Virus record (IMG/VR): IMGVR_UViG_3300027994_000004
Span: 1 to 41,308 of that record
Origin: a virus
DNA: 41,308 nucleotides
Strand: one strand, 5' to 3'
Part shown: piece after piece, positions 1-41,308 of the stretch
Numbering within the stretch: the first letter of the stretch is position 1
Layout: each line of letters begins with the position of its first letter
Notes under the pieces: generated by a model
Told to the model about the DNA's origin: nothing
Database searches by the model: none
The model's input: only the letters and a program-made list of their open reading frames with translations
Program-made: the position numbers and the translations under genes

Positions 1-127
1 ATTTTGATAATGGAATAACAAAATTATCTAAAAACATTAAAAATAATATTCGTGCCTCAATTTCAGTAGATAAAAAAGGAATAAGAATCTACGAAGGAAA
101 CGAAAAAAGCAGAAGCGAAAGACTAAA
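1..127. repeat. Terminal direct repeat; identical to 41182-41308 (circular-assembly overlap or terminal redundancy)
   Basis: Compared both ends base by base: attttgataatggaataac...agcgaaagactaaa is present at both. Joining them keeps the tape-measure ORF in frame. Confidence 0.95.
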
Positions 128-149
128 CCGAAGATTTAATATAGGATAA
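1..149 (+). CDS. 3' end of the tape measure gene (continuation of 38238..41308 across the junction; codon phase starts at base 3)
   Basis: Open frame FDNGITKLSKNIKNNIRASISVDKKGIRIYEGNEKSRSERLNRRFNIG. Stop TAA at 147-149 overlaps the next ATG (TAATG). Confidence 0.85.
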   Translation, partial: FDNGITKLSKNIKNNIRASISVDKKGIRIYEGNEKSRSERLNRRFNIG

Positions 150-2809
150 TGGCAAATAACCCACTTTACGATAATTCATTGAGGCATTGGCTAGATTTTA
201 CCACACCTAATTATGGTCGTGTAGAAATAACTGAACCATTAAATTTCGATAGCTTTTCCTTTAAGATAAAACAGCGGAACGATGGGTTTGGGCGTGACAA
301 GGAAATAGGAGCGGAGGAAATAGATTTAGAGTTTGGTAATGTTTACGGAGAAAAGGCAGAATTTCCACAAACATTAATTAACGGAACTATTGTATATGAA
401 TTATCACATCGTTTGGATTTGTTGTTTGAGGCAAAAAAAGAGGGTGGTTCAGAGTGTGATATAAAATACATTGTAAGCCAAAATGATGTTGATTTTGTAA
501 TGGGTTTGCTTGATATTCCTGAAAGCACGGATGATTGTTATTCTTATCTAAAATGCTCGGTTGTTCAGAACACAAACAAAGCCTTAATTGAGCGAAAAAA
601 GGATATTAAGGCTAATGTTTTTTCTACAGTCGATACGTTTGGAAACCCACAAATACCATTAGAAAAGACAAAGGTACTGCTTAAATCAAAACCTATAATA
701 CAATCAAGCAAATGGGGCGATAAGTCAGTAAACAATATACAGCAGATAGGAACGGCATTAAATTGCCAAATATCAATACCTGTATCAAACAAGCTTTTAA
801 AAAGCGACATTCAAGATTCATATGCGCCTTTCGATGTTGTTTTTCAAGGTCTTGACGTGACATTTGAGGAAAACAATAAATACCGTTACGCAAATAGTTT
901 TCTTACGGCAAAAGAAGCGCTGTCTGGGATAAAGTTAAAAATAAACAAGCTGTCTGTTTCAGGCACAACAAATTTGGGAACTTACACATTGAACATTACG
1001 CGGGCAATATTTGATGATGATGGTAATTGGGTTGCAAATGTTGGCGATGCAATACAGCCTATAATAGAAGAAAACTTTGTTTCAATAACCGATCAGGATT
1101 ATGAAATAGACATTCCGGATATGAATCAAGGGGAAACACTAAATGTTTCAATGACTTGCTTTTTTGCAACTTCCGGACTTGTTTCTTTTGATATGAATTT
1201 CACAAGCTTCTCAATTGAATCTATGGAAATAACTCTAACATCTACCGCAATAAATAGCGTGATAGATGGAGTGCCTTATTTTGATTTTCTTGAGCATGGA
1301 ATAAAGTCAATATCTGGACTTGAATTTGTAGCAAACGACATGGAAACAGGAGAGTTTAAAGATCAATTCGTCTTTAACGGTAATCTTATAAGGCAAAAAA
1401 TAAACACTCCTTTAAACTTTGTTTTCAAGGACGAAATGAATGACCTTAAAGAAACAAATTCTGATTATCAGATTTACAATGACAAGGTAGGTGTTTTTCA
1501 ATATCCGGACTTTTACAGGTTTCAGGACATGGGGGCGTTTTTACAGATACCTGATTTAAAGTTTGAGCGTAAATTTAACGATAGGTTCAAAAAGATAAGC
1601 CTAAACTATTCATACAAGACTTACGAGCAGGACAGGAACGAACAAAATACGGTTGATGCTTTTCATACAGAAGCTCAATTTCTTTTCCCAAATACAAAGG
1701 TCGATGAAGATTTACCCATAGCAATAAATCATATACGTGATCCCTTTACAATTGAAACCGCAAGGCGTGAGGCAATCAGTTCAACAACAGCATTAACCAC
1801 CGATGACAAGATATTTATAATTGATTGCGTTCAATTACCCGAAGGAAGCACAGGAACAATAACAAGACAGTTGCAGATGCAAGTTAGAGAGCCGTTTGGG
1901 TTAAACATCCGCTCAAATGGTTTTAAATGGAGTCTTTTAGGATTTGAAAATGCAGATTTGGTAACTATAACATTTGGAGAAAATCAAGGTGATTACTATG
2001 TACTTCAATATACCGATGATATATTGGAACTTACAACTGTAGGATTAACATTGCCTGAATTTTCAGGCTTATCATTAATTACCTTTAAATATCCTTTGAG
2101 TGGTGTAAGCTGGGTTAACCGAACAGATGAGGGATTTGAACTTATAGAGAATATCGAAAATGCAAACGAGGTTTCAAACCTGAAGTACACAATAAAAAGA
2201 AACCTGACAAGAAACGCCTGGAGCAGTTACTTGGCTACTATATGCAAGGACAATTTGGATGGAGTCATACGAAATACTGATTTCAAGGTTAACGGATTGC
2301 TTACAACTCAATTTTATGGTGGCGAAATACTAGAGGAAAAAGCCGATATTATTGTTTCTACATTGTCGGAAAAGATTCTTGATAAGTATGAATACAAAAC
2401 ACAGGTCGCGATAGGTTTTGAAGAGGCAAAGCAATTGATTGAGGATGTTATAAATTTGCGTGGATTCATAAGGATTTACGACACCCAAAATCGAGTTATT
2501 AAAATACATCCTAAGCTTTTAGATATGAGCTGGGCTGATGGGGTTATGGAGATAGTCGGTGAAAGCAGAAATGAAAGCGATTTTATTGTTATCACATCGA
2601 ATACAGAAGGAATAAATATCTTCAATGTTGGATACGATACGATTATTAACCGTGAATTGGATTGGTTCAAGATAATTAATGATTATGTTCAGATATTCGA
2701 CAACGACCAAAAACCCCTTATAAATGCAACAAACTTTAGAAAAATAAGCGTGAACGGTATATTATTTACAGATGTAGATTTATTTTACCAAACTTTGGAT
2801 AATTTATAG
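149..2809 (+). CDS. Putative tail-tip/baseplate structural protein (Dit/Tal position, directly after tape measure)
   Basis: 886-aa ORF translationally coupled to the tape-measure stop. Function inferred from synteny only; no motif recognised. Confidence 0.6.
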   Translation: MANNPLYDNSLRHWLDFTTPNYGRVEITEPLNFDSFSFKIKQRNDGFGRDKEIGAEEIDLEFGNVYGEKAEFPQTLINGTIVYELSHRLDLLFEAKKEGGSECDIKYIVSQNDVDFVMGLLDIPESTDDCYSYLKCSVVQNTNKALIERKKDIKANVFSTVDTFGNPQIPLEKTKVLLKSKPIIQSSKWGDKSVNNIQQIGTALNCQISIPVSNKLLKSDIQDSYAPFDVVFQGLDVTFEENNKYRYANSFLTAKEALSGIKLKINKLSVSGTTNLGTYTLNITRAIFDDDGNWVANVGDAIQPIIEENFVSITDQDYEIDIPDMNQGETLNVSMTCFFATSGLVSFDMNFTSFSIESMEITLTSTAINSVIDGVPYFDFLEHGIKSISGLEFVANDMETGEFKDQFVFNGNLIRQKINTPLNFVFKDEMNDLKETNSDYQIYNDKVGVFQYPDFYRFQDMGAFLQIPDLKFERKFNDRFKKISLNYSYKTYEQDRNEQNTVDAFHTEAQFLFPNTKVDEDLPIAINHIRDPFTIETARREAISSTTALTTDDKIFIIDCVQLPEGSTGTITRQLQMQVREPFGLNIRSNGFKWSLLGFENADLVTITFGENQGDYYVLQYTDDILELTTVGLTLPEFSGLSLITFKYPLSGVSWVNRTDEGFELIENIENANEVSNLKYTIKRNLTRNAWSSYLATICKDNLDGVIRNTDFKVNGLLTTQFYGGEILEEKADIIVSTLSEKILDKYEYKTQVAIGFEEAKQLIEDVINLRGFIRIYDTQNRVIKIHPKLLDMSWADGVMEIVGESRNESDFIVITSNTEGINIFNVGYDTIINRELDWFKIINDYVQIFDNDQKPLINATNFRKISVNGILFTDVDLFYQTLDNL

Positions 2810-2850
2810 TAATTTTGCTTTAATCAATGTTGACGATAACATAGATATTT

Positions 2851-4032
2851 ATGGACTATTCTTTCTTAAGGCTATTACCCACATTTACAGAGGCTAAACA
2901 GATGATGTTAGACCCCAAGCAATCAACGCACCGTTATTACGATTGCATAGCCTTGCATCCAAACGAAACCTACCTTCAAATTACGGCATCTAAAACAGAT
3001 ATAGTCTTTAATGGCTCTTACAAGGTTTCAATAATCGACGGATGCGAAAATGAACTGAAAGACATTTCTGAAACAGTTACTATCTTTGAATTTTTTGATA
3101 GATTTGGAGTAGCACAGATAACATTCGAAATTGCAGGAATAGGACAAAGTTGGTACGGAATGCCTGTCTATTTGAAGTTTGAAAATACTGTAGGAATCGA
3201 AAGATTTTATTCAAACGCATTTGTGGTCACAGATGAAGATACAAACGAAACAGTAAGATTAAACTATAAGTCTTACGGATTCTTTCAGGGAACGGACTAC
3301 ACAAATTCTCCTTATCTTCAATCGATAAGGATTAAGGCAGAATTTCAGAACACCGATGATGCAACGGAAAACTCAACTTACACCCAAACAAGCGGTAATG
3401 TATTATCATTAAACCCTACAATCGTGTTTCCTGAAAAATTCTTAACCGATTACATAAACAATTTCACTTTTAAGGCTTTGGCGGTTGCCTTAAAGTCGGA
3501 TGTTTGCTATTTGGATTTGTATAGGGTAACTGACAGACCGCAATTAAAGAACGGAGAGCCTATAGGGAACAGCAATATGACCTCTTGTGAGTTTACCGCA
3601 CACCGTAATTTTGATGACAAGATTGATGATGTAAACCAACTAACGCCAGCGTTTAGTATTGTTTATAAATACCCAACAGGAACAATAAACACATCATTAA
3701 CCGAAACAAACAAAATATCAGTTACTTTCAACAAATCAATTGTTTTGGGTATTGGTCAATTAAAGATTTTTGGCGTTGGTGGTTTCCTTATAGCAACATT
3801 GACACAAAGTGATTTTACGGTAGTCGGAAACGGCATTGTTTCGGATGGATTTATTTCTGATTACATACCTGATTTCGGTGATTACTACATAACATTTACC
3901 GAGGGATTGGTTACCTCAATTTCAAACGAAAACATTTCAATAACGAATAATTCAGAATGGACTTTTAAATTTAGTGCCGGCGATTGGTTGGCTGATGATT
4001 TTGATTCTGATGATTTCCTAATATACGAATAA
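2851..4032 (+). CDS. Putative tail/baseplate structural protein
   Basis: 393-aa ORF in the tail module. Beta-rich and acidic at the C-terminus. Position only. Confidence 0.5.
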   Translation: MDYSFLRLLPTFTEAKQMMLDPKQSTHRYYDCIALHPNETYLQITASKTDIVFNGSYKVSIIDGCENELKDISETVTIFEFFDRFGVAQITFEIAGIGQSWYGMPVYLKFENTVGIERFYSNAFVVTDEDTNETVRLNYKSYGFFQGTDYTNSPYLQSIRIKAEFQNTDDATENSTYTQTSGNVLSLNPTIVFPEKFLTDYINNFTFKALAVALKSDVCYLDLYRVTDRPQLKNGEPIGNSNMTSCEFTAHRNFDDKIDDVNQLTPAFSIVYKYPTGTINTSLTETNKISVTFNKSIVLGIGQLKIFGVGGFLIATLTQSDFTVVGNGIVSDGFISDYIPDFGDYYITFTEGLVTSISNENISITNNSEWTFKFSAGDWLADDFDSDDFLIYE

Positions 4033-4034
4033 TT

Positions 4035-4481
4035 ATGAGTACAAAGGCAACAATACAGGCTATTATAGACGAAATAGCGGACGGAGAACCAAACACAGCG
4101 CTAGAGGCTAGAACGGCATATAATGCGATTCTGAACGAATTATTTCCTACTGTTTACTATTCTGCATGGAACGCCAACGTAAAAACGGCAAGTCTGTTGA
4201 CGGGATTTAGGTATTTTTTAACCTTCCAAAAGACAGGGAACAGGGTTTTTTTAAACGGATTTTTTACCACTTCTTTAGGCGCTCCTATAGATACCGATGT
4301 TTTTGCGTTTACGGATGACGAGTTTAATAATTTAAACAATGGAACAGACATAACGGATTTTACATTTGAAACATCTTCAGGGTACAGATTTACAATGACA
4401 GACGGTGTTTTTCAAACAAAATCAGTTATACCCTTAAACACTCCTATATATTTCAATTTTTCATACCCAACAAATCCTTAA
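4035..4481 (+). CDS. Hypothetical tail-module protein
   Basis: 148-aa ORF, 2 nt after the preceding stop. Confidence 0.5.
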   Translation: MSTKATIQAIIDEIADGEPNTALEARTAYNAILNELFPTVYYSAWNANVKTASLLTGFRYFLTFQKTGNRVFLNGFFTTSLGAPIDTDVFAFTDDEFNNLNNGTDITDFTFETSSGYRFTMTDGVFQTKSVIPLNTPIYFNFSYPTNP

Positions 4482-4483
4482 TC

Positions 4484-4981
4484 ATGGCTTTTATCCAAAT
4501 AAGAAAGAAGTTTGAGAATGTATGGGAACACGTTTCCGATACAGGTATATTTATGCTTTCAAAGTTCTACTTTAAACTAGATGACAACGGTTTTCAGATA
4601 GTTGAAAGGGGCGGTGTAAAAAGGCACATTTACCAATTATCCGAAATAACGGTTTATGATGATACAGGAGCAGGTACACCCGAAACATTTACGAATCAAG
4701 TGACGTTATATAATAGACTTCTTGATTTGAAATATACAGGTTTTGAGGCTTCATTGATATTTCCACCAAGTCCTATTTCTGATTTGACTGATTACAAGGT
4801 AGATTTCGAATACGAAGGAGTTAATAATTTTTCAATACCTACAAATGTAGTTGTAGTTTCGGTTCATTTGAATATATCATTACTAACAACATCTCAATAT
4901 ACACGTTTAGGGTCTGTTCTAACCATTATACCGACAATGGTAACAGATGATGTGATTAACGTAAGAGGTATAACATTATAA
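4484..4981 (+). CDS. Hypothetical tail-module protein
   Basis: 165-aa ORF, 2 nt after the preceding stop. Confidence 0.5.
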   Translation: MAFIQIRKKFENVWEHVSDTGIFMLSKFYFKLDDNGFQIVERGGVKRHIYQLSEITVYDDTGAGTPETFTNQVTLYNRLLDLKYTGFEASLIFPPSPISDLTDYKVDFEYEGVNNFSIPTNVVVVSVHLNISLLTTSQYTRLGSVLTIIPTMVTDDVINVRGITL

Positions 4982-4983
4982 TT

Positions 4984-5958
4984 ATGGGAGGATTCAGTAA
5001 ATTTCCTAAACTATTGCTTTCGCTTCTTCCGACTTTAAATAATTCGGCAACAAAGATATTGGTTAGGAATGATGATACGGGAGAGGTTGAGTATATAGAT
5101 AAGTCAACTATAAATGGCACAGTTACAGAAGTTACAGGTGTATCAGGCGAAATTACAGTTGATGCAGGAACAACAACACCTCTTATAGGAATAGACCCAG
5201 CATATACGGCAAGCAAGCAAGACACTCTAACAGAGGAAAACTTGGGCGAGTTTATGGATTTGGAACTTGCTACAAAGTTAACGCCTGGATTAACCGATAC
5301 ATTATTGGCTAGAGATATTCTTACTGGAAATGCAGTTGAAGTAACGGTTGGAAGTGTTGTTGGTTTGGCAAATGCTTATGCAGATTCAAAAGTACAGGAT
5401 AGCATATCAGATGGCACAATAGACAAAGCACCAAGTCAGAATGCCGTATTTGATGCTTTGGCTTTAAAAGCAAATGCAAATAGTGTTGTTTATTCAAAGT
5501 TAATGAGTATTAATTCGTCGATAACGGGAACAACATCGGAAGTGTTTGTAGGTTCAATATTGATTCCTGCTAATACAATGTCGGTCGGTCATAGGATGGA
5601 GATTAAAATGGCTCTTTCAAAATTAGGCGCTGTTTCAAACAACTTTAATCCAGCAATATACATAAGTCCAACGGGTGGGGGAATATCTGGTGAAAAGATA
5701 ATGACAGGAAGGATAGCGACAACAGCTAAATTTTCGGTTAATTCAAGGAATTTAGAGATAAAATCAGGATCTATAAGAGCCCTAAACTTCACAACTCCAA
5801 TAGTAACCGATGAGGCTGAATTGCCTACGGCAAATTTTCAAACTACGGCAACACCTATAAATTATACGATAGATAATTACCTAAACATAGTAAGCGCTTG
5901 CAATTTGTCGACCGAAACTTCAGTAATAGAATATGTATCAGTAAATATATTTAGATAA
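4984..5958 (+). CDS. Putative tail fibre / receptor-binding protein
   Basis: 324 aa. Segments GTVTEVTGVSGEITVDAGTTTPLIGIDPAY and DKAPSQNAVFDALALKANANS resemble motifs I associate with phage fibre proteins. Lies in the tail module. Confidence 0.55.
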   Translation: MGGFSKFPKLLLSLLPTLNNSATKILVRNDDTGEVEYIDKSTINGTVTEVTGVSGEITVDAGTTTPLIGIDPAYTASKQDTLTEENLGEFMDLELATKLTPGLTDTLLARDILTGNAVEVTVGSVVGLANAYADSKVQDSISDGTIDKAPSQNAVFDALALKANANSVVYSKLMSINSSITGTTSEVFVGSILIPANTMSVGHRMEIKMALSKLGAVSNNFNPAIYISPTGGGISGEKIMTGRIATTAKFSVNSRNLEIKSGSIRALNFTTPIVTDEAELPTANFQTTATPINYTIDNYLNIVSACNLSTETSVIEYVSVNIFR

Positions 5959-6344
5959 TGAAAAAATTATACCACATATACGACCCTGAAAACTCAAATA
6001 GAGTTACGGCTTTACTTTCTGAAACAATACTAGAATTTTCAATAAATCATAGCGTAAATGGAGAGTTTGACCCAGCTTTTGATATTGAAAATGATTGTAT
6101 AATTGACTTGAAAATATTTACTCAAGAAGAAAAAGAATGCTTATGCAGTCAGGAGCTTGCTGAATTAAAAAAAGAAAATGATTTAGTTATAGATGATTTA
6201 GTTTATACTCACGTACAAAGATTGGTGATGGATAAAATAGAAATTCCACAGTATATAATAGATAAGAAAGAGGAATTAAAATCTTCATATCACATACAAA
6301 AACAGGCCATACTAAGAAAGTATGGATTAACAATTAACCCATAA
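5958..6344 (+). CDS. Hypothetical protein (possible fibre assembly factor by position)
   Basis: 128-aa ORF overlapping the preceding stop (TAATG). Confidence 0.4.
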   Translation: MKKLYHIYDPENSNRVTALLSETILEFSINHSVNGEFDPAFDIENDCIIDLKIFTQEEKECLCSQELAELKKENDLVIDDLVYTHVQRLVMDKIEIPQYIIDKKEELKSSYHIQKQAILRKYGLTINP

Positions 6345-6356
6345 ATATTTTTAAAA

Positions 6357-7037
6357 ATGAAAAGATTATTTTTATTATTTGTTTTTTTTATTGCTTCGAG
6401 TTCTTTTGCTCAGTATGATCAAAGCCTTAATGGTTATGATAGAGATCCTATAATCAGGAATGATGAATATCAAGCCTTATTGGTATCTAATTTCATAGAT
6501 AGCTCATATATAGGAACATATCGTTCTTATGATGCAAATATAATGAGTGTGCCAAAGCATTTATTTAAAATAAACACGAATCAAGTAATCAATTTACAGG
6601 ATACAGTAGATACCTACGGTTATCTAAAAATTGAATCAGACCCATCCGTGCCGTCATGGTCAAAACAACCCGCTAAACCAACGTATAATGTTTCGGAAAT
6701 AACAGGATATACAGCACCTATAAATTATACATCAGGAACAGGAATTGATATTTCTTCTGGAGTCATAAGTACAACTGCAAAACGCCAAGAAACGTATTCA
6801 GGAACTACAAACGCAAGCGGTCAATATACGGTCGTATTTTCAAATTCCTATTCGGTAGCTCCAAACATTCAGGCCAACATTATAGGAGGATCGGACACCC
6901 AAAATATACGTATTACATCGATAGGCACTACAGGATTTACAGTTACGGTCAGGAATCGAACTGATGTAGTAGGACTGTTGCCTACGTGGAGCAATGTAAA
7001 CGGCGCCTCTGTTGATGTACTCATAACACAGAAATGA
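6357..7037 (+). CDS. Signal-peptide protein with an H-type-lectin-like C-terminal domain
   Basis: N-terminus MKRLFLLFVFFIASSSFAQ is Sec-type. C-terminus VVFSNSYSVAPNIQANIIGGSDTQNIRITSIGTTGFTVTVRNR fits the H_lectin pattern (F..pP.V....v..vt.tGF.v) from memory. Confidence 0.5.
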   Translation: MKRLFLLFVFFIASSSFAQYDQSLNGYDRDPIIRNDEYQALLVSNFIDSSYIGTYRSYDANIMSVPKHLFKINTNQVINLQDTVDTYGYLKIESDPSVPSWSKQPAKPTYNVSEITGYTAPINYTSGTGIDISSGVISTTAKRQETYSGTTNASGQYTVVFSNSYSVAPNIQANIIGGSDTQNIRITSIGTTGFTVTVRNRTDVVGLLPTWSNVNGASVDVLITQK

Positions 7038-7038
7038 T

Positions 7039-7275
7039 ATGAAAAAAAGAACTACACACGCCTTTACAGCAAAGGCATTCGAAACACCTACACCGACTTG
7101 GGCAAAGAATATGTTTAGGATCACTTTTGTTTTAACCGGAGCGATTACGATATTCATTGCAGGAACGAATATCGTTGACGAGAGCTTTAAATACGAACTC
7201 ATGCTGGGAATTAAATCACTAGATGCAGTTGTATGGGGATTGTCAAAGATGTTCGGAGTAGAGATTGAAAAATAA
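7039..7275 (+). CDS. Small membrane protein (holin/antiholin candidate)
   Basis: 78 aa with hydrophobic stretch FRITFVLTGAITIFIAGTNIV. Lies upstream of the endolysin. Confidence 0.45.
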   Translation: MKKRTTHAFTAKAFETPTPTWAKNMFRITFVLTGAITIFIAGTNIVDESFKYELMLGIKSLDAVVWGLSKMFGVEIEK

Positions 7276-7293
7276 ACCCTTAAATAAATTTAT

Positions 7294-7425
7294 ATGAAAT
7301 TAGTTATTGCATTAGACAAAAAGCCCACTGAATTGGAATTAGAAAAGATTGAGGAAGTAGCAAAAGACCTTCAACTTTTTGGTTTTACAGTTGAATTAAT
7401 AGGATCAAGACCAAACGACCGTTAA
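7294..7425 (+). CDS. Small hypothetical protein (43 aa)
   Basis: ATG 7294, stop TAA 7423-7425 overlapping the next ATG. Translated by hand as MKLVIALDKKPTELELEKIEEVAKDLQLFGFTVELIGSRPNDR. Confidence 0.35.
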   Translation: MKLVIALDKKPTELELEKIEEVAKDLQLFGFTVELIGSRPNDR

Positions 7426-7733
7426 TGAAATGGTTGCTTTACATAGCGTTGCTTGTATCGATAATTACCTTTAATACTTGGATGTATTTACCAAAAGGTA
7501 GTTTTTATATTGGCAACGCTATCTTTATTTCGTTGATTTGCTACTACATATATTACAATTTTAAGAAACATTGGATTGCATTTTTATTATTTTCTTTATC
7601 TTTGAATAATTTAGTTGATGAATTATTATTCGATAATACTAAAATTCAGTTAAACGAGTTGTTTTTTACCCTAATTATAGTTTATTTTATTTATAAGAAT
7701 TATGCCAGAAAAAAACCTACCGATAATAGATGA
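7425..7733 (+). CDS. Multi-pass membrane protein (holin-class candidate)
   Basis: 102 aa with about four hydrophobic helices (WLLYIALLVSIITF, IGNAIFISLICYYIYY, IAFLLFSLSL, FFTLIIVYFIY). Confidence 0.5.
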   Translation: MKWLLYIALLVSIITFNTWMYLPKGSFYIGNAIFISLICYYIYYNFKKHWIAFLLFSLSLNNLVDELLFDNTKIQLNELFFTLIIVYFIYKNYARKKPTDNR

Positions 7734-8061
7734 AACACTGGCACTGTTTGTTAAGGTACTAATTCCCGCATTGGTAGGGGTTAGCGTAAAAATAGCTGTA
7801 GAAATGGGAAGGAAACAAATGACAATTAAGAGGGCGGTTATATCCATAATTTCGGGTGTTGGATTAGCCTGGCTATCATCAGGATTGGTAAATAGATTTA
7901 TTGATTCTGATATTCAACCGCTTGTCATAGCAACGGTTGCGATTACGAGTGAAAAGATTGTTGAATACGCATTGTATAAACTAAACATAGATGTTTTATT
8001 TGGCAGTTTGATTGATGCCGGAAGAACTTTCTTGATTAATTTAATAACCGGTAAAAAATAG
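7702..8061 (+). CDS. Putative holin
   Basis: 119 aa with 2-3 TM segments (LALFVKVLIPALVGVSVKIAV, AVISIISGVGLAWLSSGLV, PLVIATVAI). Lies immediately upstream of the endolysin. Confidence 0.55.
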   Translation: MPEKNLPIIDETLALFVKVLIPALVGVSVKIAVEMGRKQMTIKRAVISIISGVGLAWLSSGLVNRFIDSDIQPLVIATVAITSEKIVEYALYKLNIDVLFGSLIDAGRTFLINLITGKK

Positions 8062-8065
8062 AAAT

Positions 8066-8530
8066 ATGGTAACTTCATCACAAGCATTAAAAAAATACGG
8101 AGATCCAAATTTAGCAACTACCCAAGCTAAACATTTTGAGTTATGGGTTGTAGATGCCGATATTTTAGAAGCCTTTAAACACGTAAAGTTTTCAGCTTTG
8201 GGAACTATTGGTTTTCCTAAAAAGATATTTATAAACAAGGACATGAAACCCACTTTGCAAAATGCATTAAGGACTCTTATTTGCAGGGGTTTTAGCAAAG
8301 AATTAAAAACATGGGATGGTGTGTTTGTAATTAGAACAAAAAGAGCTTTAACTTCGCTTAGTTTGCATTCATGGGCGATTGCAGTAGATGTAAACCAAGC
8401 CGAAAACCAATTGAACATGAAACCTAAATTATCGGCTGAATTTGTAAAGTGTTTTACCGATTGTGGTTTTGATTGGGGTGGCACATGGACACGTAAAGAT
8501 GGGATGCACTTCCAGCTTTCTAAAATATAA
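8066..8530 (+). CDS. Endolysin, peptidase M15 (VanY / M15_4-like) family
   Basis: SLHSWAIAVDVN and GFDWGGTWTRKDGMHFQ match the zinc-ligand pattern H..G.A.D ... GG.W...D.MHF of M15 peptidoglycan peptidases. No N-terminal TM. Confidence 0.85.
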   Translation: MVTSSQALKKYGDPNLATTQAKHFELWVVDADILEAFKHVKFSALGTIGFPKKIFINKDMKPTLQNALRTLICRGFSKELKTWDGVFVIRTKRALTSLSLHSWAIAVDVNQAENQLNMKPKLSAEFVKCFTDCGFDWGGTWTRKDGMHFQLSKI

Positions 8531-8550
8531 CTTTGTATTGAAATAATTTA

Positions 8551-8558
8551 TATATTTG
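8551..8558 (+). promoter_or_regulatory. Bacteroidota-type -7 box TAtaTTTG
   Basis: tatatttg in the intergenic gap, with TTTG at 8532-8535 as a possible -33 element. Confidence 0.5.
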
Positions 8559-8563
8559 CTCCA

Positions 8564-8635
8564 ATGAAAACAACAATGTTACATACTCAACGCATACTAG
8601 ACCCGATATTTTTATCAGGAGGTACAAGCGTATAG
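8564..8635 (+). CDS. Candidate leader peptide (23 codons) upstream of the tRNA array
   Basis: ATG AAA ACA ACA ATG TTA CAT ACT CAA CGC ATA CTA GAC CCG ATA TTT TTA TCA GGA GGT ACA AGC GTA TAG. Codons 5-14 include a cognate codon for each downstream tRNA. Confidence 0.4.
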   Translation: MKTTMLHTQRILDPIFLSGGTSV

Positions 8636-8663
8636 GTATATTTCAACATAATATATTTTACTA

Positions 8664-8691
8664 AACCTCCTTTAATCGGGAGGTTTTTTTA
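8664..8691 (+). terminator. Intrinsic terminator / attenuator hairpin 4 nt upstream of the first tRNA
   Basis: Stem aacctcc / ggaggtt with an 8-nt loop tttaatcg, followed by a T7 run. The 5' arm ACCTCCT (8665-8671) is also complementary to AGGAGGT at 8617-8623. Confidence 0.75.
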
Positions 8692-8694
8692 TTT

Positions 8695-8765
8695 CTAGTA
8701 GCGAAGTTAGGTTTCATGCTTCCCTTGGACGGAAGAGTACGCAGGTTCGAATCCTGCCTATTAGA
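8695..8765 (+). tRNA. trnP: tRNA-Pro (anticodon TGG), non-canonical D arm
   Basis: Acceptor ctagtag/ctattag (one G.U). Anticodon stem cttcc/ggaag with loop ctTGGac. T arm gcagg-ttcgaat-cctgc. I could not fold the D arm canonically. Confidence 0.6.
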
Positions 8766-8770
8766 CAAAA

Positions 8771-8842
8771 GGTTTATTGGTGTAATGGTTAACATTGGAG
8801 CTTGTCACGCTCTAGCAAAGGGTTCGATTCCCTTATAAACCG
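8771..8842 (+). tRNA. trnD: tRNA-Asp (anticodon GTC)
   Basis: Acceptor ggtttat/ataaacc. D stem gtgt/acat. Anticodon stem ggagc/gctct with loop ttGTCac. T arm aaggg-ttcgatt-ccctt. Confidence 0.85.
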
Positions 8843-8848
8843 CAATTT

Positions 8849-8922
8849 GTCCTAATAACTCAGTTGGTTAGAGTATCTCACTCATAATGAGGCGGTCGGT
8901 GGTTCGAAACCATCTTAGGACA
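8849..8922 (+). tRNA. trnM: tRNA with CAT anticodon (Met, or Ile2 if lysidine-modified)
   Basis: Acceptor gtcctaa/ttaggac. D arm actc-agttggtta-gagt. Anticodon stem tctca/tgagg with loop ctCATaa. T arm ggtgg-ttcgaaa-ccatc. Confidence 0.85.
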
Positions 8923-8927
8923 CAAAT

Positions 8928-9000
8928 TACAATATGATGCAATTGGTTAGCATAGCAGATTTTGACTCTGCCTATTTAGGTTCGAATCCTAATATTGTAA
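8928..9000 (+). tRNA. trnQ: tRNA-Gln (anticodon TTG)
   Basis: Acceptor tacaata/tattgta. D arm atgc-aattggtta-gcat. Anticodon stem gcaga/tctgc with loop ttTTGac. T arm ttagg-ttcgaat-cctaa. Confidence 0.85.
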
Positions 9001-9005
9001 CAAAT

Positions 9006-9079
9006 GGTGCTATTACGCTAAACGGTTAAGCGGTTGGACTGTGAATCCAATGATGCGAGTTCGATTCTCGTGTAGTACC
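9006..9079 (+). tRNA. trnH: tRNA-His (anticodon GTG) with genome-encoded G-1
   Basis: Acceptor gtgctat/gtagtac, plus an extra 5' G (9006) opposite discriminator C (9079). D stem cgct/agcg. Anticodon stem ttgga/tccaa with loop ctGTGaa. T arm gcgag-ttcgatt-ctcgt. Confidence 0.85.
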
Positions 9080-9087
9080 CGAAAAAT

Positions 9088-9169
9088 GCACGTGTGGCTT
9101 TATTGAGAATTGGCACATCTTGGCGGTTTAGACCCGTTAGCTTTGGAGGTTCAAGTCCTCTCACGTGTA
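9088..9169 (+). tRNA. trnL: tRNA-like gene, probable tRNA-Leu (anticodon TAG), 82 nt with an atypically long D region
   Basis: Acceptor gcacgtg/cacgtgt. Leu-like T arm ggagg-ttcaagt-cctct. Best anticodon arm ggcgg-ttTAGac-ccgtt. The extra length sits 5' of the anticodon arm, not in a variable arm. Confidence 0.5.
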
Positions 9170-9174
9170 CAAAA

Positions 9175-9246
9175 TTCAGTATAGTTTAACGGATAGAATT
9201 CAAGGTTACGACCCTTGCGATGGCAGTTCGAATCTGTCTACTGAAA
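9175..9246 (+). tRNA. trnR: tRNA-Arg (anticodon ACG)
   Basis: Acceptor ttcagta/tactgaa. D stem gttt/gaat. Anticodon stem caagg/ccttg with loop ttACGac. T arm ggcag-ttcgaat-ctgtc. Confidence 0.85.
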
Positions 9247-9257
9247 CAAAATATTTA

Positions 9258-9284
9258 AAGCCTTTCATCCGATAGGCTTTTTTA
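9258..9284 (+). terminator. Intrinsic terminator closing the tRNA array
   Basis: Stem aagcct/aggctt with a 10-nt loop, then a T run. Confidence 0.75.
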
Positions 9285-9298
9285 TTCAAAACATTTAC

Positions 9299-9306
9299 TA
9301 TATTTG
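9299..9306 (+). promoter_or_regulatory. -7 box TAtaTTTG
   Basis: tatatttg 35 nt upstream of ATG 9341. Confidence 0.5.
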
Positions 9307-9340
9307 AATCCTTATTTATTAATAACTAAAATTTAAAATT

Positions 9341-9754
9341 ATGAAGAAACTATTGTTGTTGGCTTTTTGCATTGGGTTGTTTAGCTGTTCAGGCGAAAGC
9401 ACCTTTGAGGAATTAAAAGAAATAGAAATTGTAAAACAAGAAAAATCAAATTCCGATATAGAATTGATTTTAGTAAACGAAAAAGGCACATTAAAACTTG
9501 TTGAAATAGTAAGGGGCAATCCTTCTCCTGTTGAAACATGGTTTATTATTTGCGGTAATGGACATCCTTCATCAACAAATACAGGTAATTTTTGCGCAAC
9601 AGATGGACACGGAGGATACGTAAGGGTGAATTGGATAACTGGAGCGCCTCCTGGTCCTGATTGGTGTAGTGGTGGGCATTATTATCTAGGATGGTATGAT
9701 GCAGAAGCTATTACCTATTGTTCTAAGAGGGTCGCTTTTTGCGGAGCTTGCTAA
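9341..9754 (+). CDS. Cysteine-rich lipoprotein of unknown function
   Basis: MKKLLLLAFCIGLFSCSGE is a lipoprotein signal. The C-terminal 75 aa is Gly/Cys-rich (CGNGHP..FCATDGHGG..WCSGGHYY..YCSKRVAFCGAC). The gene has its own promoter and terminator. Confidence 0.7.
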   Translation: MKKLLLLAFCIGLFSCSGESTFEELKEIEIVKQEKSNSDIELILVNEKGTLKLVEIVRGNPSPVETWFIICGNGHPSSTNTGNFCATDGHGGYVRVNWITGAPPGPDWCSGGHYYLGWYDAEAITYCSKRVAFCGAC

Positions 9755-9760
9755 AAAACT

Positions 9761-9790
9761 AAACCGTTTCGAAAGAGGCGGTTTTTTTTA
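9761..9790 (+). terminator. Intrinsic terminator
   Basis: About 10-bp stem aaaccgtttc / gaggcggttt (two G.U pairs) with a gaaa tetraloop, then a T8 run. Confidence 0.8.
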
Positions 9791-9792
9791 TT

Positions 9793-9800
9793 TATCTTTG
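9793..9800 (+). promoter_or_regulatory. -7 box TAtcTTTG (TTATCTTTGA class)
   Basis: ttatctttga 22 nt upstream of ATG 9822. The same 10-mer occurs at 10615 and 11067. Confidence 0.45.
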
Positions 9801-9821
9801 ATTAAACAAAAAAACAAAATT

Positions 9822-10211
9822 ATGCCGATTGATTACAAAAAGTATCCTGCAAATTGGTTATCCGAAATCAGGCCGAGAATAATGCAAAGAGCTAATAATA
9901 CTTGCGAATGTGAGGATTGTGATTTTAAACATCTTGAAGAAGTATTTGCGGTAAGACATAAAGGCAAAACAACAGGATGGTTTCGGAGTTTTGAATTAGC
10001 AAATTCATTGCCTAAAACAATTGAAATGAAAAAAGGTAAAATTATCGACAACCCTAAAAAAGTAAAGGTAGTTTTAACGATTGCACATTTAGACCATGAC
10101 GAAAATAATAAAGATGTAAAAGATGATAGGTTAATGGCTATGTGCCAAATATGCCACTTACGATATGATGCGAAAGAAAAATATAGAAGAAGAAATGAAG
10201 GCACTAATTAA
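9822..10211 (+). CDS. HNH endonuclease
   Basis: CECEDC ... TIAHLDHDENNKDVKDDRLMAMCQICHLRYD gives an H-N-H pattern with flanking Cys pairs. Start moved to ATG 9822 because the longer ORF runs through the upstream terminator. Confidence 0.8.
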   Translation: MPIDYKKYPANWLSEIRPRIMQRANNTCECEDCDFKHLEEVFAVRHKGKTTGWFRSFELANSLPKTIEMKKGKIIDNPKKVKVVLTIAHLDHDENNKDVKDDRLMAMCQICHLRYDAKEKYRRRNEGTN

Positions 10212-10614
10212 AATACTATTTCTCATCTTCCTGACATCAGGAATATGTTCATGCGACATCCAAAAGGAATCCGCAAAGCAAAAGAATGATATTGATTTTA
10301 CCGAGCGTATCGAAACAAAGGAAGTAAGAAAAGGCGATACAGTAACCTACATAGTTCCAAATGTTATTTACAAAGATACGGTAATCACAACCGTAAGCCG
10401 TCAGGGGACTGTTTTAAAGACTTATTACGACAATAACGGCAATATTTCTAAATCAGACTGCATCGGTGCTGAGATAGAGCTTTTACGGAATGAAATAAGA
10501 ACTTTAAACGATAAAACTATAACGAAGGAAAAAACCAAAGAGGAAAAATATTTTGATAATCCGTTTCTTTGGGTAATAATTGTAATTGCAGTTATCATTA
10601 TATTAAAAAAATAA
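10195..10614 (+). CDS. Lipoprotein with a C-terminal transmembrane helix (unimolecular-spanin-like architecture)
   Basis: MKALIKILFLIFLTSGICSC is a lipoprotein signal. The middle is beta-rich. The C-terminus PFLWVIIVIAVIIILKK is a TM anchor. Start set at ATG 10195. Confidence 0.55.
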   Translation: MKALIKILFLIFLTSGICSCDIQKESAKQKNDIDFTERIETKEVRKGDTVTYIVPNVIYKDTVITTVSRQGTVLKTYYDNNGNISKSDCIGAEIELLRNEIRTLNDKTITKEKTKEEKYFDNPFLWVIIVIAVIIILKK

Positions 10615-10615
10615 T

Positions 10616-10623
10616 TATCTTTG
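10616..10623 (+). promoter_or_regulatory. Possible -7 box TAtcTTTG
   Basis: ttatctttgaat immediately after the stop at 10614. Only a terminator hairpin lies downstream. Confidence 0.3.
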
Positions 10624-10650
10624 AATTAATAATTTTGGTTGGTTAATTAG

Positions 10651-10686
10651 AAAAAGCGTTCCTGATAACAAAGAGAACGCTTTTTT
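10651..10686 (+). terminator. Intrinsic terminator
   Basis: Stem aaaagcgttc / gaacgctttt with a 13-nt loop and a T run. Confidence 0.8.
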
Positions 10687-10688
10687 GT

Positions 10689-10696
10689 TTATATTT
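10689..10696 (+). promoter_or_regulatory. -7 box TAtaTTTG
   Basis: tatatttg directly after the terminator, 60 nt upstream of ATG 10756. Confidence 0.45.
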
Positions 10697-10755
10697 GTTT
10701 TATCGGAAGCCGAAAAGATTTTAGAGTAGGCAGTAACCATGAAAAATAAAAGAAA

Positions 10756-10953
10756 ATGGTAACGTATTTTAACAAAAAAGATTTAGTAGATTTTGGAAGG
10801 TTTTTATTGTCGGAAGAAAGAACGAAAAGTATCAACGACAATTACCTAGAAGGTGACAACATCACCAAGGAAGAAAGACTTAGAGAAGTATATCATGCTG
10901 ACGTTGAAAACTTCTTAGAATCAATTAAAAAATCACACATTCAAGTATTGTAG
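10756..10953 (+). CDS. Hypothetical protein
   Basis: 65-aa ORF bounded by a promoter-like box and a terminator. Confidence 0.5.
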   Translation: MVTYFNKKDLVDFGRFLLSEERTKSINDNYLEGDNITKEERLREVYHADVENFLESIKKSHIQVL

Positions 10954-10980
10954 TTTCATGTTTTTGTATTGTTTTTGGTT

Positions 10981-11008
10981 AACCCGCCTAGAGATAGTCG
11001 GGTTTTTT
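10981..11008 (+). terminator. Intrinsic terminator
   Basis: Stem aacccg/cgggtt with a 12-nt loop and a T6 run. Confidence 0.75.
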
Positions 11009-11033
11009 ATTTGTTAATGTTTTGTTAAATATA

Positions 11034-11060
11034 TGTTTTCTATTTTGAAATAAGAAAACA
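11034..11060. promoter_or_regulatory. Inverted repeat (candidate operator) abutting the early promoter
   Basis: tgttttct-N11-agaaaaca with perfect 8-bp arms, ending 8 nt before the -7 box at 11068. Confidence 0.35.
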
Positions 11061-11067
11061 AAATACT

Positions 11068-11075
11068 TATCTTTG
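11068..11075 (+). promoter_or_regulatory. -7 box TAtcTTTG (TTATCTTTGA class)
   Basis: ttatctttgaac 35 nt upstream of ATG 11110. Confidence 0.45.
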
Positions 11076-11109
11076 AACTCAGATAACAAATAACATTAAA
11101 ACACATATT

Positions 11110-11283
11110 ATGCTTTACGTAAAAATAACAAGAGAAGAGGCTTTAAAAATAGGATCAAGAGATTACGGAATAACATCTGGAAAAAGAAATAAAGATGGGA
11201 ATAGAGAAGATATATATTTTTGCTCAAATTTGATTTTCATAAAAAATTTCGATAGAGAAGAAAAAGAATTTATTGAGATATAA
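11110..11283 (+). CDS. Hypothetical protein (57 aa)
   Basis: Hand-translated MLYVKITREEALKIGSRDYGITSGKRNKDGNREDIYFCSNLIFIKNFDREEKEFIEI. Below the ORF-track cutoff. Confidence 0.45.
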   Translation: MLYVKITREEALKIGSRDYGITSGKRNKDGNREDIYFCSNLIFIKNFDREEKEFIEI

Positions 11284-11325
11284 TATTTGTATCAGAATTA
11301 AAAACAACAATTAAAAACAAATATT

Positions 11326-11499
11326 ATGACAACTCAAGACTACAACAACAAAGCAATCGAATTAAACGCAAAATTTCCAAACCTTAAGGCAGAAGTAGTA
11401 AAAAATTGGAACGGTACAAGTTTAGAAATAAAAGTTATAAATTCTGACAAAGCAAAAACGTTAAGAGAAATGTACAGAAAATTTAATTTCACTTTCTAA
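11326..11499 (+). CDS. Hypothetical protein (57 aa)
   Basis: Hand-translated MTTQDYNNKAIELNAKFPNLKAEVVKNWNGTSLEIKVINSDKAKTLREMYRKFNFTF. The stop lies 1 nt before the next ATG. Confidence 0.45.
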   Translation: MTTQDYNNKAIELNAKFPNLKAEVVKNWNGTSLEIKVINSDKAKTLREMYRKFNFTF

Positions 11500-11500
11500 A

Positions 11501-11767
11501 ATGACATACGAAGAAATAATATTAGAATTAACATCGGTAAACTTAGATAAAGAGTTTACCGATGAATTTGAAAACTATATAAGTTCAGAGCTTTTATTGT
11601 TACTAAAAAATACAGATAAAATTAATTCAACAGGTTCTTTAATAAGATTACTTCTTAAAAAGTGGAAACCCGAAACAGAACAATGGATATATTGGCATCA
11701 GGTTTTATTTTATTTTATGAATCCTGATTTCGCTAAGACAAAGGAAATGTTACCAATTAAAAAATAA
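11501..11767 (+). CDS. Hypothetical protein
   Basis: 88-aa ORF. Confidence 0.5.
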   Translation: MTYEEIILELTSVNLDKEFTDEFENYISSELLLLLKNTDKINSTGSLIRLLLKKWKPETEQWIYWHQVLFYFMNPDFAKTKEMLPIKK

Positions 11768-11772
11768 TATAA

Positions 11773-12003
11773 ATGCAAAACAACATCTTAAAGAATTACA
11801 TCGAGCAAAGCGGTTTATCGCTTAGGGAATTATCGGAAAAGTCAGGGATAAACATTTCAAGACTTTCAAGGGCACAAAACAGCAAGCGATTAAGCACAGA
11901 TATTACATTAGAGCTATCATTTGCTTTAAAATACACCAAAGTATCAATCAAAGGAATTGAGAACGGAAAAGAAGTATTTTTAAATTTAGAAATAAAGTAT
12001 TAG
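11773..12003 (+). CDS. Helix-turn-helix DNA-binding protein (XRE-like)
   Basis: SGLSLRELSEKSGINISRLSRAQN is a typical HTH segment. Confidence 0.6.
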   Translation: MQNNILKNYIEQSGLSLRELSEKSGINISRLSRAQNSKRLSTDITLELSFALKYTKVSIKGIENGKEVFLNLEIKY

Positions 12004-12005
12004 TT

Positions 12006-12353
12006 ATGGCAACACATCATTTAAGAGTTGTTTGTTCTGAACAAGGATGTAACGAGACAAGACATTACGATTATCCAAACAGAAAAGAATATAATGAGGC
12101 TATTATAAGGCATAAAAACAGTAAATGCACAAGGCATTTAACGCCTGAAAAAGTTTTAGGATTAAATAATTTGATTGTGACAAAAGATTTAGAAAACAAA
12201 GAATCATCTTATGAAAACCTTAAAAATCGTATGTTTTGGGATGGAAAAAATGGATTTATATACGGTGAAGGGTTCAAAGCTTTTTCTGAGGATTTTCCAA
12301 AGGGCACAGTTTTAAGGATAACTGCACAAATAATACTTCCTGAAAATGTGTAA
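12006..12353 (+). CDS. Hypothetical protein, possible zinc-binding N-terminus
   Basis: 115 aa with CSEQGC ... H..NSKCTRH. Confidence 0.45.
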   Translation: MATHHLRVVCSEQGCNETRHYDYPNRKEYNEAIIRHKNSKCTRHLTPEKVLGLNNLIVTKDLENKESSYENLKNRMFWDGKNGFIYGEGFKAFSEDFPKGTVLRITAQIILPENV

Positions 12354-12618
12354 CTATGACCACAACTATCTAGGTGTTGGAAACTCACAGCACCCAGCTA
12401 ACCTACCCGAAATAGATTCGGAAGAGGAAAAAGAACTTACAATACGTGAGGCCTTGGAAACAGGGTTTGAAGATAAGCTTTTAGAGGCTATAGGACGAAA
12501 CGAAAAACTTTTAAACAGCATACATTCAGAATTAGTATTCATTAGGGAATATTCAGCACAGAAACACGACACGTTTCTAAAAAACAGGATTACTAAATTT
12601 TTAAAAACATTGGAATAA
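12346..12618 (+). CDS. Hypothetical acidic protein
   Basis: 90-aa ORF with an 8-nt overlap on the preceding gene. Confidence 0.45.
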   Translation: MCNYDHNYLGVGNSQHPANLPEIDSEEEKELTIREALETGFEDKLLEAIGRNEKLLNSIHSELVFIREYSAQKHDTFLKNRITKFLKTLE

Positions 12619-12941
12619 TGGAAAAATTTAAAGGAACAAAAGGAATTTGGTCTTGGAGAATTAACTCTAAATCAAGAAGAACAAGGATAGAAGTAAATAT
12701 TCAAGAATATTCTGATAGACCGGAATTTTTGCAAAATATTCATTCTTATATTTTGGATGAAGACCAATGTACTGCAAAAGGATGCAGTTGTATTTCTGAA
12801 AATTTAGCAAATGCCAAATTAATAGCATCAGCCCCTCAATTATTAGAAGCATTATCAGATTTAGTAAGATTTTGCGAAGAAAACAATGTGGGTGCGGAAT
12901 TGGAATTAGCAAAAAATGTAATCCAAAAAGCAACTGAATAA
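12618..12941 (+). CDS. Hypothetical protein
   Basis: 107 aa. ANAKLIASAPQLLEALSDL resembles a motif common in uncharacterised phage proteins. Confidence 0.5.
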   Translation: MEKFKGTKGIWSWRINSKSRRTRIEVNIQEYSDRPEFLQNIHSYILDEDQCTAKGCSCISENLANAKLIASAPQLLEALSDLVRFCEENNVGAELELAKNVIQKATE

Positions 12942-12956
12942 CTAAAAACAAAAACC

Positions 12957-13262
12957 ATGAAAAAAATACTCTTAAATATTTTCAGAAACATCGAGCAGAA
13001 GAATAAGGCTCAAATGATTTTAGAGCTTTTAACGGTAGAAAGTACCATTGAGGAAAGCGTAACACTATACAACAAAGTTAAGGCTGATTTTATGTATAAA
13101 ATGGCTCAAGAAAAGGAGCGTTTGAAAAAGGAAACAATGCTTATTGATGGTATAAAAGAAATAAAACCCTACAACTCCGATTTCGACAAACCATTAAGCC
13201 AAGTCGAAAGAGATTACGCAAACACAGTTGAAACTAATTACGAATTTGTTAAACCAAATTAA
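12957..13262 (+). CDS. Hypothetical protein
   Basis: 101-aa ORF. Confidence 0.5.
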   Translation: MKKILLNIFRNIEQKNKAQMILELLTVESTIEESVTLYNKVKADFMYKMAQEKERLKKETMLIDGIKEIKPYNSDFDKPLSQVERDYANTVETNYEFVKPN

Positions 13263-13265
13263 AAT

Positions 13266-13583
13266 ATGGATTTATTAACAGGAAAAGCAAAAGAAGATTT
13301 TGAAAAATGGATTGAAAAAGAAATGTTTCATTTTGGATTTAATTTAGACCAACAAAGAAATTCAATAAACGATTTATCGGATTTGTTTTTAAATGCCTTA
13401 ATTATCGAATGGCTAGATTCAGTTGGAATAAATATTATATTGACTTGTGAATTTGATTACGGTTATGAAATATTAGACAAAAGATATGAAGTTATGGAGG
13501 AATTAAAAAAATGGTACGATACGCGCCACGAAGCAACAACCCATGCAATAAAAAAAGCAAACGAAATATATAATAACCAATAA
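13266..13583 (+). CDS. Hypothetical protein, paralog of 17613..17921
   Basis: Shares M-LLTGK-KE-F--W, IIEW-D-VG and Y-TR-EATT-AIK-A--IYN with the other copy. Confidence 0.6.
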   Translation: MDLLTGKAKEDFEKWIEKEMFHFGFNLDQQRNSINDLSDLFLNALIIEWLDSVGINIILTCEFDYGYEILDKRYEVMEELKKWYDTRHEATTHAIKKANEIYNNQ

Positions 13584-13584
13584 T

Positions 13585-13866
13585 ATGCAAAACACAATAA
13601 CAATACAGGAAACACCATTTCCACATAAAGAGGAAATGACAATCGGAGCTATAAACATTGGACTTGGAATAACCGCGATAATCATCATTATCGTATTAAT
13701 GAAAAGGCTAATGTATTGGCAGGACAAATTCACGGAGCTTTACAACTCAATGATTGAAGATGTAACGGATTTACAGCGTAAGCTAAACTCACAAAAGAAC
13801 AGCTACGAAAGTAAAATCGACAAATTGGAGGAAGTTATTCATAACCTTGAAAATAATAAAAAATGA
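13585..13866 (+). CDS. Single-pass membrane protein with a coiled-coil tail
   Basis: TM segment IGAINIGLGITAIIIIIVLM followed by a charged helical segment. Confidence 0.5.
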   Translation: MQNTITIQETPFPHKEEMTIGAINIGLGITAIIIIIVLMKRLMYWQDKFTELYNSMIEDVTDLQRKLNSQKNSYESKIDKLEEVIHNLENNKK

Positions 13867-14264
13867 AAAGAGAAATAAAATTTAGAGCACAAAGAATATA
13901 TTCTGAAGAATGGAATTACTTTGATTTAGGAGAGTATCTAACAATGGATGATAAAATACAACCTGATATGCTCCAATATTTACATAGAAATATTTGTCAA
14001 TTCACAGGATTAACCGACAAAAATGGAAAAGAAATTTACGAGGGGGATATTGTTAAAGCATTAACTGAAAGTGGTTTTGATCACGGAGAACATAAAGGCG
14101 AGTTATTTGAAGTTTATTTTTTCGTGAATAATGGAGGATGGTATATCAAAAGAGAATACCGAGAATACGAAAATATGAATCCATTGAAAGAAATGCACGA
14201 ACTGGTTGCTAATTGTGATTTAGAAATAATAGGGAATATTTACGAAAACCCCGAATTATTATGA
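13863..14264 (+). CDS. YopX family protein
   Basis: KFRAQ..., QFTGLTDKNGKEIYEGDIV and IIGNIYENPELL are the hallmark YopX motifs. Confidence 0.85.
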   Translation: MKREIKFRAQRIYSEEWNYFDLGEYLTMDDKIQPDMLQYLHRNICQFTGLTDKNGKEIYEGDIVKALTESGFDHGEHKGELFEVYFFVNNGGWYIKREYREYENMNPLKEMHELVANCDLEIIGNIYENPELL

Positions 14265-14365
14265 ACCGCCGGGAAAGAATAAGCTTTTTCATCGTTAAAC
14301 TTGTCTTATTTGGATGGGTTTATATACTCTTAAAATTTATTTACAGTTACTTTAAATATCTATGA
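14261..14365 (+). CDS. Possible small membrane peptide (34 aa)
   Basis: ATGA overlap with the YopX stop. Translates as MNRRERISFFIVKLVLFGWVYILLKFIYSYFKYL. Confidence 0.3.
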   Translation: MNRRERISFFIVKLVLFGWVYILLKFIYSYFKYL

Positions 14366-14432
14366 AAACCCTTTCAAACAAAGATAAAATTCCTTATCTT
14401 TAAGTAATAAAAACAAACAAAATATTTACATT

Positions 14433-15077
14433 ATGAGTACAGAAAAATTAAATATTTATCAAAAACTTGCATCAATTCAATCAGAGGTTAAAGGACTTGG
14501 TAAAGATAAAGACGGACACGGTTATAAATACGTGACCGGTTCAAAGGTTTTAGAACACGTGAAGCCGTTAATGATTAAACACGGTATTTTATTGAAGCAA
14601 GAAGTCATTTCAATTGAAAACGAAAGGCAGGATTATACCTTAAAAAGCGGAAGTAACAAATCAGAAATACTTTCCAAAGTAATGATGAAATTCACTTGGA
14701 TTGATTGCGAAACAGGCGATAAAGACGAAAACAGTTTCGGTGCAAACGGTCAAAACGATTGGGATAAGGGTGTCGGTTCGGCTTTAACTTATGCCGAGCG
14801 TTACTTCTTGCTTAAATACTTCCATATCAATACCGATGAAGATGATATTGATAATCCTGAACGCAAAGCAGAAGAATTAGCTGAACAGCAAAAAATTGAA
14901 AAGCAACAAGCCGAAGCCAAAGAAAAAGAAGAATCAAGATTGTTAGAAATTAAATTAGATTTGGATAGTTCGGGAACAATTGACGAATTGGCAAAAAAGT
15001 ACACAGCTTTATCTCCAAAAGATAAAAATACATTTCTAAAACAAAAAGAAGAATTAAAAGAAAAATTAACCAAATAA
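14433..15077 (+). CDS. erf: ERF-family single-strand annealing protein (recombinase)
   Basis: LNIYQKLASIQSEVKGLGKDKDGHGYKYVTGSKVLEHVKPLMIKHGI and GVGSALTYAERYFLLKYF match ERF superfamily signatures. Confidence 0.8.
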   Translation: MSTEKLNIYQKLASIQSEVKGLGKDKDGHGYKYVTGSKVLEHVKPLMIKHGILLKQEVISIENERQDYTLKSGSNKSEILSKVMMKFTWIDCETGDKDENSFGANGQNDWDKGVGSALTYAERYFLLKYFHINTDEDDIDNPERKAEELAEQQKIEKQQAEAKEKEESRLLEIKLDLDSSGTIDELAKKYTALSPKDKNTFLKQKEELKEKLTK

Positions 15078-15089
15078 AACAAAAACATT

Positions 15090-16196
15090 ATGTCAAAAGA
15101 TTTAGCACAACAACAGCAAGAGTGGGATTTACACGAAAACGCAGAAAATTTAGTTCCATTGGAATTTACCGAAGAAATTAAGCCCGACTTATTTGGTTTG
15201 GAAGTTGCAAAAGCTACCGAAATGGTTAGCGGACTTTCAACAACTTTAGCCGAAAGAGAGGTTTTAAAAAATGCTTATGCCGATGTTATCAATTTAGAAA
15301 TTACAACAGAAACTTTGCCAGTATTCAAGGAATTGCGTTTAAAAATCGTAAAGAATAGAACACAAGGTATTGAAAAATGGCATAAAAACAACAAGGCTTT
15401 TTATCTTGCTGGTGGTCGTTTCGTTGATGCAGTAAAAAACAAAGAAATTGTTGTCAATGAAGAAATGGAAGAAAAGCTTTTGGAAGCTGAAAAGTTTTTT
15501 GAAAACCAAGAAAAAGAAAAAGCAAGGTTATTGAATGAAAGCAGAATAGAAAAGCTAAAAACATACGTAGAAGATACTACTGGTTTAGATTTTTCTCCAA
15601 TGACTGATGAAGATTTTGATGATTATTTATTAGGTAAAAAAACACGTTTTGAAAATGAACAAAAAGAACGAGAAGCCGAAGCGTTAAGAATCGAAAATGA
15701 AAGGCTTGCAGAAATAGAAAGACAAAAATCAATTGAAGCCGAAAACGCTAAACTAAAAGCGGAAGCAGAAGCCAAAGAAAAAGCACTTGCAGAAGAAAGA
15801 AGATTACAAGCAGAAAAAGAAGCTAAATTGTTGGCTGAACAAAAAGCTATTGCCGATGCAAAGGAACGTGAAATAGAAAGGGAAAGAGCCGAAGCTAAAA
15901 TTAAGGCAGATGCTTTAGAGGCAGAAAACCAACGAAAATTAAAAGAGGAACGTGAGGCAAGGGAAAAAGCAGAAAACGAAATCAGACTGCAAAAAGAAGC
16001 CAAAGAAAAAGCTGATTTATTAGCAAAAAAAGAAGCTGAAAAGTTAGCTAAAGCTCCAATTAAAAAACAACTTAATGTTTGGGTGGATGATTTCTCTATT
16101 CCTGTTTCTGAAATTAACCATGCTAAAAGGATTGAAATTGAAGAAAAGTTTTTTGCATTTAAAAAATGGGCAAGAACAGAAATTGAAAATATGTGA
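15090..16196 (+). CDS. Recombination-module protein with a long E/K/A-rich helical region
   Basis: 368 aa. The central ~150 aa is KAEAEAKEKALAEERRLQAEKEAK...-type charged repeats. Globular N- and C-terminal parts. Confidence 0.5.
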   Translation: MSKDLAQQQQEWDLHENAENLVPLEFTEEIKPDLFGLEVAKATEMVSGLSTTLAEREVLKNAYADVINLEITTETLPVFKELRLKIVKNRTQGIEKWHKNNKAFYLAGGRFVDAVKNKEIVVNEEMEEKLLEAEKFFENQEKEKARLLNESRIEKLKTYVEDTTGLDFSPMTDEDFDDYLLGKKTRFENEQKEREAEALRIENERLAEIERQKSIEAENAKLKAEAEAKEKALAEERRLQAEKEAKLLAEQKAIADAKEREIERERAEAKIKADALEAENQRKLKEEREAREKAENEIRLQKEAKEKADLLAKKEAEKLAKAPIKKQLNVWVDDFSIPVSEINHAKRIEIEEKFFAFKKWARTEIENM

Positions 16197-16609
16197 TGGA
16201 AATAACCATTATTAAAACCTTATCAGGAGTCTTTAAACCTTGTTACGATAGTGATTATGAAAACTCTAAAAAGATACCTTTAAACACTCCATTTACGGTT
16301 AAATATACAAAGAAGCGTAATATAAAATTCCATCGTAAGTTTTTCGCTCTTTTGAATATGGTTTATCAGAATCAAGAGCGTTACAATTGCATAGAGCATT
16401 TACGAAAAGATTTAACTATTGCATCTGGATTTTATGAAATACGTTACGGTTTGTCAGGAGAGGAAATAACGGAAGCCAAAAGCATATCATTTTCAAATAT
16501 GGATGAAATAGAATTTAGCGAGCTTTACAGTCGGTTTGTCGATACGGTTGTAAAATATTTTGAGTTCGACAGGCAGGATATAGCAGATAATATAGAACAA
16601 TTCTTTTAA
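16193..16609 (+). CDS. Hypothetical protein (DUF1367-like by recollection)
   Basis: 138 aa with KRNIKFHRKFFALLNMVY. ATGA overlap with the upstream gene. Confidence 0.4.
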   Translation: MMEITIIKTLSGVFKPCYDSDYENSKKIPLNTPFTVKYTKKRNIKFHRKFFALLNMVYQNQERYNCIEHLRKDLTIASGFYEIRYGLSGEEITEAKSISFSNMDEIEFSELYSRFVDTVVKYFEFDRQDIADNIEQFF

Positions 16610-16626
16610 CAATTAATAAATACAAT

Positions 16627-16989
16627 ATGGAAGTATCAGGAAAAATAAAACAAATCAATGCTGAACAACAAGTATCGGCATCATTTAAAAAACGTGAGTT
16701 AGTTGTTACAAGTCAGGAGCAATATCCGCAACACATTTTAATCGAGTTTGCACAGGACAAATGCGATTTACTAAACAGTTACAAAGTAAATGATGAAGTA
16801 AAAGTTTCAATCAATTTACGAGGAAGAAGCTGGACAAACCCACAAGGGGAAGAAAAGTTTTTTAATCAAATTCAAGGCTGGAAAATTGAAAAGTTAGGAG
16901 CTACACAGCCACAAACTCAAAATAATCCAAGAGAGTTTGAGCCAGCAACAAACTTTAAAGAGGAGGAACACGATAATCTTCCGTTTTAG
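16627..16989 (+). CDS. DUF3127-type OB-fold protein with an SSB-like acidic C-terminal tip (putative ssDNA-binding protein)
   Basis: MEVSGKI...QYPQHILIEFAQDKCDLL...VKVSINLRGRSW...GWKIEK resembles Bacteroidota DUF3127. The C-terminus EEEHDNLPF mimics the SSB DDDIPF tail. Confidence 0.65.
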   Translation: MEVSGKIKQINAEQQVSASFKKRELVVTSQEQYPQHILIEFAQDKCDLLNSYKVNDEVKVSINLRGRSWTNPQGEEKFFNQIQGWKIEKLGATQPQTQNNPREFEPATNFKEEEHDNLPF

Positions 16990-16992
16990 GAT

Positions 16993-17322
16993 ATGCTAAG
17001 CACCGAACAAATAACAACTAGATACGGAATATCACGGCAATATTTCAGGCAAAGAGCAAAAGATAAAAACGTTAATCCAATTGTAAACCATAAAGGTCAT
17101 TTTAGATATAAGCAAGCCGACATAAGAAAAGTAATGAAAGGATTTGTTCCGAGTTACAAATTTACAAATGACAGCAAAAAAATTGACGTTATCGAAACAT
17201 ATTTTGGTTTCGGAACAGAGGAAAACGTTTCTTTGGCAGTTGGTGTAAGTGGAAGTTTCGCAAAGAGTACAATCAGAGAATGGAAACAAACAGGATTTAT
17301 AACTATAAAATCTAAACTATGA
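16993..17322 (+). CDS. Putative HTH DNA-binding protein
   Basis: ITTRYGISRQYFRQRAKDKNV is HTH-like. Confidence 0.45.
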   Translation: MLSTEQITTRYGISRQYFRQRAKDKNVNPIVNHKGHFRYKQADIRKVMKGFVPSYKFTNDSKKIDVIETYFGFGTEENVSLAVGVSGSFAKSTIREWKQTGFITIKSKL

Positions 17323-17609
17323 AAACACAAGATCTTTTTCAAGATTACGAATTTCCGAAAACAAACATTCAGGAAATACTTTTGACACTAATATTACATG
17401 GTCACGTTTCAATATTTGATTATGCGTATTTAAGTGGATTTAGAACTCGAATAAGCGAATTAAAGCTTAAATACGGAATTAACTTAAACCGAAAGACCGA
17501 AACACGCTGCAATAAGTTTTCAAACGAATATCGCTACTCAATTCATTTCTTACCCGAATCAGAAAAAGAAAAAGCAATTCAGCTTTATAACAAACTAAAT
17601 AAAAATTAG
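17319..17609 (+). CDS. Putative winged-helix DNA-binding protein (HTH_39-like)
   Basis: YLSGFRTRISELKLKYGINLNRK...NEYRYSIHFL resembles the pattern i.rlsariyeLk.kG..i....Y.l. Confidence 0.45.
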   Translation: MKTQDLFQDYEFPKTNIQEILLTLILHGHVSIFDYAYLSGFRTRISELKLKYGINLNRKTETRCNKFSNEYRYSIHFLPESEKEKAIQLYNKLNKN

Positions 17610-17612
17610 ATT

Positions 17613-17921
17613 ATGGAACTACTAACAGGAAAATCGAAAGAGCATTTTTTAGAATGGTTAGATAAACAGGATTTAGCACCTTACAAAGTTATGTTCGATG
17701 AAGTGCCTTTAATTGTGCAGGCATCTTATATTATAGAGTGGTTTGATATTGTTGGTTGTGTTATTTGCATCGGAAATATATATTACGATGGTTATCATTT
17801 TAATTGGAATATAAATATGACAAAACCCGTTAATTCTGAAAATGGTTATGAAACAAGAGCAGAAGCCACAACCGAAGCAATTAAATCAGCAGTAAAAATA
17901 TACAACGAAAAACACATTTAG
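17613..17921 (+). CDS. Hypothetical protein, paralog of 13266..13583
   Basis: See 13266..13583. Confidence 0.6.
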   Translation: MELLTGKSKEHFLEWLDKQDLAPYKVMFDEVPLIVQASYIIEWFDIVGCVICIGNIYYDGYHFNWNINMTKPVNSENGYETRAEATTEAIKSAVKIYNEKHI

Positions 17922-17945
17922 TATTGTGTATTGAATTATTATTTA

Positions 17946-17953
17946 TATATTTG
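17946..17953 (+). promoter_or_regulatory. -7 box TAtaTTTG
   Basis: tatatttg in the intergenic gap before the replication block. Confidence 0.45.
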
Positions 17954-17955
17954 CA

Positions 17956-17985
17956 ATAGCCATTTTAAATAGTGGCTATTTTTAC
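17956..17985 (+). terminator. Intrinsic terminator
   Basis: Stem atagcca/tggctat with a 10-nt loop and a T5 run. Confidence 0.65.
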
Positions 17986-18001
17986 CACATAAAAGTAAAA
18001 A

Positions 18002-18163
18002 ATGTTAACTATGGAAGTTAAAAAAGAGATTAGAAAAGATTTATACACGCAAACCGAATACTCTAAATTAATAGGTAAATCAGTTGCTTGGGTAAATAGA
18101 TTGATAAAAGAGCAAAAAGTAAATACCGTTACCGTAAATGGAGCTGTATTAATTAAGCTCTAA
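18002..18163 (+). CDS. Small HTH DNA-binding protein (53 aa, excisionase/MerR-like fold)
   Basis: Hand-translated MLTMEVKKEIRKDLYTQTEYSKLIGKSVAWVNRLIKEQKVNTVTVNGAVLIKL. Confidence 0.5.
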   Translation: MLTMEVKKEIRKDLYTQTEYSKLIGKSVAWVNRLIKEQKVNTVTVNGAVLIKL

Positions 18164-18197
18164 TTTTTTGTATTAAAAAGTTAAAAATGTTAACCAA

Positions 18198-18770
18198 ATG
18201 AGAGATAGCACTATTATTTACAGAAGTTTTTACGAAGCAATTAAAGAATTGCCAAAAACAAATCAAGCCGAAGTTTGGAACGCTATTTTTGAATTCTCAT
18301 TAAATTTCAATGAGATTGAATTATCGGGTTTAAGCAAAACAATATTTACACTAATAAAACCACAGCTTCAAGCAAATATATCAAAGTTTTTAAACGGAAA
18401 TAAACCAAAGCAAACAAAAAGCAAAACAGAAGCTAATGATAAGCTAGAAGAAAGCAAAACAGAAGGCAATGAAAATGTAAATAACAATGCTAATGAAAAT
18501 GTAAATAACAATGCTAATGAAAATATACCCGCTTATGAAGTTTTCTTATCTTATGGTTTAGAAAAAGAACCAAGTGTTAATACTTCGGCTTTAAAAAACA
18601 AATATGATGCTTGGTTAGCTAATGATTGGAAAAATGGAAATGACAAACCAATTAAAAACTGGAAATCAGCATTGCTTCAAACCATGCCTTATATTGAAAA
18701 AATAAAAAAGACAGCACCCGAAGGACACTATTACAACAAAGAAGGAATTTTAAAAAGAATAATTAGTTAG
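18198..18770 (+). CDS. Hypothetical protein upstream of the primase-helicase (possible replication organiser by position)
   Basis: 190 aa with an N-terminal helical domain, a low-complexity K/N linker containing a tandem repeat, and a C-terminal domain. Confidence 0.45.
   Translation: MRDSTIIYRSFYEAIKELPKTNQAEVWNAIFEFSLNFNEIELSGLSKTIFTLIKPQLQANISKFLNGNKPKQTKSKTEANDKLEESKTEGNENVNNNANENVNNNANENIPAYEVFLSYGLEKEPSVNTSALKNKYDAWLANDWKNGNDKPIKNWKSALLQTMPYIEKIKKTAPEGHYYNKEGILKRIIS
18468..18524 (+). repeat. 24-bp in-frame tandem repeat, about 2.4 copies
   Basis: aatgaaaatgtaaataacaatgct occurs twice, followed by aatgaaaat. Encodes NENVNNNA NENVNNNA NEN. Confidence 0.9.
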
Positions 18771-18772
18771 CA

Positions 18773-20569
18773 ATGGCAAATATTCATAATTGGGAACTCA
18801 TAGAAACAAATAAAGTTTCGGGTACAGCAAAATTAAAATGTCCAGTTTGCACGGCAACACGAAAAAATAAAAATGATCGTAGCCTTTATATAAACTTTAA
18901 TTCTGGAGTTGGTAAATGTTTTCATTGCGAAGGATTGTTTTTTAAAAACAGTATTGAAAAATCAGTTGAAAAGGAAAACTTTACTTTGCCAGTTCAGAAT
19001 TGGAAAAACTACACGGAGCTTTCAGATGCAGTTGTTAAATATTTTGAGAATAGAAAAATAGAACAATTCACTTTGAAACATTTTGAAGTAAGTGAAGAAA
19101 AATATTACCAACCTCAACTTCAAAAAGAAGTTAACAATATTGTTTTTAATTATTTTGAGGGAGATGTTTTGGTAAATAAGAAATACCGTTCAGGAGGTAA
19201 AAAGTTTACGCAATCAAAAAATGCTAAATCAATTTTCTATAATCTTAATTCTATTATTGGTCAGGAAGAATGTTACATAGTTGAGGGGGAGATTGACGTA
19301 ATGGCACTTTACCAAATTGGAATTAAAAACGCTATTTCAGTTCCAAATGGAGCAAATGACAATGATAATTACTGGGTGAATTCTGAAAAATACATAAAGG
19401 AAATTAAAAAATTCTACATTGCAACCGATAACGACGAAAAAGGTGATTTAGTAGCTGAAAAGATTGCACAGCGTTTAGGGCGTTACAGATGCGAAAGAGT
19501 AAGGTTTAAGGGTAAGGATGCTAATGATGATTTAATTAGCGGAAATCTATTAAAAACGATATTAAACCGTGAAAAATATCCAGTAGCAGGAACTTTTAAA
19601 GTTTCAGATGTTTACGATGACATTTTGAAAATGTATGATAACGGAATACCGGAAACAATTTCGCCAAAGCATCCGTGTTTTGGCAACCTGAAAAAAGTAT
19701 TTTCTGTAATGCGTGGACATTTGATAACTGGAACTGGAATACCATCACACGGAAAGTCTAATTTCACGGAATGGTATGTTTTGAATTTGATTAGGGATTA
19801 TGGAATGAAGGCTTCTTTTTTCAGTCCTGAACACCACCCTTTTGAATTACACCATACTACATTTATTGAAAAGACTTTTGGCAAGAGTTTTTTTTATGAT
19901 AATCCAAATTGTCCTAGAATATCAAAACAGGAAATTGAAAAATACCGTGATTGGGCGAATGAAAAGATTTATCTAACCGGTACTGAAAATGGAGAGTTCC
20001 CTACTTGGGATTGGATATTTGAAAAGTTCCGAGAGCAATTATTTAGTTTTGGAATTGATATATTTGTAATTGATGCTTTTAATAAGTTGGGATTTTCTTC
20101 AAAAGGCAACAAATTAGACCAAATTAACGATGTTCTTACAAAGCTTACAATGTTCGCACAGATGCACAATGTAATTATATTTTTGGTTGCACACCCTACA
20201 AAAATGCAAAAGGGTACTAACGGGCTTTACAACTCGCCAACACTTTACGATGTTTCGGGAAGTTCTGATTTTAGAAATCAAACGCACGATGGGTTTTCTG
20301 TTTATAGATACTTCGGAGATGAACAAAATGACAGTATGACTGTATTTGAAAATCTTAAAACAAAGATGAAGTTTCAAGGCGAAATTGGCGGTAAAATAGA
20401 ATTTGATTATCATTTACCATCAGGTCGTTATTTTGAAAAAGGAACAACTGCACCATCATTTATTTTATGCGATGAAGTTGAACCGGAAAAAGAACAAGTA
20501 GAAATTACCTTGGTAGAATATGAAAATATGCAAGCAATATTTGACGATCCAAATGACGTGCCGTTTTGA
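18773..20569 (+). CDS. Bifunctional DNA primase-helicase (zinc finger + Toprim + DnaB/RecA-like ATPase)
   Basis: CPVC...CFHC zinc ribbon. Toprim YIVEGEIDVMALYQ ... ATDNDEKGD. Walker A GIPSHGKSNF. Walker B IDIFVIDAFNKL. Confidence 0.85.
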   Translation: MANIHNWELIETNKVSGTAKLKCPVCTATRKNKNDRSLYINFNSGVGKCFHCEGLFFKNSIEKSVEKENFTLPVQNWKNYTELSDAVVKYFENRKIEQFTLKHFEVSEEKYYQPQLQKEVNNIVFNYFEGDVLVNKKYRSGGKKFTQSKNAKSIFYNLNSIIGQEECYIVEGEIDVMALYQIGIKNAISVPNGANDNDNYWVNSEKYIKEIKKFYIATDNDEKGDLVAEKIAQRLGRYRCERVRFKGKDANDDLISGNLLKTILNREKYPVAGTFKVSDVYDDILKMYDNGIPETISPKHPCFGNLKKVFSVMRGHLITGTGIPSHGKSNFTEWYVLNLIRDYGMKASFFSPEHHPFELHHTTFIEKTFGKSFFYDNPNCPRISKQEIEKYRDWANEKIYLTGTENGEFPTWDWIFEKFREQLFSFGIDIFVIDAFNKLGFSSKGNKLDQINDVLTKLTMFAQMHNVIIFLVAHPTKMQKGTNGLYNSPTLYDVSGSSDFRNQTHDGFSVYRYFGDEQNDSMTVFENLKTKMKFQGEIGGKIEFDYHLPSGRYFEKGTTAPSFILCDEVEPEKEQVEITLVEYENMQAIFDDPNDVPF

Positions 20570-20583
20570 TAAATTTAAAAAAT

Positions 20584-20868
20584 ATGGAATATAAAGACCA
20601 ATTAAGAACTTCTGCTTGGTTGAAGAAACGAGCGGAAATAATGCAAAGAGATAATTTTGTTTGCTCAAATTGTTTGTGTGACAATATAGAATGCACTTTA
20701 CACGTTCATCACATCGGTTACATAAAAGGAAAAAAGGCTTGGGAGTATTTAGATTATATGCTCGTAACTCTTTGTGAAAAATGCCATAAAGAAGAACATA
20801 AAATATTTGGAAAGAAAAGGGCTTTTCAGTGGTTATTGAAATTATTAAAGTTCAATCAAGATGGCTAA
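20584..20868 (+). CDS. HNH endonuclease
   Basis: CSNC...LHVHHIGY...LVTLCEKCHKEEH. ATG 20584 preferred over the TTG at 20566. Confidence 0.75.
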   Translation: MEYKDQLRTSAWLKKRAEIMQRDNFVCSNCLCDNIECTLHVHHIGYIKGKKAWEYLDYMLVTLCEKCHKEEHKIFGKKRAFQWLLKLLKFNQDG

Positions 20869-21100
20869 AAGAACATCAACACATAACGAAATAAAAGCAA
20901 GTCCTGAACATATATATTATCTTCATTCAAGAAATATAAAAGTTTACCCGGTTAAAAGAAATGGTAATTGGTTTATTCAAACTGATAATTACGGCAAGAT
21001 AACAACTTTTGATAAATCGATAATGGAACACGAAATTAACGAGGCGGTTGCAAAAACAATAATCCACTATTACAAAAAGCTAACCGATGCTAAAAAGTAA
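20861..21100 (+). CDS. Hypothetical protein
   Basis: 79-aa ORF with an 8-nt overlap on the HNH gene. Confidence 0.5.
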   Translation: MAKRTSTHNEIKASPEHIYYLHSRNIKVYPVKRNGNWFIQTDNYGKITTFDKSIMEHEINEAVAKTIIHYYKKLTDAKK

Positions 21101-21196
21101 AGCGTGTTATTGAAGAAACAGAAATTTACAACGAAAAAATAAAACAATTAGAAAGTAAGATAGACTTATTTAACTTTGGAATTAAAACAAAATTAA

Positions 21197-21937
21197 ATGA
21201 AATACATGGGAAGTAAAGCAAGATTCACTAAAGATATTTTGCAGATAATATTAGAAAACAGATTTCCAAATCAATATTTTGTTGATTTATTTTCAGGTGG
21301 AGCAAACGTAGTTTCAATGGTTGATGGACATAGAATTGCTAATGATAAAAACAAACATCTTATTGAAATGTTTAAAGGATTACAAAAAGGTTATGAAAGG
21401 CCAAATGAAATTTCAAAAGAACTTTATAATAAAGCAAGAACGGAATATAATAACGGTACAAATATTGAATTTGATGATTTTATGATCGGTTGGATTGGAT
21501 GGATGGGTTCGGCAAATGGAAGATTTTTTGATGGAGGATATTCAGGAAAATCAAACACTAAAATAGGAACTGTTAGAGATTATATCAAAGAAGCAATTGG
21601 TAATATTGAAAATCAAATACCAAAACTGAACGGAATTGAATTTATAAATCTTGATTATAAAGAAGTTGTAATTCCTGATAATAGTATTATTTATTGCGAT
21701 ATTCCTTATAAAAACACAAAGCAATATTTAACATCAAAAGGATTTAATCATTTAGAATTTTGGGATTATGCTCGAAAACTATCTACCAAAGGACACGAAG
21801 TATTTATTTCAGAATACGATGCTCCGAGTGATTTTATATGTATTTGGCAAAAACAAGCCAAATCTTCATTATCAGCAAATGGTCAGATTGGTGGAAATAA
21901 ATTATCTACTGAAAAAATATTTAAGTTTATTAGATAA
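21197..21937 (+). CDS. dam: DNA N6-adenine methyltransferase (D12/Dam class)
   Basis: MKYMGSKARF, FVDLFSGGANV (AdoMet motif) and YCDIPY (DPPY variant). Confidence 0.8.
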   Translation: MKYMGSKARFTKDILQIILENRFPNQYFVDLFSGGANVVSMVDGHRIANDKNKHLIEMFKGLQKGYERPNEISKELYNKARTEYNNGTNIEFDDFMIGWIGWMGSANGRFFDGGYSGKSNTKIGTVRDYIKEAIGNIENQIPKLNGIEFINLDYKEVVIPDNSIIYCDIPYKNTKQYLTSKGFNHLEFWDYARKLSTKGHEVFISEYDAPSDFICIWQKQAKSSLSANGQIGGNKLSTEKIFKFIR

Positions 21938-21956
21938 AACAATATTATATAACAAC

Positions 21957-22646
21957 ATGAAACAAGCTAATTGCATTTTCTGCCGTAAACCTTTCCAACA
22001 AAAAATATTCAACTACCGTTATTGCGAAGAAAATCCTGAATGCAAAGAAGCAGGAAATGAGGCAAAGAATGCTTTGATAAAAAAAGCCATGGAAAAGGCT
22101 AAGGAGAAAACTAAGATTAAAGCCAGCGAAGAAATTAAAGAAACACAAAATGCAAAGATTGATTTATTATCAGATGATGCTTTCAGGGCAAAGAAGATTC
22201 AGCCGGTTATAAATGAAATTGCCAGGCTAATAGATTTCCAACAGCCATGTATTGCAACCGGAAGGACTTACGGCAAAATGGCTGGAGGTCACTTCATAAG
22301 TGTAGGGGCTAACAGAGCATCAGCATTAAACCTACACAACATACATTTGCAATGTTACGAATCTAACGGCCCATCAGGAGGTGATCCGTTGCTTTATCGT
22401 TCAGGAATAATTAAAACCTATGGATTAGAATATTGTGAGTTTATCGAATCAATGCGAGAAATACCCAAATTAGGCTTGAAAAGGTTTGAACTAGAACAAA
22501 TACACGAAAGAGCAAAAATGTTTCGTCTAAAGCTTAAAAAAGACCTAAAAAAGATATCTAATAGCGAAAGGATAGAAAAAAGAAACGAGGCAAACGAATT
22601 TATAAACGCCTACGATAAAAAATATTCTCAATTCAACCCATCTTAA
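21957..22646 (+). CDS. ninG: NinG/Rap-like recombination endonuclease
   Basis: N-terminal CIFC...C..NPEC. C-terminal GGHFISVGANRASALNLHNIHLQCYESNG...YRSGIIKTYG resembles lambda NinG. Start at ATG 21957; the longer ORF overlaps dam. Confidence 0.65.
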   Translation: MKQANCIFCRKPFQQKIFNYRYCEENPECKEAGNEAKNALIKKAMEKAKEKTKIKASEEIKETQNAKIDLLSDDAFRAKKIQPVINEIARLIDFQQPCIATGRTYGKMAGGHFISVGANRASALNLHNIHLQCYESNGPSGGDPLLYRSGIIKTYGLEYCEFIESMREIPKLGLKRFELEQIHERAKMFRLKLKKDLKKISNSERIEKRNEANEFINAYDKKYSQFNPS

Positions 22647-22660
22647 CGGTGGGTTTATTA
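22636..22660 (+). terminator. Intrinsic terminator overlapping the ninG stop codon
   Basis: Stem acccatc/ggtgggt (one G.U) with loop ttaac containing the TAA stop, then a T-rich tail. Confidence 0.6.
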
Positions 22661-22723
22661 TTTCAATATGTTAAAGTTTGAAAATAAATTAAAAAAAAGG
22701 GGTGTTTATAATAAAAAGGGTTG

Positions 22724-22731
22724 TATATTTG
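22724..22731 (+). promoter_or_regulatory. -7 box TAtaTTTG
   Basis: tatatttg 37 nt upstream of ATG 22768. Confidence 0.45.
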
Positions 22732-22767
22732 TATCAGTTAAAAACAAAAACACTAAATATAAAAAAT

Positions 22768-23019
22768 ATGAAAACTCCAATGCAAGAAATAATAACTGCT
22801 TTAACAAATGGTTATTATGAAAAATTAAATGCAATAGAAAAAATAGAATTCTTTGAAAAATATTTAAACATGGAAGAGAAAACAATAAAAGACGCTTTTG
22901 TAAGCGGAGATATTATAAATGAAAAAAAATCAAGATTTGACTACGACCCAGATGATTGTAATTATAAAAACAGTGATGAATATTATAATTACAAATTCGG
23001 AAATACCGAATTACTATGA
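22768..23019 (+). CDS. Hypothetical protein (83 aa)
   Basis: Start at ATG 22768. The GTG-extended ORF from 22702 would include the promoter box. Confidence 0.5.
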   Translation: MKTPMQEIITALTNGYYEKLNAIEKIEFFEKYLNMEEKTIKDAFVSGDIINEKKSRFDYDPDDCNYKNSDEYYNYKFGNTELL

Positions 23020-23177
23020 AATTATATTTAGGGTATTATTTTTACACAGATAAAATACAAGGCTATAAACTTATTGAGGCTTTGGATTCAGAAAGTGCAA
23101 AACAAATACTTAAAAAGTGGACTTCTAAAAATATAAATAAAGATTGTTTGTTAATTATTAATGAAATGCTAAAATAA
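23016..23177 (+). CDS. Hypothetical protein (53 aa)
   Basis: ATGA overlap. Translates as MKLYLGYYFYTDKIQGYKLIEALDSESAKQILKKWTSKNINKDCLLIINEMLK. Confidence 0.4.
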   Translation: MKLYLGYYFYTDKIQGYKLIEALDSESAKQILKKWTSKNINKDCLLIINEMLK

Positions 23178-23183
23178 TTTATT

Positions 23184-23399
23184 ATGCCAAAGAAAAGCAA
23201 CTACCCATCAGGAAAGAAAAAGACAATCAAAGTTGATATTAATTCAGACTTTGAAACTGAAATGAAATCGGAGATTAAAAAGGTTCAGAAGAAATACTGG
23301 ATTAATAACAAAGAACAAGAAACCGAATCACAGTACATAAAACGCATACAGGATATGCATTTAGAAAAAACGACAAACGGTATAATTGGTAAAAAATAG
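23184..23399 (+). CDS. Hypothetical basic protein
   Basis: 71-aa lysine-rich ORF. Confidence 0.45.
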   Translation: MPKKSNYPSGKKKTIKVDINSDFETEMKSEIKKVQKKYWINNKEQETESQYIKRIQDMHLEKTTNGIIGKK

Positions 23400-23404
23400 T
23401 AGTT

Positions 23405-23911
23405 ATGGAAAAAAGAGTTTTAATATCAATGGTAGATTATGTTTTAGAACGTTCTTCAAAATCAATAGAACAAATGACGATTTTAGAAACATTTAAAGAT
23501 GGTGCTAAAATAACAAATCAAATATTCAATTACGCCAAATTCCTTTCAATGCCTTTAACGCTTGGAATGTTTGTTCCTACGGATGAAGATGGTAATATTT
23601 TGGAAAAATCATGTGATGAATATAAAAAAGGTTGTAGAGATTGTGCTTGTAGGGAATACCAAAAAGCATTAGACAATGTAATATTTAAAGATGCTGTTAT
23701 TATTGATAACACTCCGTATAAGTCAACAAAAAGACTTATGATTAACTTAAATCACCCTGCGTCATTCAGGATTTATAATAAATTTAATTTCCGTGATGGA
23801 TATGAAGAAATAACTTTTCTTCCAAATTTTTCAAAAATAGTGAGTGTTGAATACATGACAGGATACGGTTTAGAATTAACCCAATCCGCTATAATTAAAC
23901 ACCAAATATAA
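23405..23911 (+). CDS. Hypothetical protein
   Basis: 168-aa ORF with a Cys cluster CDEYKKGCRDCAC. Confidence 0.5.
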   Translation: MEKRVLISMVDYVLERSSKSIEQMTILETFKDGAKITNQIFNYAKFLSMPLTLGMFVPTDEDGNILEKSCDEYKKGCRDCACREYQKALDNVIFKDAVIIDNTPYKSTKRLMINLNHPASFRIYNKFNFRDGYEEITFLPNFSKIVSVEYMTGYGLELTQSAIIKHQI

Positions 23912-24027
23912 TCCTTACCAATTTAAAAACAATTAGCAAGTATTAACAATAACAAATATAACTATGGAAAATACAAACAAAAACTATTCACGTGGCTGGG
24001 TGGTTCTTAAAACTAAAATTTAGGGGT

Positions 24028-24210
24028 ATGGCAAATAAAATAATTTTAGAGTTTACAGAACAACAATTATCGTCTTTTGTTTCTATAATACAAACCTGTG
24101 AAGCTAATTTAGGATGTTCAGAAGGAGATAAAGAAATGATTAAGGACTTGAAGTCTATGATTATAATGCTTAAACGAAATGGATATAAATCTCCAATAAA
24201 CCTAACTTAA
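24028..24210 (+). CDS. Hypothetical protein (60 aa)
   Basis: ATG 24028 preferred over the upstream GTG start. Confidence 0.4.
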   Translation: MANKIILEFTEQQLSSFVSIIQTCEANLGCSEGDKEMIKDLKSMIIMLKRNGYKSPINLT

Positions 24211-24258
24211 AACTCAATCAACCAACGTCAATAAAGGCGTTTAATAAAAAATAAGATT

Positions 24259-24576
24259 ATGAAAAACTCAAAAGAAATTTTTGAAAGATTACCAGAAAAC
24301 GAAAAGATTCAATTAATTGAAAAAGTTTTACCTTGTTCTGGAACGGTTAGGCAACTGGAACAAAATATGTTTTCAGAAAAGCAATACGATGAAATGTATG
24401 ATATATTCTTTAACTCAATAGATTGGGCTCAAGGAATTGAAATTGACGAAATATGCGTACACGATAAAGTTCACGTTGTTAACGGACAAAGCGAATTAGG
24501 AAATGATTACGAGGCTTGTGGTTATTATTCAGATGGTATATTACTTTTTATAGAGGACATTGAACATTCAATCTAA
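24259..24576 (+). CDS. Hypothetical acidic protein
   Basis: 105-aa ORF. Confidence 0.5.
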   Translation: MKNSKEIFERLPENEKIQLIEKVLPCSGTVRQLEQNMFSEKQYDEMYDIFFNSIDWAQGIEIDEICVHDKVHVVNGQSELGNDYEACGYYSDGILLFIEDIEHSI

Positions 24577-24588
24577 CACAACAAACAA

Positions 24589-24855
24589 ATGAAAGCAAAT
24601 CAAAACACGGAAACAAATTACAAAAGTACTTTTTCTATTCATTTGGGATTTGGTTTTTACATAGTTCGTTCACAAAAATCAGACGGTAAATTTATAAATA
24701 AAAGAGGTCATTCTTTTATGGAAAATTATTTTGGAGAAAGTTTAAAAGCAAATCCAGTACATGAAATGATAAACAGGAGAATGGGATTTGAAGATGGTTA
24801 TATGAATTGCCTCAGGGATTTAAAAATTAAACTTCGATACACTAAAAATAAATAA
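24589..24855 (+). CDS. Hypothetical protein
   Basis: 88-aa ORF. Confidence 0.5.
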   Translation: MKANQNTETNYKSTFSIHLGFGFYIVRSQKSDGKFINKRGHSFMENYFGESLKANPVHEMINRRMGFEDGYMNCLRDLKIKLRYTKNK

Positions 24856-24857
24856 TT

Positions 24858-25247
24858 ATGGAAACAAAAAAGCAAGAAGCTATTAGATTGGCTTATGGGG
24901 AGTATTGGAAAAATGTAAAAGAGTTAGTTGATGAAAATGGATGGTTTTGGGGTGAAAATAACATACTTAATTTTACAAAAGATTTTGATACAAAAGGCTT
25001 TTCAAAAACATTAAGATTTAGACCAAAATCACTTTCAGGAATAGAAGACAACAACGGATGGATTTCTATTGAAAGTGAAGAGGATCTTCCGAAAGACGAA
25101 AGAAAGAATCCTGTTTGGGTTAGGGATAAAAACGGAAAAATAACTTGTGATGTTTATCATAACAACTGGCCGAATCAAAAAAAATGGTTTATCGAAACAT
25201 TTACTCATTACAAACTAATACCAGAACCACAACCACCAATATTTTAA
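24858..25247 (+). CDS. Hypothetical protein
   Basis: 129-aa ORF. Confidence 0.5.
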   Translation: METKKQEAIRLAYGEYWKNVKELVDENGWFWGENNILNFTKDFDTKGFSKTLRFRPKSLSGIEDNNGWISIESEEDLPKDERKNPVWVRDKNGKITCDVYHNNWPNQKKWFIETFTHYKLIPEPQPPIF

Positions 25248-25250
25248 CCT

Positions 25251-25538
25251 ATGGAAACAGATAAAGAAAAGCTAACTTTTAAAGAATTGGTAGCCGAAAG
25301 ACTAAATCATATCGAGCAAGTTTCGGAGGAAATAAACTTATGTACAGAATTAAAAACAAAAGTTATCGGCAAGAAAATAAATGCTCAATATCTATTTGGC
25401 GAAATAAACTATGAATGCAGTGAAAAAACAGTAATGGCAGATGTTTACAGGTTCTTTAATCATTTCGGATTAAAACTAGCTAATTGGGGATTGCAGAGCA
25501 AAATAAACGAATACAAAAACATCATTAAAAATGAATAA
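25251..25538 (+). CDS. Hypothetical protein
   Basis: 95-aa ORF. Confidence 0.5.
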   Translation: METDKEKLTFKELVAERLNHIEQVSEEINLCTELKTKVIGKKINAQYLFGEINYECSEKTVMADVYRFFNHFGLKLANWGLQSKINEYKNIIKNE

Positions 25539-25935
25539 CCCAACACAACTCCTTCCTACTGATTTGATATTGGTGGAAGTGCCGGAAGATGCGACTGAAA
25601 TATTATTAAAAGGAAACTTACTAATAGGGTATTTTATGAATCCAATTCCGATTATAGGCAAGTTCGAACTACTCGGAGAAGTAACAGCCGATTCAATTTC
25701 TAACGGTCTTGATGATTTTTTAAAATATGAATGGTCTTGGACTGAACTGGATTTTAGAGATTTATTACAGTCTAACGGTTTTTATTTTGTAAACCCGATT
25801 GAAAAGCCTAAAGGAACAAATTTAGAAAGTTCATTCTTTGAAATGCAAGTAGATTTCAATCAAGAAAAACAATGGCAAGAAGCCGAAAGCAAACTAATAA
25901 AAAAAGGTGTAATACTTAAACCAATAAAATTATGA
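25531..25935 (+). CDS. Hypothetical protein
   Basis: 134-aa ORF with an 8-nt overlap. Confidence 0.5.
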   Translation: MNNPTQLLPTDLILVEVPEDATEILLKGNLLIGYFMNPIPIIGKFELLGEVTADSISNGLDDFLKYEWSWTELDFRDLLQSNGFYFVNPIEKPKGTNLESSFFEMQVDFNQEKQWQEAESKLIKKGVILKPIKL

Positions 25936-26108
25936 ATTTAGTTGACTGCACAGTAACAAAAATATTAACGGAGCCTTATCTTGAATATGACAAATGGTTT
26001 GTAAATGTACAATATGATTGCTACGGTAGCACATATACAACCTCTATAATGTTCAATGAAAAAGAGTCCGCAGAAAAAGTATCAATTGGATATGTTTTTC
26101 AAGCCTAA
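25932..26108 (+). CDS. Hypothetical protein (58 aa)
   Basis: ATGA overlap. Translates as MNLVDCTVTKILTEPYLEYDKWFVNVQYDCYGSTYTTSIMFNEKESAEKVSIGYVFQA. Confidence 0.4.
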   Translation: MNLVDCTVTKILTEPYLEYDKWFVNVQYDCYGSTYTTSIMFNEKESAEKVSIGYVFQA

Positions 26109-26140
26109 AAACTAAACCACTAACATTAAACAATTGAGTT

Positions 26141-26431
26141 ATGAAAGAAGAAAAATTAAATAATTTCCTAAAAGAGTTATTTGAAAAACAAATTGATTAT
26201 GTAGGATATGACAATAGAATGTCTAAAACCGAATTAATCGATAAAAAAAGCAGAGTTATAGTTGAACAAATGCTTCGTGAATTCCTATTATCAAATAGGG
26301 ATGAAAAACAAGGCGTTTTGGAAGCAAAAGTATTTGCTTACGAACAGATAATATCAAAGAGTAATTTCGCCCCAATTATCGACACAAAACAAGTAAAAAC
26401 GGAGGAGCAAGACGAATTAACCAACACTTAA
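26141..26431 (+). CDS. Hypothetical protein
   Basis: 96-aa ORF. Confidence 0.5.
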   Translation: MKEEKLNNFLKELFEKQIDYVGYDNRMSKTELIDKKSRVIVEQMLREFLLSNRDEKQGVLEAKVFAYEQIISKSNFAPIIDTKQVKTEEQDELTNT

Positions 26432-26442
26432 ACAAATAAAAA

Positions 26443-27057
26443 ATGAAACGTAAAGAAGCAATTAAAAAATTGAGAAACGGAGAGGTACAAATACATAACG
26501 ACCTTTTACCATCAACAAAGGAAATTAAAAAGCTATTGAAAGAGGCTTTTACGAAAGATAATGACCCAGTAGAAAAACGTCACTTTGAAGATAAATATTT
26601 CTATACTGATGACAAAATTAAATGGCTTAGAAGAGGTAACCAAAAACAAAACTTACAAACCGTAAACCTATCCTCAATATCCAAATCAAAAAACAATCTA
26701 AAGCAATTGGAGAAATCATTCGCTGAACTTTCTAAAGATGTGGCTGAATTGAAAGCTAAAGATTGGGGTTCAATAATTCCATCAGAACAGACTAAAGCTT
26801 TAGAATGTGATTTTGAAAATGTGAAGCCTAAAGAAGAAACACCAATTAAGGAAGAAGAAAGCATTGATTGGAACGTACCGCAGTTATTTTTATTAAAAGA
26901 AGATACAGGATTCGTGTATTTTTACGATGGCAAACAAGGGAAAGAAGAACTTATTCAAGTATATTCGTTAAATACATCAAAAGTATTTACTTATAATCTA
27001 ATAGAAAGAGAAATATTTATTCCATTCAAAGGAACACTAACCATTAATCAAGAGTAA
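26443..27057 (+). CDS. Hypothetical protein
   Basis: 204-aa ORF; last gene before the packaging module. Confidence 0.5.
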   Translation: MKRKEAIKKLRNGEVQIHNDLLPSTKEIKKLLKEAFTKDNDPVEKRHFEDKYFYTDDKIKWLRRGNQKQNLQTVNLSSISKSKNNLKQLEKSFAELSKDVAELKAKDWGSIIPSEQTKALECDFENVKPKEETPIKEEESIDWNVPQLFLLKEDTGFVYFYDGKQGKEELIQVYSLNTSKVFTYNLIEREIFIPFKGTLTINQE

Positions 27058-27063
27058 AACCAA

Positions 27064-27097
27064 AACCCGACTTAAAACATCGGGTTAATTATTTTTT
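27064..27097 (+). terminator. Intrinsic terminator ending the early/middle region
   Basis: Stem aacccga/tcgggtt with a 9-nt loop and a T-rich tail. Confidence 0.75.
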
Positions 27098-27098
27098 G

Positions 27099-27106
27099 TA
27101 TATTTG
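27099..27106 (+). promoter_or_regulatory. -7 box TAtaTTTG (packaging/late operon)
   Basis: tatatttg 18 nt upstream of the TerS ATG. Confidence 0.5.
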
Positions 27107-27123
27107 TGTAAACTTTAAAAACG

Positions 27124-27678
27124 ATGGAAGAAAACGAAAAGTTAACAGATAAACAAGAATCATATTGCCAACACTATGTTATTTGCAACAATCAGGCAAC
27201 AGCTTATAGGTTGGCTTATGATGCTGAAGCAATGAATCAAAATAGCGTGTATAGAGAAGCTTGTTTACTTAACGGAAACCCAAAGATAACCCAAAGGATA
27301 AAAGAACTGCAAAGCGAAGCTTATGAGCGAAACAAAGCAACAATTGACGAGCTTGTAAGCGTATTGTCTAATATGGTTAGATTTGATGTTGCCGATTTAT
27401 ACGATGAAAGCGGAACTTTAAAAAATATTCACGAAATGCCATTAACGGCAAGGCAAATGATTTCCCAACTAGATACTGACGAATTATATATGACTGTTGA
27501 CGGACAAAGAGAGTTGGTAGGACACACAAAGAAATTAAGAACAATTCAAAAGCTTGATGCGGTTGAAAAGCTAATGAAGCATTTAGGCGGTTACGAAAGG
27601 GATAATTTCCAAAAGAAACCAGATGCAATTAGTAGATTGTCAGTTGAAATAGTACGCCCTACCGAAGATGAAGAATAA
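27124..27678 (+). CDS. terS: Terminase small subunit (Terminase_2 / P27-like)
   Basis: LTDKQESYCQHYVICNNQATAYRLAYD...NGNPKITQRIKELQ matches the Lt.kq..F...Y...gn...AY..AGY pattern. Directly precedes TerL. Confidence 0.8.
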   Translation: MEENEKLTDKQESYCQHYVICNNQATAYRLAYDAEAMNQNSVYREACLLNGNPKITQRIKELQSEAYERNKATIDELVSVLSNMVRFDVADLYDESGTLKNIHEMPLTARQMISQLDTDELYMTVDGQRELVGHTKKLRTIQKLDAVEKLMKHLGGYERDNFQKKPDAISRLSVEIVRPTEDEE

Positions 27679-29132
27679 TGAATTTCCAGGCAACAATAGT
27701 TTACGAAAAGATTTGGAACGCTATTAACAAAGTATGTGATACTTGTTCTGGAACAGGATTAGCAAACGGAATAAGTTGTGTTTGGTGTGGTGATGGAGAA
27801 ACACGAGGTTATAAAGGTTCGGGTAAATATTATCGATACATCGTAAACAAAGGTTCTTCCAGGAGTTCTAAAACGGTTTCTTTAATTGATATTTACGACA
27901 CTTGTGCAAGAAGTCAGTTAAACAAGCGTATGACTGTTTGGCGTGATACAAAAACCGATTGCAAGAAAACTGTTTTGAATGATGCGATCAAGAGATTTAA
28001 GACAACTGGACGCTATAAGGTTGGTCAGGAGTTCAATAAAACCGAAAGTATATTCACTTACGATACAGGTTCAACTTTCGAAATACATGGAACGGACGAT
28101 GAAGAAACCGTACACGGACTAACCCAGGATGATGCTTGGTTTAATGAGCCTTACAAGATTAGCCGTGATACTTTTGACCAAGTAGATCAGCGTACTTCAG
28201 AGTTTGTGTTCTTGGATTTGAACCCTAAAAAAGACCATTGGGGTGAAGACATAGAAAAGCACCCAAGATCAATAACAATTCACTCTACATTCAAAGACAA
28301 CCCATTTTGCCCAATTGAAGCAAAGAAAAAAATATTATCATATCAGCCTATAAAAATGTGTTCTGTTGTTATTGAAAACAAAATTAAAGAACACGATGCA
28401 AATGGATACGATATTGAAAATAACTCTTTAAACTTAACTAAAAGAGAATTAAACGAACTCCAAAGATGCATCCACAACGAAGAACGCAACACAGCAAACG
28501 AGTTCAACTGGCAAGTGTACGGATTAGGAACTAAAGCAGAACGCCCTCATAGAGTTTTCCACTGGGAAGAAATACCAAACAGCAAGTACAACGAAATCAA
28601 GGCTAAAACATATAACGGTGTCGATTGGGGCAAGGTTGATCCATTCGGAATACTTGAGGCTAAATACTATGATGGTGCTTTATACCTACACGAAATAAAC
28701 TACGAAAGCGAGGACAAGCTAAAATCAAAGCTAACTTTAGCCGAACGAAACCAAATAGCCGAACTTCCTGAGGGTTTTGTAATGTGGTTTTTCAATAGGC
28801 TAGGAATAAATAAAAATGACCACATAGCTTGCGACACCAACAGACCCGAAAAGATACGTGCCTTGCGTGATGCAGGTTTTGATTATGCTTTCGGAGCTTA
28901 CAAAGGTGCTGGCTCAATCGTTGACGGTGTTGATGGTTTAAGCTCAATAAAAGTATATTACACATCATCAAGCATCAACTTGAAATACGAGCAGGAAAAC
29001 TACTCAAGAAAAGTAGATAGATACGGAAAAGTTATTGATGGGGAGTTTGAAGATTTAAATAACCACTTAATTGACCCCGCTAGATACATCTACCAATTTT
29101 TAAGACGTGAGGGAATAGTAAGAAACGTATAG
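27678..29132 (+). CDS. terL: Terminase large subunit with an N-terminal zinc-finger extension
   Basis: Walker A IVNKGSSRSSKT. Size and position fit a PBSX-type TerL. The N-terminal ~45 aa carries CDTCSGTG...CVWCGDGE. Confidence 0.85.
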   Translation: MNFQATIVYEKIWNAINKVCDTCSGTGLANGISCVWCGDGETRGYKGSGKYYRYIVNKGSSRSSKTVSLIDIYDTCARSQLNKRMTVWRDTKTDCKKTVLNDAIKRFKTTGRYKVGQEFNKTESIFTYDTGSTFEIHGTDDEETVHGLTQDDAWFNEPYKISRDTFDQVDQRTSEFVFLDLNPKKDHWGEDIEKHPRSITIHSTFKDNPFCPIEAKKKILSYQPIKMCSVVIENKIKEHDANGYDIENNSLNLTKRELNELQRCIHNEERNTANEFNWQVYGLGTKAERPHRVFHWEEIPNSKYNEIKAKTYNGVDWGKVDPFGILEAKYYDGALYLHEINYESEDKLKSKLTLAERNQIAELPEGFVMWFFNRLGINKNDHIACDTNRPEKIRALRDAGFDYAFGAYKGAGSIVDGVDGLSSIKVYYTSSSINLKYEQENYSRKVDRYGKVIDGEFEDLNNHLIDPARYIYQFLRREGIVRNV

Positions 29133-29133
29133 T

Positions 29134-29145
29134 AAAGTTAACTTT
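29134..29145. promoter_or_regulatory. 12-bp perfect palindrome AAAGTTAACTTT (candidate operator O1)
   Basis: Self-complementary. Shares the AGTTAACT core with 29161-29172. Confidence 0.4.
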
Positions 29146-29160
29146 AACAATTCTATTTGA

Positions 29161-29172
29161 TTAGTTAACTAA
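29161..29172. promoter_or_regulatory. 12-bp perfect palindrome TTAGTTAACTAA (candidate operator O2)
   Basis: Self-complementary. Ends 9 nt before the -7 box at 29181. Confidence 0.4.
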
Positions 29173-29180
29173 ATAAAGTT

Positions 29181-29188
29181 TATATTTG
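29181..29188 (+). promoter_or_regulatory. -7 box TAtaTTTG (accessory-island promoter)
   Basis: tatatttg 35 nt upstream of ATG 29223. Confidence 0.45.
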
Positions 29189-29222
29189 TAGTTCAAATTA
29201 CAATAACGTAAACTTTAAAATT

Positions 29223-29378
29223 ATGGAAATTACAAAAGAACAATTAGTAAAAGCGTTTCAAATATGGAACGAAACGTATTTAAAAGATGAAGAAAAATTT
29301 ACAGAAGTAAATAATACTACAGAATACGCAGAAGAACAAGCTGAACATTTAATTTCATTAATTGAAAAACAAAATTAA
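29223..29378 (+). CDS. Small acidic hypothetical protein (51 aa)
   Basis: Translates as MEITKEQLVKAFQIWNETYLKDEEKFTEVNNTTEYAEEQAEHLISLIEKQN. Confidence 0.4.
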   Translation: MEITKEQLVKAFQIWNETYLKDEEKFTEVNNTTEYAEEQAEHLISLIEKQN

Positions 29379-29381
29379 ATT

Positions 29382-29624
29382 ATGAATGCAAAACCAATTT
29401 TTATAGTAAGAACACAGTTAGAATGTAGCTTAGAAGAAATTAACGATGTTAGAGAAAAACTAACCAAATCTTTTACAGATTACCACGTTCTTGTTATTAG
29501 GGGCTTAAAAAATATTACTGAATTTGAGTGTTATAATTCAAGTGATGCTGATGAAAAATCTTTAGAAGAATTAAAAAACATCGTTAACAATGTCAAGACC
29601 ACTAAAATACGGAGAGCCGACTAA
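29382..29624 (+). CDS. Hypothetical protein
   Basis: 80-aa ORF. Confidence 0.5.
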   Translation: MNAKPIFIVRTQLECSLEEINDVREKLTKSFTDYHVLVIRGLKNITEFECYNSSDADEKSLEELKNIVNNVKTTKIRRAD

Positions 29625-29820
29625 AACAATCGGGTTTAAAGTTCCTTTGTCGAAAGAGAAAGAATTGAAAGAAGCTACAAGTAAATTTATTGATGTTTAT
29701 TTAAACGCTTATAAATCTATTATAGAAAACAGAAAGGTTGATTGCGGATGCATAATCGAAAACGGACTTTTAAAACGTGATAAAAACTCAAAATGCAAAC
29801 TAACTAAATCAGAACATTAG
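29590..29820 (+). CDS. Possible ribbon-helix-helix DNA-binding protein
   Basis: N-terminus MSRPLKYGEPTKTIGFKVPLSKEKELKEA looks like an RHH beta-strand plus helix. Confidence 0.4.
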   Translation: MSRPLKYGEPTKTIGFKVPLSKEKELKEATSKFIDVYLNAYKSIIENRKVDCGCIIENGLLKRDKNSKCKLTKSEH

Positions 29821-29823
29821 ATT

Positions 29824-30084
29824 ATGGAAACAGTCTTAGAAGAATTAATTAAAAAATGGGAATCGGAATTAGGTAGTTATATTCCAAATATTCCTATTTA
29901 TAAAATGTTTATTGACGAAGCAAAAAGCTATGTTAATAAAGACAAAGAAGATAAAGTAAATTTTGCAAAAAAACACGTTACTGAGGCTTTAAATCAGGCA
30001 AAAGATAAAGCTATATGTGGAATAGAATTTGTAGATGATGAATCGATACTAACGGCTTATCCATTAGAAAATATTAAACTATGA
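29824..30084 (+). CDS. Hypothetical protein
   Basis: 86-aa ORF. Confidence 0.5.
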   Translation: METVLEELIKKWESELGSYIPNIPIYKMFIDEAKSYVNKDKEDKVNFAKKHVTEALNQAKDKAICGIEFVDDESILTAYPLENIKL

Positions 30085-30290
30085 AAAAACTACTATTGCT
30101 ATCAGCATTCATTTCAATACTTGGATGCTCAACAGATGAAACCGAATGCAACTGTAAAAAAGCTGAATACGTTGCATGGGAATCAGAGGGAACTTACTAC
30201 GTTAGAAACGTTCCCATGAATTGCGAAACAGGCAGACCGATTAAAGACGGTTATATCAATGGAGGTACTTTTGTTGAATGTTTAGATTGA
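30081..30290 (+). CDS. Small cysteine-rich lipoprotein
   Basis: MKKLLLLSAFISILGCS is a lipobox. The mature peptide is ~53 aa with 4 further Cys. Confidence 0.65.
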   Translation: MKKLLLLSAFISILGCSTDETECNCKKAEYVAWESEGTYYVRNVPMNCETGRPIKDGYINGGTFVECLD

Positions 30291-30294
30291 TGTT

Positions 30295-30462
30295 ATGAAG
30301 TACAAAAATACATTCTTGAAAATTTACGCTTTATGTTCTATTGTTATTTGTGTTTATGCAGGATTTAAGATAACAGAGCCTATACAAATAATATACTTGA
30401 TAGTATTATCTATTAATTTACTTTTATTTTATCTAATAATAAAAGAAGAATACAGGTATTAA
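30295..30462 (+). CDS. Small two-pass membrane protein (55 aa)
   Basis: Translates as MKYKNTFLKIYALCSIVICVYAGFKITEPIQIIYLIVLSINLLLFYLIIKEEYRY. Confidence 0.4.
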   Translation: MKYKNTFLKIYALCSIVICVYAGFKITEPIQIIYLIVLSINLLLFYLIIKEEYRY

Positions 30463-30500
30463 GAAAAAAAAAGCCACTCAATAACGAGTGGCTTTTAATT
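30463..30500. terminator. Bidirectional intrinsic terminator between convergent genes
   Basis: A-run, stem agccactc/gagtggct (loop aataac), then a T-run. Works on both strands. Confidence 0.8.
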
Positions 30501-30515
30501 TTAAATCAATTGGTT

Positions 30516-30956
30516 TCAATACGACCTGACTAATCCCTTACTTGCAATCTTCGTGCTTTGCGTTCCGGTTGGAGTTACAACCACCCTGTAATACTGATAA
30601 GGAGAATTAAGAATAACAAACGAACACGTTTGCTGTGCAACATCGGTTAACGTAAATGCTGTCTGTCCTGCAATATCGGTATAAAGAACACCGTCAACAG
30701 ATCCCTGGGGTTTTACAGTTCCTGCAACGGTTCCGGAAATCTTATCCAAAGTGGATTGAACCGTAAAGTGAACATTTGAACCGTTAACGATAGCATACTG
30801 ATATTTTACCGTGGTGTTGGTAATTGTATCGGTTGCCGGATGCGTTGGAGTGGAAAGAAGATTTCCAACAGCCTTAAACGTTAATTTTGGGCCCGTAACT
30901 TGAGCCGAAAGCGAAACTGTCAGCATCAAAGCCAACATCAAAAAGATTTTTTTCAT
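30516..30956 (-). CDS. Secreted beta-rich protein of unknown function; the only minus-strand gene (moron)
   Basis: Signal peptide MKKIFLMLALMLTVSLSAQ. Visibly more G+C than its neighbours. Has its own promoter box and terminator. Confidence 0.75.
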   Translation of the reverse strand: MKKIFLMLALMLTVSLSAQVTGPKLTFKAVGNLLSTPTHPATDTITNTTVKYQYAIVNGSNVHFTVQSTLDKISGTVAGTVKPQGSVDGVLYTDIAGQTAFTLTDVAQQTCSFVILNSPYQYYRVVVTPTGTQSTKIASKGLVRSY

Positions 30957-30988
30957 TGTGTAAAAATTTAAATTATTAATAATTGCAT

Positions 30989-30996
30989 CAAATTTA
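30989..30996 (-). promoter_or_regulatory. -7 box TAaaTTTG on the minus strand
   Basis: Plus-strand caaattta reads taaatttg on the minus strand, 33 nt upstream of the minus-strand ATG. Confidence 0.4.
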
Positions 30997-31029
30997 TAAA
31001 TAAAAACGCTTACTTAAATAAATAATTAC

Positions 31030-31037
31030 TATTTTTG
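31030..31037 (+). promoter_or_regulatory. -7 box TAttTTTG (head-morphogenesis operon)
   Basis: tatttttg, divergent from the minus-strand promoter. 110 nt upstream of the portal ATG. Confidence 0.4.
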
Positions 31038-31069
31038 CTTAATCATTGTTGTGAAACAAAGAAAATTAG

Positions 31070-31150
31070 ATGAAAAAAGTAAAGGAAAATGTTAACTCAA
31101 TCCCTTTCGGCTTAATTGCTGACAGGGATTTTTTACGTTTATACTTATGA
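31070..31150 (+). CDS. Possible 26-codon leader ORF ending in an ATGA overlap with the portal start
   Basis: Translates as MKKVKENVNSIPFGLIADRDFLRLYL. A hairpin with a T-run lies inside it. Confidence 0.25.
   Translation: MKKVKENVNSIPFGLIADRDFLRLYL
31099..31135 (+). promoter_or_regulatory. Terminator-like hairpin in the portal leader
   Basis: Stem aatccct/agggatt with an 18-nt loop, followed by tttt. Ends 12 nt before the portal ATG. Confidence 0.4.
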
Positions 31151-32373
31151 GTTTTTTCTTAAGATTTGGTTTCGGAGGCAACCAACGAGAGCCTATAAAT
31201 ATTGAGAAAGATAATTTCGGAAACATCTTTTACACGATGTTTAGCTCAAGTACAGCGGTCGGAAAAGTAATTCCTGATACTGACAAACTAAAGATTATCA
31301 CCAATAATCCAGCATTGTTGAAAGTAATATCATTGGATTGTGATATTTTCTCATTAGGAAAGATTAATAAATATGCTGATGGAAAAGTAAAGGAATATGA
31401 TTTTCTGTATTCGCTTTCTAAAAAACCAAATATGGTTCAAAGTTGGACACAGTTTAATTGGGATTATAAGTTTTGGCTGGATATTTTCGGAGTATCTTAT
31501 TTATACAACCCAAACGATTCAAATAATATAAGCGATAATAACTCTTTGCAATGGTTAAATCCATGTAATATAGTTTGGGAAGCGACAACGTTAAATAAGT
31601 TAAAAGCGTTTTTCTTTTCTAATTCAAGTTATAAGGAAGTTCTTAAAAATACTGTTACATATCGTTTCGATAACGGAGAAAGCAAACAGATTCAATTATC
31701 TGAAATTGTACCTTTCTATGACTTAACCAACGCTGGAAATCAAAACCCAATAAGCGGTTATAGCCGAATTGATGCACTTTATAAAGTGATTCAGAACAGT
31801 GAATTGGCTTTAGATGCAAAAGCAATAAACCTGGAGTTTGCTCAAAAGTATATGGTTGCAGGGAAAGCAGATCCTGACAATGTCACCCAATTGCCAATGT
31901 CGAATGCAGAACAAACTGACATTGAAACAAAGGTAAGGTCTAACAAAAAGGTTCACGCTGTAAAGTCAATGATTGATATAAAGCGATTTGTTGAGGACAT
32001 AGGTAAACTTAAACTTGATGAAAGCTTTTACAATGATTACTTTATGTTTGGTACGATGTTTAATATCCCTCGTGATATTTTAGAAGCTAATTTAAGAGGG
32101 TCAACATACGAAAACCAAGAAAAGGCAATGGCTCGTTTAGTAGAATACTGTATGAGTCCTAAAGGTCAGATGTTAACAGATTGGTTTGAAAGCCAATTCA
32201 ATTTGCAGGATATTAGAATGAGCTGGGGTCACTTGATGTTTAATCAGGTATTCGAAAAGGAAAGAGCCGAAAGGGTAGGTTTGCAATTGGATAACATCCA
32301 AAAAGCAAAAGACCTCGGAGGAATAAATGAAACGGAAGCTGTTAATATGGTTAAATCAATTCTAAACACATAG
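31147..32373 (+). CDS. Portal protein
   Basis: 408 aa, upstream of the protease and capsid genes. Size and order fit an HK97-type portal. Confidence 0.75.
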   Translation: MSFFLRFGFGGNQREPINIEKDNFGNIFYTMFSSSTAVGKVIPDTDKLKIITNNPALLKVISLDCDIFSLGKINKYADGKVKEYDFLYSLSKKPNMVQSWTQFNWDYKFWLDIFGVSYLYNPNDSNNISDNNSLQWLNPCNIVWEATTLNKLKAFFFSNSSYKEVLKNTVTYRFDNGESKQIQLSEIVPFYDLTNAGNQNPISGYSRIDALYKVIQNSELALDAKAINLEFAQKYMVAGKADPDNVTQLPMSNAEQTDIETKVRSNKKVHAVKSMIDIKRFVEDIGKLKLDESFYNDYFMFGTMFNIPRDILEANLRGSTYENQEKAMARLVEYCMSPKGQMLTDWFESQFNLQDIRMSWGHLMFNQVFEKERAERVGLQLDNIQKAKDLGGINETEAVNMVKSILNT

Positions 32374-32375
32374 AT

Positions 32376-32492
32376 ATGGATATTAAAGACCTAAATAAAA
32401 AAATAGAAGATAAGTCAACTTCTCCAGAACTTAAAAGAGAATTGGAGAAGAAAAAAGAAATCTTGATTAACGATAAAAAAGTTAATAAATGA
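32376..32492 (+). CDS. Small charged hypothetical protein (38 aa)
   Basis: Translates as MDIKDLNKKIEDKSTSPELKRELEKKKEILINDKKVNK. ATGA overlap with the protease start. Confidence 0.35.
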   Translation: MDIKDLNKKIEDKSTSPELKRELEKKKEILINDKKVNK

Positions 32493-33289
32493 AAATACCA
32501 CAATTTGCAGACAAATCGGAGCTTTTTGATTTCTTAATTAAGAATGAAAGGGAACTTATTGCTGAAAAGAAATATAGCGTTAAAGAGGCAGATGCGTTCA
32601 GTTACACAAAAGAGTTTTCTGTTGAAGATGAAAACGCATACAAGGCTATCAACAACAAGCCTGTAAACGAAGATGTAAGCCTTTTGAAAACAAAGTTGGT
32701 TATCAATACAACCAATTGGTTAGACAGTCATGGTGATGTGCATATACCCGGGTTATGGGGCAAAACTTTAACTGAAACAAAAACTGTTTATTTGCTTCAA
32801 GAGCACCAAATGAAGTTTGACAAGATTATCACTAGTGAGGTTGATGCATTTGTTCAAAACTTCACTTGGAAGCAATTAGGGTTATCAATGAACGGTAAAA
32901 CGGAAGCTTTGGTATTTGATGCAAACATAGGTAAGAATCGTAATGAATTTATGTTTAAGCAGTACCGTGATGGATATGTTTTAAATCATTCTGTTGGTAT
33001 GAGATACGTTAAGATGTATCTATGTATAAATGATAGCGGTTCGGGTCAATATTACGAGAACTGGCAGAAATATTACAAGGAAATAGCTAACAATGAAAAA
33101 GCTGATGAAATGGGTTATTTCTGGGCGGTTACAGAAGCAAAATTAGTAGAAGGTAGTGCGGTGGTTATGGGTAGTAATACTATAACACCAACACTAGAAA
33201 ATAATATGAAAGCCGATGATTCACTTTCAGAAACAAAAGAAGAGCCGGCGGTTGAAGTCACTCAAGAGAAAAAAAGACGAATTATTTAA
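32489..33289 (+). CDS. Prohead serine protease (HK97 family)
   Basis: NWLDSHGDVHIPGLWGKTL and YLLQEHQ resemble D.hgD.i..gaF and L..H protease motifs. Lies between portal and capsid. Confidence 0.7.
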   Translation: MKIPQFADKSELFDFLIKNERELIAEKKYSVKEADAFSYTKEFSVEDENAYKAINNKPVNEDVSLLKTKLVINTTNWLDSHGDVHIPGLWGKTLTETKTVYLLQEHQMKFDKIITSEVDAFVQNFTWKQLGLSMNGKTEALVFDANIGKNRNEFMFKQYRDGYVLNHSVGMRYVKMYLCINDSGSGQYYENWQKYYKEIANNEKADEMGYFWAVTEAKLVEGSAVVMGSNTITPTLENNMKADDSLSETKEEPAVEVTQEKKRRII

Positions 33290-33306
33290 TTTTAAATCTA
33301 AAAGAA

Positions 33307-34554
33307 ATGGATTTTAAGTACAAAAGTCAGGCTGAAATCGAAAAGATGACAACCGAAGAAGCGGAAGCTTATGCCGTTGCAAAAAGAGCCTTTGAGGATA
33401 ATGCAACCAAAGAAGAAATTAACAAGGCAGTAAGTGCTTTAAAAACAGAGCAGGAAGAGGCTCAAAAGAAAATTACAGATCAATTGAAAGAACTTCAGGA
33501 CAACTACAACAAACTACTTGAGAAAGCAGATGGTAAATCCGAGGCTGAAAAAGGTACTTTTGTTGCTTTCGTTGAGAAAAACATCGAGAACTTTAAAGAA
33601 ACCGATAAGCAATATGGAGCTTCAACAGTTATTAAAGTTGCGGCACTTATGACAACAGCAAACGTTAGCCCTAATGTTGCAGGTGGATTCTCTCCTTTGT
33701 TCGGTAATTACATCGATACAGAAATTGGACACGTTCCAAAACCTGAAAATATCATCTTACCGTTGGTAACTGTTAAGACACAGCCTGGCACAGAGGTTAT
33801 TTGGACTTCAGACCGAGTTAACGAGGATGGCGATGCCGCATTTATTGCAGAGGGTGCATTGAAGCCTTTGGCTGATGCGGATTGGACTAGTGAGCGTCAC
33901 GAAATCAAAGAGGTGGCAGTACGTTGGAAGTTTACAAAACGTTTAATGATGCACGCTCCGGCAGTTGTTCAGGATTTCCAAGAACACGCAATGGAATTGG
34001 TAGAGCAAAAAATTGATGATCAACTTTTAGAGGGTGATGGATTGACGGTTAACCTTGCTGGTTTAGAAACATTGGCAAGTGCTTTTATTGTACCAACTGG
34101 ATTGGCTGGCTACTACCAAGCTCCAAACATCTATGACGTTATCATGGCTATGGCTACACGTATAAAATTGAGTAATTTCAAAGGACGTGTTACGGCTATT
34201 TTAAACACGGTTTGGGAAGCAAAAATGGCAGGTATTAAAGATAATGAAAACAGATACATTATCGCTCCATTTGTTTCTCCTGATGGCACACGAGTAGGAA
34301 CGGTTGACGTTAAATTTTCAAACAAAATCGGAGAGGATACAATTCTAATCGGTGATTTGAAAAAATTTAATGTTGTGTTTGCAGAAAACATCATGTATGA
34401 TGAAGGTTATGAAAACGATGATTTTTCTAAAAACTTGGTTTCTCGTAAACTTGAAGCGTTCTTGGGAACTTATATTAAAGCTTCAGATGCAGGATCAATC
34501 CTTTTAGGGGACATTTCAGATGTTCAGGATGATTTAGTAGTTGTAACACCTTAA
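33307..34554 (+). CDS. Major capsid protein (HK97 fold) with an N-terminal coiled-coil delta domain
   Basis: 415 aa. The first ~100 aa form a charged coiled coil. The remainder resembles Phage_capsid family proteins. Follows the protease. Confidence 0.85.
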   Translation: MDFKYKSQAEIEKMTTEEAEAYAVAKRAFEDNATKEEINKAVSALKTEQEEAQKKITDQLKELQDNYNKLLEKADGKSEAEKGTFVAFVEKNIENFKETDKQYGASTVIKVAALMTTANVSPNVAGGFSPLFGNYIDTEIGHVPKPENIILPLVTVKTQPGTEVIWTSDRVNEDGDAAFIAEGALKPLADADWTSERHEIKEVAVRWKFTKRLMMHAPAVVQDFQEHAMELVEQKIDDQLLEGDGLTVNLAGLETLASAFIVPTGLAGYYQAPNIYDVIMAMATRIKLSNFKGRVTAILNTVWEAKMAGIKDNENRYIIAPFVSPDGTRVGTVDVKFSNKIGEDTILIGDLKKFNVVFAENIMYDEGYENDDFSKNLVSRKLEAFLGTYIKASDAGSILLGDISDVQDDLVVVTP

Positions 34555-34566
34555 TTATAAATAAAG

Positions 34567-34806
34567 ATGGCAAAAGAGAACACAATTAAAACAGATGAAG
34601 ATCAAAATCCTGATGGAACTAATTTTGATGCTAAAGCAATGTTGGTTGAAAACGGTAAAAACAAAACTGTTATCAAATACAGGGACAGGGTAGAAGTAGA
34701 ACTTATCAAAGATACTTTGTATCAGAAAAAAGGTAAAGTTTACAGTCCTCACAGAGTAAAGGCAGAGGCTTTGGTAGCTCAATTAATTGCTAAATACACT
34801 AAATAA
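34567..34806 (+). CDS. Hypothetical head-associated protein
   Basis: 79-aa ORF after the capsid gene. Confidence 0.45.
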   Translation: MAKENTIKTDEDQNPDGTNFDAKAMLVENGKNKTVIKYRDRVEVELIKDTLYQKKGKVYSPHRVKAEALVAQLIAKYTK

Positions 34807-34812
34807 AACAAA

Positions 34813-35457
34813 ATGTACATAATAAACGACACATATTTTCAAGGAGAAATTGAGATTCCAAACATAGCTGAAGCGGACAGCAAAGCCTTAACGGAATTGC
34901 AAAGGCTTATTGATGAGAAGTGTCGTTTGTTTATGTATGATGTTTTAGGTGATGTTCTTGTTTCTGAATTGGATGATTTGTTAGAAGATGGTATTCTACC
35001 TATAACACCAGAAAGCAAGTGGACTAAGCTTATTTATGGAGATAGCTACGAATTGGACGGAAAACAAGTAAAATGGGAAGGTATTTGCGTTGAACTGGGT
35101 ACTTCAAAAAGTACATTGTTAGCCGATTACGTTTACACTTTTTATCTAACCGAAAGCAACACTTTTTTAAGTGGTGTGGGCGAAATGAAAGGCGAGGCAC
35201 GTGGCGCAATGATGGTCAATTCAACACAGCGTTATGTAACCATATGGAATCGGTTCGTAAAGAAATATCAATCTGATTTGTGCGGTAATATATTCGACTT
35301 CCGAAACTACTTTTTTAATTATCAGTTTTTCTATCCTAGATACGAAAGACCGATCAACAAGAGCGTTTCTTTGGTTCAGTACTTGACCGATCACCCAGAG
35401 GATTTCCCAAACCTATCCTTGCCTTATTTTGAAATTAAAAATCAATTGGGGTTATGA
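34813..35457 (+). CDS. Putative head-tail connector/adaptor
   Basis: Position between the capsid and tail genes. No firm motif. Confidence 0.4.
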   Translation: MYIINDTYFQGEIEIPNIAEADSKALTELQRLIDEKCRLFMYDVLGDVLVSELDDLLEDGILPITPESKWTKLIYGDSYELDGKQVKWEGICVELGTSKSTLLADYVYTFYLTESNTFLSGVGEMKGEARGAMMVNSTQRYVTIWNRFVKKYQSDLCGNIFDFRNYFFNYQFFYPRYERPINKSVSLVQYLTDHPEDFPNLSLPYFEIKNQLGL

Positions 35458-35981
35458 TAGTTGTTGAGGAATTATGCGGAGAGATATTCCAGCAATTGCC
35501 AAAGTACACGGATAGCAATAATAAGGAGTTTGCAATAAAATATGAATGGGGTTCAGAAAAGGACCTTATCTTATTCTTAAAGCAGATTTCGGGCAATAAA
35601 TATCCTTTGGTTTGGTTGGTTCAGGGTAGGCAGACGGACAACATCTTTAATAATTCATCAGAAAGGCGTTTGAGGTTGATATTAGCAAAGAATTCAGAAC
35701 AGAAAACAAACCGTAACCCGACTGTTTTTAAATCTGATTTCAAGGACTGTTTAAACCCATTGTTGCAGAATGTTCTTACATGCTTTGAGAAAAGCGGTGT
35801 TACATCGATAATCAATAATGGAGAAATGGAAGTAGACCGAAGGGCAAACTATACCGAGGAAACGAAAGAAGATAAAACTTTTGCTATTGATTACTGGAAT
35901 GCCATAGTTTTGGATATTACGGTAAGATTTGAAGAAAAGGCAAACGGACAACCAAAGTGCATCAGACAAATAAAGTTTTAA
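35454..35981 (+). CDS. Putative neck / tail-completion protein
   Basis: Position only. ATGA overlap. Confidence 0.4.
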   Translation: MIVVEELCGEIFQQLPKYTDSNNKEFAIKYEWGSEKDLILFLKQISGNKYPLVWLVQGRQTDNIFNNSSERRLRLILAKNSEQKTNRNPTVFKSDFKDCLNPLLQNVLTCFEKSGVTSIINNGEMEVDRRANYTEETKEDKTFAIDYWNAIVLDITVRFEEKANGQPKCIRQIKF

Positions 35982-35982
35982 G

Positions 35983-36144
35983 ATGGCAAAGAGAAAAGTA
36001 ATTAAAAAAGAATCAAATCTAAAAGCCTATACGGTTTTGGATAAGTTCACAAAAGAAAGGGTTTATTATCCAGGAGAAATCGTTACGCTTAATCCTGATA
36101 GCAACCAAACAAAATATTTATTAATTAATAAAATCATAAAATAA
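35983..36144 (+). CDS. Small hypothetical protein (53 aa)
   Basis: Translates as MAKRKVIKKESNLKAYTVLDKFTKERVYYPGEIVTLNPDSNQTKYLLINKIIK. TAATG overlap with the next gene. Confidence 0.4.
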   Translation: MAKRKVIKKESNLKAYTVLDKFTKERVYYPGEIVTLNPDSNQTKYLLINKIIK

Positions 36145-37076
36145 TGGCTTTATCAGATTTATTAGCACAGCTAAACGTAGTTTCGTGCGATGCTCAAGGA
36201 GTATTAGGAACTGGACTAGCTCCATGCCCTTTTGACTGGGATAGAATCGAGACAGCGGAATTTTCAAGTAAAAATTTCCGTTATGAAGATGCTCAAGATT
36301 TGGAGTATGTCCAAGAGCAACAACAATTAGGCAATTTGATTATCGTAAGAGGTTACGAATCATTCACCCAAAACACACCCGATCCAAACATTAACACTGT
36401 TGAGGGTTCAGGTTTCAAACAGGTAATGGGCGAAATGCCGACGGAATTTTCAGCAATCCTAAACAATGGGGTTTTGAACTGGAAAGCCTTGAGAAGCCTT
36501 AACGGTAAAGATAAATGGAACGTTGCTTTGTACGATGTTAACGGTAACAAAATATTCACCCAGACTAAATCAGGTGCAATAAAAGGTTTTAGCCTTAAAA
36601 TGCTATTTACTGGAACTTACAAGGGTAAAGAAGGAAACAACCCAAGCAACTACACTCAAATGTTGCAATTTGCAGATTATACCGAAATGGATAGAATGCA
36701 ATGGATTGTTTCAGATAACCTTGATTTCGACCCTACCGATTTGGATGGAGTGAATGATGTTGAGATTACTATTGACCCTGTGGGAGCAGGTGATTTGGTA
36801 CTTACTTTCGCGCCTTATCTTTTAGACAAAACCCATTTGTTGATGGGATTGACGTTGCCTAATGTATTTGTAACTAAAAACGGTTTGCAAATCATACCGA
36901 CTGCAATCGCCTATAACCTTAACATAAATAAGGTTTCAGTGACCATATCGGCGGCGGTTGAAGATGATGTGTTTACTGTCGACTTGAGAGATTCCGCATT
37001 GTCGGGATCAGTGGCAATCAATATCGCTGGAGCTTTGTATAAATCAGATACGGCTACGGTTATTGCAACTGCATAA
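36144..37076 (+). CDS. Putative major tail protein
   Basis: 310 aa, followed by a strong terminator and lying two genes upstream of the tape measure. Confidence 0.6.
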   Translation: MALSDLLAQLNVVSCDAQGVLGTGLAPCPFDWDRIETAEFSSKNFRYEDAQDLEYVQEQQQLGNLIIVRGYESFTQNTPDPNINTVEGSGFKQVMGEMPTEFSAILNNGVLNWKALRSLNGKDKWNVALYDVNGNKIFTQTKSGAIKGFSLKMLFTGTYKGKEGNNPSNYTQMLQFADYTEMDRMQWIVSDNLDFDPTDLDGVNDVEITIDPVGAGDLVLTFAPYLLDKTHLLMGLTLPNVFVTKNGLQIIPTAIAYNLNINKVSVTISAAVEDDVFTVDLRDSALSGSVAINIAGALYKSDTATVIATA

Positions 37077-37100
37077 GAATATTATTCTTTAAAAACCTTA

Positions 37101-37132
37101 AAGGAATGGGAGCAATTCCATTCCTTTTTTTA
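37101..37132 (+). terminator. Intrinsic terminator after the major tail gene
   Basis: Stem aaggaatgg/ccattcctt with an 8-nt loop and a T7 run. Confidence 0.8.
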
Positions 37133-37145
37133 TTAACTTTGGTTT

Positions 37146-37583
37146 ATGGTAAGCATTGATACATACTTGGATAAACTGGACTTTATAATAGCCAATCTTG
37201 AAAAAGAAACCGATGCTATTATTCTGAAGAATAAGGAAAAGATTCTTGATTTGAATAGGGAAAATCAATTGTTTGACAAGGGTATTGACAGCTTTGGAAA
37301 AATGATTACGCCTGCTTATTCGCCTTTTACGGTTTCGTCAAAGAGAATATTTAATTTGCCTTACAACAGGGTTACTTTGTTTCAAACAGGAGCTTTTTAC
37401 AATGCGTTCGACATAATGAACAGAAAAGGTCAGATAACCATATTTTCAAGGGATTCAAAAACAACAGACTTACAAGACAAGTACGGAAGTGAAATATTTG
37501 GTTTGACCAATGAAAACGAAAAAATATTGAATTATCAGATTATAAAACCTGAATTATTGAACTTTATAAACAAACACATATAA
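37146..37583 (+). CDS. Tail-assembly-region protein (chaperone position)
   Basis: 145-aa ORF, two genes before the tape measure. Confidence 0.4.
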   Translation: MVSIDTYLDKLDFIIANLEKETDAIILKNKEKILDLNRENQLFDKGIDSFGKMITPAYSPFTVSSKRIFNLPYNRVTLFQTGAFYNAFDIMNRKGQITIFSRDSKTTDLQDKYGSEIFGLTNENEKILNYQIIKPELLNFINKHI

Positions 37584-38234
37584 ATGGGAGTTCCAATTAA
37601 AAAAAATACAGAATCTGGATTTAAACATTATGAAAGCATCGAAGACTTGATACTTTATAATTTTGACCGTTATATGGCTACAAAGGACAATAATTGGTTT
37701 ATAATAGGATATACAGGTCGTGAAAAGAAAATAGAATCGGATATTTTGAATAAAATTGAAGAAACTATGTTGGATGAATACTTTACAGCTATCGATGATA
37801 AAGGATTTAGGAACAGGTTACAGACTTGGGCGAAGATTGACAACCTTATAACAAAATACACGATTGTAAGTGAATTGGTAAGGGTTGTTTCAATAGGCTT
37901 TGATTTGTCAAAAGAAGGTCAGGAAATGCGTTACAGTTATATTCAAATGCTTAAAAATTGGGGATTTAAAATGCCTGTATTGAATAGTTTTATAGGTGAT
38001 ATACAGGAATGTGAAACAATAATAACGCAACTACAAGGCATTAAAAACCAGATAGCATTATTGCAAGCTGGATTGAAAGATGATGCAAAGCAGGATAAAA
38101 TATCGCTTCAAAGGCAATTACAAATAGCTACTATCGCATTGAGTTACCCGTATAGATTGAACCCAAAAGAAATAACAGTTTCAGAATGGGTTGAGATTGG
38201 AAGATTAATGCAGGAAAAAGCAAAACAAAATTAA
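37584..38234 (+). CDS. Tail-assembly-region protein (chaperone position)
   Basis: 216-aa ORF with its own ATG directly after the previous stop. Confidence 0.4.
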   Translation: MGVPIKKNTESGFKHYESIEDLILYNFDRYMATKDNNWFIIGYTGREKKIESDILNKIEETMLDEYFTAIDDKGFRNRLQTWAKIDNLITKYTIVSELVRVVSIGFDLSKEGQEMRYSYIQMLKNWGFKMPVLNSFIGDIQECETIITQLQGIKNQIALLQAGLKDDAKQDKISLQRQLQIATIALSYPYRLNPKEITVSEWVEIGRLMQEKAKQN

Positions 38235-38237
38235 AAT

Positions 38238-41200
38238 ATGGCAAATCCAGTAGATATAACGGTAACACAAGAAGCATTAGGGCAAATGAAAGCCTTAAGG
38301 GCTGAAACAGTAAAGGCTCAAGAGGCTGTTTTAAAATTGTCAGAAGATGCCTTGAAAGCCAGTAAAAATATAAGCACTATTTCAACACCTTCAGGATTAA
38401 GTGCTAATTCGGCAAACAACGCAAATACGGTAGCTTCAATAAGACAGCAGGCAGATGCTGTAAAAACATTAACTGTTGCCAAAGAAAAACTAAACCAAAG
38501 AACAGCTGAAGAGGTTGTAAATCAAGGCATCTTAAACAGGAATGCGAAACAACACGTAATAGCAAATTCACAATTAGCAGGTGCATACGCTAATCTTTCC
38601 GCACAGCAAGCAAAAGCATCAAGATCGCTTCAAGACCTAATTGTAAGGGGCAGGCTATCAACCCAAACACAAAAACAACATAATGCAGAGTTAAAAGTTG
38701 CCCAAAGAGATTTTGACAAGTTAAATCAAAAGGTTTTGCTTGCAGATAAGGCGGTAGGTCGTTTTAATAGAAATGTTGGAAATTATCCAAAAGTAGCAAG
38801 GGGGTTTTCTGAATTGCTTGGAGCATTTGGGATAGTTGGTGGTATTGGAATAATAGCTTCGATAACCAAAGATATTTTCAACCAGACCCGACAAATACAA
38901 TCTTTGGACTTAGCTTTAAAACAAGTTATTGGCACACAGGAAGATTTTACAAGAGCGCAGGCATTTCTTGCAAGGGTATCAGAACAATATGGGGTAGGAA
39001 TAAACGAACTAACAAAATCTTTCACGCAATTCTATGTTTCCGCAAAAGACAAGCTTTCGGGGTCAGAAATAGAAGGAATATTTGAAAGCATATCAAAAGC
39101 AGCGGGAGCAATGGGATTGTCCGTTGAACAACAGGAAGGGGCTTTCTTGGCGTTAACGCAAATGCTTTCAAAAGGAACAATACAAGCGGAAGAATTGAGG
39201 GGTCAATTGTCGGAAAGATTGCCTGGTGCTTTTGGAATATTGGCTAAATCAATGGGAGTTACAGAACAGGAGCTGAACAAACTTTTAAAAGATGGAAAGG
39301 TTTTGGCGGCAGAAGTTCTTCCTGCATTCGCAAAAGAATTAGAAAAAGCATACGGCATTGAGAATTTAAAAAGGGTTGAAAGCTTAAACGCATCCACAAC
39401 AAGACTTTCCAATACTTGGACAGGATTTATAAGAACGTTAAGCGAGGGGGAAAATCCACTTTCATCTTTTCTACAAATTGGTATAGATAATTTGACAACC
39501 ATTTTAAAGCTTTCTGGACTATTTGTTGAATCAAATCAAAAAGTAAGGAAAACATATCTTGAAACCCAAAAGCAGATTGGGGAAAACAACGCTAAAAATA
39601 TGCTGGAAAACTTTAAAACGGCAGATGAAAAGCAAGCTTATGCCGATGAAGCTTTAATAAAAACACGTGCAGAAATAGTAAAAAACAGGGCTGAATTTGA
39701 AAGATTAACAATTGAAACAAGGAATTTAGGCAGGTTAGCCGATCCTATAACGGCTACTCAAGAGCAAGAAGAAAACAACAAATTAATATTATCAAATCAA
39801 AAGAAAATAAAGCAACTAAATGAATTGATTTATAGACAAGAGGGATATGTTGTTGGTTTGAAAAAGCTAAATGAAGAGCAGAAAAAAGGATTTATATCAG
39901 AAGAAGAAACAGAAAAAGAACGCAAGGAAAGAGAAAAAAGGGAAGAGGAAAGGCAAAAACAAATCTTTACAAACGCAAAAAAAGAATTAGAACTTCAGCT
40001 ACAGACAATTGATAGAACACTAGAAAATGATGATGTATTTTATCAAGAACGTTTATGGGCATTAGAACTACATAGGTTAAAAAGAATAGAAATATTAAAT
40101 CTTCAATACAAAGAAGATTTACGTTTGGCTAAAGGAAACCAACTTAAACAAAAAGAAGCCTTAATTGATTTCCATTCGGCAACTTTAAGGGAGTTTGACG
40201 ATTATAATAAAAAGAGACAGCAACTGGAGGATTTAGCATTAAATCCAAAAAGAATTGTAAAAACAGAAGACCTAACAAAAAACTATAAAGAACTATTGGC
40301 TTCTGGATTAGATTTACAACAAAGTGCAGAAAAAGGAATAGCTTTAGCGGAGAGGGAAAATCAGGCTTACCTAGACCAAATAGAAAGAATCAAAGCCTTA
40401 AAAAAGGCAACAGAGGAATACATAGCTACATTTTCAAACAGCTTTTTAGCAGATGCAGGACTTGGAAGCCTGCAAGGTTTCTTTGATGGAACTTTTAACA
40501 GATTGATAGCGGGGGCAGATACTTTACAAGAGAAATTCCAAGTTACTTTTTTGGCTATTTCAGAAGTGGCACAGGAGGCGTTTAATTTTATCAATCAAGC
40601 ATCACAACAAAATTTCGATGCGGAGTACAGGAGATTAGAATTGCAGAAAGAAACCGCCATTGCTTTTGCAGGGGAAAGCACAACCGCCCAACAGAAAATA
40701 AATGACGAATATGAAAGAAGGAAAAGAGAAATCAGGAGGCGTGAGGCTGAATCAGAAAAAAGGCTTGCTGTTTTCAATATTCTAATAGATACCGCACAGG
40801 CTGTTGTTTCTGCTTTACCAAACATTCCTTTGTCTATTGTTGTAGGTGCTATTGGTTTGGCGCAGGCTGGAATAGTTAACAGCCAAGAAATACCACAATT
40901 CTTTGAAGGAGGAACGCATAAAGGCGGTATTATGATGGTAAATGATGCCAAAGGAAACAGCTACAAAGAAACGGTTGTAACGCCTGATGGAAAGGTTATA
41001 AAACCACAAGGCAGAAACGTTTTAATGAATGCTCCTTCAGGAACTGAAATTTTCACACCTGAACAGTGGAAGGCAAAAGAAATGGCTTTAGGAAATATGT
41101 TGGCAGAAAAAGGTATTTCATTTAATCCAAGTGTAATGCGTAATTTTGCATTCGGAGGGAATACAGGATTGAGTAAAAGTGATTTTGATAATGGAATAAC

Positions 41201-41308
41201 AAAATTATCTAAAAACATTAAAAATAATATTCGTGCCTCAATTTCAGTAGATAAAAAAGGAATAAGAATCTACGAAGGAAACGAAAAAAGCAGAAGCGAA
41301 AGACTAAA
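38238..41308 (+). CDS. Tail tape measure protein (runs off the window end and finishes at 1..149; about 1030 aa in total)
   Basis: Frame is open to the last base. [64 protein letters not shown] is the conserved tape-measure core. Also has a TM segment [13 protein letters not shown] and long coiled coils. Confidence 0.9.
   Translation, partial: [1023 protein letters not shown]
41182..41308. repeat. Second copy of the 127-bp terminal repeat
   Basis: Identical to 1-127. Confidence 0.95.

Follow-up and report, generated by a model that had tools for sequence, protein, structure and literature searches.

Classical leader-peptide attenuators, such as trpL, hisL, leuL and pheL, and also thrL and ilvL, contain a short ORF with many regulatory codons and a four-region RNA able to form alternative 1:2, 2:3 and 3:4 helices, with a terminator placed before the regulated genes; stalling of the ribosome favours the antiterminator. 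The thr and ilv leaders are multivalent, codons for several amino acids being mixed in them. Components of the translation apparatus can be controlled in this way too: in E. coli pheST, the pheM leader peptide, with its cognate codons, attenuates the aminoacyl-tRNA synthetase genes. T-box riboswitches likewise sense tRNA through codon-anticodon interaction and operate a terminator/antiterminator switch upstream of translation-related genes. At lambda pR'-tR' (6S RNA), a phage promoter is closely followed by a terminator that has to be overcome for expression of the downstream genes. Among the reasons proposed for the presence of tRNA genes in phages are compensation for codon usage, the replacing of host tRNAs that have been degraded, and evasion of anticodon nucleases. 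In a Flavobacterium there are clues to leader-peptide attenuation upstream of amino-acid biosynthesis operons (PMC9723704). The phage locus analysed here has the same layout as the classical attenuators, with mixed codons as in the thr and ilv leaders, and its response to stalling is predicted to be theirs; its regulated genes would be seven tRNA genes.

The window is the whole stretch of DNA analysed, 41,308 nt of virus record IMGVR_UViG_3300027994_000004 (IMG/VR), taken as one strand. An earlier note on this DNA had placed ahead of the tRNA array a -7 box, an ORF of 23 codons, a hairpin and a complementary AGGAGGT/ACCTCCT pair, and all of them are there, in place or displaced by a few bases (Table 1). 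The Bacteroidetes sigma-A promoter is defined by TAnnTTTG (T-12, A-11, T-8, T-7, T-6, G-5) and a weaker -33 TTTG (PMC6847099). A candidate -33 TTTG is found at 8532-8535, with a spacer of just 15 nt to the -7 box. The ATG of the leader lies 5 nt past the -7 box, and 4 nt past it in seven other cassettes of this kind (see below), giving 4-5 nt in 8/9 cassettes. In F. johnsoniae the measured transcription start site (TSS) follows the -7 element at this same distance (4-5 nt; PMC6847099), which suggests that the leader mRNA is leaderless. Leaderless mRNAs are a minority in Flavobacteria, about 5%, a share that speaks against the leaderless model. AGGAGGT was also considered as a Shine-Dalgarno (SD) site and rejected, since it has no start codon after it and SD sequences are not in use among Bacteroidetes (PMC6847099). 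The T1 hairpin, AAACCTCCT/GGGAGGTTT at 8663-8686, has a folding energy of -11.9 kcal/mol (z = -4.6). Between its T-run and the first tRNA there are 1-4 nt, whichever start of tRNA-Pro is taken, 8692 (ARAGORN, Infernal), with two acceptor-stem mismatches, or 8695, with a perfect 7-bp acceptor stem. T1 thus adjoins tRNA-Pro, and therefore a promoter has no space between them.

Table 1. Features of the leader region and the tRNA array, in window coordinates
Feature	Position	Strand	Remarks
Promoter block GTATTGAAATAATTTATATATTTG	8535..8558	+	24 nt, includes the -7 box
Bacteroidetes-type -7 box TATATTTG	8551-8558	+	Perfect fit to TAnnTTTG
Predicted transcription start	8563..8564	+	Predicted from spacing; mRNA would be leaderless or have a 1-nt leader
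Leader ORF, 23 codons, MKTTMLHTQRILDPIFLSGGTSV-stop	8564..8635	+	Homologous ORFs in L112 and phi17:2-A
Sensor codons 5-14: ATG TTA CAT ACT CAA CGC ATA CTA GAC CCG	8576..8605	+	
Helix 1:2, sensor-codon strand 8590-8608 with ORF 3' part 8613-8631	8590..8631	+	Minimum-free-energy folds
Region 2, AGGAGGT, candidate antiterminator strand within the ORF	8617..8623	+	9 nt between its end and the stop codon
Leader stop codon	8633-8635	+	
AU-rich spacer hairpin, inside the predicted antiterminator helix	8634..8658	+	Seen in folds
Predicted intrinsic terminator T1	8663..8690	+	Terminator scan; region 3 8663-8671, loop, region 4 8678-8686
T7 run of T1	8684-8690	+	
tRNA-Pro (TGG)	8692..8766	+	ARAGORN; Infernal 37.6 bits; alternative 5' end 8695
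tRNA-Asp (GTC)	8771..8843	+	ARAGORN; 58.4 bits
tRNA-Met (CAT)	8849..8923	+	ARAGORN; 64.1 bits
tRNA-Gln (TTG)	8928..9001	+	ARAGORN; 64.0 bits
tRNA-His (GTG)	9007..9080	+	ARAGORN; 54.2 bits
tRNA-Leu(TAG)-like gene, oversized D region	9088..9169	+	27.6 bits; gathering score 29 (Rfam tRNA)
tRNA-Arg (ACG)	9175..9247	+	ARAGORN; 55.5 bits
Terminator T2, end of the tRNA transcription unit	9257..9284	+	Fold -9.5 kcal/mol; kept with P2 in L099
-7 box TATATTTG of the next promoter, P2	9299..9306	+	Downstream edge of the cassette slot

The seven anticodons read in the earlier note (CAT, GTG, TTG, ACG, TAG, GTC and TGG) hold, six of them by ARAGORN and TAG from the loop of a weak seventh tRNA, the Leu-like gene, which ARAGORN does not call at default settings. 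This gene is nearly identical in the metagenome contig L112, the anticodon loop being U-U-UAG-A-C in the window and C-U-UAG-A-C in L112, and the homologous Gln-His-Leu-Arg block of phage phi19:1 contains a normal tRNA-Leu(TAG). Each of the seven tRNA classes finds a decodable codon among leader codons 5-14, as had been claimed; all the cognate codons are within the first 14 codons of the leader and none in the remaining 8. Among the 45,752 stop-free windows of 10 codons in the six frames of the 41 kb, the one starting at 8576 is the sole one holding all seven classes. When codons are drawn from this phage's own codon usage, the match is significant, the probability of finding all seven classes in 22 random codons being 2.6e-4 (strict wobble) to 1e-3 (lenient), and that of finding them inside 10 codons 2.5e-6 to 1.5e-5. 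CGC, CCG and GAC are minority codons, as had been suggested (1.0, 3.9 and 13.7 per thousand, the last against 46.7 for GAT), while CTA, at 9.8 per thousand, fits this description less well.

Eight further cassettes of the same anatomy were found in the Cellulophaga phages phi19:1, phi10:1 and phi17:2 (three in the latter), in the Tenacibaculum phage Gundel_1 (two) and in L112 (one), with equivalent ORFs of 19-31 sense codons, the start codon uncounted. The leaders of L112 (MKTVILHTQRIQLPELYSGGTGV-stop) and of the first phi17:2 cassette, phi17:2-A (MKIQRLHLQELEQPIISGGTGV-stop), are homologous to that of the window. L112 holds the closest homologue; it lacks tRNA-Asp and tRNA-Met, and its leader lacks GAC and the internal ATG. 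In phi19:1 a leader beginning MNNNTIHIQRLPQPK precedes Pro, Gln, His, Leu and Arg tRNAs, and in phi10:1 the leader MLKKWSYSCFSYSFKNGEVIL-stop, with the core WSYSCFSYSF, precedes Tyr, Trp, Phe, Ser and Cys. The three cassettes of phi17:2 are in tandem and each leader fits its own sub-array: QRLHLQELEQP in phi17:2-A goes with Pro, Glu, Gln, His, Leu-TAG, Leu-TAA and Arg; a leader rich in T, G, I, V, D, K, A and R in phi17:2-B with Ala, Lys, Ile, Gly, Met, Asp, Thr, Val and Arg; and NYCTYNNSNWSFSY in phi17:2-C with Tyr, Ser, Ser, Asn, Trp and Phe. The first cassette of Gundel_1 joins YSYSCFSSWF to Tyr-like, Trp-like, Phe, Ser-TGA and Ser-GCT genes, and the second NNLHIQQNNLP to Pro, Gln, Met, Asn and Leu.

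Leader codon content covaries with the tRNA set over the nine cassettes, as the earlier reading would have it. Of all permutations of leaders over arrays the true pairing scores highest, with P = 2.5e-5 for eight cassettes and 5.5e-6 for nine (362,880 permutations), values that stand for fewer than nine independent events because the cassettes share three or four homologous leader types. Six of the nine leaders have no cognate codon past codon 14. Mismatches are found as well: the phi19:1 leader has AAC AAT AAT and its array no tRNA-Asn, the second Gundel_1 leader has CAT and its array no tRNA-His, and phi17:2-B has no ATG at the predicted TSS and covers 7-8/9 classes. Several tRNAs counted in the match are sub-threshold or atypical: the Leu-like gene of the window, genes resembling tRNA-Trp and tRNA-Ser in phi10:1, and genes resembling tRNA-Tyr, tRNA-Trp and tRNA-Cys in Gundel_1 and phi17:2. 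A reading of the CAT tRNA as lysidine-type Ile2, which would account for the ATA codons, gets no support and was rejected: the leaders of L112, phi19:1 and phi17:2-A have ATA in the same places, yet none of these three cassettes includes a CAT tRNA. The covarying codon is ATG, not ATA.

The fold of 8559-8695 has an energy of -27.7 kcal/mol (z = -3.76), and the 1:2 hairpin is present in the minimum-free-energy folds of all cassettes. Region 2 is the perfect complement of ACCTCCT at 8665-8671 and the best duplex partner of the 5' arm of T1 (-11.6 kcal/mol; shuffle mean -3.6, p = 0.002); the 2:3 helix appears in folds with the 3' arm withheld. In 9/9 cassettes a predicted terminator of -11 to -17.5 kcal/mol adjoins the first tRNA, and the best partner of its 5' arm lies at ORF nt 49-63 (Fisher p = 2.5e-11), while the terminator sequences themselves vary (CCUCC, GCUCUCU, UCCUUCC, GAUCCUG, GUCCUGC and others). 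Hence the 2:3 pairing is conserved in position and compensatory across the nine cassettes, each of which has a counterpart of the AGGAGGT that had been proposed, and is here modelled, as the antiterminator strand. The stop codon follows region 2 by 6-13 nt in 7/9 cassettes and by about 30 nt in the GSDGLIG-stop subtype. A ribosome on the stop codon was also considered as a direct block to T1, an option rejected on distance, 27 nt being too far. The comparison of terminator and antiterminator energies, also suggested in the earlier note, did not favour the antiterminator: the terminator fold is ahead by 5-17 kcal/mol in naked RNA and by 0.4-9 kcal/mol with the first 42 nt masked, and the window antiterminator helix is short (7 bp). 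Being thermodynamically the weaker structure, the antiterminator must therefore act kinetically.

The leader is part of the tRNA cassette, not of the backbone genome. The 24-nt promoter block is also located 3' of the endolysin gene in the related phage L099, where similarity stops directly past the -7 box, and it was found in six IMG/VR contigs ahead of other cargo. The promoters of phi10:1 and phi19:1 are 95.5% identical, up to the ATG. Thus, in two independent comparisons (window/L099 and phi19:1/phi10:1) the cassette edge is exactly at the -7 box or at the ATG. The exact or near relatives retrieved by protein index were only the same phage and L095-L100, which have no arrays. In IMG/VR, neither a degenerate leader pattern nor a tRNA-Asp pattern gave any match. 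A T2 plus P2 pattern gave none either, and a tRNA-Gln pattern and a GSDGLIG-stop pattern matched only phi19:1 and phi4:1 themselves. By tblastn in 50,697 phage records, the leader peptides retrieved only themselves and near-identical genomes. Two of three metagenome pattern matches (L113 and L114) were out of frame and were discarded as chance. In large-phage contigs there are leader relatives of 46-53 residues, conserved as peptides, and TTCGTATATT motifs lie between the terminator of the 46-53-codon ORF and the first tRNA.

Taking together what the computational analysis provides, that is (i) the anatomy of the region; (ii) the codon match; (iii) the covariation, and (iv) the 2:3 pairing, we propose for the region a ribosome-mediated (leader-peptide) transcription attenuator that gates the phage tRNA operon and whose regulatory codons are those read by the tRNAs of that operon. 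We put the probability of this reading at about 0.8; the trp/his-type attenuation put forward in the earlier note gains support from the anticodons, the permutation test and the covariation, all of them favourable. In the model, as we infer it, transcription would start at the ATG at 8564 or 1 nt before, producing a leaderless mRNA, and a ribosome would translate the 23-codon leader while RNA polymerase heads for T1. If codons 5-14 are decoded fast, the ribosome would reach the stop codon and cover region 2, so that regions 3 and 4 form the terminator and transcription ends 1-4 nt ahead of tRNA-Pro. With translation absent, region 1 would pair with region 2 and the terminator would form too. 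Scarcity of the charged tRNA for any sensor codon, on the other hand, would stall the ribosome and leave region 2 free to pair with the emerging region 3, blocking the terminator and allowing transcription of the seven tRNAs. Slow decoding might be triggered by a shortage of host tRNAs, by their degradation or by their cleavage through a defence nuclease. As the phage tRNAs build up, decoding would become faster and termination would be restored, a negative feedback on tRNA supply. Extending the model to the group, we consider it likely that Flavobacteriia phages possess mobile, self-regulating tRNA cassettes in which a leaderless mini-ORF serves as a codon 'barcode' for the downstream tRNAs, the array being switched on in trp style when decoding is slow and off once the gap is filled. 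The same principle may be scaled up to an 'all-20-amino-acid' leader before the complete tRNA sets of large phages.

Strictly, the covariation shows codon-anticodon complementarity and no more, and the leader RNA is structured; the codons could therefore also pair in line with tRNA anticodons, in a T-box-like manner and without translation, thereby selecting the fold. We find this very improbable. Pairing needs neither sensor codons that are contiguous and in one frame, nor an ATG fixed 4-5 nt from the -7 box, nor the stop codon shortly past region 2 in 7/9 cassettes; frames of 19-31 codons are kept open in sequence of 33% GC, and wobble partners are present among the codons (CAT for GUG, TAT for GUA, TTT for GAA). 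Searches of Rfam for T-box, Stem I and specifier-loop gave no match (for the T-box, none at E <= 1 in the window, phi19:1 and phi10:1 leaders). The ORF might otherwise encode a functional small peptide, with T1 as its own terminator, the tRNAs transcribed by constitutive read-through and a composition unrelated to sensing; the conserved C-terminal motifs (SGGTxV-stop, GSDGLIG-stop) and the peptide conservation of the longer relatives in large-phage contigs would agree with it. However, the N-terminal halves are wholly unlike between types (HTQRILDP, WSYSCFSYSF, TKTGITVIDK) and differ exactly as the tRNA sets do, and the conservation of the C-terminal motifs is explained at the RNA level because these coincide with the strands that pair with the terminator, so that we hold a peptide function to be very improbable.

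The succession of a promoter, a transcript of roughly 100-130 nt, a terminator and cargo is like lambda pR'-6S-tR', and the same type of promoter, with a leader of roughly 100 nt and a terminator, also precedes protein genes (L103, L105, L106). T1 could then be leaky, or be overcome by a phage or host antitermination factor in the style of Q, with the ORF incidental. There is little likelihood of this, since it leaves unexplained the codon-tRNA match and its covariation, the constant placement of the antiterminator strand in the ORF, and the joint movement of leader and array behind unrelated promoters. Strongly disfavoured is plain coincidence, T1 being an ordinary lysis-gene terminator and the ORF a chance frame. 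The relatives L001 and L004 do have a terminator directly 3' of the endolysin gene, and in the 80 endolysin relatives from IMG/VR (best 84% amino-acid identity) the roughly 4 kb 3' of the endolysin gene contain neither a tRNA array nor the leader, so that these relatives are uninformative on the leader. Against coincidence are the probabilities of the codon match, of the 2:3 pairing and of the permutations, as well as the eight further cassettes; and T1 as a mere lysis-operon terminator was rejected, for a conserved promoter intervenes, 3' of the endolysin stop codon and 5' of the ORF.

If the attenuator reading is true, the phage gauges tRNA demand and supplies tRNAs on demand, which would make the rival hypotheses on phage tRNAs directly testable. 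The leader would be a sequence-only readout of the tRNAs intended for the cassette and an aid in annotating degenerate phage tRNAs, leader-peptide attenuation would be extended to RNA-gene targets, Bacteroidota phages and probably leaderless mRNAs, and a compact natural part would become available for synthetic circuits responsive to tRNA. Four carriers of the cassettes are in culture with hosts available (phi19:1, phi10:1, phi17:2/phi4:1 and Gundel_1), and therefore experiments are feasible. Searches of the literature readable without subscription turned up no account of phage tRNA genes under leader-peptide control, and a phage tRNA-gene attenuator of this kind looks previously undescribed. 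Among the Rfam leader families none reached its threshold, Phe_leader scoring 23.4 bits in the window (gathering 55) and Trp_leader 18.3 bits in phi19:1 (gathering score 41).

Compared with the known systems, the locus resembles lambda pR'-tR' in its promoter and close terminator; Q, a protein factor acting at the qut site, works without a leader ORF, a codon rule or alternative helices. A T-box riboswitch binds uncharged tRNA directly; it has one specifier codon, and its Stem I and T-box motifs are conserved. The phage codons are instead laid out as a translatable ORF, and neither motif is detected. Like pheST/pheM, the cassette would control a component of the translation apparatus by leader attenuation, but in pheST the target is a synthetase, the amino acid is single and the system is chromosomal. 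All curated examples of attenuators regulate genes of amino-acid biosynthesis or aminoacylation, that is enzymes, whereas the genes regulated here would be the seven tRNAs; tRNA genes as target are the point of novelty, the mechanism being unaffected. Since the phage output would directly relieve the stall, the loop would run from tRNA to decoding and back to tRNA. Finally, instead of the single-codon run of classical attenuators the phage leader devotes one or two codons to each of 5-9 tRNA species, and the phage version is probably leaderless, is phage-encoded and moves as a cassette.

Seven tRNA genes lie 3′ of terminator T1 in the window, a phage genome of 41.3 kb and 33% GC with genes almost all on the plus strand, whose contig is also present as Logan SRR8536160_6210. 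The gap between T1 and tRNA-Pro is too small for a promoter, so that transcripts reaching the array must cross T1. The seven anticodons read in the earlier note were all recovered: ARAGORN identified Pro-TGG, Asp-GTC, Met-CAT, Gln-TTG, His-GTG and Arg-ACG, and Infernal the seventh gene (9088-9169, anticodon loop UU-UAG-AC) with 27.6 bits, just below the gathering score of 29. This gene, whose D region is 22 nt long and whose variable arm is short, is sub-threshold in Rfam and was missed by default ARAGORN. We accept it as tRNA-Leu(TAG)-like because a near-identical copy exists in a different phage, the metagenome contig L112 (minus strand, directly after tRNA-Arg), and Cellulophaga phage phi19:1 has a normal tRNA-Leu(TAG) in its homologous Gln-His-Leu-Arg block.

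Features of the window, of the related cassettes (leaders end in a stop codon) and of a longer ORF in large phages; 2:3 denotes pairing of an ORF segment (region 2) with the terminator 5′ arm (region 3)
Feature	Position	Details
M15 peptidase (endolysin) gene	stop at 8530	
-7 box	8551-8558	TATATTTG
Leader ORF	8564-8635	23 codons
AU-rich hairpin	8634-8658	
T1 hairpin	8663-8686; T7 run 8684-8690	terminator scan; fold -11.9 kcal/mol, z = -4.6
T2, second terminator, array end	9257-9284	-9.5 kcal/mol
Next -7 box, downstream of T2	9299	
phi19:1		leader MNNNTIHIQRLPQPKRFGEFAVYGSDGLIG; Pro, Gln, His, Leu-TAG, Arg
phi10:1		leader MLKKWSYSCFSYSFKNGEVIL; Tyr, Trp-like, Phe, Ser-TGA-like, Cys
phi17:2-A		leader MKIQRLHLQELEQPIISGGTGV; Pro, Glu, Gln, His, Leu-TAG, Leu-TAA, Arg
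phi17:2-B		leader (M)QLTKTGITVIDKTKGARAYLGDTVIG; Ala, Lys, Ile, Gly, Met, Asp, Thr, Val, Arg-TCT, Met
phi17:2-C		leader MKTNYCTYNNSNWSFSYDTGSVCTLGSDGLIG; Tyr, Ser-TGA-like, Ser-GCT, Asn, Trp, Phe, odd tRNA with UUGCAA loop
Gundel_1 cassette 1		leader MKTKLYSYSCFSSWFKNRAG; Tyr-like, Trp-like, Phe, Ser-TGA, odd (Cys-like) tRNA, Ser-GCT
Gundel_1 cassette 2		leader MKTNNLHIQQNNLPVFLEGFLYM; Pro, Gln, Met, Asn, Leu-TAG
L112 (metagenome)		leader MKTVILHTQRIQLPELYSGGTGV; Pro, Gln, His, Arg, same Leu-TAG-like gene as window
2:3 pairing, window		AGGAGGU with ACCUCCU
2:3 pairing, Gundel_1 cassette 2		UGGAAGGAUUU with AAAUCCUUCCA, 11 bp
2:3 pairing, phi17:2-C		CAGGAUC with GAUCCUG
2:3 pairing, Gundel_1 cassette 1		AGCAGGA with UCCUGCU
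46-53-codon ORF	L088 4695-4841; L090 5427-5573; L087 517-657	also L081, L083, L084, L086, L089

Cognate codons for all seven tRNAs fall within the first 14 codons of the window leader, and none in the last eight. With codon usage from 50 of the window phage's ORFs as chance model, the probability that 22 random codons include all seven decodable classes lies between 2.6e-4 under strict wobble and 1.0e-3 if U34 may read entire family boxes; for 10 random codons it is 2.5e-6 to 1.5e-5. A single one of the 45,752 stop-free 10-codon windows in six frames holds all seven classes, and it starts at 8576, that is, at leader codons 5-14. The match proposed from the sequence is therefore significant, and pure chance as its source is excluded at these P levels.

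Related cassettes were located through tRNA pairs matched by array BLAST in cultured Cellulophaga and Tenacibaculum phages. Cellulophaga phage phi17:2 carries three in tandem, each with its own promoter, leader and terminator, and phi4:1 has the same three, identical. The promoter regions of phi10:1 and phi19:1 share 95.5% identity over 66 nt, stopping exactly at the ATG, and their cassettes differ; in phi19:1 the terminator T-run ends 3-4 nt 5′ of tRNA-Pro. The leaders are unannotated in GenBank records, except for gp077 of phi17:2 (L110 2572-2691), a hypothetical protein corresponding to the cassette B leader ORF with an over-extended start. In the same phage gp078 (L110 4513-4614) overlies the tRNA-Ser(TGA)-like gene, whose homologue in phi10:1 (L109 1643-1730) shows compensatory anticodon-stem changes.

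Leader codons follow the tRNA set. When pairings were scored by the fraction of leader codons decodable by a given array, the true one came first among all 40,320 permutations with eight cassettes (P = 2.5e-5) and among all 362,880 with nine, using the first 14 codons (P = 5.5e-6), where the only tie involved two arrays with identical tRNA sets. These nine cassettes are not nine independent events; they fall into three or four types of leader, with several changes inside types. With lenient wobble, the tRNA classes found in their own leader amount to 7/7, 5/5, 5/5, 7/7, 5/5, 5/5, 7/7, 6/6 and 8/9. Within the Pro-Gln-His-Leu-Arg type, codons and tRNAs are gained and lost together: Asp and Met codons occur only with tRNA-Asp and tRNA-Met (window), and Glu and TTA codons only with tRNA-Glu and tRNA-Leu(TAA) (phi17:2-A). 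Among its homologues the window leader is closest to that of L112, which lacks Asp and internal Met codons (M5 aligns with I and D13 with L) and whose array lacks both tRNAs. The leader of Gundel_1 cassette 2 carries four Asn codons and lacks Arg codons, next to an array with tRNA-Asn and without tRNA-Arg. There are exceptions. The same leader keeps a His codon in the absence of tRNA-His; phi17:2-B has a Tyr codon, but tRNA-Tyr sits behind the next terminator; and phi19:1 has three Asn codons and no tRNA-Asn, so that its 58-nt gap between tRNA-Pro and tRNA-Gln (L107 2440-2498), in which no tRNA is detectable, might be the remnant of a lost one.

In predicted folds of every cassette the sensor-codon segment and the ORF's 3′ portion form a hairpin (1:2), and a strong terminator (3:4, -11 to -17.5 kcal/mol) adjoins the first tRNA. 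When the terminator 3′ arm is withheld, the 5′ arm pairs with a purine-rich ORF segment. The AGGAGGT/ACCTCCT antiterminator suggested for the window was found there and has counterparts throughout: in duplex tests against shuffled controls the best partner of the 5′ arm lay at ORF nt 49-63 in 9/9 cassettes (individual p 0.001-0.1; Fisher's combined p = 2.5e-11). Since the terminator sequences are unlike one another, this agreement is compensatory covariation of helix 2:3. In seven cassettes the stop codon lies 6-13 nt 3′ of region 2, a distance at which a terminating ribosome would cover that region; in the two leaders ending in GSDGLIG the stop is 29-33 nt further downstream. In naked RNA the terminator fold is ahead by 5-17 kcal/mol, a lead that shrinks to only 0.4-9 kcal/mol with the first 42 nt masked; antitermination would hence be kinetic, as in classical attenuators.

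In eight of the nine cassettes the ATG is separated from the -7 box by a spacer of 4 nt (5 nt in the window). The -7 element of Flavobacterium johnsoniae covers positions -12 to -5, with transcription starting 4-5 nt after it (PMC6847099); with this spacing the A of the ATG would be +1 and we infer a leaderless mRNA. Leaderless messages make up ~5% of F. psychrophilum mRNAs, and the same study reports strong clues to leader-peptide attenuation 5′ of amino-acid biosynthesis operons (PMC9723704), so the host machinery is compatible. Elsewhere in the window (17946-17985) the box TATATTTG and the usual caat spacer lead straight into a hairpin (ATAGCCAttttaaataGTGGCTAT) and T5 run, ~30 nt 5′ of a small ORF beginning at 18012.

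The arrangement described in the earlier note, a leader and a terminator with a codon match before the array, is real, and its reading as trp/his-type attenuation wired to tRNA genes is the best-supported model at the level of sequence, backed by the statistics, the codon-tRNA covariation and the compensatory covariation of the antiterminator. In the model, fast decoding of all sensor codons would let the ribosome mask region 2, the terminator would form and the array would be off. Stalling at any sensor codon would leave region 2 free to capture region 3, and polymerase would read through into the array. As array products would speed decoding of those same codons, the loop would be homeostatic. 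Depletion or cleavage of host tRNAs, a rise in demand during late expression and amino-acid starvation are equally possible triggers.

Two observations speak against direct sensing of tRNA by the RNA, in the manner of a T-box: the ORF is strictly organised, and T-box motifs are lacking. An Rfam search with the window, phi19:1 and phi10:1 leaders gave no membership in the T-box family. A Q-like antiterminator or a leaky terminator leaves the codon rule unaccounted for. Nor would a functional peptide explain N-terminal halves that vary exactly as the tRNA sets vary, and the conserved C-terminal motifs coincide with RNA pairing strands.

The attenuator would travel with its array. Among 80 endolysin relatives in IMG/VR none has a tRNA array in the endolysin region, which shows the array to be an accessory cassette. 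In L099, a relative of 37 kb, the endolysin gene is likewise followed by the promoter block, and T2 and the next promoter are retained; its likeness to the window stops right after the -7 box, which places the leader in the tRNA cassette, not in the backbone. Between promoter and T2 it has ~170 nt unrelated to the window, and the promoter-to-terminator slot appears to take differing cargoes; that of L099 (5865-6070) includes a 27-codon ORF (MKHNSEQTRLWLLDLKVKREIILTEYK) instead of a tRNA cassette. In further phage contigs (L103 467-600, L105 on the minus strand, L106 539-680) the promoter block (GTATTGAAATAATNTNTATATTTG) precedes a ~100-nt non-coding leader with no obvious ORF, ending in a strong terminator directly before a homologous protein gene; judged by sequence, this is another promoter-proximal terminator layout. 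In Gundel_1 (NC_062747.1, L111 3300-3952) an HNH endonuclease gene (3386-3892) lies between the second leader-terminator and tRNA-Pro, with an apparent tRNA-Pro 5′ fragment (tttctagtggtc) directly 3′ of the terminator; a homing-endonuclease insertion would thus have cut this array off from its attenuator.

Big Flavobacteriia-type phages of IMG/VR, on contigs with 8-25 tRNAs, have a conserved 46-53-codon ORF (for example MTTIQNIHQDLTTIMGRALNTWSQLLCGDVILGFSAYNNEPKQGGTEV) ~155-240 nt 5′ of large arrays. All 20 amino acids are present in 46/47 of its homologue clusters (random expectation 1.2-1.5%), the single His shifts place between variants (NIHQ...PKQGG vs NIQQ...PKHGG), the C-terminus resembles that of the window leader (GGTEV vs GGTSV) and a terminator follows. 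This ORF may represent the same sensor in an 'all-20' form; its control of the array is uncertain, as the stretch from its terminator to the first tRNA holds one or two TTCGTATATT motifs that could be promoters.

The window, phi19:1 and phi10:1 leaders belong to none of the curated Rfam leader families, and a full-text literature search returned nothing on phage tRNA genes controlled by a leader peptide or an attenuator. The mechanism proposed here is alike to that of classical attenuators, most of all the multivalent thr and ilv leaders, and the pheST attenuator, which targets a component of translation, offers a likeness to the phage tRNA targets.
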